From NCBI GenBank assembly GCA_963763775.1, contig CAVXPZ010000001.1, positions 1,184,001 to 1,248,000 of the forward strand: a DNA stretch of 64,000 nucleotides. The letters are read 5' to 3'. Below the pieces are notes generated by a model. It ran no database searches and was not told the DNA's origin. It saw only the letters and a list, made by a program, of their open reading frames with translations. Within the stretch, counting starts at the first letter, position 1. Each line of letters begins with the position of its first letter. This DNA is from an uncultured Chloroflexia bacterium (GTDB lineage: Bacteria > Chloroflexota > Limnocylindria > Limnocylindrales > CSP1-4). A program made the position numbers and the translations under genes. Below are positions 1 through 64,000 of the stretch, piece after piece.

Positions 1-1
1 G

Positions 2-457
2 TTGCTCCACCCCGACTACTGGGACCCGATCACGACGACGGACTTCGCCGCGGTCTATGCCTACACCGCCGCCTGGCTGCTGACGGCGGTGTCGCTCCTG
101 ATCCTTCGCGAGGTCGGCCCGCCCGACCGTCTCCTCTTGAGGACGATCCTCGTCGTCGCGGCCGGGTGCGCCACGGCCGGCATCGCGAACGCGCTCGAGG
201 ATGGCCTCGGGATACGGGACCTGGGCACCCTCTATGTGCTGGGGGCCATCGTCGGCGGCTTCGGACTGCTCTTCGTCGCCGCCATGTTCTGGCCGACCCC
301 CGCCCGACGCTTGACGTTCGTGCCGGCGATCGGCGCCCTCGCGATGTTCGCCGTCACGACCGGCGGCGGCGTGCTGGCACTCGCGGCATGGGGCGGGTTC
401 GCCGTGGTCGTCGTCCGCGAGCGCGTCCGGTCGGCGACGACGTCGGCCGCAGCCTGA
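2..457 (+). CDS. Hypothetical integral membrane protein (5' end outside window)
   Basis: ORF open from window edge with about five hydrophobic segments; TGA stop converges on add. Confidence 0.6.
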   Translation: MLHPDYWDPITTTDFAAVYAYTAAWLLTAVSLLILREVGPPDRLLLRTILVVAAGCATAGIANALEDGLGIRDLGTLYVLGAIVGGFGLLFVAAMFWPTPARRLTFVPAIGALAMFAVTTGGGVLALAAWGGFAVVVVRERVRSATTSAAA

Positions 458-494
458 GAGCCGGCGCCGGCACTCCGGCCCGGCCGACGCGGCC

Positions 495-1604
495 TCACCC
501 GGCGGTGACGACCCGCGACGTCTCGGCTCGGAGGTGCGCGTAGCCGGGCTTCACGACCTCGTTGATGATGCGCAGCCGCTCGTCGAACGGGGCGAACGCG
601 CTCTTCATCGCGTTGATCGTCAGCCACTCCATCTCGCCGAGGCCGATGCCGAACGCCTCGTCCAGCGCCGCGAACTCGCTCGAGAGCGACACGCCGCTCA
701 TCAGCCGGTTGTCGGTGTTGACCGTGACGCGGTAGCGCAGGCGACGGAGCAGGTCGATGGGGTGCTCGCCGATCGACGCGGCCGCCCCGGTGTGGACATT
801 GGACGTAGGGCACATCTCGAGCGGCACGCGACGGTCGCGGACGAACGCCGCCAGCCGACCCAGCGCCACCGTGCCGTCGGCGTGGACCGTGATGTCGTCC
901 ACGATCCGCACGCCATGGCCGAGCCGCTCCGCCCCGCAGAACTGGAGCGCCTCCCAGATCGACGGCAGCCCGAACGACTCGCCGGCATGGATCGTGATGT
1001 GGAAGTTCTCGCGGCGGACGAGGTCGAACGCGTCAAGGTGCCGCGTCGGCCGGTAGCCGGCCTCCGGCCCGGCGATGTCGAAGCCGACCACGCCGGCGTC
1101 GCGCCAGCGCACGGCGCACTCCGCGACCTCCACGGAGCGCGCGGCCTGGCGCATCGCCGTCACGAGCGAGCGCATGACGATCGGATGGCCGGCCTCGGCG
1201 GCGCGCGCCTCGCCGAGCCGGTAGCCGGTGAGGATCGCGTCCTGGACCTCGTCGATCGTCAGGCCGCGTGCCGTGCACAGCTCGGGCGCCATGCGGACCT
1301 CGGCGTAGACGACGCCGTCGGCCGCGAGGTCCTCCGCGCACTCGGCCGCGACCCGGATGATCGCGTCGCGCTCCTGCATGACGCCGAACGTGTGCTCGAA
1401 CGTGTCGAGGTAGAGCTCGAGCGACTTCTGGTCGGCGCCGCGCCGGAACCACGTCGTCAGGTCGTCGACGTCGGTCGTCGGCAGACCGGTGTAGCCGTAC
1501 TCGGCCGCCAGGTCGATGATCGTGGCCGGCCGCAGCCCGCCATCGAGATGGTCGTGGAGCATCGCCTTGGGGGCGCGGACGAAGACCTCGGGACTCGTCA
1601 TCAT
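495..1604 (-). CDS. add: Adenosine deaminase
   Basis: LHDHLDG metal-binding motif, [31 protein letters not shown]; start ATG placed at 1604 (or 1601) after a TACCAT -10 box. Confidence 0.93.
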
Positions 1605-1624
1605 CGACGATGGTAGCGAACCGG

Positions 1625-2852
1625 TCAGGCCGACACGACCCACAACTCGACGGGTTCCGTGATCCCGTGGAGCTCGACCGGGCCGATCGACCGGGCCGGG
1701 GCGGCGTCATCGGGGAGCAGCGCCCGCACGCCGTCCTCGATGAGCAGCTGGCCGGCAGTCGCGTGGGTCGCGATCCGCGAGGCGAGGATCACCGTCCGGC
1801 CGAAGATGTCGCCGTCCCGGGTCACGACGCGGCCCGCCGCCACGCCCGCGTGGGCCGGCGGCAAGCCCCGAGGCCGCGATCTCGCGCATCAGGTCCGTGA
1901 CGGCGCGGACGGCCGTCGTCGGGTCGTCGAAGCGGAGCAGCACGCCGTCGCCCAGGAGCTTCATCACACGTCCGCCGAAGGCCTGCACGCACGCGTCCGC
2001 GAGCGCGGCGAGCCGGGCGGCCGTCAGGGCCGAGGCCTCGTCGCCGAGCTGCTCCGTCAGCGTCGTGTAGCCGGTCAGGTCGACGAAGGCCACCGCGATG
2101 GGGATCTCCGGGCGTTCCGGGAGCCGACCCGATCGGATCAGCCCGCCCTCGAACGCCCCGATGATCCGGTCGTTGAGCGCCTGCTCGAAGTGGCGTTCCT
2201 GGAGCCACGCGAGGAGCTCGCGGATGAGCGCGGCACCGCCGATCGCCGGGTTCTCGGCCGGGTCCGCCGCGTCCGCGAGGTCGCGATGGCTCGGCGCGCC
2301 CTGGGTGGAGAGTTCGGGTCGGGCGGCCTCATCCCAGGCGTCGAGCCAGGTCTCGATGATGCGTCGGCTCGACTCGCCGCTGAACCGCGCCACGCGCCGG
2401 TCGGCGTCGCCCTCGGGATCGACCGAGCCCCAGACCCGAAGGTAGCGCGTGACGATCGACGCCTCGTCGGCGCGCATCGGCCGGTCCGGCTCCGGCTCCG
2501 ACAGCCCGAAGGCCGCGTAGATCGACGGCAGGCGGTCGCCGGCCTCGCCCAGCTGACCCTGAAGGTCCCGATACGTCGGGGCGTCGCGCGGCGACGGCGT
2601 CGAGAACATCCGGGCGACAGATCCCAGCCCCGCGCCGAGGTTGTCGACGAGCCAGGCCACGTCCGCTTCGCCGATCCCGGCACCCTGCAGGCCGCGGACC
2701 GTGGCTAGCACGGCCCCGTCCCGCGCGTCGAACCGGCCGTCCGCGAGCGGCCGCAACTGGCCGAGCTCGACGAGGCGATCGACGAGGTCCGCCGGGACAT
2801 CGGCCTCGGCGGCGAGCTCGGCGCGCGTGAGCGCCCGGATCTCCTCGGTCAC
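1625..2852 (-). CDS. Class III adenylate/guanylate cyclase with N-terminal HTH-like/regulatory region (frameshift near 1865)
   Basis: [11 protein letters not shown] and [10 protein letters not shown] in ORF 1707..2948; C-terminal [27 protein letters not shown] in ORF 1625..1864; GTG start overlaps argH TGA. Confidence 0.85.
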
Positions 2853-4285
2853 GAGTTCGTGGTGGCGGCCTCGGCGTCGAGGCGGGCGCGGGCCGCGGCG
2901 AGCGCAGCGGCGACGCGTCCGGGCGCCGTGCCGCCGATGACGTCGCACGCGGCCAGCGCACCGTCGATGGCGGCCGCGGCCCGCAGGTCCTCGCCGATCC
3001 CCGGTGTCGCGGCGAGCGCGGCCGCGTCCGGGTCGCCGCTCGCAGCCAGCGCCGCGGCGATCGTCGCGTCGTCGAGCGCATCGAGCTCGAGGCCGGCGGT
3101 CTCGGCCGCGGCCACCAGCGAGCCCACGACGTGGTGGGCGGCACGGAACGGGATGCCGCGACGGACCAGCGTGTCCGCGACCGCGGTGGCGGTCGTGTAG
3201 CCCTCGGCGGCGGCCGCGCGCATCCGCGCCGCGTCCACGGTCAGCGTGTCGAGCATGCCCGCGAGGATCCCGAGCGAGGCCCCGTAGACCGCGACCGCGT
3301 CGAACAGCGGCGCCTTGTCCTCCTGGAGGTCACGCTGGTAGGCGAGCGGCAGGCCCTTGAGCATGGCCAGCGTGCCCGTCAGCGCCCCGATGACGCGGGC
3401 GGCGCGGCCGCGGACCAGCTCCGCGGGATCCGGGTTCTTCTTGTTCGGCATGATCGAGCTGCCCGTCGAGAACGCGTCCGAGGCGCGAACGAACCCGAAC
3501 CGCGGGTTCGACCACCACACGAGCTCCTCCGCGAGCCGGCTCAGATGGACCATCCCGAGGGCCGTGGCCGCGAGGACTTCGACGACGAAGTCGCGGTCGC
3601 TGACCGCGTCGAGCGAGTTCGCTGTGACCCCGTCGAAGCCGAGGTCGCGGGCCGTGGCCTCGCGGTCAAGCGGATAGCCCGCGCCCGCGAGGGCGCCCGA
3701 GCCGAGCGGGCTCACGTTCACGCGGCGGCGCGCATCGGCGAGCCGAGCGCGGTCGCGCTCGGCCATCTCGACGTACGCCAGCAGGTGATGCGCGAACAGG
3801 ACGGGCTGCGCCGGCTGGATGTGGGTCGTGCCCGGGAGCACGGCCGTGCCCTCCCGTTCGGCGAGGCCGACGAGGGCGAGCTCGAACGCGACGAGGGCCG
3901 CATCGAGGTCGTCGATCGCCCGCCGCGTCCAGAGGCGCAGGTCCGTCGCGACCTGGTCGTTACGCGAGCGGCCGGTGTGCAACCGTCCGGCGACCGGCCC
4001 GATGCGCTCCGCCAGCGCCGACTCGAGGTTGAGGTGGACGTCCTCGAGCGACGGGTCCCACGTGAACCGGCCGGCGGCGACGTCCTCGGCCAGCCCGGTC
4101 AGGCCGGCGATCAGCTCCTGGGCCTGATCTGCGGTGACCAGCCCGGCACGCTCCAGGCCGCGGACGTGCGCGATCGAGCCGGCGAGGTCGTCGGCGGCGA
4201 GCTCGCGGTCGATGTCGATCGAGTTCGTGAACGCCTCGACCCGCGCGTCGTTCGCCTCGCTGAACCGCCCGCCCCAGAGCCGCAT
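2849..4285 (-). CDS. argH: Argininosuccinate lyase
   Basis: LWGGRF N-terminus, HTGRSRNDQ, TGSSIMPNKKNPD signature, KGLPLAYQRDLQEDK. Confidence 0.97.
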   Translation of the reverse strand: MRLWGGRFSEANDARVEAFTNSIDIDRELAADDLAGSIAHVRGLERAGLVTADQAQELIAGLTGLAEDVAAGRFTWDPSLEDVHLNLESALAERIGPVAGRLHTGRSRNDQVATDLRLWTRRAIDDLDAALVAFELALVGLAEREGTAVLPGTTHIQPAQPVLFAHHLLAYVEMAERDRARLADARRRVNVSPLGSGALAGAGYPLDREATARDLGFDGVTANSLDAVSDRDFVVEVLAATALGMVHLSRLAEELVWWSNPRFGFVRASDAFSTGSSIMPNKKNPDPAELVRGRAARVIGALTGTLAMLKGLPLAYQRDLQEDKAPLFDAVAVYGASLGILAGMLDTLTVDAARMRAAAAEGYTTATAVADTLVRRGIPFRAAHHVVGSLVAAAETAGLELDALDDATIAAALAASGDPDAAALAATPGIGEDLRAAAAIDGALAACDVIGGTAPGRVAAALAAARARLDAEAATTNS

Positions 4286-4357
4286 CGTGCCTCCTGTCCG
4301 TGTCGGGCCATGCTACGGGATGCATCGAGGCGAGCGGGCGCCTCGCCCGGGGACCGG

Positions 4358-5458
4358 CTAGGAGCCCACGACCGGCGCCGGGGCGGCGCGACTCGGTGCG
4401 GCCACGGCACGCAGGCGTTCGGCGGCGTCCTCGGCCGTGAGGTCGCGCTGGGTCTCGGCAAGGAGCTCGTACCCGACCATGAACTTGCGGACGTTCGCGC
4501 GGAGGAGCGGCGGGTAGAAGTGGCCGTGCACCTGCCACCCGGTGGCCGGCGTCGCCGGATCGGTCGCGCCCCCGCCGAGGAACGGCGCCTGGTGCCAGCC
4601 CATCGAGTACGGGAACGGACGGCGGAAGACACCGTCGTACCGACCGAGCAGGTCCACGAGCACGCTCGCCAGACCCGCCCGGGCCGACGCGTCGAGCTCG
4701 GGCAGCCGCGCCGCCGGTCGACGCGGGATGAGCAGGGTCTCGAACGGCCATGCCGCCCAGAACGGCACGACCACGAGCCACTCGTCGTTCTCGACCACGA
4801 CGCGCGGGCCGCCGGATTCCTGGTCGACGTAGTCGAGGAGGAGCCGGTGACCGGTGGAGGCCGCATACGCCGCCTGGCTCGCGGACTCGCGGACGGCTTC
4901 GACCGGCAAGGCCGTCCCGGCCCAGATCTGCCCGTGTGGATGCGGGTTCGACGCACCCATCGCCGCGCCGCGGTTCTCGAAGACCTGGACCCAGCTGAAC
5001 GCCGACCCGAGCTCGCTCGTCTGCTCTGCCCAGACATCGATGACCCGCCCGATCGCCTCCGGCGTCATCGCCCCGAGGGTCAGGTCGTGCCGCGGGGAGA
5101 AGCAGACGACCCGGCAGACACCACGTTCGCCTTCGGCACGGAGGAGGCCGTGCTCCACGGTCGCCACGGACGTGTCCGCCCGAAGCGCCGCGAAGTCGTT
5201 GTCGAAGACGAACGTGGTGTCGTACTCCGGGTTCCGGTTCCCGTTCGCTCGAACGTTCCCCGGGCAGAGGTAGCAATCGGCGACATACGTCGGCCGCTCG
5301 TGCGCGACCTCCGGCTCTTCGGCGCCCAGCCAGGGACGCAGGGTGCGGCCGGCGGACACGAGCACCCACTCATCGATGAGCGGGTTGTACCGGCGGTGCG
5401 GGTCCCGGGCCAGCTCGGACGGAAGGACGCCGTCGGTCGAGGAACGGTCAGCTGGCAT
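4358..5458 (-). CDS. galT: Galactose-1-phosphate uridylyltransferase
   Basis: HRRYNPL, CYLCPGNxR, FENRGAAMGASNPHPHGQ catalytic HPH motif, RKFMVGYE. Confidence 0.96.
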   Translation of the reverse strand: MPADRSSTDGVLPSELARDPHRRYNPLIDEWVLVSAGRTLRPWLGAEEPEVAHERPTYVADCYLCPGNVRANGNRNPEYDTTFVFDNDFAALRADTSVATVEHGLLRAEGERGVCRVVCFSPRHDLTLGAMTPEAIGRVIDVWAEQTSELGSAFSWVQVFENRGAAMGASNPHPHGQIWAGTALPVEAVRESASQAAYAASTGHRLLLDYVDQESGGPRVVVENDEWLVVVPFWAAWPFETLLIPRRPAARLPELDASARAGLASVLVDLLGRYDGVFRRPFPYSMGWHQAPFLGGGATDPATPATGWQVHGHFYPPLLRANVRKFMVGYELLAETQRDLTAEDAAERLRAVAAPSRAAPAPVVGS

Positions 5459-6254
5459 GGTCGGCCTGGCTCTCCGCGAGGGTCGGCTCGACGACGAGCA
5501 GCTGGTGGACGTGACCCTCGAGGATGTCGCGCACCTCGGGGTCGATCCGCGAATCGGTGATCAGGACATCGGCCTGGTCGAGGCGGGCGATCGAGCTGAT
5601 GCCGATCACGCCCCACTTCGAGTGGTCGGCGACCACGACGAGCCGGCGGCCGGCCTCGATGAGCGCGCGGTCGGTCTCGGCCTCCAGGAGGTTCGGGCAC
5701 GTGAATCCGGTGTGCGGGTCCATGCCGTGGACGCCGACGAAGACCAGGTCCATGTGGACGGTCCGCAGGGCGGCGACCGCGAACGGGCCGACGAGCGCCT
5801 CGGACGGGGTCCGTTCGCCGCCGGTCAGGATGATCGTCTGGTCGCTCCGGCCGACCTGGTGGAGCACGTCGGCGACCCGCGTCGAGTTGGTCACGACCGT
5901 GATGCCGGGGATCTCGGCAAGCCGCTGCGCGAGGGCGTAGGTGGTGGTGCCCGCGGAGACCCCGATGGCCATCCCGGGCTCGACGAGCGAGGCGGCGGCG
6001 TCGGCGATCGCGTCCTTCTCCGACTGGTTCAGGCTGGACTTCGCCGCGAAGGTCGGCTCGAAGAGGGCGTTGCCCTCGAGTGCCGTGGCGCCGCCATGGA
6101 CCTTTTCCAGGAGGCCGCGCTCATCGAGGATCTCGAGGTCGCGCCGGACGGTCATGTCGGACACGCCGAGTTCGCGGACGAGATCGGCGACCTTGACGGC
6201 CCCGTCCTCGCGTACGCGCTCCAGGATCCTCGCCTGCCGCTGGCGGGCCAGCAT
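5448..6254 (-). CDS. DeoR/GlpR family transcriptional regulator
   Basis: MLARQRQARIL...VSDMTVRRDL HTH, KVHGGA, AGTTT, VVTNS, ADHSK; start re-called from the longer ORF. Confidence 0.92.
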   Translation of the reverse strand: MLARQRQARILERVREDGAVKVADLVRELGVSDMTVRRDLEILDERGLLEKVHGGATALEGNALFEPTFAAKSSLNQSEKDAIADAAASLVEPGMAIGVSAGTTTYALAQRLAEIPGITVVTNSTRVADVLHQVGRSDQTIILTGGERTPSEALVGPFAVAALRTVHMDLVFVGVHGMDPHTGFTCPNLLEAETDRALIEAGRRLVVVADHSKWGVIGISSIARLDQADVLITDSRIDPEVRDILEGHVHQLLVVEPTLAESQADHAS

Positions 6255-6345
6255 CACGCCACTCCCATGGATCCGACGGCGTCCTCCGTCCAACTCGGCA
6301 CGTCGACTCCCTTCCGTTCGGACGCGACAACGATAGCGGTCAGGA

Positions 6346-6456
6346 TGCGACAAAGTCAACGTAATCCGACACGTGTCACCGAAAGGTGTCGAGAAATCTT
6401 GACATCGCAACCCGCCCGGCGTCACAATCCGGGCGAACCTGTTTGATTTTGTCGCA
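6346..6456. promoter_or_regulatory. Sigma70-type promoter for the sugar ABC operon bracketed by an inverted operator pair
   Basis: TTGACA (6399-6404), 18-nt spacer, CACAAT (6423-6428); TGCGACAAAGTCAAC (6346-6360) and TTTGATTTTGTCGCA (6442-6456) are near-perfect inverted copies. Confidence 0.65.
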
Positions 6457-6477
6457 GGTCGGGTAGGAGGAGTTGCC

Positions 6478-7836
6478 ATGTCGGACCCAATCGGCCCGCG
6501 CGGTCGATCGATGCGCACGCTCGCCGGACTGGCGACGATCGCGGTGCTCGTGGTCGCGTGCTCGAGTAGCACCACCTCGGGCGCGCCGAGCGCCGCCCCA
6601 TCCGCTGCCGCGAGTGCCGTGGCAGTGCCCCCGAAGTACACCTCGGGCACCGCCGGCACCCTTGGCACGACCACGATCCGCTCGAACGAGCATGAGCCGG
6701 TGCCGGCGTCGTCCGTCAAGGCGATGGTCGACTACTGCACCGCCAAGACCGGGGCCGCGGCCACGGTCTCCACGACCGTCCACAACGACTTCCAGGACCA
6801 GTTCAACACGTTCATGCAGGCCACGCCCGATGACTTGGTGAAGTGGTTCACGGGCGAGCGGCTCCGGTTCCCGGCCCGCAACGGCCTGCTCACGCCGATC
6901 GACGACGTGTGGCAGACGATCGCCGCCAACTACTCCGACGGCATGGCCAAGGCCTCGCAGGGCGACGACGGCAAGAAGTACGCGGTGCCGATCGTCTCCT
7001 ATCCGTGGGTCGTCCTCTACCGGAAGAGCTTCTTCACGGAGAAGGGCTACACGGTCCCGAAGACGTGGGACGAGTTCATCACCCTGGCCAAGAAGATCCA
7101 GGCCGACGGCCTGATCCCGCTCGCCTTCGCGGACAAGGACGGCTGGCCCGCGATGGGCACGTTCGATATCCTGAACATGCGCATGAACGGCTATCAGTTC
7201 CACGCCGACCTCCTGGCCGGCAAGGAGAAGTGGACCGACCCGAAGGTCCAGGCGGTCTTCGCCAAGTGGGCGGAGCTGCTTCCCTACACCCAGCCCGACC
7301 CGCTCGGCCGGACCTGGCAGGAAGGCGCCCAGACGTGGGCCAACAACAAGGCGGCCATGTACTTCCTGGGCACGTTCGCGTCCCAGCAGGTGCCGCCGGA
7401 GAACCTGGCCGACGTCGACTTCTTCCCGTTCCCGACCCTCGGGACCCAATACGACTCCGAGTTGGGCATCGACGCCCCCGTCGACGCCTGGATCCTGAGC
7501 AAGGACCCGAAGAACCTGCCGGCCGATCAGGCGATGCTCGCCTGCTTCGGCACCGCCGAAGCGCAGCTGGCGTTCCTCGGCAAGGACCAGAGCCAGATCC
7601 CCGCGGCGAAGGTCACCGACACCAGCTCGTTCACACCGCAGCAGAAGAAGATGGCCGAGATCATCGGGGCGTCCGGTGGCGTCGCCCAGTTCCTCGACCG
7701 CGATACCCGCTCCGACTTCGCCGGGGCGCAAGGGATGCAGGCCCTCCTGCAGGACTTCATCAAGAACCCGTCCCAGGACCTCGCCGCCTACACGGCCAAG
7801 GTCCAGGGCGTCTACGACTCGCTCCCGGCACAGTGA
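6478..7836 (+). CDS. Carbohydrate ABC transporter substrate-binding lipoprotein
   Basis: GGAGGAG SD; lipobox VVAC plus Ser/Ala linker; PKTWDEF, GKKYAVP typical of SBP_bac_1/8. Confidence 0.9.
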   Translation: MSDPIGPRGRSMRTLAGLATIAVLVVACSSSTTSGAPSAAPSAAASAVAVPPKYTSGTAGTLGTTTIRSNEHEPVPASSVKAMVDYCTAKTGAAATVSTTVHNDFQDQFNTFMQATPDDLVKWFTGERLRFPARNGLLTPIDDVWQTIAANYSDGMAKASQGDDGKKYAVPIVSYPWVVLYRKSFFTEKGYTVPKTWDEFITLAKKIQADGLIPLAFADKDGWPAMGTFDILNMRMNGYQFHADLLAGKEKWTDPKVQAVFAKWAELLPYTQPDPLGRTWQEGAQTWANNKAAMYFLGTFASQQVPPENLADVDFFPFPTLGTQYDSELGIDAPVDAWILSKDPKNLPADQAMLACFGTAEAQLAFLGKDQSQIPAAKVTDTSSFTPQQKKMAEIIGASGGVAQFLDRDTRSDFAGAQGMQALLQDFIKNPSQDLAAYTAKVQGVYDSLPAQ

Positions 7837-7862
7837 TCCGCTGACCCTCAGCTGATCGAATC

Positions 7863-8825
7863 GTGACGTCCGACGTCGCCGATCCCGCAACCCCGACCAC
7901 TCCGGTGGTCGGGGTTGCGGCCGCTTCCAAGCCGAAAGGCGGGATGCGCCTCTCACGTCGCGACAAATGGGTCCTGGGCCTCTTGCTCGGGATCCCCCTG
8001 TTCATCCATGTCTTCCTGGTCTGGGTCCCGACGCTCGCCTCGGTCGTGCTCTCGTTCACGTCGTGGAACGGCATCGGCGGCCTCGACAAGATCAAGTTCG
8101 TCGGCATCGACAACTACCGGGTCCTCGTCACCACCTACCCGCCGTTCTGGCCGGCGATCGAGCACAACCTCATCTGGCTCGGCGTCTTCATGCTGATCGC
8201 GACCCCGATCGGGATCTTCTTCGCCGTGCTCCTCGACAAGGAGATCCGCGGCACGCGGTTCTACCAGGGCGCGCTCTACCTGCCGGTCGTCCTCTCGCTG
8301 GCCATCATCGGGTTCATCGCCCAGCTGTTCCTCTCGACCGACCAGGGGCTGGTCAACGGGATGTTGGGCGCCTTCGGCGTCAAACCCGTCGACTGGCTCG
8401 GGAACTCCAGCCTGAACCTGTGGGCCATCCTCGTCTTCGCGAGCTGGCGGCAGGTGGGCTACGTGATGATCCTGTACCTGGCCGGCCTCAAGGGCGTCGA
8501 TCCCACCCTTCGCGAGGCCGCCAAGGTCGATGGCGCCACGGAGGTCCAGACGTTCTTCCGCGTCGTCTTCCCGGTGATGCGACCGATCAACATCGTCGTG
8601 CTCGTCATCACCGTCATCGAGTCGCTCCGGGCGTTCGACCTCGCGTTCATCATCAACCGCGGGCTCAACGGCCTCGAGCTGCTGTCGGTCCTCGTCACGA
8701 ACAACATCATCGGCGAGGCCAGCCGGATCGGATTCGGCTCGGCGATCGCGGTGATCCTGCTCGTCGTCGCGGTCGGCCCGATCGTCGTCTACCTCTCCCG
8801 GACGTTGCGCGAGGAGGCCCGATGA
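7863..8825 (+). CDS. Carbohydrate ABC transporter permease (MalF-type)
   Basis: EAA loop LREAAKVDGAT; YLAGL; multiple TM segments. Confidence 0.92.
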   Translation: MTSDVADPATPTTPVVGVAAASKPKGGMRLSRRDKWVLGLLLGIPLFIHVFLVWVPTLASVVLSFTSWNGIGGLDKIKFVGIDNYRVLVTTYPPFWPAIEHNLIWLGVFMLIATPIGIFFAVLLDKEIRGTRFYQGALYLPVVLSLAIIGFIAQLFLSTDQGLVNGMLGAFGVKPVDWLGNSSLNLWAILVFASWRQVGYVMILYLAGLKGVDPTLREAAKVDGATEVQTFFRVVFPVMRPINIVVLVITVIESLRAFDLAFIINRGLNGLELLSVLVTNNIIGEASRIGFGSAIAVILLVVAVGPIVVYLSRTLREEAR

Positions 8826-9727
8826 CCGCCACGAGTCGCCCGATCGCCACGACGACCGTCAAGAAGAAGACCGGGATCCGATGGCGTCGGGTCGCGCTCC
8901 ACTTCTTCCTGTTCACGATGGCGCTGGTCTGGCTCTTCCCGCTGTTGTACGCGCTGTACACGTCGCTGCGGCCGTATGCCGACACCGGCAAGTTGGGGTA
9001 CTTCTCGATCGGCGGGGCGTACAACCTCGACAACTACGTCAAGGCCTTCACGGCAGGGCAACTCCCGTCGTACTTCCTCAACACGCTGATCGTGGTGGTG
9101 CCGGCCGTCTTCCTGACGCTGCTCCTCGCGTCGATGGCGGCGTTCGTGCTCTCGCGCTACAGCTGGAAGACCAACCTGCTCTTCCTGATGATCTTCACCG
9201 CCGGCAACCTGCTGCCGCAGCAGGTCATCATCACGCCGCTCTTCCGGATGTTCCTGCTCCTGCCCCTGCCGCCGATCCTGAGCGACAACGGCATCTGGTA
9301 CGACCAGTACTTCGGCGTGATCGCGATCCACGTCGCGTTCCAGCTGGGCTTCTGCACCTTCGTGCTCAGCAACTACATGAAGACGCTGCCCCAGGAGATG
9401 GTGGAGGCCGCGGTCGTCGACGGCGCCAGCGTGTTCCAGATCTACCGCAAGGTCATCATGCCGCTCGTCCGACCGGCGTTCGCCGCCCTCGTCGTGCTCG
9501 AGACGACCTGGATCTACAACGACTTCTTCTGGGCCCTGCTCCTGATGAAGAGCGGGGAGCGCATGCCGATCACCTCGGCGCTCAACAGCCTCAAGGGCAA
9601 CTTCTTCGTGGACAACAACCTGATCGCCGCGGGGGCGATCATCGTGGCGCTGCCCACCATGATCGTGTTCTTCGCCGCCCAGAAGCAGTTCATCAGCGGC
9701 CTGACGCTGGGGTCGACGAAGGGCTAG
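8822..9727 (+). CDS. Carbohydrate ABC transporter permease (MalG-type)
   Basis: ATGA overlap with previous gene; EAAVVDGAS, WIYNDFFW, QKQFISGLTLG. Confidence 0.92.
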   Translation: MTATSRPIATTTVKKKTGIRWRRVALHFFLFTMALVWLFPLLYALYTSLRPYADTGKLGYFSIGGAYNLDNYVKAFTAGQLPSYFLNTLIVVVPAVFLTLLLASMAAFVLSRYSWKTNLLFLMIFTAGNLLPQQVIITPLFRMFLLLPLPPILSDNGIWYDQYFGVIAIHVAFQLGFCTFVLSNYMKTLPQEMVEAAVVDGASVFQIYRKVIMPLVRPAFAALVVLETTWIYNDFFWALLLMKSGERMPITSALNSLKGNFFVDNNLIAAGAIIVALPTMIVFFAAQKQFISGLTLGSTKG

Positions 9728-11978
9728 GAAGGGCGCGTCGGCCGGTCGGCCCGAGCCGACGCTCGAGCACGAACAGGCGCGCCCAGAAGTCCCCGAGCCT
9801 GGCCGCGTCGTGGCGCTCGAGGTCGAGCGCGAACCCGGCCGCCATGAGCTCGGCGCCGGTGCGCTCGCCGGCGTTGGCGCCGGACCAGCAGGTCGTCCGG
9901 GTCCGGCCAGCCCGACACCCGGTAGACCGCCGCCGGGCTCGAGGCCACGGAGCCGGACGCGGCGGTTCTCGGGCGTCGGCCGGTTCAGGATCCGGTAGAC
10001 GCCCACGACCGCGGTCGCCCCCGCCGGGTCGACCACCATCCAGGACACCGCGTCCGGGTCGGGCCCGAACGGGCTCTCGAGCCGATGCAGACGGCCGCGC
10101 TGGAACAGGTCGCGGTGCCGGGCGTAGAACGCGACCTGGGCGGCGACGGCCTCGCGCTCGGGGGCGGTCAGGGCCGTCGGGTCCAGCTCGTACCCGAACA
10201 CGCCGAAGAACGCGACCGCGGCGCGGGTCGCGATCGGCGTGACCCGGCCGGTCTGATGGTTCGGCACGGCCGAGACGTGCGCGCCCATCGCGCCCAGCGG
10301 GTACGCCATCGAGGTCCCCCACTGGATCCGGAGCCGCTCGACCGCGTCGGTGTCGTCGCTCGTCCAGGCCTGCGGCGCGATACGCGAGCATGCCGGGGTC
10401 GAAGCGGCCGCCCCCGCTCGCACAGGACTCGAACAGGATGTCCGGGAAGTCGCGCCGTGAGACGCCGGTACAGCTCGTACACGCCGAGGACGGAGCGGTG
10501 GAAGAACTCACCCTGCCGTTCCGGCGGCAGTCCGAGCCCGTACGGTTCGGTGACGTACCGGTTCATGTCCCACTTGACGTAGGTGATCGGCGCGCTGGCG
10601 AGGACGGCGCGTCAGCGCCTCGGTCAGGTGGTCGACCACCTCGGGCCGGCCGAGGTCGAGGACGAGCTGCTGGCGGCTCTCGGTCCGCGGCCGCCCGGGC
10701 ACGCCGATCGCCCAGTCCGGGTGGGCGCGGAACAGGTCGCTGTCGGCGGAGACCATCTCCGGCTCGATCCACAGGCCGAAGCCCATCCCGAGCTCGGTGA
10801 CGCGCTCGGCGACGGCCGCCGAGACCCTCCGGCAGCTTGCGCCGGTCGACGACCCAGTCGCCGAGCGAGCTGTCGTCGCGGTCGCGATGCCCGAACCAGC
10901 CGTCGTCGAGGACGAAGAGCTCGATCCCGAGCTCCCGCGCCGACCGGGCGATCGCGACGAGCCGATCGGCATCGAACGTCGAAGTAGGTCGCCTCCCAGT
11001 TGTTGATCAGGATCGGTCGGGGCCGGTCGCGCCAGCGACCGCGGGCCAGTCGCTCGCGGAAGAGCCCGTGGAGCGTCTCCGAGAGGCCGCCGAGCCCGGC
11101 GTCCGACCACGCGACGATGGCCTCCGGGGTCGTGAACGACGCGCCGGGCTCGAGATGCCAGCCGAACGTCTCGGGCTCGATGCCGAGGCGGACCCGGGTG
11201 GTCCCGAAGGCGTCGACCTCGGCCTCGGCGAGGAAGTTGCCCGAGTAGACGAGGCTGAAGGCCAGCGCCTCGCCGGCCGCCTCGTCCGTCGTCGGGCGGC
11301 GGAGCGCGAGGAACGGGTTGTGCTGGGCGCTCGAGACGCCACGGCTGCTCGAGGACGACTGGCGGCCCGGCACCAGCGCCCGCTCGACGACGTGCGTCTC
11401 GCGCGCCCAGGCGCCGGCCAGGCCGACCATCACCCAGCCGGCATCGGGCAGGTCGACCGAGACGCTCATCGCGGTTCGCAGGTCGACCGCGGCCGAGCCG
11501 CCCGCGCGGATGGTCGTGCTCCGGGCGATGGCCGAGCGGCCCGCGAAGATCGTGAAGCGGAGGTCGACCTCGAGCCCGGTGAGCTCGTCGACGAGGGTGA
11601 CCTCGAGCGTCTCGGCTTCGTCGTCGGTCTCGGCGTAGGTCGAGGGGAGGCCGTCGAGGTCGGGTTTGCCCTGGCTGATCCGGTGGTCGCGGTAGCGGAG
11701 CGCGAGGGCGGTCGCGCCGTCCGCCCCGGCGGCGACCAGCGCCGGGACGCGGAAGTCGCCGCCGCCCGGGGTCGGATACGCGAAGGGGACGGGGTCGCCG
11801 ACGCGGTTCGCGAAGCCCGCGAACGGGTCCGGGCCGAGGTGCCGGTACGACCGGCCGGCCGGCAGCGGGGCGCCGAGGTGGAGGTGGCCGAGCGACCCGT
11901 CCTCGTACACGCGCAGGACGAGGCTGATCCGCTCGTTGGTCAGGTGGAACTGGCGGTCGTCCGCGCGCCACTCGATGG

Positions 11979-11982
<4 letters not shown>
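9724..11982 (-). CDS. Alpha-galactosidase GH36 (several frameshifts; 3' end approximate)
   Basis: Segments across frames: [84 protein letters not shown]. Confidence 0.88.
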
Positions 11983-14964
<2,982 letters not shown>

Positions 14965-14968
<4 letters not shown>

Positions 14969-16179
14969 GACCGGGATTGTCGCACGCGACGAGGGGCTCG
15001 GACCGGAAAGGCGAACCAGCCGACCGCGGCGGCTGCGACCGCCAAGACCGCCCCGAGCGCGAAGACGGCGGCCGGCCCGACCGACGCGTACAGGATCCCG
15101 CCGACGAGGTTCGAGATCACCGCCGCCACCCCGAAGGCCACCGTCTGGAAGAGGGACTGACCGGTGGCCTGGAGGTCTGGCGGCAGGAGGACGGCGATGG
15201 TCATCACGACCCCGACGACGACGCCGGCGAAGGCCATCCCGGTGAAGAGCCGGCTCAGGATGATGACCGCCGGAACGTCGACGACCGCCCACGTCGCGAA
15301 ACACGCGGCGTAGATCAAGGCGCTCGCGACGAAGACGCCGCGCAGTCCGATCCGGATGACCACCCAGCCGATGACGAGCATCGAGGGGATCTCCGCGATG
15401 GACGACAGACCGGCCGAGAGCGCCACGTCCGACGGCCCGCCGCCAAGCTCGACGAGCCGAAGGCTCAGGAACGTGATCCCGGAGATCATCCCGATGTGGA
15501 CCAGGGCCACGGCCGTCAGGACCAGCCCGAGTCGTGGGGCGACCCGCAGCGCGACGCCGGCGGAACCGAACTGCCAGGAACGGTGTCGGGTCGGCGTCGA
15601 CGGATCCGCGTGGCGACGCGTGTCGAGCGCCGCCAGGTCGGCGCGTCCGACGTCGGGGATCCGGGTCGAGGCGACCGCCATCAGCATCGCCGAGCCCGTG
15701 CAGATGACGAACGCCGGGGCGTAGCCCGTCCGGTCATAGAGGAACCCGGCGCCGATCGCCGCCATCGCGAACCCCAGGCTCGAGAGCAGCCGGACGCGGG
15801 CATAGCTGCCGCCGGACGTCCGACCGCGGATCGCGTTGACGGTGATGGCGTCGGTGAGCGGCTGCCAGGACGACTCGAAGATCCAGAAGACGACGAACAG
15901 GGCCGCGACGACGATCGTCGGCCAGGCGCCGAGGAGCAGGAGCAGGGCGACCGACGCACCGAGGACGCCGACCTGGAGCGTTCGAGGCCGCCCCAACCGC
16001 ACGTCGGCGAGGTGGCCCCACGCGGGCACGGCGATCGTGAACGCGACGGCGCCAAGGGACGCGACGAGGCCGATGCCGCCCGGCTCGAACCCGAACGACG
16101 CCAGGATGACCGACACGAACGGGAGGAAGACCCCGACGGTGACGCCAAGCGCCAGGGCGAGGACACGAAGCGGTCGCAC
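14965..16179 (-). CDS. MFS transporter (MFS_1_like / nucleoside-sugar permease type)
   Basis: About 12 TM segments, WGHLAD, YARVRLLSSLGF; GTG start 6 nt after TACGAT. Confidence 0.82.
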
Positions 16180-16336
16180 CTCGGCATCGTAGCGGGCTAC
16201 CGGCCACTCCCTGGCCGGCCGGCCGCCGACGCGGCAACGGTTCGCATCGGATGATCGTTCTGGTCGGTATGACGTCGTCGCTCGGCCCGCACGAGTTGGC
16301 CTACCCTCATAGGCCAATGGCCGGTATCATGCGCCG

Positions 16337-17260
16337 ATGAGCGACCGCGGCAACCGGATCGACTGGCTGATCTTCTTCGGGCTCGGCTTCATCTGGGGCT
16401 CGAGCTACCTCTTCATCAAGCTCGCCGTCGATGATTTCGGGACGTTCACGCTCGTCGCGCTGCGGCTGTTCATCGGTGCGGCGCTCCTGTGGGCGGTCGT
16501 CCTCGCCGCGCGCCAGGAGCTGCCGCGCGAGCGGCGGATGTACGGCCACCTGTTCGTCATGGCCGTCATCAACATCACGATCCCGTTCCTGCTCATCACC
16601 TGGGCCGAGCAGTCGGTGGAGTCGTCGCTCGCGGCGATCCTGACCTCGCCGGTGCCGCTGTTCGCGATCGTGCTGTCGGCACTGTTCCTCCCCGACGAGC
16701 CGATGCGCGTCAACGGCCTGATCGGGCTCGCCGTCGGGTTCGTCGGCGTGATCCTCGTCGTCAGCCCCGGCCTGACCGGCGCCGGGTCGTCGGCCACCGG
16801 CGAGATCGCCCTGATCGGCGCGGCCATCAGCTACGCGTGCGGCGCGGTCTACGCCCGGCGGAACGTGCGCGGTCTCCGGCCGATGGTGCCGGCCGTGTTC
16901 CAGGTGACCTTCGCGTTGCTCATCACGGGCGTCCTCGCGCTGCTCTTCGAGCACCCGTGGACCGTGACGCCGGACGCCCAGGCGATCTTCTCGATCATCT
17001 GGCTCGGCGTCCTCGGGTCGGGGCTCGCGTACCTGTTCGTGTTCCGGCTCTTCTCGCACTGGGGCGCGACCCGGACGACGCTCGTCGCGTACCTGATCCC
17101 GGTGGTGGGGATCGTCCTGGGCTATCTCGTGCTGGCCGAGCCGGTCGACGGCCGGCTCGTCATCGGCACGGCCCTGATCATCTCGGGCATCGGCCTGGTC
17201 AACAGCCGACGCGGTCGGCGACGCGTGTTCGGACGGGTACCGCCGATCGAGGCCACCTGA
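16337..17260 (+). CDS. EamA/DMT family transporter
   Basis: IWGSSYLFIK, two EamA repeats, about 10 TMs, GSGLAY. Confidence 0.9.
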   Translation: MSDRGNRIDWLIFFGLGFIWGSSYLFIKLAVDDFGTFTLVALRLFIGAALLWAVVLAARQELPRERRMYGHLFVMAVINITIPFLLITWAEQSVESSLAAILTSPVPLFAIVLSALFLPDEPMRVNGLIGLAVGFVGVILVVSPGLTGAGSSATGEIALIGAAISYACGAVYARRNVRGLRPMVPAVFQVTFALLITGVLALLFEHPWTVTPDAQAIFSIIWLGVLGSGLAYLFVFRLFSHWGATRTTLVAYLIPVVGIVLGYLVLAEPVDGRLVIGTALIISGIGLVNSRRGRRRVFGRVPPIEAT

Positions 17261-17306
17261 GGGGACCGTCCGAGCGCGCGTGGTCCGGGTTTGACGGGCC
17301 GAAGCC

Positions 17307-18182
17307 CTACCCCACCGCCAGGAGCAGGGCACCCGTCACGATCAACACGGAGGCCCCGACGCGCCGGGTGACCTCGCCCCGGCTCGCGGCCTCGCCAAGC
17401 TTGACCGAGCCCCAGGCCGCGGCGAAGACCGTCGCGGACTCGCGCAGCGGCGCGACGCCGGACAGGGGCGCGACGCTCAGGGCGACCAGGATGCACAGGT
17501 ACGCGCCGAGCGTCAGGAGGCCACCGATCGCGGACCGGCGCACCTGTTCCCGCCCGCCGGCGAAGATCCCGCCGCCCGCGACCAGGGTGACCCAGAGCAC
17601 CAGCATCACGCACGTCGTCGTCCACAGGATCGCGGCGTACGGGACCGGGTCGATCAGCCTCGTCCCCACCGTGTCCACCGCGCTGTAGATCGCGATCGAC
17701 ACGCCCGTCGCGAGGGCGAAGGCGATCGAGGCGTCGAAGCCCGAGCCGCCCCGCAGGAACCGCCACGGCCGTTGCAGCCAGAGGAAGCCGACGAGCAGGA
17801 AGACCACCCCGATCGAGCCCGGGACGCCGAGGCGCTCGCCCAGCACCACGACGCCGATGACGACCGCCACGAGCGGCGCGGTCCCGCGGGCCAGCGGGTA
17901 GACGACCGAGAGGTCACCCCGCCGATACGCGGCGGAGAGCAGGATGAAGTACCCGGCCTCGACCGTGCCGGAGATCAGACCGAGGAGCACGCCCTCGGTG
18001 GACGGCGCCTCCGCCCCACTCGCGTACCACCAGAGCAGGCCGGCCGGGACGATGACCAGCGAGCCGGTGAGCATCCCGACCGTCGCGGCGCGCAACGGGT
18101 CACCGGCGGTCTTGAGACGGACGTTCCACGCGACGTGGAGCACGGCCGAGAACGCGACCAGGCCGATGATGAGGGGGCTCAC
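17307..18182 (-). CDS. EamA/DMT family transporter
   Basis: SAVLHVAWN, AYRRGDLSVVYPLARG, VAPLRES motifs. Confidence 0.88.
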   Translation of the reverse strand: MSPLIIGLVAFSAVLHVAWNVRLKTAGDPLRAATVGMLTGSLVIVPAGLLWWYASGAEAPSTEGVLLGLISGTVEAGYFILLSAAYRRGDLSVVYPLARGTAPLVAVVIGVVVLGERLGVPGSIGVVFLLVGFLWLQRPWRFLRGGSGFDASIAFALATGVSIAIYSAVDTVGTRLIDPVPYAAILWTTTCVMLVLWVTLVAGGGIFAGGREQVRRSAIGGLLTLGAYLCILVALSVAPLSGVAPLRESATVFAAAWGSVKLGEAASRGEVTRRVGASVLIVTGALLLAVG

Positions 18183-18201
18183 CCCCGGACGTTACAAGAC
18201 G

Positions 18202-19893
18202 CTAGCGGTCGAGGTCGCGCCGTCGCAGTCCCCACGCCCCGACGAGCACGCCGCCGATCGCGAGCAGGGCGGCAGCCACGATCCCGGTCGGATCGATCAC
18301 GCCGGCCATCGGCTGCCCGAGGTGCTTGAACAGGCTGAGCTGGAGGACCGGATCGGGAAGCTTCAGGGCCGGTCCGAGCAGGTCCAGCGTGAACGTCGCG
18401 ATCGCGAGGAGCGCCGTCGCCGGTGCCGCCCATGACGCGCTGACAAGGCCGCCGACGGCGAGGCCGATCCCGGCGAATGCGGCCGCGGCCAGACCCAGGA
18501 TCGCGGTCCCGACGACCGGCCCGGCGAGGTCGCCCGCCTGGGTCGCCACCGCGAGGGCCACGCAGGCCGCCGCGACGAGTGTCGTCACCGCGATCGCGGC
18601 CATGACGCCGACGCTGCTCGAGAGCATCCAGCGCACTCGGCTGATCGGGACCGCCATCACGACGGCCAGGCGTCCACCGCCCTCGTCCCCGGCCCAGCCG
18701 GCGACGAAGCTCGCCGCGGCGAGGCACATCACGAGCGACGCGAACCCGTAGAACGTCAGCTGGAGGATGCCCGACGGCTGCGAGAAGTCGATGTCGGGGT
18801 AGACCTGCTTCACGAGGTTCACGATCCCCGGGATCTGGCCGAGGCTCTCGGCGAACGCTTTCGCCGACGCGACGATGAGCGCGCCGTACGCCCCGATGGC
18901 CAGGCCCCACGCGATGGCGATCGACGTGCGGTCGGCGAGCTGCCGCCGGAACGGGCCGCCGATGCCGGCGGGAAGCGACGGGAGCCGAAGCCAGCCGAGC
19001 GCCGCGGCGTTCCCGACATCGCGTCGCACGAAGCCCGCGACGCCGACGCCGAGGAGGACCACGCACACGCCGGCCAGCACGGCGACGGACGGCCAGTCCG
19101 TGACGCCCGCCATCGGCCGGTGCCCGGCGGTCCACGCATCCCAGGACAACGGCCGCAGCGCCTCGATGGCGGGCCCGATCGAGGAGTACGCGTTGATGAG
19201 GTTGCTGCCGAACAGCGCGATGAGGCCGAAGGCGGCCGCGCGGGTCCGACCGACGAACGGCGCGGTCGCGAACGCGACGGACCCGGCCGCAAGCATCAAG
19301 AGACCGAACAGGAGGGCCTGGCCGAACGCGGCCCCCAGGGGGATCCGGTCACCGGGCAGCAGCGCGAACTGCTGCCCCACGAGCCAGGTCATGACCGCCC
19401 AGATCGAGACGGCCGCGGCGAGGGCCGTGACGTGTCCACCGACCTTCTGCAAGGCCAGCGAGCGGCGCGCGTGCGGCGTCGAGGCCAGCAGGTCCAGGCT
19501 CCCCTTGGCCGCCTCGCCCGCGAGCGTCCCGGACAGCACCAGGACCGGCCAGATCCCGAAGATCACCGGCAGCGTGTTCGCGATGCGCCAGGACAGGAAC
19601 CCGCCGAGGTGCTCGATGTCGATCGGCTGGCCGAGCAGGCCGCGAAGCGCGAGCGGCAGCGACAGGATCCCCTGCACGAACTGCTGGCGGAGCGCGATGG
19701 TGGCGAACTCCGGGGCCGTGCCGTACGGCGCGCCTGTCCCGAACATGAAGAGCCCGGCGACCACGCCGACGATGATCGCCGCGCGCCGGCCGTCGCGGAC
19801 CGACTTGGCATAGACGCTGCGCAGCCCCATGAGTCGCGACCACGGACGCGACCGTGGCATCCGCCACGCGCGGACGGGCGCCTCAGCGCTCAT
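18202..19893 (-). CDS. ABC-2 type exporter permease with two tandem membrane domains
   Basis: Two halves each with an AGE/GDE..G.L..L..P.SR-type motif; about 12 TMs; directly downstream of the ATPase gene. Confidence 0.82.
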   Translation of the reverse strand: MSAEAPVRAWRMPRSRPWSRLMGLRSVYAKSVRDGRRAAIIVGVVAGLFMFGTGAPYGTAPEFATIALRQQFVQGILSLPLALRGLLGQPIDIEHLGGFLSWRIANTLPVIFGIWPVLVLSGTLAGEAAKGSLDLLASTPHARRSLALQKVGGHVTALAAAVSIWAVMTWLVGQQFALLPGDRIPLGAAFGQALLFGLLMLAAGSVAFATAPFVGRTRAAAFGLIALFGSNLINAYSSIGPAIEALRPLSWDAWTAGHRPMAGVTDWPSVAVLAGVCVVLLGVGVAGFVRRDVGNAAALGWLRLPSLPAGIGGPFRRQLADRTSIAIAWGLAIGAYGALIVASAKAFAESLGQIPGIVNLVKQVYPDIDFSQPSGILQLTFYGFASLVMCLAAASFVAGWAGDEGGGRLAVVMAVPISRVRWMLSSSVGVMAAIAVTTLVAAACVALAVATQAGDLAGPVVGTAILGLAAAAFAGIGLAVGGLVSASWAAPATALLAIATFTLDLLGPALKLPDPVLQLSLFKHLGQPMAGVIDPTGIVAAALLAIGGVLVGAWGLRRRDLDR

Positions 19894-20794
19894 CGTTGAC
19901 CGTGACCGCCTCCTGCCCGTACTGCGCGAGGAAGACGTCCTCGAGGTTCGGCTCGCGGCTCACCACGTCCACCAGGCCGTGCGGTGCCGCGGCGGCCATG
20001 ACCGCCCCGACCGGTCCGTTGACCCGCATCCGGATGCTGGTCCCTTCCGCCTCCACCTGGCTGACGCCGTCGAGTCCCGCGAAGATCTCGGCGGATACCG
20101 GGTCACGGAACGTCAGTTCGACGTGGTGGAACGCCAGCTGGCGGATCGCCTCGATCCGGTCGACCTGGACGAGCCGGCCCTCGCGGATGATCGCGACGCG
20201 GTCGCAGGTCCGGTCCACCTCGTCGATGATGTGCGACGAGAGGAAGATCGTCCGGCCTTCTTCCCTGGCCTCGCGGACGAGCTCGAAGAAGCGCTGCTGG
20301 ATGAGCGGGTCGAGACCGGACGTCGGCTCGTCGAGGATCAGCAGGTCGGGCTTGTGCTGGAGCGCGACGATCAGCCCGACCTTCTGCTTGTTGCCCTTCG
20401 AGTACTCCTTGAAACGGCGACTCGGGTCGAAGTCGAAGCGCTCGATGAGGCTCGAGACGTAGGCCTCGTCGACGCCGCCTCGCAGGTTCGCGAAGTACGC
20501 GATCGTGTCCGAGCCCGTGAGGCGGTCGTACAGGTCGAACTCACCCGGGAGGTATCCGACGCGACGATGGATCGCCACCGGGTCCGCCGTCGTCTCGATG
20601 CCGAACACCGTCGCCCGCCCGGATGTCGGCCGGATCAGGTCGAGCAGCACCCGCATCGTCGTGGTCTTGCCGGCCCCGTTCGGACCGAGGAACCCGAAGA
20701 TCTCGCCGGGCTGGACCTCGAGGTCGAGATCGGTGATCCCGCGATGCTCGCCGTAGCGCTTGGTCAGCCGCTCGGTCCTGATGACGGGGTCCAT
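19883..20794 (-). CDS. ABC exporter ATP-binding protein
   Basis: Walker A GPNGAGKTT, YSKGNKQK signature, LILDEPT, SSH. Confidence 0.95.
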   Translation of the reverse strand: MDPVIRTERLTKRYGEHRGITDLDLEVQPGEIFGFLGPNGAGKTTTMRVLLDLIRPTSGRATVFGIETTADPVAIHRRVGYLPGEFDLYDRLTGSDTIAYFANLRGGVDEAYVSSLIERFDFDPSRRFKEYSKGNKQKVGLIVALQHKPDLLILDEPTSGLDPLIQQRFFELVREAREEGRTIFLSSHIIDEVDRTCDRVAIIREGRLVQVDRIEAIRQLAFHHVELTFRDPVSAEIFAGLDGVSQVEAEGTSIRMRVNGPVGAVMAAAAPHGLVDVVSREPNLEDVFLAQYGQEAVTVNDER

Positions 20795-20864
20795 GCCGCT
20801 CCTTCCGCTGTCGGGACCGACGGGTCCTGGAGCGGACCGTAGCAGGGCGACCGTCGCCGAATCG

Positions 20865-21383
20865 TTACGACGCGCGGTCGGACGTCCGTTGCACGGCCTC
20901 GGCGCGTTCCTTGAGCGCCCGCAGGTGCGCCTCGACGCGCGTGCCGAGCGAGCCGCGACCCAGCCGGACCAGGAGGCCGGTCCATCGGTCGTACGGCTCG
21001 AACGTGGCGGAGTGGATGACCCGCGTGCCGCCGGCGACCGCCTCGAGCTGCCAGCCCCACTCGCTGTCGAAGCCGGACCCGCTGATCCGCAGCCGGAACT
21101 TGGCGTCCGGGCGCGCCTCGAGGCTCTCGACGCGGGCGTCCTCGCGGAGCAGCCCGAGCCGGGTCCGGGCCGGGCGGGTCGTGGCCGCAGCCGGCCAGCT
21201 CGGCATCGCCGGGCCGAACCGCAGCTCCGGATAGATGGCGCTGCTCCAGGCGGGGTCGTGCAGCGTCGCCCAGACGATCCGCGGCGTGGCCTGGACGAAG
21301 ACGCGACGCTCGACGCGGCCGTCCGCGCGGCGATGGTCGCCGGGCCGTCGGTAGCCCACCTCGGGATCGGGACGCACGGCCAC
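20865..21383 (-). CDS. SRPBCC/START-like family protein
   Basis: VERRVFVQATPRIVWATLHDP N-terminus and C-terminal LRALKERAE helix. Confidence 0.7.
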   Translation of the reverse strand: MAVRPDPEVGYRRPGDHRRADGRVERRVFVQATPRIVWATLHDPAWSSAIYPELRFGPAMPSWPAAATTRPARTRLGLLREDARVESLEARPDAKFRLRISGSGFDSEWGWQLEAVAGGTRVIHSATFEPYDRWTGLLVRLGRGSLGTRVEAHLRALKERAEAVQRTSDRAS

Positions 21384-21386
21384 GAC

Positions 21387-22276
21387 CTAGACGCCGATCG
21401 GGTGCCAGACCGTCTTCATCTCGAGGAAGGCGGCGATCCATTCGGGGCGCTCGGCGGCGCGGTCGTCGAGCCAGTCGAAGCGGGCCTCGTCGACGGTCGT
21501 CGGACGTCGCAGGATCCGCTTGATGTCGTCGGCGGCCAGCAGCTCGGTCTCCAGCCGCGATCGCATCGGGGACGCCCCACGTGTCGAGCGCGTCGACATC
21601 GACGTGCCCGGCCAGGACGGACACGAGTTCCGCCTTGAACCCGGTCAGCACGTTGACGACCCCGCCGGGCACGTCGGACGTGGCGAGCACCTCGCTCAGC
21701 GTCACGGCGGGGAGCGGCCGGGTCTCGGACGTGATGAGGACGACGGCATTCCCCGACACGAGCGGCGGCGCGAGCCGGCTCACGAGCCCCAGCAGCGATG
21801 AGGTCTCGGGCGCGACCACGCCCGACGACGCCGGTCGCCTCGGGGATCGTGAAGTTGAAGTACGGCGCCGCGACCGGGTTGGACGACCCGAGCACCTGGG
21901 CGATCTTGTCGGCCCAGCCCGCGTACCAGACCCAGCGGTCGATGGCGCGGTCCACGATCTGGCGAGCCTTCGCGTCGCGGACGCCCTCGGCCTGGGCCAC
22001 CTCGCCGACGAACTGGTCGTGGCGTCCCTCCATCAGCTCGGCGACGCGGTACAGCACCTGGCCGCGGTTCATCGCGGTCTTGTCGGCCCAGCCCGGCTGC
22101 GCCTTGCGCGCGGCCCGCACCGCGTCGCGGAGGTCCTTGCGCGACGCGCGGCAGGCGTTGGCGAGCGGCGTGCCGTCCGCGGCGCTGACCAGGTAGGAGC
22201 GCCCGGATTCGGTCCGCGGGAACGCCCCGCCGATGTAGAGCTTGTAGGTCTTGCGCACCTCGAGGCGGTCGGCCAT
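21387..22276 (-). CDS. Short aldehyde-dehydrogenase-like protein lacking the catalytic domain (frameshifts near 21820 and 21560)
   Basis: KTYKLYIGGAFPRTESGR, WVWYAGWADK, PGGVVNVLTG, ends FLEMKTVWHPIGV; about 290 aa with no ELGGK/Cys region. Confidence 0.8.
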
Positions 22277-22277
22277 G

Positions 22278-23801
22278 TCAGCGGTCCTCGAGCCGGACGT
22301 ACGCGTGCAGGCCGTGCATGCCGCCCTCGCGGCCGAAGCCCGACTCCTTGTAGCCGCCGAACGGCGACGTCGGGTCGAAGCGGTTGAACGTGTTGGCCCA
22401 GACGACGCCCGCCTTCATCCTGGAGACCATCGAGAGGATCCGCGACCCCTTGTCGGTCCAGATCCCGGCCGACAGCCCGTACGGGGTGTTGTTGGCCTTC
22501 TCGACGGCCTCGTCGGGCGTCCGGAACGTCAGCACGGACAGCACCGGCCCGAAGATCTCCTCGCGGGCGATGCGATGGCTCTGTGCCACGTTCGTGAAGA
22601 GCGTCGGGCGGAAGAAGTAGCCACGCTCGGGCAGGTCGCAGGCGGGCTGGTAGAGCTCGGCGCCCTCGGCCACGCCGGACGCGACGAGCTCGGTGATCTT
22701 CTCGAGCTGGCTCTTCGAGTTGATCGCCCCGACGTCGGTGTTCTTGTCGAGCGGGTCGCCGACGCGGATCGTCGCGAGCCGGTCCTTGAGCTTGTCGATG
22801 AGCGTGTCCGCGATCGACTCCTGGACGAGCAGCCGCGATCCCGCGCAGCAGACCTCGCCCTGGTTGAAGTAGATGCCGTTGACGATGCCCTCGACGGCCT
22901 GGTCGAGCGGGGCGTCGTCGAAGACGATGTTCGCGGCCTTGCCGCCGAGCTCGAGGGTCAGCGCCTTGTCCGTGCCGGCGACACCGCGGAAGATCTTGCG
23001 GCCGATCTCGGTCGACCCGGTGAACGCCACCTTGTCGACGTCCGGGTGCGTGACGAGCGACATCCCCACCTCGCCCGGACCCGGGACGATGTTGACGACC
23101 CCGTCCGGCAGGTCGGCCTGGCGGCACACCTCGGCGAAGAGCAGGGCGGAGAGCGGCGTGGTGGACGCCGGCTTCAGGACGACGGTGTTCCCGGCGGCCA
23201 GCGCCGGCGCGATCTTCCAGGCGAGCATCAGCAGCGGGAAGTTCCAGGGGATGATCTGGGCGGCGACGCCGAGCGGGGTGGCCCGGCGGCCGGGGAAGGC
23301 GTAGTCGAGCTTGTCGGCCCAGCCCGCGTAGTACCAGAAGTGCGCTGCGGCGAGCGGGACGTCGACGTCGCGGCTCTCCTTGATCGGCTTGCCGGAGTCC
23401 ATCGACTCGAGCACCGCGAACTCGCGACTCCGCTCCTGGAGGATCCGGGCGATCCGGAACAGGTACTTGGCGCGCTCGCGGCCGGACAGCTTCTTCCAGG
23501 TCTTGTCCGACGCCCGGCGCGCGGCCTTGACCGCGGTGTCGATGTCGACCGCCGACGCGCGCGCGACCTCCGCGAGCGGCTGCTCGGTCGAGGGGTCGAT
23601 CGTCGTGAAGACGGCTCCGTCCGCCGCGGGGACCTCGCGACCACCGATGAAGAGGCCGTAGCGAGGCTTGATGGTGACGATGTCACGCGCTTCCGGCGCA
23701 GGCGCATACTCCCAGGGGATCGCCTGGCCATCGCCCAGACCCCAGCTGGACGGCGCGCTCGACGTCGTCGACGCGATCGGGACGCGGGTGTCATCGGCCA
23801 T
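22278..23801 (-). CDS. Aldehyde dehydrogenase
   Basis: IIPWNFP, FTGSTEIG, LELGGK, FNQGEVCCAG, EEIFGP, PFGGYKESGFGRE. Confidence 0.96.
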   Translation of the reverse strand: MADDTRVPIASTTSSAPSSWGLGDGQAIPWEYAPAPEARDIVTIKPRYGLFIGGREVPAADGAVFTTIDPSTEQPLAEVARASAVDIDTAVKAARRASDKTWKKLSGRERAKYLFRIARILQERSREFAVLESMDSGKPIKESRDVDVPLAAAHFWYYAGWADKLDYAFPGRRATPLGVAAQIIPWNFPLLMLAWKIAPALAAGNTVVLKPASTTPLSALLFAEVCRQADLPDGVVNIVPGPGEVGMSLVTHPDVDKVAFTGSTEIGRKIFRGVAGTDKALTLELGGKAANIVFDDAPLDQAVEGIVNGIYFNQGEVCCAGSRLLVQESIADTLIDKLKDRLATIRVGDPLDKNTDVGAINSKSQLEKITELVASGVAEGAELYQPACDLPERGYFFRPTLFTNVAQSHRIAREEIFGPVLSVLTFRTPDEAVEKANNTPYGLSAGIWTDKGSRILSMVSRMKAGVVWANTFNRFDPTSPFGGYKESGFGREGGMHGLHAYVRLEDR

Positions 23802-23879
23802 CGAACGGCATCATAGCGCCCGGACACGGCCCGCCCCGGGATGGGGCCTCGGCCGGGCGCGGGTCGACAGGAGGACCTC

Positions 23880-24437
23880 ATGATCGGACGACTCATCCGC
23901 TGGACCATCGGTGGTCTGGTCCTCACGACGATCGGCGGCATGATCGCCGCGCTCGTCACCAAGAGCCGGACCCCATCGGTCGGCGAGCCCGAGAGCGACG
24001 AGGTCGCGCTCGTCACGATCTTCGACGCGCTCGACTTCACGAGCACCGCCAAGGCCTTCCGCGGTGGCAGCGCCATCGTCTGGTACGCCGGGGGCGACAT
24101 CGACCTGCGCGAGGCCACGCTCGACCCGGCCGGCGCCACGCTCACGGTGAAGGTCCTGTTCGGCGGCGGGCGCGTCCTGGTCCCCGACGAGTGGAACGTG
24201 GAGCTCCACGTGAACCCGATCCTCGGTGGCGTCGCGGACACGCGCGAGGCCCGCGATCGCGCCGCGGATGCGCCGCGGCTCGTCATCGACGGGTATGCCG
24301 CGTTCGGTGGTTTCGCGGTCGATTCGTCGAAGCCCGAGGCCGAGATCGACCTGCCGGAGACGGTCGCGTCGGTCAAGGATGCGGCCGGCGACGCGGCGGA
24401 CGCCGTGACCGAGCTGGTGCCCGCGCTCGACGTCTAG
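23880..24437 (+). CDS. LiaF/DUF1707-like membrane-anchored beta-solenoid protein
   Basis: AGGAGG SD, N-terminal TM, GGDIDLREA...FGGGRVLVPDEWNV...ILGG...AAFGG pattern. Confidence 0.7.
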   Translation: MIGRLIRWTIGGLVLTTIGGMIAALVTKSRTPSVGEPESDEVALVTIFDALDFTSTAKAFRGGSAIVWYAGGDIDLREATLDPAGATLTVKVLFGGGRVLVPDEWNVELHVNPILGGVADTREARDRAADAPRLVIDGYAAFGGFAVDSSKPEAEIDLPETVASVKDAAGDAADAVTELVPALDV

Positions 24438-24485
24438 ACCGGACGCCTCGGCGCCGGGCCGCACGGCGCCCGGCAGGGCGCCTGC

Positions 24486-25454
24486 CTAGCAGCGGTACAT
24501 CGCCACCGGGTATCCCGGCTCGCAGTACCGGATGTGCAGATGGTCGTCGTGCCCGGTGAACCGGGTCGTCAGACCCTCCTTGATGAGGACCGGGTCGTTG
24601 AAGTAGATCAGCCGCACGTGGCCCGGCGCCGTCGCCCGGATGGCCTGGATGAGGCGACGCGTCGCGGTCCGGTCGTACGCCGATGACCGGTAGGTGGTCC
24701 CGCGGGCGCACTGGTCGTCCGCCTTGCGGATGAGCCGGACGTCGATGTCGAGCCCGCGGCGGTGCGTGTCGTGCCCGGCGATCTTCCCGCCGTGCTCGAG
24801 GCCGGCGTCGCCGACGGCCACCCGCCCGCTCCCGTACGCGGCGAAGAGCCGAGCCGCGGCCTCGAGGGCGTTCGTGGCCGATGACGTCGCCCAGTTCGCC
24901 GGGCCGTTGCCGACGCTGTAGTCGCAGAGCGACGTCTTCGTGAACGTCGGCAGCTCGAAGTGGGCGATGAGCCGCCGCCACGTGCCGCCGTTCATCGTGC
25001 CGGTCTGGCCCATCCCGGCGTGGCGCTGGAACGCCTTGACGGCGGCCGTCGTGCTCGCCCGCCAGACCGCGTCGGCCGCGACGTCGAGATGGCGCTTGGC
25101 GCGGAGCTCGCGCTGGGCCGCCTGGACCGCGGGGCCGGTGGCGCCTGGCCCCAGCCAGATCACCAGCTTCTGCCAGGCAGCGTCGTCGACGATGCCGTCC
25201 GACGGCAGGCCGACCGCCGCCTGCCAGGCCATCACCGCATCACGGGTCGTGGCTCCGAACACGCCGTCCGGCTTGACCGGGTACCCGCGCGCCGAGAGGA
25301 GCCCCTGGACCGCCTGGACGTCCGTGCCGCGGTCGCCGAGGTCGACGGTGGGGTAGCGCGGCCCCGGGGTCGCGGCTGCCGCCGTGGGCGCGGTCGCGGC
25401 GAGGGCGAGGAGCGCGAGGGCGCCCAGCAGCACCGGTCGAACGAGGCGTGACAT
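24486..25454 (-). CDS. Secreted peptidoglycan-binding MepA-like (LAS) murein endopeptidase
   Basis: Signal peptide; two PG_binding_1 repeats (DGVFGATTRDAVMAWQ, TTAAVKAFQR); VGD..GG..GHDTHRRGLDID and GHDDHLH zinc motifs. Confidence 0.8.
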   Translation of the reverse strand: MSRLVRPVLLGALALLALAATAPTAAAATPGPRYPTVDLGDRGTDVQAVQGLLSARGYPVKPDGVFGATTRDAVMAWQAAVGLPSDGIVDDAAWQKLVIWLGPGATGPAVQAAQRELRAKRHLDVAADAVWRASTTAAVKAFQRHAGMGQTGTMNGGTWRRLIAHFELPTFTKTSLCDYSVGNGPANWATSSATNALEAAARLFAAYGSGRVAVGDAGLEHGGKIAGHDTHRRGLDIDVRLIRKADDQCARGTTYRSSAYDRTATRRLIQAIRATAPGHVRLIYFNDPVLIKEGLTTRFTGHDDHLHIRYCEPGYPVAMYRC

Positions 25455-25479
25455 GCGCCAGAGGGTAGCCGCGAGGCCC

Positions 25480-26399
25480 TCAGCCCGCCAGCGAGACCAC
25501 CTCGGCCCGGCGCGGCGGATCGGCGCCGGGGCGTCCGCAGGTCAGCCCGGCGACCTCGATCGCGACCTCGACGGCGTCCTGGACGAGCGACGGATCGGCG
25601 AGGTCGCCGCGACCGAGGCCGCGCTCGACCCACCGAGCGAGGAACCCGCCGCCGAACGCGTCGCCGGCACCGACGGTGTCGACGACCGGGACCGTGGGGA
25701 CGGCGACCTCGACGCGAACGTCGGGGCGACCACCTGGACCGCCCGCGCTCCATCCGAGAGGAGCACGAGCCCGACGCCGTCCGCCAGGAGACCGCGAGCC
25801 GCCTCAGCGGCTGAGCGGTCCGGCGCCAGGTAGGCGAGGTCGTCGGCGCTGACCTTGGCGATGTCGGCGCGGGCGAGGACGCCGCGCAGCCGCTCGAGGT
25901 ACGCGGCACGGTCGGGGATCACCCGCGGACGGCAGTTCGGGTCGACCATCACGAGCGTGTCCGCGCCGACCGACGCCACGCCCGCCGCGATCGCCGTGGC
26001 CATCGGCTCCGCCACGAGCCCGAGCGTGCCGACGTGCAGGGCCGCCGGCGCCGTCCCGATCGCCGCCCGGACCTCATCGCTCGTGAGGCCAGGGGCGGAG
26101 GTCTCGGCGAGGTGGAACCGATAGGTCGCCGTCCCGTGCTCGTCCAGCTCCGCCACCGCGAGCGTCGTCGGGGCGTCGGTGCGCGCCTCGAACCGACCGT
26201 CGACGCCGTCCGCGGCGAGGGCGCGCCGCAGCATCGTGCCGAACCGGTCGGCCGACAGGCGTCCGAGGAATGCCACCTCGCCGCCGAGCCGGGCGATCGT
26301 CCGAGCCGTGTTGAACGGTCCCCCGCCCATGACCGCGTCGAGCTGCCCGTCCTCGTGGACGATCAGGTCGATGAGCGCCTCACCCGCGACGATGATCAT
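25480..26399 (-). CDS. PfkB family carbohydrate kinase (fructokinase-like; frameshift near 25710)
   Basis: VAGEALIDL, GGGPFNTA, DPNCRP, KVSADD; shifted frame gives DTVGAGDAFGGG...TCGRPGADPP and stop at 25480. Confidence 0.88.
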
Positions 26400-26429
26400 C
26401 GAGCCATCCTAGGGGTCGTGTAGCCTGCG

Positions 26430-27185
26430 GTGCACCCCATGGACCGCCTGACCGATGTCCCGGAATTGCTCGATGGACCGTTGGACGATCCGACCGCGCT
26501 GGCGGGCAATCTGCGCGACCTGCGTCGGATCAATCGCTGGCTCGGCGGCGTCACGCTGACCGCCACGGCGATCGAGGCCCTCGCGGCGCATCGTCGCGAC
26601 CTCTCGATCCTCGATGTCGGCACCGGCGGCGCGGACATCCCGATGGCGCTGCTGGCCGACGCCCCGAGCCGCGGCTGGACGATCCACGTCGTCGGCATCG
26701 ACAGCCGTCCGGAGGTCCTCGCCGCGGCCGCGATCGCGCTGCCGGCGGTGGCCACCACCGACGGACTCACGCTTCGAGTCGGCGACGGCCGGTCCCTGCC
26801 CTTCCCGGATGGCGCGTTCGACGTCGTCCACGCCTCGCTCCTGTTGCACCACCTCGACGGCGAGGAAGTCGTGGCGCTGCTTCGTGAGATGACCCGGGTG
26901 GCGCGACTCGGGATCGTCGTGAACGACCTGGACCGAAGCCGTCTCGCGTGGATCGGCGCGTGGCTGCTGGGCCACCTCCTGACCGGCAATCGCTACACGC
27001 GCCACGACGCGCCGTTGTCGGTCCGCCGCGCGTACCGGCTCGAGGAGGCGCTCGCGCTCGTCCGCTCCACCGGCCTGGCACCCGTGCGGACCGTGCGTGA
27101 CCGCCTCGGCCATCGCTATGCGATCGCGGCCGTGGCCCGGACGCCCTTCGGGGACCTGGGTGCCGGGGACCTGGATCGTGCCTGA
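26430..27185 (+). CDS. SAM-dependent methyltransferase
   Basis: ILDVGTGGAD motif I, LPFPDGAFDVV, LLLHHL, HDAPLSVRRAY; N-terminal ELLD..NLRDLRRINRWLGG. Confidence 0.88.
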   Translation: MHPMDRLTDVPELLDGPLDDPTALAGNLRDLRRINRWLGGVTLTATAIEALAAHRRDLSILDVGTGGADIPMALLADAPSRGWTIHVVGIDSRPEVLAAAAIALPAVATTDGLTLRVGDGRSLPFPDGAFDVVHASLLLHHLDGEEVVALLREMTRVARLGIVVNDLDRSRLAWIGAWLLGHLLTGNRYTRHDAPLSVRRAYRLEEALALVRSTGLAPVRTVRDRLGHRYAIAAVARTPFGDLGAGDLDRA

Positions 27186-28415
27186 CCCGGTGTCCCCGCG
27201 ACCGGGACCGGCCACGCCACTCGCCTCGGTCGACGTCGCGATCGTCGGCGGCGGGCCGGCGGGCGCCGCGCTCGCGAACCGACTGGCGCGCGTCGGCGTG
27301 GATGTCGTGGTCCTCGAGCGGGCGCCGTCCTGGCGCTGGCGCGCCGGCGGGGTCTTCTGCTCGCCGGCGACCGTCGCGGCGCTCCGCGGCCTCGGCCTGG
27401 GCGAGGACGACCTGTCCCGGGTCGCCTGGCCGATCCCGGCGATGCGGGTCGAGACGCTCGCCGGCACGACCTTCCGCCTCACCTACGGCACGGAAACGGG
27501 TGGGCCGTCGGCCGTCGGGCTGGATCGGTCGCGGCTCGACCCCCGATTGCTGGAGCTGGCCGAGGCCGCCGGCGCGCGCGTCTGCCGCGGCTGGACGGTG
27601 ACGCAGGTCGACCTCGAGACCGGCCGGCTCGACTGGTGCGTCGCCCGACCGGCCCGTTCACGCTGCGGGCCGCGGTCGTGGTCGGGGCGGACGGCCTCCG
27701 CTCGATGGTCGCGCGGGCCGCGGGCGTCGCCCGCTCGGCGCGGCTGTCGCCGCGGCTCGGTCTCACGTACCACCTCGCCGATCCGAGTCTGGCTCCCGGC
27801 CGGGACGCCCGGATGCACCTCCTTCCGGATGGGTACGTCGGGATCGCGCCGGTCCCGGGCTCGCGGGTCAACGTCGGGATCGTGCTGGGCTCGTCGTGGC
27901 GTCGCGCGGTCGAGCGTGACGGCGCCCGGGCCGTCGCCGATGGGATCGTGGCCGGGATCCCGCCTGCGGACGACGATCCGGCCGTGTGGCGCGACGGCGT
28001 CCCGATCGATGCCGTCGCCGGGGCGTGGCCGATCGGCCATCGCGTGACACGGCGGGCCGGGCCGGGCTGGCTGCTCGTGGGCGATGCGGCCGGGTTCCTG
28101 GACCCGTTCACCGGCGAAGGCCTGCACCGGGCGTTCGTGTCAGCCGAGCTGGCCGCGGCGGCCATCACCGCCCGCGACCGTCACCGCGGTTTCGCGGCGT
28201 ACGACCGCACCATGACCCGCCGGTTCCTCGCCAAGGACGCGGTGTCGTGGCTCGTCCAGGCGTTCCTCGCTCGACCCGCGCTCTTCGAGTACGCCGCGCG
28301 GCGCGTCGCCGACCGCGAGACGGTCCGTGCGACGATGGGTCTCGTGATGGGCGATCTCGTCCCCGCCGGCCGTGCCCTCGATCCGCGGTATCTCGCCGCG
28401 CTCCTGGCCCCGTAG
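27178..28415 (+). CDS. FAD-dependent oxidoreductase, geranylgeranyl-reductase/monooxygenase-like (frameshift near 27635)
   Basis: DVAIVGGGPAG, VVGADG, LLVGDAAGFLDPFTGEGL. Confidence 0.85.
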
Positions 28416-28420
28416 CCGCG

Positions 28421-28915
28421 ATGCACAGCACGATCGGCATCGATATCGCGGCGCCACCCGAGCTCGTGTTCGCGCTCGCGCGTGACGTCGAGCGCTGGGA
28501 GCGGCTGCTCCCCCACTACGCACGGTCGCGGGTCCGCGAGCGCGCGGCCGATGGGACCCTCGTGGTCGACTTCATCGCCCGTCGGCCGTTGATCGGCGTC
28601 CTCGGGATCGGCCTGCCGGTGGTCTGGCGGGCGCGGACGTGGTCGGAGCCGGACGAGCACCGCCTCCGGTTCGTCCACGTCGCCGGGGCCACGCGTGGCA
28701 TGGACGTCACGTGGCGCATCGAGCCGACCCCGGCCGGTTGTCGCGTCGAGATCGAGCACGCGTTCGCCCCGACGATCCCCGGGTTCGCCGCGGTAGTGGA
28801 CCGCGGGTTCACCCGGCCGATCGCGGGCCGGACCCTCGCGACGTTCCGTGCGCTCGCCGAGGCGCTGGCCGAGTCCGCGACCGCCGAGCCCGCGACCGCC
28901 GAGGTGCCGCGATGA
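28421..28915 (+). CDS. SRPBCC polyketide cyclase/aromatase-like protein
   Basis: IDIAAPPELVFALARDVERWERLLPHY, FVHVAGATRGMDVTWRI. Confidence 0.8.
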   Translation: MHSTIGIDIAAPPELVFALARDVERWERLLPHYARSRVRERAADGTLVVDFIARRPLIGVLGIGLPVVWRARTWSEPDEHRLRFVHVAGATRGMDVTWRIEPTPAGCRVEIEHAFAPTIPGFAAVVDRGFTRPIAGRTLATFRALAEALAESATAEPATAEVPR

Positions 28916-30177
28916 ACGACCGGCGCCGGGTCTGGATCACGGGGATCGGGATCATCACGGCCATCGGGACGGGCGTCGACCCCTTCCGTGCCGGTCTCCG
29001 GGCCGGACGGTCGCCGGTGAAACGGATCGACCGCTTCGACCCGAGCCAGTTCCGCTCGCAGGTGGCCGCGCAGGTCGACGACTTCGACCCGCTCTCGTGG
29101 ATGCCGCCGAAGACCGCCCGCCAGCTCGACCGGTTCAGCCAGTTCGGGCTGGTCGCGGGCCGGCTCGCGCTCGATGACGCCGGCCTGTCACCCGGCGCGG
29201 CCGGCCATCCGTCGCCGGAGCGGATCGGGATCTACCTCGGCTCGGCGCTCGGCGGGATCGCCTACGCCGAGGAACAGCACGAGCGCTACCTCGAGAAGGG
29301 CATCCGCCAGGTCGCCCCGAACCTGGCGCTGGCCGTGTTCGGCGGTGCGGCGCCGGCGAACCTGGGCATCGCGCTCGACGTTCGCGGGCCGATCCTCTCG
29401 ACCGCCAACTCGTGCGCGTCCGGCGCGGTCGCGCTCGGCGAGGCCCTCGGCGACCTTCGCGAGGGGCGGGTCGATGCGGCCATCGCCGGCGGTTGCGAGA
29501 TCCCCCTGAGCCCGCTCGCGTTCGGGGCGTTCGACATCATCCGGGCGCTCTCGGACGGCCACAACGCGACGCCCGGCACGGCGGCACGGCCGTTCGATGT
29601 CGGTCGCGACGGGTTCGTCATGGGCGAGGGCGCCGCCCTGCTCGTGCTCGAGGAGGCCGGCGCCGCGGCTCGACGCGGGGTGATGCCCTACGCGGAGGTG
29701 CTCGGGTACGGCGCCACGTCCGATGCCCATCACATGGTCCAGCCACGCGCCGACGGCCGCGAGGCCGCTCGGGCGGCCACGATCGCCCTGGAGGACGCCG
29801 GGGTCGAACCGGGAGCGATCGACTACGTGAACGCCCATGCCTCATCGACGCCCCTGGGCGATTCGGCCGAGGCGCGCGCGATCGCGACGGCCCTCGGCGA
29901 GCGGGCCTCGACGGTGCCGGTCAGCGGGACCAAGGCCCTCTACGGTCATCCCCTGGGCGCCTCGGGCGCCATCGAGGCCGCGATCTGTGCCCTGGCGATC
30001 CGCGATGGCTGGGCGCCCGCGTCGGTCAACCTCGAGGCGTCGGACGCGGAGATCTCAGGGCTGTTGCCGGGGCTCCTGCGCGAGCCGCGCGCCGGCCGGT
30101 ACGACCGGATCCTCTCGACGTCGTTCGGATTCGGGGGCCTGAATGCCTCGCTCGTCCTGGGGGCGCCGGACGGCTGA
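28912..30177 (+). CDS. Beta-ketoacyl synthase (FabF / type II KS-like)
   Basis: RVWITGIG, NSCASG catalytic Cys, NAHASST and GHPLGASG His residues, DGFVMGEG, SFGFGG; ATGA overlap with cyclase gene. Confidence 0.9.
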   Translation: MNDRRRVWITGIGIITAIGTGVDPFRAGLRAGRSPVKRIDRFDPSQFRSQVAAQVDDFDPLSWMPPKTARQLDRFSQFGLVAGRLALDDAGLSPGAAGHPSPERIGIYLGSALGGIAYAEEQHERYLEKGIRQVAPNLALAVFGGAAPANLGIALDVRGPILSTANSCASGAVALGEALGDLREGRVDAAIAGGCEIPLSPLAFGAFDIIRALSDGHNATPGTAARPFDVGRDGFVMGEGAALLVLEEAGAAARRGVMPYAEVLGYGATSDAHHMVQPRADGREAARAATIALEDAGVEPGAIDYVNAHASSTPLGDSAEARAIATALGERASTVPVSGTKALYGHPLGASGAIEAAICALAIRDGWAPASVNLEASDAEISGLLPGLLREPRAGRYDRILSTSFGFGGLNASLVLGAPDG

Positions 30178-30202
30178 CGCGGGCCATCCTCCGCGCGGCC
30201 GC

Positions 30203-30340
30203 GGCACGGTTCCGTGCCGTCGGACGAACGTCCGGGCCTTCCGGCGACGATCGGCACGGACATCGTGCCATTCGACGCCAGAGCGACCCTCCAGCAGACC
30301 ATCCTGGCGCTCCGGCCGACCGATGGCACGAGATCGTGCC
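30203..30340. repeat. Three copies of palindrome GGCACG-N4/5-CGTGCC in a convergent intergenic gap
   Basis: Copies at 30203-30218, 30253-30269, 30325-30340; start-to-start 50 and 72 bp; intervening sequence unrelated. Confidence 0.7.
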
Positions 30341-30364
30341 AAGCCCCGAGGATCGGGAGCGGCG

Positions 30365-31687
30365 TCAGTTCGGGCGAGCCGTCCCCGGGAGCGCACCCGC
30401 CGGTCCGCGCGGAAGCTCGGCCGCCCCGGCCGAGGCCGGGCTCGCCGCAGTCGGACGGATCGGTCGATCAAGCGCCCTGCGGCGGATCCACGCGAAGGCG
30501 ACCACGCCGACGGCCAGCGAGAGGATGCCGCCGACGGCCATGGCGATCTCGATGCCCAGGCTCGAGGCGATCGCGCCCATCAGCAGCCCCCCGATCGGGG
30601 TCGAGCCCGCGAAGATCGTCGTATAGAAGCTCATGACGCGGCCGCGGAGCTGGTCCGGTGAGGAGAGCTGGAGCGTGGTGTTCGCGGTGGCGGCCATCGC
30701 GATGGCCCCGAACCCGACTCCGACCATGAGCAGCATCGACAGCGGGTAGGACCGCGAGATCGCCAGGAACACCTCGCCGATGCCGAGCATGGCCGCGCCC
30801 CACGCCATCCGCGAGGGCTTCGGGCTGCCGCCGAACGCGAGCCACAGGGCCGCGAGCAGCGAACCGACGCCCGAGGCGGCCATGAGGAACCCGTACGCCG
30901 TGGCATCGCCGCCGAGCGTCTCCTCGGTCAGGGTCGGGATGACGACGCCGAAGTTCATGCCGAACGTGCTGACGAGCCCGACGATCAGCACCGCGAGGAG
31001 GACCAGCGGTGTGCCGCGCACGTAGACGAATCCTTCGCGCAGGTAGGCGAACACGCCGTGCACGGACCGCGGGCGGTCGATGCGCGGCGAGGGCCGCAGC
31101 TCCGAGTCCCGCATCGCGAGCAGGCCGATGATCACCGCCAGGAAGCTCAGGGCGTTCACCGCGAACGCCGCAGCCACGCCGATCAGCCCGATCGTCAAGC
31201 CGGCCACAGCCGGACCGACGATGCGCGCGCCGTTGAACATCGCCGAATTGAGGGCGACGGCGTTGCCGATGTCCTCGCGATCGACCATCTCCGGCGCGAA
31301 CGACTGACGCACCGGCATGTCGACCGCGTTAGCGCAACCGAGCAGCAGGGCGAGTCCGACGATCATGGGGACGGTCACGAGACCGGTCGCGGTGAGGATG
31401 GCGAGCGTGAGGGCCAGCAGCATCATCACCGTCTGCACGACGATGAGGGTCGGGCGCTTCGGGAGGGTGTCGGCGAGGACGCCGGCGAACAGCCCGAAGA
31501 TCATCACGGGGATGAACTGCGCCGCGGCGACGACGCCGAGCCAGAGCGGGTCGTGCGTGAGCTGGAGCACCAGCCAGGCCTGCGCGACCTGCTGCATCCA
31601 GGTCCCGACCAGCGAGATCGCCTGGCCGGTGAAGAACAGTCGGTAGTTGCGGTGGGCGAAGGCGCTGACGCCTCGGGATCCGGTCAT
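30365..31687 (-). CDS. MFS transporter (MFS_3/DUF894 efflux type)
   Basis: AFAHRNYRLFFTGQAISLVGTWMQ, NAVALNSAMFNGARIVGP, LRGRVMS. Confidence 0.9.
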   Translation of the reverse strand: MTGSRGVSAFAHRNYRLFFTGQAISLVGTWMQQVAQAWLVLQLTHDPLWLGVVAAAQFIPVMIFGLFAGVLADTLPKRPTLIVVQTVMMLLALTLAILTATGLVTVPMIVGLALLLGCANAVDMPVRQSFAPEMVDREDIGNAVALNSAMFNGARIVGPAVAGLTIGLIGVAAAFAVNALSFLAVIIGLLAMRDSELRPSPRIDRPRSVHGVFAYLREGFVYVRGTPLVLLAVLIVGLVSTFGMNFGVVIPTLTEETLGGDATAYGFLMAASGVGSLLAALWLAFGGSPKPSRMAWGAAMLGIGEVFLAISRSYPLSMLLMVGVGFGAIAMAATANTTLQLSSPDQLRGRVMSFYTTIFAGSTPIGGLLMGAIASSLGIEIAMAVGGILSLAVGVVAFAWIRRRALDRPIRPTAASPASAGAAELPRGPAGALPGTARPN

Positions 31688-32217
31688 CGCTGGATCCGCT
31701 TCGGCGTCGTCGGTCGAGCTTCGGGATCCACGGGTCCCGGTGCCTCTCCGAGATCGCCGAGGTGGCGGTCGATGTGCGCCTGACGCTCCAGGGCCTCGGC
31801 GATCATCGTCGCGAGACGCTCGGCCTTGGCCTCGAGCAGCGCGATCTGGCGGTCGACGCGCTCTCGGGCTTCTTCGAAGTAGCGCCGGCGCTCGTCCGGG
31901 TCGGTCGTCTGGCGGAGCCGCTCGCGGTTGCGTTCGCGCGCGGCGTCGTCCTCGAGGAGCTGGCCGATCTGGGCAAGGCTGAACCCGGCGTCGTCGCGCA
32001 GGCCCTTGATGAACCGCAGGCGCTCGATGTCCGAGGGGTCGTACAGGCGGTAGTCGCCGTCGGATCGCGCGGCGGGCTCGAGCAGCCCGACCTCCTCGTA
32101 GTAGCGGATCGAGCGAGTCGTCAGGCCGAGTTCGGCCGCGACCTCGTTGATCCGGAGGAGGCGGGGTTCGGGCGTGGCGGGGGCCGTCGAGGCGGCGCGG
32201 GCGGGCGAGTCGGTCAT
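31684..32217 (-). CDS. MerR family transcriptional regulator
   Basis: RINEVAAELGLTTRSIRYYEEVGLL...YRLY HTH plus coiled coil; GGAG SD before ATG at 32217. Confidence 0.9.
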   Translation of the reverse strand: MTDSPARAASTAPATPEPRLLRINEVAAELGLTTRSIRYYEEVGLLEPAARSDGDYRLYDPSDIERLRFIKGLRDDAGFSLAQIGQLLEDDAARERNRERLRQTTDPDERRRYFEEARERVDRQIALLEAKAERLATMIAEALERQAHIDRHLGDLGEAPGPVDPEARPTTPKRIQR

Positions 32218-32229
32218 GTCTCCCCCGGA

Positions 32230-32261
32230 TGCTAGCACAACCTTGACGTTCACGTAAAGGT
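32230..32261 (-). promoter_or_regulatory. MerR-type palindromic operator overlapping the promoter
   Basis: ACCTTGACGTTCACGTAAAGGT (32240-32261) is 18/22 self-complementary; minus strand reads TTTACG-18 nt-TAGCAT with TG extension. Confidence 0.7.
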
Positions 32262-32372
32262 CATAGCCATCGCGAGGCCGCTCCCCCGGCTCCCGCCGCG
32301 GGAGCACGCCGAGAACGCCAGAGGTGTACCGTCCGGCATCCGGTCATGCAAGGTCGCTCCAGGGAGGGTCCC

Positions 32373-32738
32373 ATGCGGTTCATCCAGGAGATCGGGTACA
32401 CGGTCCGCCTCGGTCAGGAGGAGGCCCACCAGCGCTGGCTGATCGACAACGACGCCGCGCTGCGAGCGGCCGCGCCGGCTGGCACGACGTATCTCGGCAC
32501 GTTCACGGTGGTCTTCTCGTCCGAGAAGCACGCCGGCGGGTACAAGGTCCTGATGGAGCTCGACAGCTACGGCGCCATGGACGCAGCCGCGGCCGCGATG
32601 AAGGACCCGAACAGCGACTGGGCACGACTGCTGCTCGAGTCGTCGGTGTTCTGGGAGACGGACCTCAACGCGGCATGGAGCAACGGGCTGCTCAAGAACG
32701 TCGTCGACGCGACGATCTGGGATCCGAAGCAGGAGTAG
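32373..32738 (+). CDS. Hypothetical protein
   Basis: GGAGG SD, GC3-biased codons, MRFIQEIGYTV...; no family recognised. Confidence 0.7.
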   Translation: MRFIQEIGYTVRLGQEEAHQRWLIDNDAALRAAAPAGTTYLGTFTVVFSSEKHAGGYKVLMELDSYGAMDAAAAAMKDPNSDWARLLLESSVFWETDLNAAWSNGLLKNVVDATIWDPKQE

Positions 32739-32743
32739 TCGAC

Positions 32744-32956
32744 ATGGTCGAATACGGGAATGGCGTCGGTCAGGTCGCCGGCCGCGCGAACGGCGGGTCG
32801 GGCGGCGGCGGCGGCTCGATGGACATGGGTGCCTCGCTCGGCCGGTTCGTCAACGACTCCGCCCACACGATCTCGACGATGCCGCCGGCCGCGCTTCTGG
32901 CGGGCATCTTCCTGATCGTGGTCGGGTTCTTCGTGCTCAAGCGGGTGCTGTTCTAG
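32744..32956 (+). CDS. Small single-pass membrane protein
   Basis: AGGAG SD; MVEYGNGVGQ..Gly-rich..C-terminal TM ending KRVLF. Confidence 0.6.
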   Translation: MVEYGNGVGQVAGRANGGSGGGGGSMDMGASLGRFVNDSAHTISTMPPAALLAGIFLIVVGFFVLKRVLF

Positions 32957-33069
32957 ACCGTGGGCCTGGGCCGCGAGATGCCGCGGTCCTGCCCGGGCTG
33001 TGAGGACGGCGGACCCACGCCTCGGTACCTCGCGGCGCTGGCGTCATGCCTGGCGTCATCGCGCTGGCC

Positions 33070-34775
33070 TCAGCGCGCCGAGGCCACCCACTCGCGGACG
33101 TTCGCGCCGAGCGCCTCGAGGCCGAGCGCGCCGTGACCCAGCACGGCGTCGTGGAACCCCCGGATGTCGAACCGAGGGCCGAGGGCCGTCTTCGCCTCGG
33201 CCCTGAGCCGAAGGATCTCCCGTTGGCCGATCTTGTAGGCGAGGGCCTGGCCGGGGAGCGTGATGTAGCGGTCGACCTCGTTGGTGATGTTGCTCGTGGC
33301 CAGCACCGTGTGCTCGACCATGAAGTCGATGGCCTGCTGCCGCGTCCAGCCGAGCGCGTGCATCCCCGTGTCGACGACGAGGCGGCAGGCGCGCCACCCG
33401 TCGAACGAGAGCACGCCGATCCGGTCGAGATCGCCGGTGTAGAGCCCCATCTCGTCGGACAGGCGCTCCGTGTACAGGCCCCAGCCCTCGATGAAGGCCG
33501 TCGGGCCGAGGTGGCGTCGGAAGTCGGGCAGGTCCGCGAGCTCCTGGCCGATCGCGAGCTGGAGGTGGTGGCCCGGGATCGACTCGTGGAACGCGAGCGC
33601 CTCGGCCTCGTAGCGGGGCCGCGTCTCGGGGGCGTAGGTGTTGATGTAGTACTGGCCCGGGCCGCGACCCGTCGAGCGCCGGCTGGCGGTAGTAGGCGAT
33701 GGTCGTGTGCTTGGCCTCGTGCTCGCCGATCTCGACGACCGCGCACGGCGCCTTGGGGAGGATGCCGAACCAGGCCGGGATCGCGTCCGCGGCCCGGGCC
33801 AGCGAGCGTTCGGCGGTCCCGAAGACCTCGACCGCCGTCTCGAAGTGGAGGGCGGGGTCGGCGCGCAGGCGTGCCCGGATCGCCGGCAGGTCCGCCGTGC
33901 CGAGCACGCGCTCGCCGAGCACGGCGAGCTCCGCATCGATGCGCTCGACCTCTTCGAGGCCGATGGCGTGGATCGCCTCGGGCGTCAACGGCAGCGATGT
34001 GTGCATCCGGGCGAGGTGGCCGTACGCCTCCAGGCCGCCCGGGACGTGCGACAGGCCGGGCCGGTCGTCCGGTCGCGCGACCGGCCGGATCACGTCGCGG
34101 ACGACGGCAGCGTACGCCGCGAGTGCGGGCCGGACCACCTCGCGGACCGCCGCGCGGAGCCCGGTGTCGAACCGGTCGCGATCGGCGGGTGACCAGTCGG
34201 CATGCTCGACCTTCAGCGGCGCCAGGAACGGCCCGTCGTCATCGGGCTGCGCGAGCAGGCCGTCGATCTGGTCGAGGACCTTGTCGACGGGCGTCCGGAC
34301 CCCGATGCGCCCGGCCGCGAGCTCGCGCCGGAGGTTGGCCGAATAGGCCTCGAACCACGGCCCGAACGCCCGCCACCGCCCGATCATCGGCCTCGCCTTG
34401 GTCCGGCGTCGCGACCGGCTGGATCGACTCGGTCATGATCGCGATCGACTGCGGGCCGTCCATCGGATCGACGGCCCACGCGCCGAGGTCGGCGTCGAGC
34501 TGGGCCGCGTCGCCCTCGAGCTGGGCCGTCAGCGCGGCCCGGGTCACGCGGTCCTCCGCGGTCAGCCCGGCCGGATCGAGCGCCTCAGCCCGTGCCTGGA
34601 ATGCCGCGACCTCGGCGCGATGGCGGGCGACGGCATCCGGCGACGGGTCGTCGAGCCGGTCGTCATAGCGGCGGTCGCCGAGCGACGTGGCCAGGAGCGG
34701 GCTCGCGACGAGCACGGCCTGCCAGTACTCGGCGGCGAGCTCGGCGAGGGCGGCAGAGGATCCCGGGGGCGCCAC
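33070..34775 (-). CDS. DUF885 family protein (frameshifts near 34385 and 33660)
   Basis: [69 protein letters not shown]. Confidence 0.88.
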
Positions 34776-34777
34776 CG

Positions 34778-35758
34778 TCAGTCGAGCGTGAAGTGGTCGG
34801 GGTCCTGGTAGCGGCCCGTGCGCTGGAACTCGATCTGCATCAGCACGTCGTTCAGCAGCGACGACGCCCCGAACCGGAACCAGTCCGGCGACATCCAGCG
34901 CGGTCCGAGCGTCTCGTAGAGGACCACGAGGTACTGGATCGCCTCCTTGGCCGTGCGGATCCCGCCCGCGGGCTTCATCCCGACCTGACGGCCGGTCGCC
35001 CGCTCGAAGTCGCGGATCGCCTCCAGCATCACGAGCGTGACGGGGAGCGTCGCGGCCGGCTGGACCTTGCCGGTGGACGTCTTGATGAAGTCGGCGCCGG
35101 CGGCCATCGCCAGCACCGAGGCCCGGCGGACGTTGTCGTAGGTCTCCAGCTCGCCGGTCTCGAGGATCACCTTGAGATGCGCCTCGCCGGCGGCCTCCTT
35201 GACCTCGACGATCTCCTCGAACACGGTCGCGTAGTCGCCCGACAGGAACGCCCCGCGGTCGATGACCATGTCGATCTCGTCGGCGCCGGCCGCGGCCGCC
35301 GCGCGGACCTCGGCGATCTTGATGTCGCGGAACGTCTGTCCGGACGGGAAACCCGTCGCGACCGAGGCGACCTTGACGGTCGACCCGCGAAGCGCCTCCT
35401 TCGCGTCGGCGACGAGCGCCGGATAGACGCAGACCGCGGCGACGGACGGGATCGTCGGGTCGCCCGGGTGCGGGCGCATCGCCTTCACGCACATCGCGTG
35501 GACCTTGCCCGGCGTGTCCTTCCCCTCGAGGGTGGTCAGGTCCATCATCCGGATGGCGAGGTCGAGGGCCCACATCTTGGAGGCCTTCTTGATCGACCGG
35601 CGCTTGAGCGCGTCGACCCGCTGCTCGACGCCGACCTGGTCCACCGTCGTGACACGCCCGAGCAGGCTGCCGAGCGGTCCTGGACGCCCGTCCCACGCGG
35701 CGATGAGCGCGTTCGCGCGGTCGCGGGCGGGAGTCTCCGGACGTCGAGTGGTCGTCAT
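34778..35758 (-). CDS. deoC: Deoxyribose-phosphate aldolase (long type)
   Basis: MDLTTLEG, AVCVYP, VATGFPSG, EIDMVI, KVILET, DFIKTSTGK (Schiff-base Lys), KPAGGIR. Confidence 0.95.
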   Translation of the reverse strand: MTTTRRPETPARDRANALIAAWDGRPGPLGSLLGRVTTVDQVGVEQRVDALKRRSIKKASKMWALDLAIRMMDLTTLEGKDTPGKVHAMCVKAMRPHPGDPTIPSVAAVCVYPALVADAKEALRGSTVKVASVATGFPSGQTFRDIKIAEVRAAAAAGADEIDMVIDRGAFLSGDYATVFEEIVEVKEAAGEAHLKVILETGELETYDNVRRASVLAMAAGADFIKTSTGKVQPAATLPVTLVMLEAIRDFERATGRQVGMKPAGGIRTAKEAIQYLVVLYETLGPRWMSPDWFRFGASSLLNDVLMQIEFQRTGRYQDPDHFTLD

Positions 35759-35839
35759 GGGACGCGCAGGATACACCCGACCCGGGGGAGGTCCGGCGAC
35801 GGTCCGCCGGGCGCTCCCACGGCAGTCCGGCCGGCCGAC

Positions 35840-37975
35840 CTAGCGACCCCCGCGCACCTTCGGCAGCGGTGGCATCCCGCGCTTCCCATCGACCAGGAAG
35901 TGGCGGAACCAGCCCTCGACGACGCCGAGGTTCTCGACCCGCCGAAACGGCGTCCCCGAGCGCGTCAGCTCGTGCGTGTCCTCCGGGACCCGAAGGAGGC
36001 GCACCGGCCGCCGCAGCGAGCGCAGCGTCGTGAACAGCGCCTCGGCCTGGCCGATCGTCGTGCGCAGGTCGCGCTCGGAGTGCTGGATGAGCAGCGGCGT
36101 GCGGATGTTCGTGGCGTCGCTGATCGGCGAGATCTCGCGATAGTACGCCGGGTCCTCCCACGGCGTGACATCGAAGATCTGGCGCGCCCAGTCGACGCCG
36201 CTGATGTCGCCCGTCAGGAAGAGCGACCGCCATGTCGCTGACCGAGCGGCACGTCATCGCGGCCTTGAACCGCTGATCGTGGCCCGACGATCCAGAGTCG
36301 TGAGGTAGCCGCCGTACGAGCCGCCGGTGACGCCGAGGCGCTCGGGATCGGCAAGACCGTCGGCCACGAGCGCGTCGACCCCGGCGAGCACGTCGCGCGT
36401 CGGCCCGGGCCCCCAGTCGCGGTGGTTGCCGTCGCAGAAGTCCTGGCCATAGCCCTCGGAGCCGCGCGGGTTGCAGTAGAAGACGCTGACGCCCGCGGCG
36501 ACGAGGACCTGGAACTCCCAGACCGGCGCCCATCCGTAGAGCGTCGCCGGCCCGCCATGGATCTCGGTGACGAGCGGCTGCGCGCCGTCGCCGGCGGGGA
36601 TGAGCCAGCCCTGGATGTCGAGGCCGTCGACGGTCACGTGGCGTTCGACCGGCTCGCGCAGCGTCAGCTCCCCGAGGACGTCGGCGTTGAACGCCGTGAG
36701 CCGGCGCGGCTCCGCGTCGCCGTCGAGGAACCACACGTCCGGCGTCTCGGTCGGCGTCGAGCGGATGTACGCGATGCGCGACCGGCCGCGCGGTCCCGCG
36801 ATCGCATCCCAGCCGGAGATGTAGTGCTGGCCGGTCGTCAGGCGCTGGAGCCGGCTGTCGGCGACGCTGATCCGCCAGAGCTCGTACGAACCGTCGATCG
36901 GGGCGCTGAACAGCACGGCGGAGCCGTCCGCGGTCGCGGCCGGCGGCGTCGCCTCGCCGGGCGTGACGTCGCTGCCCATCCCCGAGACCGGCATCAGGTC
37001 GTGCCGGCCCGAGAGGTTCCGGCCGCCCGTCGGCGTGGCGTCCGACCCATCCGCGGCGAAGGCCCACAGGTCGTTGCGGCTGCCGGCGCGACCCTCGAGC
37101 CGGCTCCCGAAGGCCAGGACCGACCGGCCATCCGGCAGCCAGGCAGGCCAGCCGAAGACGGACTTCGGGCCGGCGGTGATGGCCGTCACCTGGCGCGTGG
37201 CGGCATCGACGACCCAGATGTCCTGGCGGTTGAAGAGGTCGTGGTCGCGTCGACGGTTCGAGGCGAAGGCGATCCGCGTCCCGTCGGGCGACCACGCCGG
37301 CGATTCGTCGCCCCACGGGCCGTCGGTCAGTCGCGTCGCCTCGCCCGACGCGACATCGACGAGCCACAGATGGTCGACGCGATCGTCGACGAACCCCGCG
37401 CCGTTGAACATGTAGTGGAGCCGGTCGAAGAACCGGTAGTCGGACGGCGGCGGCGCGCCCGGATCGCGCGGGCGGTCAAGCCCCCGGCGGCGCAGGTCGT
37501 CATCGCGCGTCGCCTCGTGCGAGGTCGAGGTGACGACGAGCCGCGACCCGTCCGGCGACCACGCGAAGTCCCCCACGCCTCTCGGCAGGTCGGTCAGCCG
37601 GCGCGCCTCGCCCCCATCGAGCGGGAGGAGGTAGACCTGTCGGATGTCCTCGCGGTCCTTGGTCTCCTTCGGCCTGGTCGGCTCCTCCTCGACGAGCGCG
37701 CGTCGATCCGAGAGGAACGCCAGGGTCCGACCGTCCGGCGAGAACCGCGGATGGTGGTCCTGGCGGGCGCCGAGGGTGAGCCGTCGCGGGGCCGCGGGCG
37801 TGGCGTCGGCGATCGGCTCCGTCGGGATCAGCCAGAGCGCGCTCCGATACCCGTCGTACCCGGGCGCCACGGTCTGCACCGTGACGACGACGGTGCGACC
37901 GTCCGGGGACAGGCGCGGGCCGGTGGGGATCCGCAGGCGGTACAGGTCGTCGGGGCGCGGCGGACGGGGCAACAC
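35840..37975 (-). CDS. S9 family (prolyl oligopeptidase / acylaminoacyl) peptidase, frameshifted near the C-terminus
   Basis: PD40/TolB-like SPDG repeats, IHGGP, NPRGSEGYG, GGSYGG nucleophile; shifted frames give LIQHSERDLR and THELTRSG. Confidence 0.88.
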
Positions 37976-38028
37976 TGACCTCCGTTGAAGGGGACGCCCG
38001 AAGTCTACCGGGATACCATCGACCCACG

Positions 38029-38767
38029 ATGTCCGACCAGCTCTCGCTGCGGCTCGAGACCGACCTCCTGCCGGACCTGCCCGACTTCCGGCCGATGCAG
38101 CCACGTCCACTGCCGGAGGCGTTCGATTCGGACGAGCACCTCTTCGAACCGTGGTGGGGTGGCCGCCGCGCCCTGGTGCTGATCGGGCCCGGCGACCTCC
38201 CCGGGACGGGCGACGTGCGGATCGTGGACGCCGATGGGGCGGACCTCTCCGCGGCATTCCCGGAGCTGGCCGGGATGGCCGTCCGGATCGCCGCGCGCTC
38301 CGCGATCCTCGACGGCGAACTCGTCGTGGTGGACGCGAGTGGTCGAGCGGACGCCGCCGCGCTCGAGGGGCGGCTCGGCGGGGCGCCCGGACGACCGGCG
38401 GCGTTCCTCGCGTTCGACCTGCTCCACCTCGACGGCCGCACGCTCATCTCGCAGCCGCTGGTCAAGCGGCGCGAGGCGCTTGCGGCGCGTCCTGCGACCG
38501 GGCGACGAGGTCGTGGCCGTGCCGGCGATCGCGACCGAAGGCCGAGCGCTGTACGACGCGGCCGTGGCCCAGGGCATCGCCGGGATCCTGGCCCGCCAGC
38601 GGATGAGCCCGTACCTGCCCGGGATGCGGAGCCGCCTCTGGCGGTATGTGGCGGCCACGCCGGGCGCGAGTCCCGACGCGGCGTCTGGCGACGCCGAGGT
38701 GACGGCGGCCGCCTCGGCACCGGTCCTCGCGCTGATCAGCCGCCTCCCGCTCGACGACGAGACGTAG
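38029..38767 (+). CDS. ATP-dependent DNA ligase-like adenylation domain, catalytic residues substituted, no OB domain (frameshift near 38480)
   Basis: PMQP..LP, FEPWWGGRRA (vs FEPKxDGxRA), ILDGELVV, AFDLLHLDG, PLVKRREAL, GIAGILAR..SPYLPGMRSRLWR. Confidence 0.7.
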
Positions 38768-38775
38768 CCGCGCGG

Positions 38776-40095
38776 CTACCCCGCGCGGCGCGCCGCCGCG
38801 ATGAACCGGCGCAGACCCGGGCGCTGTCCGTAGAGAAGGACGCCCGCCTCGTACATGCGGGTGGCGACCACCGCGACGAGCACGATCGACACGAGCAAGA
38901 GCCCGATCGACAGCGCGAGCTGCCACGGCGGCACCGCCTCGGTCATCAGGCGAGCGAGCATCACGAACGGGCTGAACGGCGGGAGCATCGACGCGAGGGT
39001 CGTCAGCCGCCCGCCGCCCCCGGTCAGGGCCAGCAAGGCGATGAGGTACCCGGACATCGCGACCAGGCTCAGCGGCAAGGACAGCGTCTGGAGGTCGTCG
39101 GGCCGGCTCACGAACGAGCCCATCGCGGCGTAGATGAGCGCGAACAACGCGAAGCCCAGCAGGAAGAACACGCCGTACCCGAGGAGCAGACCCGGCGTGA
39201 GGCCGACGATCGAGGACCCGGCGCCGGCCGGCCCCATGAGACCTTCGGCGATGCGGTCCTGGAGCGCCACGATGACGAGCGCCGGGATCGCGATCGCGGC
39301 GTACTGCGTGAGGCCGGCTGCGCCGATCCCGACCACCTTGCCGGTCAGCAGCTGGCGCGGCGACGCGGCGCTGATCATCAGCTCCATGACGCGGCTGCTC
39401 TTCTCGGAGGCGACGCCCATCGCCACCCACATGCCGTAGATGATCACGGTCAGGAACAGCAGGATCACGAACACGAGGCCGAGGAAGCTCCGGCTGGCCA
39501 CCACCGTCGGGTCGATGACCTGCCCGCCCTCGATGGGGGCATTGATCTGGTCGATGCGGAACGATGGCTGCTGGAACGGCCGCGCTTGCACGCCGGCCGG
39601 CAGGTCCGACGTCCAGTCGATGATCGACGTCGCGAGCGCGGCGAACCCCATGAGCTGGCTCCGCACGCCGTCCGGTCGGCCCGGCGTCCGGTACACGATG
39701 TCGAGCTGGCCCGCCGTGCCGCGATGGATGAGCATCACGCCGCCGGCGCTCCCGGCCGCGAGGGCCGCATCGGCCGCGGCCTCGTCCGACGCCGTCTCGA
39801 TGGAGAAGGGCTTCCGCCACGCGGCCTTGTCGACGCCGTCGGGCGGCAGGTTCAGCATGCTGTCGGTGATCGCGAGCGCGCGCTGCCCGAGCTCCGGCTC
39901 GTCGGCGACGACCAGGATCCGCGTCACGGTCTGGCGGTCCATGTACTTGATCGCGATGGGCGCGAACGCCACCCCGACCGCGAGCGTCATCAACACGATC
40001 GTCGACACGACGAAGAACGGGCTCCGGACCCGGTCGCGGTACTCGCGCCGGGCCACGATGCCCGCGTTCGGCAGCAATCGGTCGCGCGTGGCCAT
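38776..40095 (-). CDS. ABC exporter permease, NatB/YhaP-like
   Basis: IVARREYRDRVRS, VASEKSSRVMELMISA..LLTGKV, YAAMGS, SPFVM. Confidence 0.88.
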   Translation of the reverse strand: MATRDRLLPNAGIVARREYRDRVRSPFFVVSTIVLMTLAVGVAFAPIAIKYMDRQTVTRILVVADEPELGQRALAITDSMLNLPPDGVDKAAWRKPFSIETASDEAAADAALAAGSAGGVMLIHRGTAGQLDIVYRTPGRPDGVRSQLMGFAALATSIIDWTSDLPAGVQARPFQQPSFRIDQINAPIEGGQVIDPTVVASRSFLGLVFVILLFLTVIIYGMWVAMGVASEKSSRVMELMISAASPRQLLTGKVVGIGAAGLTQYAAIAIPALVIVALQDRIAEGLMGPAGAGSSIVGLTPGLLLGYGVFFLLGFALFALIYAAMGSFVSRPDDLQTLSLPLSLVAMSGYLIALLALTGGGGRLTTLASMLPPFSPFVMLARLMTEAVPPWQLALSIGLLLVSIVLVAVVATRMYEAGVLLYGQRPGLRRFIAAARRAG

Positions 40096-41063
40096 CAGGC
40101 GGCTCCGCCGGCCGGTGCCGGCTGCGGCCGGATGTCGGTCACGAGGGTCGCGTCGTCATCGGGCGAGCGTCCGACGACCTGGATGAACAGCGCTTCCAGG
40201 CTGGGCTCGGTGACTTCGAACCGGCGGACGGCGGCGCCGCGCGATACGACCGCCGCGAGGATCGCGGCGGGCTCCGTCCCAGCGGCAACCTCGAGCTCCA
40301 CGTAGCCCGGCCCCGGTCGCACGGCCACGACACCGGTGAGCGCCGCGAGCCACCCCGGTGCGACCTCCCCGTCCAGCCCGAGCCGGATGGACCGATGCCC
40401 GCTGGCCCGCTTGAGATCGGCGAGCGTGCCGCCGGCCACGACCCGTCCGCGATCGACGATCGCGACGGATTCGCAGAGCGCCTCCGCGGCCTCCATCTGG
40501 TGCGTGGAGAAGATGAGTGTCCGGCCGTCGTCCCGAAGTTCGAGGAACGCTTCGCGCAGGATGCCGAGGTTGACCGGGTCGAGACCCGTGAACGGCTCGT
40601 CCATCAGCAGCACCGACGGCCCGTGGAGGACCGCGGCGATGAACTGGACCTTCTGCTGGTTGCCCTTCGAGAGCTCCTCGGCGCGCCGCCGCGCGACGTC
40701 GGCGATCCGGAACCGCTCGAGCCAGCCCAGCGCGTCGCGCTTCGCGGTCGCGGGTTCGACGCCGTAGAGCGAGGCGAAGTACACGAGCTGGTCGAGCACC
40801 GGCATCCGCGGGTACAGGCCGCGCTCCTCGGGGAGGTAGCCCCACATCCGGCGCGGCAGCTCCGCGACCTGGCGCCCGTCCCAGCGGACCTCGCCCTCGT
40901 CGGCGTGGAGGATCCCGAGGCAGATCCGCATCGTGGTGGTCTTGCCCGCACCGTTCGCGCCAAGGAACCCGAAGATCTCGCCGCGGGGCACGTCGAACGA
41001 GAGCCCGTCGAGGGCGAGCGTGGCGGCGAATCGCTTGGTGACGCGATCGATCTCCAGGGTCAC
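40095..41063 (-). CDS. ABC exporter ATP-binding protein, NatA/YhaQ-like
   Basis: GANGAGKTT, GYLPEERGLY, LSKGNQQK, DEPFTGLDP, C-terminal EPSLEALF (DUF4162-like). Confidence 0.93.
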   Translation of the reverse strand: MTLEIDRVTKRFAATLALDGLSFDVPRGEIFGFLGANGAGKTTTMRICLGILHADEGEVRWDGRQVAELPRRMWGYLPEERGLYPRMPVLDQLVYFASLYGVEPATAKRDALGWLERFRIADVARRRAEELSKGNQQKVQFIAAVLHGPSVLLMDEPFTGLDPVNLGILREAFLELRDDGRTLIFSTHQMEAAEALCESVAIVDRGRVVAGGTLADLKRASGHRSIRLGLDGEVAPGWLAALTGVVAVRPGPGYVELEVAAGTEPAAILAAVVSRGAAVRRFEVTEPSLEALFIQVVGRSPDDDATLVTDIRPQPAPAGGAA

Positions 41064-41129
41064 GGCCCGAGGATAGCCGGGGTCGGGCGGCGTCGCCGTT
41101 GGCTCGATGGTCCGGGGTGTGTCGTCGCC

Positions 41130-43659
41130 TCAGGCGATCCAGAGCCGTCCACGAGCGGTGCGCACGATCTCGGCGAGAACCGCCGGCGCCAGCGCGACCA
41201 CGGCGACGATCGCCCAATCGGACGCGTCGAGCGGCGTGGCCCGGAAGATCTCCTGGAGCGCCGGCACGTGCGGGATCAGGGCCTGGAAGGCGACCGTGGC
41301 GATCGCGACCGTCAGCAGGAACCCGTTCATCGAGAGGCGGTGCAAGGGGATCCGCAGGCTGCGGTTCGCGTACGCCCGGACCGCCTGCGCGCACACGAGG
41401 GACGTGTACGCCAGCCAGCGCGCGTGCTCGAACGTGCCGGGATGGAACTCCATGATCAGGAGCGCGGCCACGGCGCTGAACCCGCCCGCCACCGTGATCC
41501 GTGCGAGGATCCCGTCCGTCAGGAGCGGCAGCCCGTGCACGCGCGGGGGCCGTCGCATCAGGTCCGGCTCGGGATGCTCGCGCTCGAAGGCGACCGAGGT
41601 CGTCAGGTCGATGAAGAGCTCCATCCACAGGATCTGGATCGGCAGGAGCGGCTGACCGTAGCCGGCGGCGGTCGCGATGAAGATGAAGCCGAGCAGCGCG
41701 ACGTGGGTCGAGATCAGGAAGACGAGGCCCTTCTGCATGTTGTCGACGATGCGGCGGCCCTCGCGCAGGCCGTACATCAGCGTCGCGAACGAGTCGTCGC
41801 CGAGGACCAGGTCGGCCGCCTCCTTCGCGACCGCGGTCCCGGAGCCCATCGCCACGGCGACGTCGGCCCGACTCAGGGCCGGGGCGTCGTTGACCCCGTC
41901 ACCGGTCACCGCCACGGTCCGGCGGCCATCCCGCGCGATGCGGACGAGCCGCTCCTTCTGGTCCGGCGTGGATCGCGCCACGACTCGCATCCGCGGCAGC
42001 TCCTCGGCGAGGCGGGCGTCGTCCCACCCGGCGACCTCGTCGCCGACGACGATGTGGTTCGCATCCAGCCCTGCCTCGCGGGCGATCGCCGCCGCCGTCA
42101 ACGGATGGTCGCCCGTGACCACGATCGTCTGGATCCCCGCCTCGCCGGCTGTCTGGAGGGCCTCGCGGATCCCGTCACGGAGCGGGTCGGCGAACCCGAT
42201 GAGCGCGCGCATGACCCACGGATCGGCACCGTCGCGCGACGCGAGACCGACGAGCCGCTCGCCGCTCGAGGCGCTCGATGTCAGGAGGTCGTCCCATGCG
42301 GTCCTGGTCGAGGGCTCAGGTCCGACGAGGGCCAGCACGACCTCCGGAGCGCCGATCGCGAGCCCGACCTCCGTCCCGCCGCGACGGATGACCGCCGACG
42401 AGTAGGGCCGGCCATCCGCCACGGGCACCGCCGCGACGAGCTCGGCCGCGTCAAGGGTCGGATCGCCGCCGGCATCCGTGATCGCGCGGATGAGCGACCG
42501 CGTGAACGACCCGGGCGCCGACCCGTCGGTGGTCGCCCACGCATCGTCCTCGGCGCGCAAGGCGTCGAGCAGGACCGCGAGCCGGTCGCCTGGGTCGTCG
42601 AGGCGCCCGCCCAGGGTCCGGATCGAGGCGACGTCGAGCCGGTTCCGGGTGAGGGTCCCGGTCTTGTCGGTCACGATGAGATCGATCGCGCCGAGCGTCT
42701 CCTGGGCGTTGAGCCGGCGGACGAGGACGCCGCGCTTGAGCAGCCGGTACGCCCCGAGGCCGAGGATGACCGCGAGCAGGATCGGCGGCTCCTCCGGGAT
42801 CGCCGCGATCGCGGCGGAGACGCCCGCGAGCAGGTTCTGGCCGGCGGTCTGGCCGCGCAGGAACCCGATGCCGGTCACGAAGGCGATCAGGGCCATCGCG
42901 ACCACCAGCAGGATCTTGACGAGGCGATCGAGCTCGGCCTGCAGCGGCGACCGGCGGTGCCCGCGTGGACCGAGCCCGCCGGCGATCTTGCCGACCTCGG
43001 TGGCCTGCCCGATCGCGACCACCACGCCTTCGCCGCGTCCCCCGACGACGCTCGTGCCCGCGTAGGCGATGCGAGCGACGCTCGGCGAGCGGGGCGTCCT
43101 CCGGGTCGGGCTCGACGACGCCGGGCTCGGGGACCGACTCCCCGGTGAGGATGCTGCGGTCGACGACCAGCCGATCGACCCGGACGAGGCGCAGGTCCGC
43201 CGCGACGATGTCGCCGCCGCGGAGGAGGACGACGTCACCCGGCACGATGGTCGCCGCGGGCACGTCGTCGACGATGCCGCCCCGCCGGACGCGGGCCATC
43301 GGCGCGCTCGCCTCGCGCAACGCCTCGAGGGCGCGCTCCCCGCGATACCCCGTCACGACGTCCGCGATGACGATCGGCAGGAGACCCGCCAGGACGAGGA
43401 GCCCGTCGCGGACCTCGCCGAGCAGGATCGCGGCGCCGCCCGCGACGAGCAGGAGCAGCACGAACGGCTCCGTGGCGGCGTCCACGATCATCCGCAGCAC
43501 GGACTCGTGCTCGACCGGCTCAAGCTCGTTCCGGCCGCTCTCGGCAGCGCGGCGCTCGACCTCGTCGAGGGCGAGTCCGACTCGAGGGTCGACCCCGAGG
43601 AGCGTCTCGACCGCCTCGGCGGTGCTCGCGTACGGCGGGGCCTGCATGGGCCTCATCAT
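41130..43659 (-). CDS. Cation-transporting P-type ATPase, P2-like (frameshift near 43080)
   Basis: LTGES, AAIPEE, DKTGTLT phosphorylation site, TGDH, TGDGVNDAPAL, IQILWMEL. Confidence 0.9.
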
Positions 43660-43760
43660 CGCCCGCCGCCTCCGGGCGCGCGGCAGCCGTCCGGCCCGTC
43701 CTGACCGTGCCGCCGGTCCCGTGCGGCGGCGGGTCGCTCGGGAAGTGCGAGAATGAGGGC

Positions 43761-44111
43761 GTGACCACGCCCGTTCGGATCCACGCCGATCGCGAGGCCG
43801 GCACGCTCCAGATCGGCTGGGACGACGGCCACGACACGACGTACACCGCGCTCGCCCTGCGCTGGCTCTGTCCGTGCGCCTACTGCCGGGGCGAGGCGGG
43901 CCTTCCGGGCTGGCTCGACAGCGCCCCCACGCTCACGGCGGACCAGACGCGGATCGTCGACGTGCAGCTCGTCGGCAACTACGCGCTGGCCCCGTCCTGG
44001 GGCGACGGCCACCACACCGGCTATTACACGTTCGACCTGCTGCGCCATCACTGCCCCTGTCCGGACTGCACGGCCTCGCGCATGGCCGACCACCACAAGG
44101 AGTCCGCATGA
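43761..44111 (+). CDS. DUF971 / GBBH-like N-terminal domain protein
   Basis: IGWDDGH, LRWLCPCAYCRG, VGNYALAPSWGDGHHTGYY, second CPCPDC. Confidence 0.85.
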   Translation: MTTPVRIHADREAGTLQIGWDDGHDTTYTALALRWLCPCAYCRGEAGLPGWLDSAPTLTADQTRIVDVQLVGNYALAPSWGDGHHTGYYTFDLLRHHCPCPDCTASRMADHHKESA

Positions 44112-44452
44112 TCGTCGTGACCACGCCCTACCTGTCGGGGCACCGCGTCGTCGAATCGAAGGGGATGGTCTTCGGGCTGGTCGTCCGGAGCCGAGGGCTC
44201 GGCGGCAACCTCATGGCCAGCATCCGCTCCCTCGGCGGCGGGGAGATCCACGAGTACACGAGCCTGCTCGAGGACACCCGACGTCAAGCGCTCGACCGGC
44301 TCGTGCAGAACGCCACGCTGCTCGGCGCCAATGCGGTCCTCTCGATGCGGTTCGACAGCTCGGAACTGTCGGGCACGATGAGCGAGATCGTCGCCTACGG
44401 GTCCGCGGTCGTCGTCGCCGCCGACCCGTCCGCCTCGACCGCGGCGGACTAG
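44108..44452 (+). CDS. YbjQ / UPF0145 family protein
   Basis: MIVVTT, GLVVRSR, GGEI..YT.LL..R..A, LGANAV.SMRFD, AYGSAV. Confidence 0.9.
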   Translation: MIVVTTPYLSGHRVVESKGMVFGLVVRSRGLGGNLMASIRSLGGGEIHEYTSLLEDTRRQALDRLVQNATLLGANAVLSMRFDSSELSGTMSEIVAYGSAVVVAADPSASTAAD

Positions 44453-44455
44453 CCG

Positions 44456-44818
44456 ATGGACCGGCGCCTGGGCGTCACGATCGCCCGAGCCATCGTCGTC
44501 CTCGGCGGGGTCCTCCTCGCGGCGCTCGGGGTCGTGACCCTCGTGATGACGCCGGCCATCTTCACCGGGTTGTTCCTGATCGGGCTCGGCGCGGTGATGA
44601 TCGTGGGCGCCCTCATGGAACGGATGCGCTATCGCTCGGCGACGGCCGAGCTGACCGCGGCGCCGGCCGGTCCGGGTGGCGGCGAGCCGGTCGACCGGGC
44701 CATGGAGTCGCGGTTCCAGCGGACCGACGAGCGGTTCGTCGACCCCACGACCGGGACCCGCATGCGCGTCTGGATCGATCCGGCCAGCGGAGAGCGTCGG
44801 TACCGCGCCGAGGAGTGA
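44456..44818 (+). CDS. Hypothetical two-TM membrane protein
   Basis: Two TMs then ERMRYR...FQRTDERFVDPTTG..MRVWIDP.SGERRY. Confidence 0.7.
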   Translation: MDRRLGVTIARAIVVLGGVLLAALGVVTLVMTPAIFTGLFLIGLGAVMIVGALMERMRYRSATAELTAAPAGPGGGEPVDRAMESRFQRTDERFVDPTTGTRMRVWIDPASGERRYRAEE

Positions 44819-44925
44819 CCGTCGTAGCCCTTTCGGGGAGTCCGGGAGTGTCGTCGGGCCGTGCTATCCTCGCCCGCCGGGCCCGTTCCACCCCGGCTTG
44901 AGCGTCCAGGAGCCCATCACCCGCC

Positions 44926-47103
44926 ATGGCTGCCGTCGAACCAGGTGTATCCGCTCGGACCGCGGCACCGGCACGCCCACGACGGTCGACGAAGCCGAAG
45001 GCGGAGCTCCCCTACCTCAATCGCGAGCTCTCCTGGCTCGAATTCAACGCCCGGGTGCTCCATGAGGCGCGCGACGCGCGCAACCCCCTGCTGGAGCGAG
45101 TCCGCTTCCTGACGATCTTCGCGAGCAACCTCGACGAGTTCTTCCAGGTCCGGATCGCCGGCCTGCGCGAGCAGGTCGAGTCCGGCAGCGTCCACCGCTC
45201 CCGCGACGGCCGGACGGCGGCCGAGCAGCTCGCGGCCGCCCGCGAGCGCGTCCTGGGGCTCGTCGCGGAGCACTCGGCGATCTTCGTCGACGTCCGGCGC
45301 GCCCTGGCGGTCGAAGGGGTCGAGCTGGTCGATTACTCGGCCATCCCCGAGCACCACGAGGCGCTCCGCCAGCGATTCCTCGACGAGATCTTCCCGGTCC
45401 TGACGCCGCTCGCGGTGGACCCGGGGCACCCGTTCCCGTACATCTCGACGCTCAGCCTCTCGATCGCCGTGGGCCTGGTCGACCCGGAGACCGGGGAGCG
45501 CAGCTTCGCCCGCGTGAAGGTCCCGCAGATCCTGCCGCGGCTGCTCGAGGTCGGCCCCGAGCGCTTCGTCCTGATCGACCAGGTCATCGAGGCCAACCTC
45601 GACGAGCTCTTCCTCGGGATGCAGATCGTCGAGCATCACCTGTTCCGGGTCACCCGGAACGCCGACCTCGCGATCGAGGAGGACGAGGCGGACGATCTCC
45701 TCCTCGCGATCGAGGAGGAGCTGCGGCGACGGCGGTTCGGCGAGGCCGTGCGACTCGAGGTCGAGCGCTCGATGCCGGCCAACACGCGCGTGATCCTCCA
45801 GCGAGGCCTCGGTCTGGCGGAAGAGGACTCCTACGAAGTCAGCGGCATGCTCGACATGACCGGGCTCGGCCAGATCGCGGACCTCGCGCGGCCGGACCTC
45901 CAGCGACCGACCTGGACGCCGATCACGCCGACGCGATTGCTGCCGCCCGACGAGGACGTGCCGGCCGACACGTTCGCGGCGATCCGCGCGGGCGACATCC
46001 TCGTCCACCACCCGTACGAGTCGTTCGCCGCCTCCGTCGAGCGGTTCATCACGCAGGCCGCCGACGACCCGGACGTCCTCTCGATCAAGCAGACCCTGTA
46101 CCGCACCTCGGGTGACTCCCCCATCGTCCAGTCGCTCATCCGCGCGGCCGAGCGCGGCAAGCAGGTGGTGGTCCTCGTCGAGATCAAGGCACGGTTCGAC
46201 GAAGAGGCGAACATCGTCTGGGCTCGGAAGCTGGAACGTGCCGGCGCGCACGTCGTGTACGGCCTGGTCGGGCTCAAGACGCACTCGAAGACCGCCCTGG
46301 TGGTCCGGCGCGAGGGGTCCGGGCTCCGGCGCTACGTCCATATCGGGACCGGCAACTACAACCCCAAGACCGCGCGGCTGTACGTGGACCTGGGCCTGCT
46401 CACGGCCCGCCCCGAGATCGGCGCCGACGTCACGGACCTCTTCAACGTGCTGACCGGACTCTCCCGGCAGCGGACGTTCCGGCGACTCCTCGTCGCGCCG
46501 CACAGCCTCCGCTCGCGGTTCCTCCAGCTCGTGGAGCGCGAGATCGGCCACGCGCGCAACGGTCACGACGCCCGGATCATCCTCAAGCTCAACGCCATCG
46601 TCGACGGCCCGAGCATCGACGCGCTCTACGAGGCGTCGCAGGCCGGCGTGCGGATCGAGCTGATCGTGCGGGCCGCGTGCTCGCTGCAGCCGGGCCTCGA
46701 GGGCATCTCGGAGAACATCCACGTCCGCTCGATCATCGGGCAGTTCCTCGAGCACTCGCGGATCTGGTCGTTCGAGAACGCGGGCGATCGCGAGTGGTAC
46801 ATCGGCTCGGCCGATCTGATGGACCGCAACCTCGATCGCCGCGTCGAGGCCATCGTGCCGGTGGAGGACCCGGACGCCCGGGCGCGCCTCGCGACGATCG
46901 TCGACATCATGCTCGCGGACGACCGCCGTTCCTGGCAGCTCCAGTCGGACACGACCTGGGTTCGCACCGAGGTCCTCGACGGCCGGGAAGGGACCGTCGA
47001 CACGTTCGAGACGCTCAAGGAGCTGGCCCTGGCCCAAGGTCACGTCGCCGACATCCCGCGCCGACCCGGGACGGGTGTCGGCTCCCTGGACCCGCGGGCA
47101 TGA
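44926..47103 (+). CDS. ppk1: Polyphosphate kinase 1
   Basis: NRELSWLEFNARV, SNLDEFF, HPFP, HHPYESF, IKQTLYR, ARFDE, KTHSK, HIGTGNYN, LEHSR, SADLMDRNLDRRVE. Confidence 0.97.
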   Translation: MAAVEPGVSARTAAPARPRRSTKPKAELPYLNRELSWLEFNARVLHEARDARNPLLERVRFLTIFASNLDEFFQVRIAGLREQVESGSVHRSRDGRTAAEQLAAARERVLGLVAEHSAIFVDVRRALAVEGVELVDYSAIPEHHEALRQRFLDEIFPVLTPLAVDPGHPFPYISTLSLSIAVGLVDPETGERSFARVKVPQILPRLLEVGPERFVLIDQVIEANLDELFLGMQIVEHHLFRVTRNADLAIEEDEADDLLLAIEEELRRRRFGEAVRLEVERSMPANTRVILQRGLGLAEEDSYEVSGMLDMTGLGQIADLARPDLQRPTWTPITPTRLLPPDEDVPADTFAAIRAGDILVHHPYESFAASVERFITQAADDPDVLSIKQTLYRTSGDSPIVQSLIRAAERGKQVVVLVEIKARFDEEANIVWARKLERAGAHVVYGLVGLKTHSKTALVVRREGSGLRRYVHIGTGNYNPKTARLYVDLGLLTARPEIGADVTDLFNVLTGLSRQRTFRRLLVAPHSLRSRFLQLVEREIGHARNGHDARIILKLNAIVDGPSIDALYEASQAGVRIELIVRAACSLQPGLEGISENIHVRSIIGQFLEHSRIWSFENAGDREWYIGSADLMDRNLDRRVEAIVPVEDPDARARLATIVDIMLADDRRSWQLQSDTTWVRTEVLDGREGTVDTFETLKELALAQGHVADIPRRPGTGVGSLDPRA

Positions 47104-49241
47104 CCGAGACCCTCCGCCCCGTCGAGGTCGAGCTCAAGTACCGCGTGCTCGACATGACCGCCGCCGAGCGGTATCTCGTCGCGCCGAGCATCGGCGCGTT
47201 CGTCGGGGCGTCCCAGGCGCGGTCGACCCAGATGGAGGACCGCTACGTCGACACGGCGGACCGGGCGTTCGAGCGTGCCGGCTTCGCGGTCCGACTCCGC
47301 TCGTCCGGCACCGGCGTCATCGTCTCGATCAAGTCGCTGAGCCGGCGCGAGGGCGCCGGCGGGTCCGTCGGGCGCGAGGAGATCGAGGGTCCGGCGATCC
47401 GCGCGGCGGGGCCGTCGGACTGGCCCGCCTCGGATGCCCGCTCGCTCGTGCTCGAGCTCGCCGGCGATGCGCCACTCGTCGAAGTCGTGACGATCCGGCA
47501 GCTCCGCCGCAAGCGCCAGCTCCGTGACGGGTCCACGCGCGTCGAGTTGAGCCTCGACGAGGTCGACGTCGTGGCGAGCAAGCGAGTGGTGGCGCGCTTC
47601 GTGGAGCTCGAAGCCGAGCTGACGAAGGGCAACGAGGCGCGTCTCAACGGGCTGGCGACCGTCTTCCGCGCCGACCCCGCGCTGAGCCCGGCGATGACGA
47701 GCAAGTTCGAAGCGGCGCTCGCGGCGATGCGGCCGGCGCCGACCAGCAAGTTCGAGGCGGCGCTCGCGGCGCTGGCCGACGTCACCCCGGATGACGACGT
47801 GGCGGTCGAGGCGACCGCGGTCGAGGCGCCGGCCGCGGTCGACACGCCGTCGATGCCCGAGGAGCTCGCCGCCGAGCCGGAGCCCGCCGCCATGGAGACC
47901 ACCGAGGCCATCGAGGCCGCCGAGACCAACGAGCAGCAGGCTCCCGAGGCCGCAGCCGACGAGGCGGTCGCCGTCGCCGAGCCGGTCGCAGAGGCCCCGC
48001 CGATCGACCCGATCGAGGCGATCGCGGCCGCCGAACCGCCGGTCATCGATCTCGACGTCCCGGAGCCCGAGCACGATCCCGAGGCCGCAGCCGACGCTGA
48101 GGCCGACGCGGCGGAACACGAAGCGGATCTCGCGGCGATCGCCGCTGCCCACGCCGCCGCGATCGACGCGGCCGAGCCCGTGGATGCGGTCGTCGACGAG
48201 GATGCCGAGGTCATCGAGGTCCACGCGACCTCCGAGGACGTGCCGACCACGTCGGACGTGGTCAGCGAGGCCGTCGAGGCGGCGGCGGCAGAGAGCGAGC
48301 CGCTCGCCATCAGCAAGACCGCGGGCGTCACCGCGGACGACCACATCGCGGAGGCGGGCCGCAAGGTCATGCGCTTCCACCTCGCGCGGATGCTGGCCCG
48401 CGAAGCCGGCACGCGCCTCGGCAAGGACCCCGAGGAGCTCCACGCGATGCGCGTCGCCACGCGACGGCAGCGCGCCGCCTGGCGGGTGTTCGGCGGGTCG
48501 TTCCGCACCGCGAGGACGAAGAAGTTCCGCAAGGGCCTGCGCGAGACCGCCGCTCGTCTCGGAGCCGTCCGCGACCTGGACGTGCTGCTCGAGGCCGCCG
48601 ACCATTACCGCGCCGACCTCCCGGTCACGGAGCAGCGCGCGCTGGAGCCACTCCTCGCCGACTGGCGCAACCATCGCGAGGGGGCCCGGGTCCTGCTCGC
48701 GCGCGAGCTCGATTCGGAGGGATACCGCCGCTGGGTCGACGACTATCGGGACTTCGTGCGAACCGAGGGCGCCGGCGTCCTGCCGGTGGGTCCGGTCGAA
48801 CCGCATCGGGTCCGCGACACCGCGCCGTCCGCGATCTGGACCGCCTATGAGCAGGTCCGCGGCTACGAGCCCGTCCTCCGCTGGGCCGATGTCGAGACGC
48901 TCCACGACCTGCGGATCGCCGGCAAGTGGCTGCGCTACACGCTCGAATTCGTGAAGGAGGCGCTCGGCCCGGATTCGGCGCCACTCATCGCGCGCGTCAC
49001 CGCGCTCCAGGACCACCTCGGGCTCATGCACGACGCCGACGTGTCGGCGTCGATGGCCAGGGCGTTCCTCGTCGAGCACGCCGGGCAGCTCTCCTCGCTC
49101 GAGAGCGCCGCGATCGGCCGCTACCTGGTCAATCGCGAGCGTGAGGTCGCCCGCCTGCGCCGGACGCTCAACACCACGTGGCGCGGCGTGGACAGCCTGG
49201 CGTTCCGTCGGGCCCTCGGTCGAGTGGTCGCCGGCCTCTAG
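47100..49241 (+). CDS. CYTH domain - long acidic linker - CHAD domain protein
   Basis: EVELKY, DRYVDT, VRLR, ELEAEL, SKF (CYTH); about 180 aa D/E/A/P-rich linker; ELHAMRVATRR, LGAVRDLDV, LHDLRIAGKWLRY, LQDHLG..HD (CHAD); ATGA overlap with ppk1. Confidence 0.9.
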   Translation: MTETLRPVEVELKYRVLDMTAAERYLVAPSIGAFVGASQARSTQMEDRYVDTADRAFERAGFAVRLRSSGTGVIVSIKSLSRREGAGGSVGREEIEGPAIRAAGPSDWPASDARSLVLELAGDAPLVEVVTIRQLRRKRQLRDGSTRVELSLDEVDVVASKRVVARFVELEAELTKGNEARLNGLATVFRADPALSPAMTSKFEAALAAMRPAPTSKFEAALAALADVTPDDDVAVEATAVEAPAAVDTPSMPEELAAEPEPAAMETTEAIEAAETNEQQAPEAAADEAVAVAEPVAEAPPIDPIEAIAAAEPPVIDLDVPEPEHDPEAAADAEADAAEHEADLAAIAAAHAAAIDAAEPVDAVVDEDAEVIEVHATSEDVPTTSDVVSEAVEAAAAESEPLAISKTAGVTADDHIAEAGRKVMRFHLARMLAREAGTRLGKDPEELHAMRVATRRQRAAWRVFGGSFRTARTKKFRKGLRETAARLGAVRDLDVLLEAADHYRADLPVTEQRALEPLLADWRNHREGARVLLARELDSEGYRRWVDDYRDFVRTEGAGVLPVGPVEPHRVRDTAPSAIWTAYEQVRGYEPVLRWADVETLHDLRIAGKWLRYTLEFVKEALGPDSAPLIARVTALQDHLGLMHDADVSASMARAFLVEHAGQLSSLESAAIGRYLVNREREVARLRRTLNTTWRGVDSLAFRRALGRVVAGL
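47697..47774 (+). repeat. In-frame 45-nt tandem duplication (TSKFEAALAAM / TSKFEAALAAL)
   Basis: Copies start at 47697 and 47742 and differ at synonymous sites (ACG/ACC, GAA/GAG). Confidence 0.8.
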
Positions 49242-49279
49242 CCGATCCGGACAGGCTCGGCGTCCCCGCGACCGCGGCC

Positions 49280-49516
49280 CGTTGCCCCACAGACAACGGA
49301 TTCAGGGTCTGGCTCTGGCACGGGGCCCGATCGCGACGCCCCCTCCCCGAAACGTTGCCTGCCAGACGACGGCAGCATGCCCAAGGTCGATCTCCCGCCC
49401 CGTTCGACCCCACTGAGCGCGTCGATGTTGCCCGTCAGGCAACGGTTGGCGCTGGCGAGCCCGGATCGTGGGGCGCGCCCCGGCTTCGGCCTGCGGACGT
49501 TGCTCACCAGGCAACG
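49280..49516. repeat. Array of four 19-bp palindromic repeats (YGTTGCY-NNNCA-GRCRACG) with unique 53-54-bp spacers
   Basis: Repeats at 49280-49298, 49353-49371, 49426-49444, 49498-49516; period 73, 73, 72. Confidence 0.8.
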
Positions 49517-49536
49517 CCGCCCGGGGGCCGCTCGGG

Positions 49537-50478
49537 TCAGGCTCGCCAGCCGTGGGCGAGCTCCGGGAGTCGATCGCGCCAGGCGATCCCGGCGTGGGCC
49601 GTCGCCAGGATGAGGCCCTCGCGGATCCCCGCCTCCGACACGCGAAGGGACTCGGCGCCGTACTGGCGCAGGATCGCATCGACGATGACGGCGCCGGCCG
49701 GCAGGATGCGGGCTCGCGCTTCGCGAAGGCCGTGGCGCTTCGCCGCGAGGTCCGCTGGCTCGGCGGCCAGGAGGGCCATCGCGCGAGCCGTCTTGTCTCG
49801 GGTCAAGGTCCCCTTCGATGCCCCGAAGCGGATCACCTTCAAGAGGTTCGAGACGGTCCCGCCGACCGCGACGATCTCCTGCGGCGAGGCGGGCGGCGCG
49901 GTCGCGACGACCCGTCGGGCATCCTCGAGCATCGCCATGAGTTCTTCGGCGGTGGGCGGGTCGTGCGTGACGTGGCGATCGGTCAGTCGGGCGGCGCCGA
50001 GCCGCAGCCCGGTCGCGCGCGGCGGTGAACCTGGCCCGATGAACGAGAACTCCGAGCTTCCGCCGCCGACGTCGATGATGAGCGTCTCGCGGGCGACCGG
50101 CCGACCGGCCATCACCCCGACCACCGTGAGCAGCGCCTCTTCCTCGTGTGTCAGGACGTGCAAGGCGAGTCCGGCGCGCCGCTCGACATCACGGACGATG
50201 GCGGGGCCGTCGCCCGCTCGGCGGATCGGCTCCGTGCCCGCGACCGTCACGGACGTGGCGCCGAGGCCACGCGCGACCTCCGCGTAGACCGCGAGGGCGT
50301 CGGCCAGGCCGAGGCGAGCCTCCGGACCCAGGAGGCCGTGCTCGGCGACGGCTTTACCGAGCCCGAGGAACACGGACTCGTCCGTGAGCGTGGTCAGCCG
50401 ATGGTTGGTGACCGTCGCGACGAGGAGATGGACCGAGTTCGAGCCGACGTCGATCGACGCACCGACGACGGGCGGCAT
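49537..50478 (-). CDS. ppx: Ppx/GppA family exopolyphosphatase (short form)
   Basis: ASIDVGSNSVHL, TEPIRRA, EEEA, IDVGGGSSE, GGT, GIREG. Confidence 0.88.
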   Translation of the reverse strand: MPPVVGASIDVGSNSVHLLVATVTNHRLTTLTDESVFLGLGKAVAEHGLLGPEARLGLADALAVYAEVARGLGATSVTVAGTEPIRRAGDGPAIVRDVERRAGLALHVLTHEEEALLTVVGVMAGRPVARETLIIDVGGGSSEFSFIGPGSPPRATGLRLGAARLTDRHVTHDPPTAEELMAMLEDARRVVATAPPASPQEIVAVGGTVSNLLKVIRFGASKGTLTRDKTARAMALLAAEPADLAAKRHGLREARARILPAGAVIVDAILRQYGAESLRVSEAGIREGLILATAHAGIAWRDRLPELAHGWRA

Positions 50479-50492
50479 CGAGCGGCGGGCGA

Positions 50493-51461
50493 TCAGGCGC
50501 CGGGCGCGGGCTTGGCCGGCGTCCGCGGCTTCGACGCCGCGGTCGCCGACGGCGTCTTGCGGGTGGCGGCCTTCGTGGCGCTGGCCGGTTTCGCGGCCTT
50601 GGTCGTCGACGTCTTGGTCGCCGCCGGCTTTGCGGTCGACGCCGGTTTCGCGGTCGACGCGTTCGCCGCGGGCGGCTTCTTCGCCGCAGCAGGCTTCTTC
50701 GCGGCCGGCTTCTTCGCGGCCGGGGCCTTGGTCGTGGCCGAGGTCGTCGTCGCGGCCGACGTCTTGGCGGCCGGCTTCTTCGCGGCGGCCGGCTTCTTCG
50801 CGGCGGCTGTCTTCTTTGGCGCACTCGCCTTCGCCCGAGGCTTTGCGATCGGCTCGGCCGCCGGCGCGTCCGCGTCGTCGACCGCGGGTGGGGACGTCTT
50901 GATCGGCGAAACGGCGACGACCGCTTTCGCGGCGGCGGACCCGCCGGCTTTCACGGCGCCGCCCGCGGCGCTCCTGGCCTGGCTGGCCGCGCCCGCCGCC
51001 GCCCCGGCCGCCGCACCGGCGGCATGACCGGCCGCACCGGCTGCGGCTCCAGCGGCATGACCCGCAGCGCCGGCGGCAGCACCAGCGGCACGGCCCGCAG
51101 CGCCCGCCGCGGCACCGGCGGCATGACCGGCGCGCGCGCCCGCCGAACCCGCCGCGCCGCCCACGGCCGACGTCGCGATCGACGCGATCCGCTGCGCGAG
51201 CGCCGCCACCTCGGCGGCGGCTTCACCAGCCTGTCGGCGGCGCTTCTCGACCTGCTTCCCGCCCTTGCCTGCCTGCGCCGCGGCGAGCTGCTTGAGTCGC
51301 TTGGCTTCCTTCTCGGTCGCGGCCATGAGCTGCTGCTCGAGCTTGCGGAGTTCCTTGGCCGCACTCCTGGAGAGCGGCACCACGACGTCGCGTGCGTCGC
51401 CCACGAACCCGGACGCGGCGCCCACCACGCCGTCGGTCGGGACCGCTCGCTTCTTCGCCAT
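50493..51461 (-). CDS. Lys/Ala-rich histone-H1-like protein with N-terminal coiled coil and 11-residue repeats
   Basis: GGAG SD; KELRKLEQQL..KRLKQL coiled coil; (G[H/R]AAGAAAGAA)x4; C-terminal AAKKP/AKPA repeats; stop lies 14 nt before ppx start. Confidence 0.72.
   Translation of the reverse strand: MAKKRAVPTDGVVGAASGFVGDARDVVVPLSRSAAKELRKLEQQLMAATEKEAKRLKQLAAAQAGKGGKQVEKRRRQAGEAAAEVAALAQRIASIATSAVGGAAGSAGARAGHAAGAAAGAAGRAAGAAAGAAGHAAGAAAGAAGHAAGAAAGAAAGAASQARSAAGGAVKAGGSAAAKAVVAVSPIKTSPPAVDDADAPAAEPIAKPRAKASAPKKTAAAKKPAAAKKPAAKTSAATTTSATTKAPAAKKPAAKKPAAAKKPPAANASTAKPASTAKPAATKTSTTKAAKPASATKAATRKTPSATAASKPRTPAKPAPGA
50996..51128 (-). repeat. 33-nt (11-aa) tandem repeat, four copies
   Basis: GCATGACC/GCACGGCC recurs on + strand at 51022, 51055, 51088, 51121. 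Confidence 0.8.
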
Positions 51462-51541
51462 CGGATGGTCACTCCCCTGGTCGGCTCGGTCCGACATCTC
51501 GGCGCACCGTACCATCCCCGTGTGCGATGCGGAGACGATCC

Positions 51542-51913
51542 ATGCCACTGGTCCTGATCGGCCTCGGCGGCTTCGCCGGCGCCATCGCCCGCTACCTCGT
51601 GGACGGCGCCGTCGCCGAGCGGACAGGCGGCGGGTTCCCGTGGGGCACGCTCGTCATCAACGTCAGCGGTTCGTTCCTCCTGGGCCTGCTGTTCGCGCTG
51701 ACCGCCGAGCGAGCGATCCTGCCGGCCGACATCCGCGGCCCGGTGATGATCGGCTTCCTCGGCGCCTACACGACGTTCTCCACGTTCATGCTCGAGTCGT
51801 GGCGACTCGTCGAGACCGGCGCCTGGGCGGCGGCCCTGGCCAACCTCGGCGGATCGATCGTGCTCGGCCTGGTGGCCGTCGTCGCGGGGATGACCCTCGG
51901 GAGGGCGCTGTGA
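51542..51913 (+). CDS. crcB: Fluoride efflux channel Fluc/CrcB
   Basis: GGFAGAIARY, FPWGTLVINVSGSFLLG, GFLGAYTTFSTF. Confidence 0.93.
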   Translation: MPLVLIGLGGFAGAIARYLVDGAVAERTGGGFPWGTLVINVSGSFLLGLLFALTAERAILPADIRGPVMIGFLGAYTTFSTFMLESWRLVETGAWAAALANLGGSIVLGLVAVVAGMTLGRAL

Positions 51914-52773
51914 GACACATCGAGGGACCGGCGCTGCTGGTCCGCGTCTACATCGGCGAGGCTGACCACACCGGCGGCAAGCCCACGTACCAGGCCATCG
52001 TCGAGCTGCTCCGGACGCGCGGCATCGCCGGCGCGACGGTCCTGCGCGGCGTCGAGGGCTTCGGGGCCAACGCCCACCTCCACACGACGCGCCTGCTCCG
52101 ATTGTCGGAGGACCTGCCCATCCTCATCGAGGTGGTCGACGAAGAGGCGCGGCTGCGGGCGGTCCTTCCCGAGATCGACGCCCTCGTCGGCGATGGGCTC
52201 ATCACGCTCGAAAAGGTCGAGGTGCTCGCCTACCGCGGCACTGGCCCGACAGTCGGCGGCCGACTGACCTCCAGCGCCGACGTGGACGACGCCGAGCCCA
52301 CCGCCACCGCGGGCATCCCGACGACTCCGGAGGGCAGCGACGACGCGCTCGGCCCGTGGCATCGCGACGGCTACACGATCTCGACCGACCCTGGCGCGAT
52401 CGACCATGCCGCCGTCCATCGATTCCTCGCCGCGTCCTATTGGGCGGCCGAGCGCCCGACCGAGGTGATCGACCGGTCCCTCGACGGATCGCTGACGTTC
52501 GGCCTGTACCACGACGACCACCAGGTCGGGATGGCGCGGGTCGTCTCCGACTACGCGACGTTCGCCTGGCTGTGCGATGTGTTCATCGAGCCCGAGCATC
52601 GCGGCGCCGGTCGCGGCCAGTGGCTCATCTCGGTCGTGACCGGCCACCCGCGGCTCCAGGGCCTGCGCTGGCTGCTCGGGACGAGCTACTCGCACTCCCT
52701 GTACGCCCGGTTCGGCTTCACCGAGGTCGAGCCGGGCCGCTTCATGATCCGCCGGGACGCGCAGGCTCGCTAA
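51910..52773 (+). CDS. DUF190 (PII-like) protein in frame with a GNAT acetyltransferase (real fusion or indel-joined genes)
   Basis: RVYIGEAD, GIAGATVLRGVEGFG, LSEDLPILIEVVD (DUF190); YTISTD, SYWA, ARVVSDYATFAWLCDVFI..HRGAGRG, LYARFGF (GNAT). Confidence 0.8.
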   Translation: MRHIEGPALLVRVYIGEADHTGGKPTYQAIVELLRTRGIAGATVLRGVEGFGANAHLHTTRLLRLSEDLPILIEVVDEEARLRAVLPEIDALVGDGLITLEKVEVLAYRGTGPTVGGRLTSSADVDDAEPTATAGIPTTPEGSDDALGPWHRDGYTISTDPGAIDHAAVHRFLAASYWAAERPTEVIDRSLDGSLTFGLYHDDHQVGMARVVSDYATFAWLCDVFIEPEHRGAGRGQWLISVVTGHPRLQGLRWLLGTSYSHSLYARFGFTEVEPGRFMIRRDAQAR

Positions 52774-52807
52774 CACGACGTTAACGTCGGCCCAACACCG
52801 AGTTATC
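52770..52807 (+). promoter_or_regulatory. Putative Pho box array (four 11-bp-phased TTAAC-like half-sites)
   Basis: CTAAC 52770, TTAAC 52781, CCAAC 52792, TTATC 52803. Confidence 0.65.
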
Positions 52808-52829
52808 CGCCGACGCGGAGGCTCTGGGC

Positions 52830-53540
52830 ATGACGGACCTCCGGATCCCGCCTCGACCGCCGAAAGGCGACAGCTGGGTCGCCCTCGCGACGGACGGTCC
52901 GATCCTGACCCTCCGAGGCGCGATCCGGACGGTCTCGGATCCCGCGACCTTCCGAGCGCTCATCGACGACGTCCGGCCCAGGATCGTCGTCGTCAGTGAG
53001 CCGCCCGCATCCGCGGGCCTGCTCGACCACCTGACACAGCAGCGACGGCGACGACCGCGCATGCGGATCGTGCACGTCGCGGCCGACGCGAACATCGATG
53101 GTCGGCTGCGGGCGCTTCGGCTGGGGTTCGACGCGTCCCTCCCGAAGAGCATCGACCCGAGCGAATTGCTCGGCAGACTGGAGCTTCTCGATGAGCTTGC
53201 CCACGTCCGCAGCGCGTCGTGCGTCGCCGTCGGCGCGGGGGTGGAACTCGACCTGGTCGCCCACGAACTCCGCCGGGACGGCCAGCCCGTGCACCTCCGA
53301 CCCAAGGAGTTCGACCTCCTGGCCCTCCTCGCGGCGCATCCAGGTCGTGCCTACACCCGACGGCAGCTGCTCGACCGGGTGTGGGGCAACGGCTACCGCG
53401 GGGATCCCCGGACGGTCGACGTCCACGTCCGATGGCTTCGCGCGAAGGTGGAAGCGGATCCGGCGCATCCGGCGCACCTGGTCACGTTGCGATCGATCGG
53501 CTACCGCCTCGATCCGCCCTTCCCGTTAACCGAGCCTTAA
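52830..53540 (+). CDS. OmpR/PhoB-family regulator with degenerate (pseudo-)receiver domain
   Basis: Winged helix LRPKEFDLL..TRRQLLDRVWG..RTVDVHVRWLRAK..GYRL; receiver has PRIVVVSEPP where PDLxxLD is expected. Confidence 0.85.
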   Translation: MTDLRIPPRPPKGDSWVALATDGPILTLRGAIRTVSDPATFRALIDDVRPRIVVVSEPPASAGLLDHLTQQRRRRPRMRIVHVAADANIDGRLRALRLGFDASLPKSIDPSELLGRLELLDELAHVRSASCVAVGAGVELDLVAHELRRDGQPVHLRPKEFDLLALLAAHPGRAYTRRQLLDRVWGNGYRGDPRTVDVHVRWLRAKVEADPAHPAHLVTLRSIGYRLDPPFPLTEP

Positions 53541-53563
53541 CGAAGTGCAAACCACGCGTTGAC
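53526..53563 (+). promoter_or_regulatory. Putative Pho box array upstream of pstS
   Basis: TTAAC 53526, TTAAC 53537, CAAAC 53548, TTGAC 53559: exact 11-bp phasing. Confidence 0.75.
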
Positions 53564-53672
53564 CACGCCGCTCGACCGTGAGAGCGCTCAGACAGGGATG
53601 TAGAGACCAAGGCTGCCCCGAAAGCCAGCGACCGCCCGCGTAGCCGTGTGGCGACCAGGAGGAAACAGATCC

Positions 53673-54867
53673 GTGATCACCCCCACCTCGAAGCGCCTCG
53701 GCGCGCTCGCCTTCGCGGCGATGTTCGCGATCGGCGCGTGCTCCAGTTCCGGATCGTCGGCCGCACCGTCGACCGCCGCGTCCGCCGCAGCGCCGTCTGC
53801 CGCGGCCCCGTCAGCTGCAACCCCGTCGGAAGCGGCCCCATCCGCGTCCGCCGCGGCGATGACCCCGCCGGCCCCCGCCGCCGGCAGCGTCACGCTCCAG
53901 GGCGCCGGCGCCACCTTCCCGGCCCCGCTGTATGACAGCTGGTTCCAGACGTATACCGGAGCCAACCCGCAGGTCCAGTTCGACTACCAGGCCATCGGAT
54001 CCGGTGGCGGCATCAAGGCCATCACGGACGGTACCGTCGACTTCGGCGCCTCGGACGCTCCGATGAAGGACGAGGAGATCGCCGCCCTGCCGGCCGACTG
54101 CAAGGTCCTGCACGTCCCGACCGCCCTCGGCGCGGTCGTCGTGATCTACAACCTGCCCGGGCGTCACGGCGCTCAACCTCGACGCCGACAACGTCGCTGG
54201 GATCTATCTCGGCACGATCAAGAAGTGGAACGATCCCGCGATCGCCGCGAACAACGCGGGCGTGACGCTCCCCGACACCGACATCCTGGTCGCCCATCGC
54301 TCGGACGGCTCCGGGACCACCAACGCGTTCACCACCTACCTCGACACGGTCTCGCCCGACTGGCACACGAAGGTCGGCAAGGGCAAGGAAGTCAACTGGC
54401 CGGTCGGCGTCGGCGGCCAGGGCAATGACGGCGTCGCGACCGCGGTCAAGCAGACGCCCGGCACGGTCGGCTACGTCGAGCTCAACTACGCGACCACGAC
54501 GGGGCTCACCTCGGCGAACCTCAAGAACGCCGACGGCCAGTTCGTGCCCGGCTCGACGGACGGCGTGACCGCCGCCGCCGAGACCGCCGCCGCCAGCTTC
54601 CCGGCCGACTTCCGCCAGGCGCCGATCATCAACGGCGCCGGTCCGACGACCTATCCCATCGCCTCGTACACCTACCTCCTGGTCTGCACGGACCAGAAGG
54701 ACGCCACGAAGGGCCAGGACCTCGTGGCCTTCATGTACTGGGCCCTGACCGACGGTCAGGCCACGGAGAACACCCTCGGCTACGCCCCGCTGCCGGCCCC
54801 GGTCGCGCAGAAGGCGATCGAGGAACTCCACCAGATCACCACCGGCGGTGCGCCGATCTGGCCGTAA
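53673..54867 (+). CDS. pstS: Phosphate ABC transporter substrate-binding lipoprotein (frameshift near 54160)
   Basis: AGGAGG SD, lipobox IGAC, GAGATFPAPLY, GSGGG, DFGASD, HRSDGSGTT, YPIASYTY. Confidence 0.93.
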
Positions 54868-54887
54868 CCCTCGCTCACTCCTCCTGA

Positions 54888-54921
54888 CGGAGCGCCCCGA
54901 AGCTCGGATCGGGGCGCTCCG
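54888..54921 (+). terminator. 13-bp stem-loop after pstS (partial terminator or mRNA stabiliser)
   Basis: CGGAGCGCCCCGA / TCGGGGCGCTCCG with 8-nt loop; no U-tract. Confidence 0.6.
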
Positions 54922-54975
54922 CTCAGTCTCGTTCAGGGGCGCTTCGGAGCGCCGACGGTCAAGACGAGGTCATCG

Positions 54976-55935
54976 ATGACGACGATCCCGGCGACGAGCT
55001 GGCTCACCGCGCACCGCACCCGACGCATGCCCGATCGGCTGTTCGTGGTCGTCACGCGCGTCGCCGCGCTCGCGGTCGTCGCCCTGCTCCTCGCCCTCGG
55101 TGTCACGATGCTGGCGCAGTCCATGGAGGCATGGCGGACGTTCGGCGTCGCGGACTTCGTCACCGGGACGACGTGGGATCCGGTCGCCGCCGTCTACGGG
55201 GCGTGGCCGTTCATCGTCGGGACGATCCTCTCGTCGCTCCTCGCCCTGCTCATGGCGGCGCCGATCGGGATCCTGGCGGCGATCTTCCTCGCCGAGATGG
55301 CACCGGGGCGGCTCGCCACCCCGCTGATCTTCATGATCGAGCTGCTCGCCGCGATCCCGAGCGTCGTCTACGGGCTCTGGGGCGTCTTCGTCCTCGCGCC
55401 GTTCCTGCGCGACACGGTCGAGTCGTGGATCGCCGATACGTTCGGGTGGATCCCGTTCCTGGCCGGGCCGACCTACGGGATCGGCCTCTTCTCCGCCGGG
55501 GTCATCCTCGCGATCATGATCCTGCCGACGATCATCTCGATCTCCCGCGAGGTCATCCGCAGCGTGCCCGACTCGCAGCGCGAGGCGATGGTCGCGCTCG
55601 GTGCGACGCGCTGGGAGACCATCGCCAAGGCGGTGCTGCCGTTCGCGCGATCCGGGATCGTCGGGGCGGTCATCCTCGGGCTCGGGCGGGCCCTCGGCGA
55701 GACGATGGCCGTGACGATGATCATCGGCAACGGGCAGAACGTCCCGACGCGGCTCTTCGACCAGGCGCAGACGATCGCCTCGAAGATCGCGACGACCTTC
55801 AACGAAGCCACCGCCGGCCTCCAGGTCTCGAGCCTCATCGCCCTCGGCCTGATCCTCCTGGTGATCACGATCCTGCTCAACATCGTCGCGCGCTTGCTCG
55901 TCTGGCGCGTGGCCGGCCCGGTCGGAGGCGAGTGA
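54976..55935 (+). CDS. pstC: Phosphate ABC transporter permease PstC
   Basis: ELLAAIPSVVYGLWG, REAMVALGATRWET, LGRALGETMAV. Confidence 0.95.
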   Translation: MTTIPATSWLTAHRTRRMPDRLFVVVTRVAALAVVALLLALGVTMLAQSMEAWRTFGVADFVTGTTWDPVAAVYGAWPFIVGTILSSLLALLMAAPIGILAAIFLAEMAPGRLATPLIFMIELLAAIPSVVYGLWGVFVLAPFLRDTVESWIADTFGWIPFLAGPTYGIGLFSAGVILAIMILPTIISISREVIRSVPDSQREAMVALGATRWETIAKAVLPFARSGIVGAVILGLGRALGETMAVTMIIGNGQNVPTRLFDQAQTIASKIATTFNEATAGLQVSSLIALGLILLVITILLNIVARLLVWRVAGPVGGE

Positions 55936-56825
55936 TGGCCGTCAACGTCGCTCCGGCGTCCACGCGCACCGCGTCCATCCTCTCGAGCCGCGCCGGCGGC
56001 CGGCGGACCTTCGTCGACCGGTTCATGCGCGGACTCGCGCTCGTGGCGGCGGTCTCCTGCATCATCCCGCTGGCGGCGGTCCTGACCTTCGTCACCCTCA
56101 AGGGCCTCGCGGCGCTGGACCTCGACCTCCTCACCAAGCCGCCACGCGCCCAGGGGATCGGCGGCGGCGCCCTGCCCGCCATCCTCGGCACCCTCCAGAT
56201 GGTGCCGGTCGCCGCGCTGATGGCCATCCCGTTCGGGGTGCTGGCCGGCGTCTACATCCACGAGTTCGGGTCCGCACGGTCGGGTCGGGCGATCCGGTTC
56301 GCGGCTGACGTCCTCGTCGGCGTGCCGTCGATCCTCATCGGGATCTTCGTCTACACGTTCCTGGTCCTGCCGTTCAAGCAGTACAACGCCTTCGCCGGCT
56401 CGGTGGCCCTCGCGATCATCATGATCCCGGTGATCATGCGGACGACCGAGGAGATCCTCAAGCTCGTCCCGAGCTCGCTCCGCGAGGCGTCGCTCGCCCT
56501 CGGGGTCCTGCGCTGGCGGACGACCCTGTCGATCGTCGTCCGGACGGCGCTCCCGGGCGTCCTGACCGGGATCATGCTCGCCGTCGCGCGCGCCGCAGGC
56601 GAGACCGCTCCCCTGCTGTTCACGGCTCTGGGGAGCCGCCTCGTCAACGTCGGCGACTTCAGCAAGCCGATGGACGCCCTGCCGCTGTTCATCTATTCCA
56701 ATGCTCGACAGCCCTTCGAGCGCCAGAACGAGCAGGCTTGGGGCGCGGCCTTCCTGCTGCTCGTCCTCGTGCTCGGCATCAACGTGTTCGTCCGCATGCG
56801 ATCCGCGAACCGGCGCACCAAGTGA
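55935..56825 (+). CDS. pstA: Phosphate ABC transporter permease PstA
   Basis: TGATG coupling; [29 protein letters not shown]. Confidence 0.95.
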
Positions 56826-56839
56826 GAGGTCCAGATCCC

Positions 56840-57739
56840 ATGACGGTCGAGACGCCAGAGAAGCCCGAGATGCCCGATGCGCCGACCCCGCCGGCTCCAG
56901 GGGCGCCATCCGCCGTCACGGACCCCTCAGCGGGCGTCGTCGCGGCCGCCCCGCCGGTCGTCGCGCACTCGGGCCAGCTCGACATCGAATCCCTGAACGT
57001 CTACTACGGCACGTTCCGGGCGGTCCGGGACATCTCGCTGACGATCCGCCCGCAGGCGATCACGGCGATCATCGGCCCGTCGGGCTGCGGCAAGAGCACG
57101 TTCCTTCGCTCCATCAACCGGATGCACGAGGTGGTGCCCGGTGCCCGGGTCGAAGGCCACATCCGCCTCGATGGCATCGACATCTACGATCCGGCCGTCG
57201 ACCCGGTCCAGCTCCGGCGGGTCATCGGCATGGTCTTCCAGCGGCCCAACCCGTTCCCGACGATGTCGATCTACGACAACGTCGTGGCGGGCCTCCGCCT
57301 GACCGGCCGCAAGTCCAGGACCGACCTCGATGAGGTCGTCGAGCGGTCGCTGCGACGCGCGGCGCTGTGGGACGAGGTGAAGGACAAGCTCAAGGCCAAC
57401 GGGATGTCGCTCTCGGGCGGGCAGCAGCAGCGCCTGTGCATCGCCCGGGCCCTCGCCGTCAACCCCGAGGTCATCCTCATGGACGAGCCGGCCTCGGCGC
57501 TCGACCCGGTGGCGACGCTGCGGATCGAGGAGCTGATGGCCGAGCTGCGCTCGGACTACACGATCGTCATCGTCACGCACAACATGCAGCAGGCCTCGCG
57601 GATCAGCGACGCCACGGCCTTCTTCACGATGGGCCCGGACCGTGCGGGGTATCTCGTCGAGATGGACGACACGGCGACGATCTTCACCAACCCCAAGGAC
57701 CAGCTGACCGAGGACTATGTCTCGGGTCGGTTCGGTTGA
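56840..57739 (+). CDS. pstB: Phosphate ABC transporter ATP-binding protein
   Basis: [54 protein letters not shown]. Confidence 0.97.
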
Positions 57740-57756
57740 GCCGCGAGGAGCCGACC

Positions 57757-58515
57757 ATGACCGACCAGGAACGACAGGCCGCGAGCGACGCGCTGTCCGA
57801 GCAGCTCAGCGAGATCATCGGGCGCTCGGAGGCGGCAGCGACCTCCGCGGAACCACACCCGGTCCGCGAGATCCTCGACCGCGAGCTCCGCGAGGTCAAG
57901 GACAGCGTCCTGCGGATGGGCGTGCTCGTCGAGGAGCAGATCCGCGCGGCGATCAAGGCGTTGACCGGCCACGACGCCGACGCCGCCCTCGCCGTCATCA
58001 TCGGGGACGGCCGGATCAACGAGGCGCAGCGACACGCGTCCACGCTCATCGCCCGGACCATCGCCACGCAGACCCCGGTCGCTCGCGACCTGCGGTTCCT
58101 CCTGTCCCTGGACCACGTCACCTACGAGCTCGAGCGGATCGGCGACCATGCCGCGTCCGTGGCCAAGCAGGCTCGCAAGCTGGCGCCCGAGCCGCCGCTC
58201 AAGCACTACGTCGACCTGCCCGCGATGGGCGAGATCGCCGCCGAGCTCGTCCACGGGATCCTGCGGGCCCTCGTGGACATCGACCAGGTCGAGGCACGCG
58301 CCGTCGCCGCGCGCGACGACGAGATCGACGACCTGTACCACAAGACCTTCGCCGAGGTCGTGGACCTCATGCGCGAGGACCCGGACAACGTCGAGCGCGG
58401 AACGCGCATCCTCTTCGCGGCCCACTACCTCGAGCGCATCGGGGACCGCGTCACCAATATCGCGGAGGACGTGGTCTTCCTGGCCAGCGGCGAGGTGGAG
58501 GACCTCAACCCATGA
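57757..58515 (+). CDS. phoU: Phosphate signalling complex protein PhoU
   Basis: QTPVARDLR, LERIGDHA, DDEID, LERIGDRVTNIAE. Confidence 0.95.
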   Translation: MTDQERQAASDALSEQLSEIIGRSEAAATSAEPHPVREILDRELREVKDSVLRMGVLVEEQIRAAIKALTGHDADAALAVIIGDGRINEAQRHASTLIARTIATQTPVARDLRFLLSLDHVTYELERIGDHAASVAKQARKLAPEPPLKHYVDLPAMGEIAAELVHGILRALVDIDQVEARAVAARDDEIDDLYHKTFAEVVDLMREDPDNVERGTRILFAAHYLERIGDRVTNIAEDVVFLASGEVEDLNP

Positions 58516-58976
58516 ACGCGTCGCGACCCATCCGGCTGCTCTTCGTCTGCACCGGCAACTCGTGCCGCAGCATCATGGCCGAGGCGCTCCTGCGCGACCG
58601 TGGCGGCGCGGCCTTCGAGGTCCACAGCGCCGGCACCGATCCCAAGGGCCTGAACGCGCGGACGATGCGGTTGCTCGACGAGGTCGGACTCGACGCGTCG
58701 TGGGCGCGATCCAAGTCTGTCGACGAGTTCCGCGGCGAGTCGTTCGACTATGTCGTCACCGTCTGCGATCAGGCTCGCCAGGTGTGCCCGGTCTTCCCGG
58801 GCGGCGGGACCACGCTCCACTGGGGCTATCCGGACCCGGCTGAGGCGACCGGGACCGAGGACGAGATCATGGACGTCTACCGGCACACGTTCGCGGCGAT
58901 CGCCGAACGGATCGGGCTCTTCATCCCGCTCGCGCTGCGCCAGCGCGACGAGATGGCTGCCGCGACGGCCGATTGA
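58512..58976 (+). CDS. arsC: Thioredoxin-coupled arsenate reductase (LMW-PTP fold)
   Basis: CTGNSCRS P-loop plus VTVCD...CP Cys pair, HWGYPDP; ATGA overlap with phoU. Confidence 0.82.
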   Translation: MNASRPIRLLFVCTGNSCRSIMAEALLRDRGGAAFEVHSAGTDPKGLNARTMRLLDEVGLDASWARSKSVDEFRGESFDYVVTVCDQARQVCPVFPGGGTTLHWGYPDPAEATGTEDEIMDVYRHTFAAIAERIGLFIPLALRQRDEMAAATAD

Positions 58977-58992
58977 GCGTTACGCTCCAAGG

Positions 58993-59478
58993 ATGACGCT
59001 CCAGCTCTACCTGCTCCGCCACGCCCACGCCGGCGACCCGGCCGCCTGGCTCGCCCCCGACGCGAGCCGGCCACTGTCGGAGAAGGGCGAGCGGCAGGCC
59101 GACCGGATGGGCCGCTATCTCGCGCTGATCGGGCTCGCCCCTGACGCGGTCATCACGTCGCCGAAGGTGCGCGCCGCGCGGACCGCCGAGATCGTCGCGG
59201 TCCATCTGGGCGTGCCGGTCACCACGGACCCGCGCCTCGCCGGTCCGTTCAGCCTCGAGGACGTCGAGGCGATCCTTGCCGACGCCGGCTCGCCGGCCCG
59301 GCCGATCCTCGTGGGGCACGATCCGGACTTCAGCGACCTCCTCTCGTCGCTGGCCGGCGCGGCGGCGATCCCGATGAAGAAGGGCGCGCTCGCACGGATC
59401 GACATCGACGGTCACCTGCGCACCGGCGCCGGGACGCTGCGCTGGCTCCTGCCGCCGGACCTGCTGCCCGACGGCTGA
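58993..59478 (+). CDS. sixA: Phosphohistidine phosphatase SixA
   Basis: LYLLRHA, RPLSEKG, TSPKVRAARTA, LVGHDP, MKKG. Confidence 0.88.
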   Translation: MTLQLYLLRHAHAGDPAAWLAPDASRPLSEKGERQADRMGRYLALIGLAPDAVITSPKVRAARTAEIVAVHLGVPVTTDPRLAGPFSLEDVEAILADAGSPARPILVGHDPDFSDLLSSLAGAAAIPMKKGALARIDIDGHLRTGAGTLRWLLPPDLLPDG

Positions 59479-59534
59479 CCGCCGGGCGCGCCGGCCGCGT
59501 GCTCTCCCAAACCTTGGCCGATAACGAGCGGGTG

Positions 59535-59773
59535 TCAGTCGCCAAGCCAAGCGGCGATGTCGCCGGCGGAGGGCACCCGACCGTAGCTGACGACCTTGCC
59601 GTCGATGACCAGCCCGGGCGTACTCATGATCCCGTAGGCTCATGATCTCGGCCGTAGTCGGTCACCTTGACGATCTCCGCGTCGACCCCGGCCATCGCGA
59701 TGGCCTCGCGGGTGTTCTTCTCCAGGCGCGCGCAGTTGTTGCAGCCGGGTCCGAGGACTTCGATCTTCTTCAT
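59535..59773 (-). CDS. Small redox-active disulfide protein (thioredoxin-like; frameshift near 59645)
   Basis: MKKIEVLGPGCNNC; shifted frame continues YGIMSTPGLVIDGKVVSYGRVPS. Confidence 0.85.
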
Positions 59774-59802
59774 GTTCTTGAACTCCGTTCCTTCTGCTGA
59801 TG

Positions 59803-60846
59803 TCAGGCGTACAGGGCGTTGAACAGGTAGCCGACGAACAGGATCCCGACGGCGACGACGCCGGCGAAGACCGCGATGAGCTGCGGCTTCATGACCCGCC
59901 GGAGGATGACCATCTCCGGGAACGACAGGGCCGTGATGGCCATCATGAACGCGAGCGCCGAACCCATCGGCAAGCCCTTGGCGATGAGCACCTCGATGAT
60001 CGGGATGGTCCCGGCGGCGTTGCTGTACAGCGGGACACCGAGCAGCACGAGCGCGGGGACGGCGAGCGGGTTGCGGCTGCCGCCGATCGAAACGACGAGG
60101 TCCGTCGGCACGAAGCCGTGGATGACGGCGCCGATGCCGATCCCGACGAGGACGAACGGCAGGACCTTCCAGACGAGGCTGCGCGTGGAGGTCCACGCGT
60201 CGCGCACCCGGTCCTCGAGCGTGAGCTTCATCTCGATGGCCCCAGGGCCGGCTGCCTTGATCTCCCAGACGTAGGGCTCGACATAGCGCTCGAGGCGGAG
60301 GCGGCCGATGACCAGTCCGGCCACGACCGCGACGACGAGCCCGGCGGCGATGTACATCAGGGTGACGGCCGGACCGAACAGGCCCCACAGCAGGACGATC
60401 GCGATCTCGTTGACCATCGGCGAGGCGATCAAGAAGGCAAAGGTGACCCCGAGCGGGACACCGACCTCGACGAAGCCGATGAACAGGGGCACCGCCGAGC
60501 ACGAGCAGAAGGGGGTGACGACCCCAAAGCCCGCGGCGGCCATCGTCCCGGGCAGCACTCCACGGCCGGCAAGTGCCGATCGGACGCGCTCGGGCGACAC
60601 GTACGAGCGCAGGAACGAGACGAGCGTGACGATCCCGGTCAGGAGCAGCAAGACCTTGGGCACGTCGTACAGGAAGAAGGCGATCGCATCGCCGAGCTGC
60701 GAACCCTCCTGCAGACCGAGCAGGTCGTAGGCGATCCAGTTCGCGAGAGGGAGCGTGATGAACCACGCGATCAGCCAGGCCATGACCGCCAGGCCGACGG
60801 CCGGCCAGAACGGCACGTGGGTTCGCCGCGCAGCGATCGTCGTCAT
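59803..60846 (-). CDS. ArsP-like permease (DUF318)
   Basis: FFLYDVPK, TPFCSCSAVP, FLIASPMVN, GVPLYSNAAG, ALSFPE. Confidence 0.88.
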   Translation of the reverse strand: MTTIAARRTHVPFWPAVGLAVMAWLIAWFITLPLANWIAYDLLGLQEGSQLGDAIAFFLYDVPKVLLLLTGIVTLVSFLRSYVSPERVRSALAGRGVLPGTMAAAGFGVVTPFCSCSAVPLFIGFVEVGVPLGVTFAFLIASPMVNEIAIVLLWGLFGPAVTLMYIAAGLVVAVVAGLVIGRLRLERYVEPYVWEIKAAGPGAIEMKLTLEDRVRDAWTSTRSLVWKVLPFVLVGIGIGAVIHGFVPTDLVVSIGGSRNPLAVPALVLLGVPLYSNAAGTIPIIEVLIAKGLPMGSALAFMMAITALSFPEMVILRRVMKPQLIAVFAGVVAVGILFVGYLFNALYA

Positions 60847-61178
60847 CGCAGGAGGCGCTGGAACGACGCAAGCGCCGTCGCGCACGCGGCCTCGTCGCGC
60901 TCGTAGTAGACCCAGCGCGCATCGACCATGTGGCGGCTGGCGCGGACAATCCCTGCGCGGCGCAGCTTGGCGAGGTGGTTGCTGACGTTGTTCTGGCGCT
61001 CACCCAGGGCTGCGGCCATCTCGCACACGCAGTGCGGGCCGGAACCCAGGATGGCGATGATGCCGGCCCGGATGGGGTCGCCCAGGAGGGCGGCTGTCGC
61101 GGCCACGTCGGCGACCTCTGGCGGCGCCACCTGGAGGCGCAGCTCCGGCAGGACCGGCAGTTCCGTCCGCAGGGCCAT
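60843..61178 (-). CDS. ArsR/SmtB family repressor
   Basis: LGDPIR, HCVCEM, QNNVSNHLAKLRRAGIV, WVYY. Confidence 0.88.
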   Translation of the reverse strand: MALRTELPVLPELRLQVAPPEVADVAATAALLGDPIRAGIIAILGSGPHCVCEMAAALGERQNNVSNHLAKLRRAGIVRASRHMVDARWVYYERDEAACATALASFQRLLR

Positions 61179-61345
61179 CACGCCACCTGCCCGGCGATGG
61201 CATTGATCGAGTCGATCGGCGGGGTCAGCGCGAAATCGGACACCGACAGCAGATTCCCGATCACGATGCCGATGGCCATGCTGGACAGCACGAAGAATGG
61301 CAGGGGGCGGAAGTCCTCGAGCTTCGCGAGCAGGCGGGCAGTCAT
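61178..61345 (-). CDS. 55-aa single-TM ORF, possibly an N-terminal fragment of an Acr3-type transporter
   Basis: Read by hand: MTARLLAKLEDFRPLPFFVLSSMAIGIVIGNLLSVSDFALTPPIDSINAIAGQVA*; TGATG-coupled to the arsR-like gene. Confidence 0.5.
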   Translation of the reverse strand: MTARLLAKLEDFRPLPFFVLSSMAIGIVIGNLLSVSDFALTPPIDSINAIAGQVA

Positions 61346-61349
61346 CGGG

Positions 61350-61562
61350 TCACGCGGCCGCCTGCGCCGGGGCAGGTCGGGCGGCCAAGCGGCGCTGCGG
61401 CGCGAAGACCCGTTCGGGGTGGTGATCGCACCCGTATTGCGGGACCGTGTCGCCGTGGAACGAGGCGACGAGGTGGTCCTTGCACAGGCCGACGAAGCAG
61501 AAGCGGCAATGGCTCACGGCGGCCGTCGTCAGGCCTTCGCGGGCGCATTCATGGCAGATCAT
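61350..61562 (-). CDS. Small Cys-rich protein (DUF2180-like)
   Basis: GAGG SD; MICHEC...AVSHCRFC..GLCKDH...CDHH. Confidence 0.7.
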   Translation of the reverse strand: MICHECAREGLTTAAVSHCRFCFVGLCKDHLVASFHGDTVPQYGCDHHPERVFAPQRRLAARPAPAQAAA

Positions 61563-61582
61563 GTCGACACCTCGGAAACGTC

Positions 61583-61618
61583 TCATCACGCGATGAACAT
61601 CACACGAACGCGTGATGT
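61583..61618. promoter_or_regulatory. Putative ArsR operator(s)
   Basis: ACATCAC-N8-GTGATGT (61597-61618) next to TCATC-N4-GATGA (61583-61596), just upstream of the ars module. Confidence 0.55.
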
Positions 61619-61746
61619 GTGACAGAGTCTTCCGGCCCTGTCGGGGGGGCTCGCCGGCCCATGCGAATCGCCAGGAGCAGGCTCGCTCCGTCCAAGCGAG
61701 CAGCGCGCGCCGAGGCTCGCTGTCCGGCCATCCCGCCGGGTCGTGA

Positions 61747-62436
61747 CTACCCGTCGAGCGCGGCAGCCTCCACGCACGCCGCGGCCACGCCGAGGCGCGA
61801 CAACCGGTCGAAGGTGGTTCGTCGCCGGATGGTCCAGGCGGCGACCTCGAGCCCCGCGGCGTGCGCCTGCCGGATGGAATCGGGGTGGAGGGCCTCCCAC
61901 CATGACGCGATCCCGCGGCAGCCCAGCTCGGTCGCGGAGGCGATGTCGAGCGCATCGAGCGTCTCGCTGTTCAGCCAGCGCGGCCAGGCCGGCGCGAGCC
62001 CGGCGACCCGCTCCAGGGTCGCGGTCGCGAACGACGAGACGACCGCGTTGCGAAGGTCCGCCCCGCGGCCCGAGGCGAGGACTTCCACCACCGCTCGGTC
62101 GTGGTCCCCCTTGAGCTCGACGTCGAGGAATGCCCGGCGGCCGATGGCGATGAGCGCGTCCGCGAGGGTCGGGATGCCGTGCGCCTCCAACTCGTCGGCG
62201 GTCAGGGCGTCGACCCGATCCGGGCGACCCTGGACCCGCTGGAGCGTCTCGTCGTGGAGCAGGACCGGGACGCCATCGCGCGAACGCCGCACGTCGAACT
62301 CGAGGCCGTCGCAGCCGGGGATCGCGAGGGCGGCCGCGAACGCGCCCAAGGTGTTCTCCGGGGCCTGACGCCAGTCGCCCCGATGGGCGAGTCGGAGCGT
62401 GCGGGTCGCCGGTCCCGGCGGGGTCGCCATCGCCAT
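61747..62436 (-). CDS. Glycerophosphodiester phosphodiesterase family protein
   Basis: AHRG, PENTL, EFDV, LLHDETLQR, VELK, SSF, AWT. Confidence 0.9.
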   Translation of the reverse strand: MAMATPPGPATRTLRLAHRGDWRQAPENTLGAFAAALAIPGCDGLEFDVRRSRDGVPVLLHDETLQRVQGRPDRVDALTADELEAHGIPTLADALIAIGRRAFLDVELKGDHDRAVVEVLASGRGADLRNAVVSSFATATLERVAGLAPAWPRWLNSETLDALDIASATELGCRGIASWWEALHPDSIRQAHAAGLEVAAWTIRRRTTFDRLSRLGVAAACVEAAALDG

Positions 62437-62440
62437 CGCG

Positions 62441-63187
62441 CTACCCGATCTCGAGGTGCGCGCTGATCCCCAGATGGTCGCTGGCATAGAGGGTCGGGTC
62501 GGTCGGGTCGGGTCGGTCCCACGCCAGCCGCGCGTCGACGACCCGGACGGCGCCGCGGACCCAGATGTAGTCGAGGCAGTCGGGGTCGCCGTCGGTGTCC
62601 ATGGCGGGTGCCTGCAGGCCGGACGGCCACGTCACGGCCGGCTCACCGCCGTTGGCCTCGGCGTAGGCGGACCGGAAGCCGGCCGCGCCCATCCGGGCGT
62701 ACGTCGGCTCCTGCGGGTCGGCGTTGAAGTCGCCCACGACGATCGTCGCGTCGGCCGTGGGAGCGGCAGCCAGCCAGTCGAGCAGCGCCGCAGCCTGCCG
62801 GTCGCGCTCCGCCGCGCCGTCCACGACGTGGTGGAGGTGGGTCACGGCGACCACGACCGACGACCCGCCGGCCAGGCGGACGAGACCCCGATGCCCCGAC
62901 CGGCCGAGACCGAGGTCGAGGCGCTCCACGTCCGTCGCCTCGAGCGGCGCCTTCACGAGGAGGCTGTTGCCGTACTCCGGCCGTCCGGCCCAGCCGCGCA
63001 CCGCCGCGTAGCTCCCCTCCCCCGCGGCACCGATGAGGCGGTCCTGCCCCATGACGTACACGACCTCCTGCAGCCCGAGGAGGTCCGGCTGGAGCGCGGC
63101 CATGTCGCCGAGGATCAGCGGCAGCCGCTCCCACCAGCGGTCCGCGAGGTTGAGGATGTTGAGCGTCGCGACGTGCAGGCGATCCAT
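62441..63187 (-). CDS. Endonuclease/exonuclease/phosphatase (EEP) family protein
   Basis: ATLN, GLQEV, THL, VGDFNA, LDYI, SDH. Confidence 0.88.
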   Translation of the reverse strand: MDRLHVATLNILNLADRWWERLPLILGDMAALQPDLLGLQEVVYVMGQDRLIGAAGEGSYAAVRGWAGRPEYGNSLLVKAPLEATDVERLDLGLGRSGHRGLVRLAGGSSVVVAVTHLHHVVDGAAERDRQAAALLDWLAAAPTADATIVVGDFNADPQEPTYARMGAAGFRSAYAEANGGEPAVTWPSGLQAPAMDTDGDPDCLDYIWVRGAVRVVDARLAWDRPDPTDPTLYASDHLGISAHLEIG

Positions 63188-63204
63188 CGGACCTTCCTTT
63201 CGGG

Positions 63205-64000
63205 TCACTCCGGTTCCGTGGGGATGGGCAGCGCGAACGAGAAGGTCGACCCGGCGCCTTCATCCGACTCGACCCAGATCCGGCCATTGTGCTGTTCCAC
63301 GACGTGCCGGGCGATGGCCAGGCCGAGCCCCGTCCCGCCCGCCTCGCCACGGACGCGGGCGCGATCGACCTTGTAGAAGCGCTCGAAGATGCGCACCTGG
63401 GCGGTCTTGGGGATCCCCACTCCATGGTCCGCCACGGACGTGACCACCTCGTCGTCGGCGACGCGGACGCCGACGGTGACCACCCCGCCGTCCGGGCTGA
63501 ACTTCACGGCGTTGTGGAGCAGGTTCACCAGCACCTGGCCGAGCCTCGACTCGTCGCCGCGGACCAGGGGCACCGCCATCGGGACCTCGACGGCGAGGGT
63601 GACGCCCTGGCGGTCGGCGAACAGCCGCAGCCGTTCGGTCGTCGCCGTCGCCACGCGGATCAGGTCGACATCGTCGAGCAGGATCGGCGGCCCGCCGGTC
63701 TCGATCCGGGACAGGTCGAGCAGCTCGTTGACCATCTGGACGAGATGGCCGGTCTCGACCTCGATCTTGCCGATCCGGTCGCGCATCTTCGCCGGGATCG
63801 CCTCGCCGGCGGCATCGGCTTCGCGAGTCAGCGTCTCCGCGAGGAGGCTCACCGTGGTCAACGGCGTGCGCAGCTCGTGCGAGAGGTTGTCGATGAACTC
63901 GGCCCGGATCTGCTGGAGTCGACGCAGCTCCGAGACGTCCTCGAGCACGAGCCACAGCCCGCGGACCGGCGACCGCCTGGCGCGGACGACCAGGACCGGA
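63205..64000 (-). CDS. Sensor histidine kinase, PhoR-like (5' part outside window)
   Basis: EFIDNLSHELRTPLT H-box, NLLHNAVKFS, DHGVGI, RIFERFYKVDRAR, GTGLGLAI. Confidence 0.9.
   Translation of the reverse strand, partial: PVLVVRARRSPVRGLWLVLEDVSELRRLQQIRAEFIDNLSHELRTPLTTVSLLAETLTREADAAGEAIPAKMRDRIGKIEVETGHLVQMVNELLDLSRIETGGPPILLDDVDLIRVATATTERLRLFADRQGVTLAVEVPMAVPLVRGDESRLGQVLVNLLHNAVKFSPDGGVVTVGVRVADDEVVTSVADHGVGIPKTAQVRIFERFYKVDRARVRGEAGGTGLGLAIARHVVEQHNGRIWVESDEGAGSTFSFALPIPTEPE

Follow-up and report, generated by a model that had tools for sequence, protein, structure and literature searches.

What does a strongly basic, low-complexity protein do when its gene lies directly ahead of a Ppx/GppA-family phosphatase gene and faces the genes for a polyphosphate (polyP) kinase and a polyP-binding protein? 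The question is raised by one locus in a 64,000-nucleotide stretch of DNA from an uncultured Chloroflexia bacterium of soil (the window; all coordinates refer to it). A preliminary description had read this locus as a polyP-granule organising module composed of ppk1, a CYTH-CHAD gene, ppx and a histone H1-like basic protein. All four proved to be genuine genes, at the positions given in that description. The features are as follows.

44926..47103, plus strand: ppk1, polyphosphate kinase 1 (725 aa; four PPK1 Pfam domains and TIGR03705)
47100..47669, plus strand: CYTH (triphosphate tunnel) domain of the CYTH-CHAD protein (PF01928, E 2e-15)
47670..48371, plus strand: acidic linker of the CYTH-CHAD protein, rich in Ala, Glu, Pro and Asp (234 aa; from composition, net charge -51)
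48372..49241, plus strand: CHAD polyphosphate-binding domain and stop codon (PF05235, E 8e-51)
49278..49516, no strand: array of four copies of a 19-bp palindrome (pattern count against shuffles)
49537..50478, minus strand: ppx, short Ppx/GppA-family phosphatase (313 aa; PF02541, E 2e-38)
50496..50897, minus strand: basic disordered tail of PUP, residues 189-322 (from composition)
50898..50915, minus strand: conserved AVSP(I/V)K motif at the end of the PUP head region (alignment of PUP heads)
50946..51140, minus strand: Gly/Ala-rich 11-residue repeat of PUP (33-bp tandem repeat and alignment)
51141..51461, minus strand: N-terminal region of PUP, with an MAK start, a short helix and a basic helical hairpin (AlphaFold2 and alignment)

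PUP is the name used here for the 322-aa basic protein (51461-50493, minus strand). Only 14 nt separate its stop codon from the start of ppx, and the strands and this short gap bear out the two-gene unit, PUP and then the short ppx, on which ppk1 and the CYTH-CHAD gene had been described as converging. The ATG of the CYTH-CHAD gene (47100-49241, plus strand) shares an ATGA with the TGA stop of ppk1, an overlap that upholds the proposed translational coupling. A pstS gene and an OmpR-type regulator are found 2 kb from the locus.

The enzymes are well supported by domain matches. PF13089, PF02503, PF17941 and PF13090 all score far over cut-off in the ppk1 product (E 1e-36 to 1e-74), and the NCBIfam model TIGR03705 reaches 824 bits (cut-off 466). 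In the CYTH-CHAD protein, the CYTH domain occupies residues 10-180 (57 bits to PF01928, cut-off 23) and carries EVELK at residues 9-13, a form of the ExExK motif that defines the CYTH family. The CHAD domain (residues 425-654) matches PF05235 over profile positions 3-227 of 228, and domains of this type serve as modules that bind polyP (PMC6537752). Residues 191-424 between the two domains contain 57 Asp/Glu and 6 Lys/Arg, which confirms the long and very acidic linker noticed earlier. The linkers of relatives range from 45 to 244 aa and from +5 to -35 in net charge, and the window thus stands at the far acidic end of a widely varying charge (+5 to -51). The ppx product scores 133 bits against PF02541 (cut-off 27) and 198.6 bits against the exopolyphosphatase model TIGR03706, under the cut-off of 307; its substrate, polyP or pppGpp, is therefore assigned from context. 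It is the single Ppx-GppA gene detected in the genome, which is 87% complete. Long Ppx enzymes, such as that of E. coli, have extra C-terminal domains; Ppx-GppA is the sole domain of the 313-aa protein.

The 295-bp gap between the CYTH-CHAD gene and ppx contains the four 19-bp palindromes (consensus CGTTGCCTGCCAGGCAACG), spaced by 73, 73 and 72 bp. The count of four compares with 0.67 expected, and none of 100 shuffled sequences reached it. Similar arrays occur at two further places in this genome, and the gap at this site in relatives is just ~10-60 bp. The array is probably a REP/BIME-like insertion outside the polyP module. No RNA family was found in it: an Rfam search over 44000-54000 at E ≤1 returned only two sub-threshold chance matches, with no fluoride riboswitch before crcB, and the 295-nt region folds no better than shuffled sequence (z -0.65). 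Consensus scans for promoters and terminators at the locus also found none. A sequencing-run look-up with 49537-51461 returned no RNA run; six runs of DNA or unknown type share ~5-6% of its words.

PUP has a pI of 11.2 and consists of a helical head and a disordered tail. AlphaFold2 predicts helices at residues 10-25, 32-64 and 68-107, with pLDDT of 91-95 across residues 31-90 and 87 thereafter. The hairpin (residues 31-107) has a net charge of +8 and includes an ExKRxxQL core, and seven head residues (L45, E52, R55, A62, R74, Q77 and A82) are invariant across 16 species. The Gly/Ala repeat that follows (AGHAAGAAAGA, ~4.5 copies) is predicted to be helical with pLDDT ~70; this expansion is limited to the window and the relatives nearest to it (alignment columns 125-200). 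The tail, which the preliminary description had characterised as long, very basic and rich in AAKKP, has that composition in the window: 134 residues with K25, R3, D3, E1, A48, P21 and T19 (19% K, 36% A, 16% P), a net charge of +24, and five KKP and five AKP motifs besides Thr-rich stretches. Its coding DNA is periodic at 18 and 33 bp.

Low-complexity frames of this kind call for caution, as long ORFs often arise by chance in DNA of 72% G+C, and several such spurious frames overlap PUP. The tail is repetitive, and gene callers gave fused or frameshifted versions of PUP in some assemblies, as would be expected of a non-functional or fast-decaying frame. Against this, in-frame GC3 is 0.89 in the head and 0.91 in the tail, the head is conserved at the protein level (32-71% identity to relatives, with the invariant residues noted above), and there are 93 representative homologues. 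A GGAG-type ribosome-binding site and the conserved MAK start, read by eye, are present in 28/28 relatives, and in the window GGGAG stands 10 nt ahead of the ATG. Because of its GC3, its conserved head and the ribosome-binding site before the MAK start, the ORF is taken as a gene and not as a GC-rich artefact; together with the confident hairpin prediction (pLDDT >90), these features largely refute a non-functional frame, which is now a very remote prospect.

The relationships of PUP are less easily traced. PUP matched no family in Pfam or NCBIfam and gave nothing usable among PDB sequences (best E 0.62) or in the ESM Atlas. Foldseek against the PDB returned no match at E ≤0.001, the top rows being generic helical bundles. 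The 13 proteins obtained in a homology search with the PUP-head alignment carry no Pfam domain and are named only 'hypothetical protein'. Pfam also detected no winged-helix globular domain and no Hc1 match, and the likeness to histone H1 resides in tail composition only. In comparisons with the family models of Pfam and NCBIfam, the head showed no homology to the N-terminal domains of phasins or AlgP; among 16 PUP heads, the only phasin-family match was to PF09361, in 1/16, at a noise-level E of 0.08.

The head was detected in a single family of Limnocylindria-like Chloroflexota only. Its profile had no match in 377 genomes from elsewhere in the phylum and just two marginal matches of 209 in other families of the class. 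Where PUP is present, its position is constant. The neighbourhood check suggested by the preliminary description, whether the basic protein is unlinked to ppk or ppx elsewhere, showed linkage throughout: the head lies immediately upstream of ppx in 17/17 genus loci and 31/31 informative public loci. The order is kept in ~14 genera, including further genera of the family, wherever the contig permits checking. All but one of the matches to the head at E ≤1e-5 are beside ppx; the exception is a head-domain paralogue (G098) that is unlinked to ppx and has a C-terminal CxxC motif. The convergence of ppk1/CYTH-CHAD on PUP-ppx is likewise conserved in relatives, and ppx converges on ppk1/CYTH-CHAD in most loci of the family. 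The other flank varies, with crcB adjacent in some loci and 3-4 kb off or not found elsewhere, and with pstS or other genes in its place in other genera. The gaps between PUP and ppx in relatives measure 1-101 nt, which suggests that the two are transcribed together.

Because PUP is always just upstream of ppx in the relatives that carry it, a role as a polyP accessory factor is plausible. This support consists of synteny inside a single family of related genomes, whose loci are not independent. As all loci come from one family, shared ancestry alone could preserve the order of PUP and ppx, and PUP could then be a basic protein of general function that associates with the nucleoid or with RNA, similar to H1-like proteins or to the tails of HU-type proteins, its adjacency to ppx being inherited without a functional link. 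Basic disordered regions will bind polyanions of every kind, among them RNA and DNA, and the K/A/P and R/T/P tails of PUP resemble DNA- or RNA-binding disordered regions. AlgP and PhaF, to which PUP was compared, bind DNA (PMC9239181), and PhaF has also been reported as an RNA-binding protein (PMC12818456). However, the pair persists while the upstream flank changes and while Ppx diverges to about half identity (49-82% to the Ppx of the window in genera that keep the pair), the short gaps suggest a single transcript, and some PUP orthologues have acidic tails that could not bind nucleic acids. A general nucleoid function appears unlikely. Were it correct, what would remain is a ppk1/CYTH-CHAD/ppx cluster that is conserved but unremarkable.

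The charge of the tail varies within the family. Tails are basic in 27/27 measured genus-like loci and in 13/15 loci of other genera, but strongly acidic (-39 and -18) in the remaining 2/15, so that acidic tails occur in at least two genera; further diverged ORFs upstream of ppx also have acidic tails, as judged by eye. Across orthologues the tail charge spans +56 to -39. The Lys-rich AAKKP tail occurs in few species only, and most tails are composed of Arg, Thr, Pro and Ala, mostly KPATTRKP-like or of other types. The AlgP-like architecture that had been proposed stands for the window (a helical head and a K/A/P tail), whereas the H1-like tail does not extend to most relatives, whose tails are Arg/Thr-rich. 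The proposed model of oppositely charged scaffolds is weakened by these tails, by the acidic ones and by the range of linker charge. A test for compensation between tail and linker charge gave a Spearman rho of -0.46 over 30 pairs (p 0.01, with kinship uncorrected), -0.47 in 18 genus-like loci and +0.10 in 12 loci of other genera, and no compensation is claimed. As tail charge is not conserved, binding of polyP by a polycation cannot be the common function of the family.

These observations bear on a second alternative, in which PUP is a dedicated partner of Ppx, such as an adaptor, processivity factor or inhibitor. The hairpin would dock on the short two-domain Ppx, and the variable tail would supply or block binding of polyP in trans, taking the place of the C-terminal domains of long Ppx enzymes. 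It is the hairpin and not the tail that is conserved, PUP is always directly 5' of ppx on the same strand, and Ppx itself has the Ppx-GppA domain only and scores under the TIGR03706 cut-off. A charge-flipping tail would also suit a regulator better than a scaffold. Nevertheless, 23/38 ppx-anchored loci of the family have ppx without a detectable PUP, so that Ppx works without PUP in close relatives, and a dedicated partnership is somewhat doubtful, if less so than a general nucleoid function.

We tentatively prefer to regard PUP as a lineage-specific polyP accessory protein that would coat, tether or gate polyP for the co-expressed Ppx, a reading that may be right and that likens PUP to AlgP and PhaF by architecture, not by demonstrated homology. 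PPK1 would make polyP, and the translationally coupled CYTH-CHAD protein would bind it through CHAD, while its CYTH tunnel domain is a probable hydrolase of triphosphates or short polyphosphates. From the converging operon would come PUP and then the only Ppx detected in the genome. The conserved basic hairpin may be the functional anchor of PUP, by which it either self-associates or docks to Ppx or to polyP. In the window, the polycationic Lys/Ala/Pro tail could bind polyP, and possibly nucleic acid, by charge, and it is through such binding that PUP would coat, tether or gate the polymer. The identity of the genes, their overlaps and conserved order, the predicted fold and the composition are observed; binding of polyP or DNA by PUP and any role in granules, like co-transcription with ppx, are inferred from them.

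A broader proposal makes PUP the first member of an undescribed protein family of the polyP system, occurring solely as 5' partners of ppx. The hairpin would dock on Ppx or on the polyP surface, and the fast-evolving, charge-variable tail would tune the formation and position of the polyP condensate and the access of hydrolases to it. We consider this improbable. Few organisers of bacterial polyP granules are known, namely CHAD phosins and AlgP, and no granule organiser genetically tied to a degrading enzyme was found in the searchable literature; PUP would be the first case of an organiser and a degrading enzyme that share an operon, opposite the genes for the synthase and a CHAD protein. The natural series of tails from basic to acidic suits tests of how charged tails control polyP condensates and Ppx access. 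The locus also adds polyP biology for the uncultured and little-studied Limnocylindria of soil, for which no paper that also treats polyphosphate was found outside subscription journals. Nor did searches of the same literature turn up an H1-like or basic disordered protein whose gene precedes ppx.

Parts of this arrangement are familiar from other bacteria. The pairing of ppk with a CHAD gene is already known from Streptomyces, where pptA (CHAD) overlaps ppk in a co-transcribed, PhoP-controlled ppk-pptA-nudix operon that lies next to pstSCAB and is kept in most Streptomyces (PMC8003754). In the window, ppk1 similarly overlaps the gene for a CHAD protein and pstS is near. Unlike the Streptomyces operon, the window has no nudix gene but a converging PUP-ppx unit, and its CHAD protein has an N-terminal CYTH domain and the 234-aa acidic linker. 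The two-domain build and ExExK motif are those of the YgiF-type CYTH-CHAD proteins of E. coli, to which the window adds the long hyper-acidic linker; to our knowledge, YgiF has no such interdomain linker. In vitro, polyP is also bound by Lys-rich disordered regions, those of YihI and RNase R from E. coli (PMC12345225).

The closest likenesses of PUP are to Pseudomonas proteins. PUP resembles the phasin PhaF in its two-part build, although the polymer of PhaF is PHA and not polyP. PhaF is encoded beside enzymes for PHA. Its helical head binds the granule, and its basic tail tethers the granule to the nucleoid (PMC9239181). AlgP (AlgR3) of P. aeruginosa, which is histone H1-like, has a 124-aa helical head and a disordered KPAA tail; it associates with polyP granules, and its tail is required for their spacing (PMC9239181). 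It was identified by a granule proteomics screen, and the parts of that report consulted do not mention linkage to ppx (PMC9239181). AlgP and PUP are similar in size (352 and 322 aa) but have no detectable sequence relationship, PUP being without a Pfam or NCBIfam match. Where AlgP contains 25 or more KPAA repeats, PUP has AAKKP/AKP motifs and Thr-rich stretches, and it is encoded upstream of ppx and has orthologues with Arg-rich or even acidic tails. Both begin with an α-helical N-terminal domain of ~110-125 aa and continue into a long disordered tail of Lys/Ala/Pro repeats, and PUP thus has the order that characterises the AlgP/PhaF type, a helical N-terminal domain and then a long disordered basic tail.

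Because the G+C content of the window is ~72%, each ORF call was tested and none was assumed. The preliminary description had ppk1 translationally coupled to a CYTH-CHAD gene and converging on a gene for a basic protein followed by ppx, a layout that was confirmed, coordinates included:

44926-47103, + strand: ppk1, with all four PPK1 domains; passes TIGR03705
47100 (start ATG): CYTH-CHAD gene, 713 aa; CYTH at residues 10-180, CHAD at residues 425-654
50478-49537, strand opposite to ppk1: ppx, 313 aa, with Ppx-GppA as its sole domain
51461-50493, same strand as ppx: 322-aa ORF encoding PUP (Ppx-upstream protein), ending 14 nt upstream of ppx

The CYTH-CHAD start overlaps the TGA stop of ppk1 (ATGA), and the ExExK motif of the product reads EVELK (residues 9-13). 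The long, very acidic linker ascribed to this protein is present: 234 aa of Ala, Glu, Pro and Asp between the two domains, with 57 acidic versus 6 basic residues (net -51). Across relatives the linker spans 45-244 aa and net charges of +5 to -51, the window being the extreme. Ppx scores 198.6 bits, below the strict exopolyphosphatase cut-off of 307. It is encoded by the only Ppx-GppA gene found in the 87%-complete assembly, which also contains one further CHAD gene and, elsewhere, two PPK2 genes.

PUP is very basic (pI 11.2), and its neighbor-of-ppx position and long basic tail are as originally described. Its parts are:

residues 1-107: head, including a helical hairpin
residues 108-172 (window 50946-51140): Gly/Ala repeat, 11-residue unit AGHAAGAAAGA; DNA period 33 bp, 4.5 copies
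residues 183-188: conserved motif AVSPIK
residues 189-322: Lys/Ala-rich tail (K25 R3 D3 E1 A48 P21 T19) with five KKP motifs

GC3 in the PUP frame is 0.89 in the head and 0.91 in the tail, the head can be aligned over 16 species with invariant residues, and a GGAG-type ribosome-binding site precedes a conserved MAK start in 28/28 relatives inspected by eye. PUP is thus a genuine gene, and that it is a spurious ORF is very improbable. AlphaFold2, run on the 16-species head alignment, predicts a hairpin of helices 32-64 and 68-107 (pLDDT 91-95 over residues 31-90, then 87); this region (net +8) contains the invariant residues and an ExKRxxQL core. The Gly/Ala/His repeat is an insertion between the hairpin and AVSPIK, and similar expansions (Gly/Ala/Ser/Lys) are limited to the closest relatives (loci L002 and L012). 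A GATGGTACGGT-like element is shared ~40-55 nt before the PUP start by the window (about 51500-51515) and five related loci (L021, L024, L038, L044 and L052); it could be an extended -10 promoter (TGnTACGGT), and a consensus sigma-70 scan did not pick it up.

The linkage of PUP to ppx holds across relatives. The ppx gene lies 3' of PUP on the same strand in 17/17 genus genomes with a PUP match, and directly follows it in all 31 of the 34 public loci that have sufficient flanking DNA. The converging CYTH-CHAD gene is found in 29 of these 31 (the remaining two contigs stop inside ppx), and ppk1 is reached in 25. In the class sample, ppx adjoins a PUP-head match in 23/28 loci; of the other five, four are the matches with the poorest scores (E 2e-4 to 1e-3) and one is clearly a paralogue. 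In a reverse test anchored on ppx in many genera of the family, with the profile iterated on upstream ORFs, a PUP head directly precedes ppx in 15/38 loci; three more have, by eye, a diverged helix-plus-tail ORF in this position, which in the rest is occupied by a divergent pstS or by some other gene. The gap between PUP and ppx is 1-101 nt, while the upstream flank is inconstant, with crcB-DUF190 adjoining, 3-4 kb away or not found. A functional link is argued chiefly from the persistence of the pairing as Ppx diverges to ~50% identity. The loci all belong to one family of related genomes and are therefore not independent samples; that PUP is a general nucleoid or RNA protein whose gene order was simply inherited is considered unlikely. 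Separately, a paralogue of the PUP hairpin (L157, 5829-6512 on contig C6 of genome G098; profile E 1e-10) has no ppx linkage, and instead of a disordered tail it has a C-terminus that contains CPNCG and resembles a zinc ribbon; the hairpin is thus a reusable module.

The distribution of PUP is narrow. A single-protein query matched 17/24 same-genus genomes and 0/16 of the sister family, and the head profile matched 15/15 sampled genus genomes and 10/76 from other genera of the family. In other families of the class the profile found 0/12, 0/92 and 0/2, with two marginal matches among 103 genomes in one further set; beyond the family, none of 377 genomes from the phylum had a head match. The related loci come from MAGs of soil, groundwater and similar sources. 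Among 1.84 billion representative proteins there were 93 matches, of which 28 were examined individually; all resemble PUP family members except P0066, a large repeat protein. A second protein search gave 13 clusters lacking any Pfam domain and named only 'hypothetical protein'. By these sequence searches, PUP is a lineage-specific, unnamed family.

Between the converging genes lies an array of a 19-bp palindrome (consensus CGTTGCCTGCCAGGCAACG), one of three with 3-4 copies spaced 72-73 bp apart:

49278-49516: palindrome array in the window
about 262884-263120: palindrome array on contig C3 of the same genome (L117)
about 83716-83980: palindrome array on contig C4 of the same genome (L118)

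Conservation is restricted to the palindrome, and the spacers differ. Four matches were observed in the window versus 0.67 expected. The orthologous ppx/CYTH-CHAD gap in relatives is just ~10-60 bp, which marks the array as an insertion, perhaps of a REP/BIME-like element or of phased protein-binding sites. The array matched no Rfam family, and its fold energy is not unusual.

On the other side, crcB (a fluoride channel gene; about 51524-52773 with the next ORF) diverges from PUP, their start codons (about 51524 and 51461) lying ~62 bp apart. The next ORF joins DUF190 to a GNAT acetyltransferase domain, and Rfam gave no fluoride riboswitch at E <=1 in window 44000-54000. An OmpR-type regulator and pstS lie 2 kb from the module. 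The winged-helix regulator (OmpR/PhoB-type, 52830-53540), directly upstream of pstS, is a candidate atypical Pho regulator (Trans_reg_C E 3e-27; Response_reg E 0.0076, below cut-off). The pstS gene (53646-54867) is split into ORFs 53646-54428 and 54262-54867, with PstS similarity to relatives changing frame near 54154-54170; the gene is genuinely frameshifted or the assembly is wrong here.

Sequence comparison indicates that the PUP tail evolves quickly. All 27 tails measured in the genus are basic (+7 to +56), most being Arg/Thr/Pro/Ala-rich (KPATTRKP type) rather than Lys-rich. In other genera, 13/15 lie between +1 and +20, and two are strongly acidic and Glu/Pro/Ala/Asp-rich (L119 of G214, -39; L155 of G691, -18); both are PUP orthologues by profile. 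By eye, diverged ORFs in the PUP position at L103 and L089/L092 also have acidic, Pro/Glu-rich tails. Between tail charge and CYTH-CHAD linker charge, Spearman rho is -0.46 over 30 pairs (p 0.01, uncorrected for relatedness), -0.47 in the 18 genus-like loci and +0.10 in the 12 loci from other genera. The proposed pair of oppositely charged scaffolds is compatible with the window genome and its nearest relatives, though not with the family overall. Such charge flips better match the strongest rival reading, that PUP is an adaptor or regulator of Ppx whose tail merely modulates substrate access; however, many relatives carry this ppx without detectable PUP, and we regard this reading as rather doubtful.

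We tentatively prefer, at somewhat short of even likelihood, a polyphosphate (polyP) module. PPK1 and the co-translated CYTH-CHAD protein would build and bind polyP, and the converging operon would provide Ppx along with PUP. The hairpin could serve as an anchor, through self-association or docking, while the tail, polycationic in this genome, would bind polyP and possibly nucleic acid, so that PUP would coat or tether polyP or gate it for Ppx. Two precedents support this reading: in AlgP, a helical head of 124 aa is joined to a KPAA tail on which granule spacing depends (PMC9239181), and certain E. coli proteins bind polyP in vitro through disordered regions rich in Lys (PMC12345225).

Already known are the pairing of ppk with CHAD, the binding of polyP by CHAD proteins, and the occurrence of H1-like tails at storage granules. 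What appears to be new is a family that neither Pfam nor NCBIfam covers and that, in the sequences searched, occurs essentially only as the 5' neighbor of ppx; searches of open-access papers and bioRxiv turned up no such gene upstream of ppx. For this uncultured lineage, PUP is a lead with a sound basis that can be put to the test. The nearby regulator and pstS resemble the Streptomyces arrangement, where a PhoP-controlled ppk-pptA operon lies beside pstSCAB (PMC8003754). AlgP has an architecture like that of PUP, yet without detectable homology, and the charge of the PUP tail varies naturally.

Follow-up and report, generated by a model that had tools for sequence, protein, structure and literature searches.

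Helically phased palindrome arrays in Limnocylindria and their predicted partnership with an HTH-nuclease-fold protein

To our knowledge, the origin and spread of short bacterial palindromic repeats are understood only for REP sequences and their RAYT enzymes. Palindromes are also read as double-stranded DNA by the HTH dimers of C proteins and phage repressors. In REPIN-RAYT systems, as presented in the sections of the published accounts available to us (bioRxiv 10.1101/2021.07.10.451892; PMC3733652), a single-copy chromosomal enzyme gene is flanked by its own short palindromes, and extragenic copies dispersed elsewhere combine conserved palindromes with variable spacers; the gene has not been found on plasmids or phages, and several families can coexist in one genome. 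Many repeat families lack a known enzyme, a statement made for CGTC repeats in the accessible part of PMC3733652. A second point of reference is the C-REase fusion, in which, according to excerpts of PMC3850674 and PMC3488213, an XRE-type HTH is fused N-terminally to a restriction-type fold. A third is provided by non-CRISPR interspaced arrays, which in the available portion of PMC10910872 have variable spacers, a PD-(D/E)XK nuclease-fold partner and no cas genes.

Here we describe an array of four palindromes in a 64,000-nucleotide stretch of DNA from an uncultured Limnocylindria bacterium (the window), together with its predicted partner, an XRE-type HTH fused to a PD-(D/E)XK-fold domain. 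The REPIN-RAYT traits listed above all recur here, and so do the domain order of the C-REase fusions and the three named features of the interspaced arrays. The differences, as far as the partly available sources go, are nevertheless substantial. The RAYT is an HUH/Y1 transposase; REP sequences carry a GTAG/CGTC tag, form inverted doublets and number in the hundreds, whereas the sites described here are 17-bp operator-like symmetric palindromes with a GATTC-like flanking motif instead of the tag, are set three to six at a time at whole helical turns, number in the tens, and have a specificity that tracks the HTH recognition helix. Compared with type II restriction-modification, an adjacent DNA methyltransferase was absent among the 57 neighbours scanned here. 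Where the accessible C-protein descriptions place two C-boxes 4 bp apart upstream of the gene, our sites lie 42-94 bp apart, upstream or downstream of the gene and also at many gene-less positions far away from it. The example described in the available part of PMC10910872 pairs an AddB-like nuclease/helicase with small RNAs, in contrast to the 250-aa HTH fusion and helical spacing found here, a difference drawn from that one example of six systems, of which four others may overlap. With regard to BoxC and G/C-rich intrastrand triplex motifs (PMC4666352, seen in part), a purine-run tail was not visible by eye in the window array. By analogy, we read the HTH-nuclease arrays as combining REPIN-RAYT-like logic with C-REase-like parts while lacking the defining features of both, and their predicted double-strand chemistry would be unrelated to that of RAYT. 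A description of this partnership was not found in the open-access literature that was searched.

The array occupies a non-coding, lineage-specific gap of 295 bp (49242..49536) that is short in most same-genus orthologues. On its left lies a host CYTH-CHAD gene (47106..49241, + strand; Pfam CHAD 8e-51, CYTH 2e-15) and on its right the convergent host gene ppx/gppA (49537..50478, - strand; Pfam Ppx-GppA 2e-38), both outside the element. A preliminary description had placed four palindromes at 49280, 49353, 49426 and 49498, with start-to-start distances of 73, 73 and 72 bp; all four are present at those positions, and the array is confirmed as real. The sites span 49280..49298 (the first, with a 17-bp core at 49281-49297), 49353..49371, 49426..49444 (interior) and 49498..49516 (the last), and are separated by unique spacers of 54, 54 and 53 bp (49299..49352, 49372..49425 and 49445..49497) that are mutually unlike, as had been claimed (best local score 19 against a cut-off of 30). 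The proposed 7-bp arms around a 5-nt loop ending in CA needed revision: the sites are palindromes, but their arms depart from the consensus (by 1, 2, 1 and 1 mismatches), and a 17-bp core of 7+3+7, GTTGCCY-nnn-RGGCAAC, with one further C/G pair outside it, describes the unit better, so that the loop's constant final A counts as arm. A GATTC motif (49299..49303, + strand) lies on the inner side of the first site, and is not clear at the fourth. An 8-bp repeat flanks the array, at 49252 and 49538, and is too short to be called a target-site duplication, of which no clear case was seen here. A 168-bp contig from a soil metagenome, whose run could be related to the source sample, spans 49332-49499 with one difference and speaks against an assembly artefact.

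Chance and coding accounts of the array were both considered. With a loose detector that accepts any palindrome at a period of 48-96 bp, a four-unit chain appeared in 1 of 1000 dinucleotide shuffles of the gap, and an order-5 Markov simulation of 6.6 Mb (4 x 1.65 Mb) produced three three-unit chains and no four-unit chain; the shuffle check suggested with the preliminary description thus came out in favour of the array. The coding repeat raised there as an alternative is rejected, as the gap-crossing ORFs lack the host codon signature, with flat codon GC (0.69/0.67/0.79, 0.72/0.72/0.77 and 0.67/0.78/0.71) against 0.76/0.54/0.88 for ppx.

A constant period and unique spacers also invite a CRISPR- or TIGR-like reading, in which the array is transcribed and processed into guide-like or structured RNAs of ~73 nt. 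The linkage of a nuclease-fold gene to the same repeat fits this reading, as does the existence of non-CRISPR interspaced arrays with nucleases (in the part of PMC10910872 at hand). However, we consider it very improbable. Neither strand of the gap folds better than shuffles (z-scores -0.65 and -0.15), and the array has no Rfam match at the gathering score, so a structured RNA is rejected; no sigma-70 promoter or terminator match was found at the array, and cas1 was not found in the 87%-complete genome. Spacer searches, which had been proposed as a check, returned matches at background level for phages (best E 0.02, 85% over 41 nt), plasmids and the host genome, those to phages and plasmids being weak. 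The spacers were likewise rejected as captured DNA: 4 of 18 array spacers match the host over at least 18 nt, the corresponding share of genomic 55-mers being 23% for random and 32% for GC-rich ones, and two of the three window spacers have such an 18-nt match in the host genome. Two further results given below, namely that the periods step by 10.4 bp, a property of duplex DNA, and that the repeat sequence follows a DNA-reading helix, also argue against guide RNAs.

Scanning the rest of the assembly (G000; 3.3 Mb, 71% GC, 87% complete) for the palindrome, as had been recommended, revealed three clusters besides that in the window on contig C1. One, at C3:262884, is gene-less, has spacings of 73, 72 and 72 bp and lies between two other convergent genes; another, at C3:364486, is a pair of window-family palindromes; and the third, at C4:83716, starts 37 bp past the stop codon of a gene (C4:82909-83679) for a 256-aa protein with an XRE-type HTH and a PD-(D/E)XK fold, the only full-length member of its clade, clade A, in the genome. 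This last cluster is decayed, with spacings of 73, 102 and 71 bp. The remark that nothing near the window array explains it was therefore correct, the partner gene being on another contig. Among the genes that had been suggested as ones to look for beside such arrays, PF04480 (DUF559/Vsr-like) was found neither in the genome nor in any of 108 aligned members of the protein family, and PF01797, the Y1/HUH transposase, was not found in the 87%-complete genome. A REP/BIME-type cassette, one of the original options, accordingly survives as an analogy only. A relaxed de novo array finder returned nine chains in the same genome, several of them within coding DNA; that at C1:1366164-1366360 is a 27-bp coding repeat (GKGGNLxFS units) of a large secreted-looking protein and was discarded as an array. 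Separately, five genomes of the genus share a solitary 17-bp near-palindrome of identical sequence, with one copy in each (G000:C1:383165, G105:C1:167071, G169:C4:717889, G151:C12:47140 and G166:C1:1211251); in all probability it has nothing to do with the arrays and is a host site or piece of coding sequence under conservation.

The window family has eight sites in G000, compared with one to five solitary sites in five relatives, and the exact window pattern is rare more widely, with one or two solitary matches in each of 15 of 100 family genomes. In the comparison of the orthologous locus that had been called for, 25 of the 29 genomes from the same genus have a gap of no more than 66 bp between the CHAD gene and ppx (lengths for loci L041 and L046 were read by eye), and in the closest relative, G166, the site is empty and the clade-A gene is absent among the matches. 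Two of the four long gaps (2 of the 29 relatives; L047 and L053) carry phased sites of a different family, spaced 61/61 and 61/83; scored against known half-sites, the other two, L051 and L052, gave no phased sites. Our chain detector, which applies an A/T filter, had missed the arrays in these long gaps, and the known half-sites recovered them. At the second family-A site, none of the 29 relatives has a chain of three or more. On comparative grounds, the window site is recent and reusable. These data also bear on the idea that the sites are operators of a phosphate/polyphosphate regulator controlling ppk1-CHAD and ppx. The gap does lie in a polyP/pst cluster, flanked by ppk1-CHAD and ppx, with an OmpR-type regulator nearby. 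Yet it separates the 3' ends of two genes, most relatives lack it, the same palindrome stands beside unrelated genes, and two relatives hold another family in this gap; we regard the operator reading as largely refuted by non-conservation and barely credible.

The clade-A protein was recognised by Pfam solely through its XRE-type HTH (residues 29-85). An AlphaFold model built with 108 sequences (pLDDT 91.9) places in the N-terminal domain a close match to XRE and C proteins, best exemplified by C.AhdI (Z 12.5, rmsd 0.9, 64 aligned) and extending to ClgR, C.BclI and C.Esp1396I. Residues 97-255 match most closely XisH, the fdxN element excision factor (PDB 2okf; Z 9.1, rmsd 3.3, 120 aligned), and NucS/EndoMS (2vld; Z 9.0, rmsd 2.9, 102 aligned), at identities of 13-19%, where a shared fold shows no shared function; Foldseek additionally returned McrC, EndoMS and SduA at E 1e-3 to 4e-3. 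XisH, NucS, McrC, EndoMS and SduA share the PD-(D/E)XK fold. Residues E121, D133, E146, S149, Q156 and K164 are invariant in all 108 members. The acidic metal-binding residues E, D and E are thus present (E121, D133 and E146), their catalytic role being assigned by motif position, whereas position 148, the canonical lysine spot two residues after E146, is H, Q or S in clade A; other HTH-nuclease clades in the genome retain ExK. The invariant K164 in the next helix could substitute for the missing lysine. Since that lysine is absent, nuclease activity in clade A is putative, and the clade may be catalytically altered or dead.

Of 151 genomes of the family, 101 have homologues at E<=1e-10, although some of these are weaker matches that belong to other clades; at E<=1e-25, among 251 genomes of the phylum, the gene family was found in just two families of the same class. 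It was not found in phage records or viral contigs, nor on plasmids beyond the HTH part. The genes sit amid housekeeping genes, their 123 neighbours falling into 62 clusters, of which the largest is an Lhr-type helicase (18 of 123); the clade-A genes of G000 and G151 both adjoin such a helicase, and their helices and palindromes differ. Among 57 of the 123 neighbour ORFs, picked to cover the clusters, we found no DNA methyltransferase, transposase or integrase and saw no serine recombinase, the single methyltransferase-named match being an FtsJ-like enzyme. As a separate observation, the word GATAAG lies shortly upstream of the HTH-nuclease start at 7 of 14 loci inspected by eye, across clades (flanks of L077-L079, L080, L083, L085 and L088), and is possibly a promoter element.

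We pooled genome and metagenome loci into 110 distinct HTH-nuclease loci. Searching 400 bp to each side of the gene yielded chains of at least three palindromes in 27 of 97 flanks upstream and in 14 of 87 downstream, compared with 0/97 and 0/87 in shuffles and 0/63 and 0/64 in distant flanks. With the spacing constraint lifted, a 7+3+7 family is present at 58/110 loci against 1/110 shuffled and 8/50 distant flanks; the remaining 52 of 110, some with short or coding flanks, have no palindrome family. Spacings of at least 30 bp (n=170) show a periodicity of R=0.75 at 10.4 bp, whose nominal p overstates the significance because the loci are related, and peak at 51-52, 61-63, 71-74, 82-84 and 92-94 bp, which are whole helical turns. 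Within the spacers, A/T peaks recur at intervals of roughly 10 bp, near positions 2-4, 13, 23 and 34. Of the 38 terminal sites in 19 arrays taken from three relatives, 33 have a GATTC-like motif on their inner side and 2 have it on their outer side. Many of the 20 array regions in these relatives begin just behind a gene's 3' end, and arrays stand on both sides of the HTH-nuclease gene at many loci, including L004, L078, L152 and L172. From comparison across loci, the helical spacing, A/T peaks and terminal motif are features of bound, bent duplex DNA, not of guide RNAs. The early suggestion of phased protein-binding sites, with 73 bp equal to seven helical turns, is strongly supported by these whole-turn spacings and by a palindrome that tracks the helix.

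This tracking was assessed in 51 loci, 7 of the 58 having been dropped as unphased or lacking the HTH. The highest summed residue-base associations belong to the recognition helix and its immediate surroundings, at positions 54, 60 and 50 (an artefact column, G93, was set aside); the nuclease-domain columns 167, 233 and 174 also score high, owing to shared ancestry. Glutamate at residue 60 goes with CG at half-site bases 4-5 in 8/8 loci, glutamine with G at base 5 in 10/10, leucine or methionine with GA at bases 4-5 in 6/6, and arginine with G at base 4 in 17/20. The G000 clade-A protein has R60, and its half-site reads G-C at bases 4-5, a match. The residue-60 code recurs across a 51-leaf tree for which only the nuclease domain was used, and on which no fewer than 19 changes of that residue are counted. 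E/D/Q versus G at base 5 goes in the same direction in 5/5 independent pairs (p=0.06, the floor for five pairs), and two other residue-base contrasts are weaker and never in the wrong direction; with 5-6 pairs per test, p ranges over 0.06-0.125 and values below 0.05 are out of reach, and the traits were picked after looking. Two of two held-out loci with phased sites fit the residue-60 code. Members with an HRS or HRT helix mostly pair with GACT-N3-AGTC, which is the C-box consensus of C proteins, some with an HRTY helix (PMC3488213, in the part available). Taken together, the comparisons indicate that the palindrome sequence tracks the partner's recognition helix.

Specificity was also apparent between genomes. 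Half-sites taken from beside each genome's HTH-nuclease gene were counted in that genome and in four others, giving 49 versus 2-3, 23 versus 0-5, 9 versus 0-2 and 26 versus 4-18; in a fifth test, the CGCGACT family of the gap in G151 was not enriched genome-wide (7 versus a control of 12). Across the 20 array regions of the three relatives, the cognate gene was the sole profile match, and the other regions, like the window, hold no gene remnant. In G151, at least eight fresh arrays of one family were accompanied by one cognate gene. Among 67 spacers, pairs reaching a score of 30 numbered 2 of 2133 between arrays versus 6 of 78 within arrays. As spacers are not common to arrays, recent whole-array copy-and-paste is unsupported, and the arrays appear to grow by local duplication rather than being recent copies of each other. 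REPIN spacers are likewise described as highly variable in the accessible part of bioRxiv 10.1101/2021.07.10.451892, so that unshared spacers are compatible with dispersal here too, and also leave room for selection by the host, discussed below.

A gene-less array could be the scar of an array-gene-array cassette from which the gene was lost by recombination between its flanking arrays. Many genes are flanked by arrays on both sides, as at the four loci named above, the 62 clusters among 123 neighbours imply that the gene reaches many sites over time, and a second convergent gap in G000 holds a similar gene-less array. Against such a scar are the failure of the window array and 19 further array regions to show any remnant of a gene, the single cognate gene found for the at least eight same-family arrays of G151, and the inward-facing terminal motif that gene-less arrays bear at both ends; we think it quite unlikely. 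The reading that we prefer is that the window array is very probably a satellite binding platform for an HTH-nuclease. Judging from sequence comparison, it is a gene-less, lineage-specific copy of the palindrome family found behind the clade-A gene of G000; it probably serves as an in-phase platform for the clade-A protein and was likely seeded by that protein in trans, an explanation that we hold as a whole with moderate confidence.

A mechanism can be proposed along the following lines. An HTH dimer would read each palindrome as double-stranded DNA, and the phasing would bring all dimers to the same side of the helix, giving a complex in which the DNA is bent or wrapped; we infer these two steps together with considerable confidence. 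The nuclease-fold domains may then cleave one or both strands at the array, with the terminal GATTC as a possible point of attack, and repair by the host may copy or rebuild arrays in gaps behind the 3' ends of genes, a pair of steps that we favour by a small measure, as we do the putative role of the HTH-nuclease in seeding such arrays. Arrays would subsequently grow by unit duplication, with drifting spacers and with sites and spacing kept, and a change in the recognition helix would turn the genome's array population over to a new sequence. All of the evidence is comparative; binding is the strongly inferred part, and cutting and movement are hypothetical steps. Only tentatively, and at somewhat less than an even chance, do we suggest an undescribed self-propagating DNA class in Limnocylindria, in which an HTH-nuclease assembles on its own phased operators, cuts a terminal motif and seeds arrays in trans, and in which a one-residue change of the helix re-specifies the repeats.

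The main competing account, which we judge unlikely, sees the arrays as docking sites selected by the host, arising through ordinary mutation and duplication under selection, with the protein as a domesticated DNA-wrapping or regulatory factor or as a toxic nuclease held in check by the arrays; in one variant the DNA would serve as antidote or titration sink, possibly releasing the nuclease upon chromosome degradation. Near-perfect sites and spacing between unrelated spacers fit purifying selection on each array, and the residence of the gene amid housekeeping genes, often beside the Lhr-type helicase, its apparent absence from phages and viral contigs and, at full length, from plasmids, and the unconserved canonical lysine position are all in keeping with a host function. 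However, array positions are not conserved, 25 of 29 relatives being empty at the window site and 29 of 29 lacking an array of at least three sites at the second; residue 60 changes 19 times on the 51-leaf tree, and it is difficult to imagine many multi-site arrays being rebuilt through point mutations after every such switch; the closest relative lacks both the clade-A gene and arrays; and PADLOC matched the HTH part of the protein only.

The present analysis contributes a residue-to-base code, a matrix of specificity across genomes, and instances of empty and of re-occupied sites. The preferred reading, that of an HTH-nuclease acting on its own phased palindromes, names a candidate enzyme of unrelated fold for the spread of palindromic repeats and makes the question directly testable with a protein of 250 residues, a site of 17 bp, a rule for the spacing and a predicted correspondence between residue and base. 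The ~50 HTH-operator pairs, with their different specificities, form a natural library useful for studying the evolution of DNA recognition. Gene-less palindrome arrays of 62, 72 and 83 bp in this class would be explained as one system, which advises caution against reading them as CRISPR-like. If true, the proposed self-propagating class would match REPIN-RAYT on the side of double-strand chemistry and restriction folds, and its protein-DNA code would be readable.

Several further arrays and genes were recorded along the way. A distant homologue from a different family of the class, locus L250 (G209:C7), has phased sites at 70/72/61, so the array design extends beyond the present family. In G000, a second palindrome family, CAGTCAC-N3-GTGACTG, with a period of 62-72, lies upstream of a distant HTH-nuclease gene (C3:340718-341692) that has a canonical ExK motif and is read with frameshifts in the assembly; the same family is gene-less in at least four places (C2:129225-129350, C3:215587, C4:246682, C4:323944-324088 and C4:324258). 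A third HTH-nuclease clade (L071, C4:138660-139600; C3:752500-752650) is accompanied by a GKTMCT-type palindrome at distances of ~104 bp, and its repeat set also includes a central 8+4+8 palindrome and the word CTGAGCGTG, the latter found at L084 and L087 as well. A fourth HTH-nuclease gene (C1:1267131-1267905; L074/L076) is read with frameshifts and an internal duplication, with no clear array adjoining it, and its G166 homologue lies upstream of the same neighbour gene.

Sequencing errors may account for the frameshifts, which are common in this assembly. Two window genes are split over two frames, at 41130-43659 (- strand) and 53646-54867 (+ strand), and we take them to be a P-type ATPase-like and a pstS-like gene, respectively. 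Upstream of ppx, at 50493-51437 (- strand), lies an ORF that has no Pfam match, is rich in Ala, Lys and Pro, contains PAAKK-type repeats and presumably resembles histone-like proteins. Lastly, the CYTH-CHAD protein carries an acidic Ala/Glu/Pro-rich linker of ~240 aa between its two domains (window 47600-48350, + strand).
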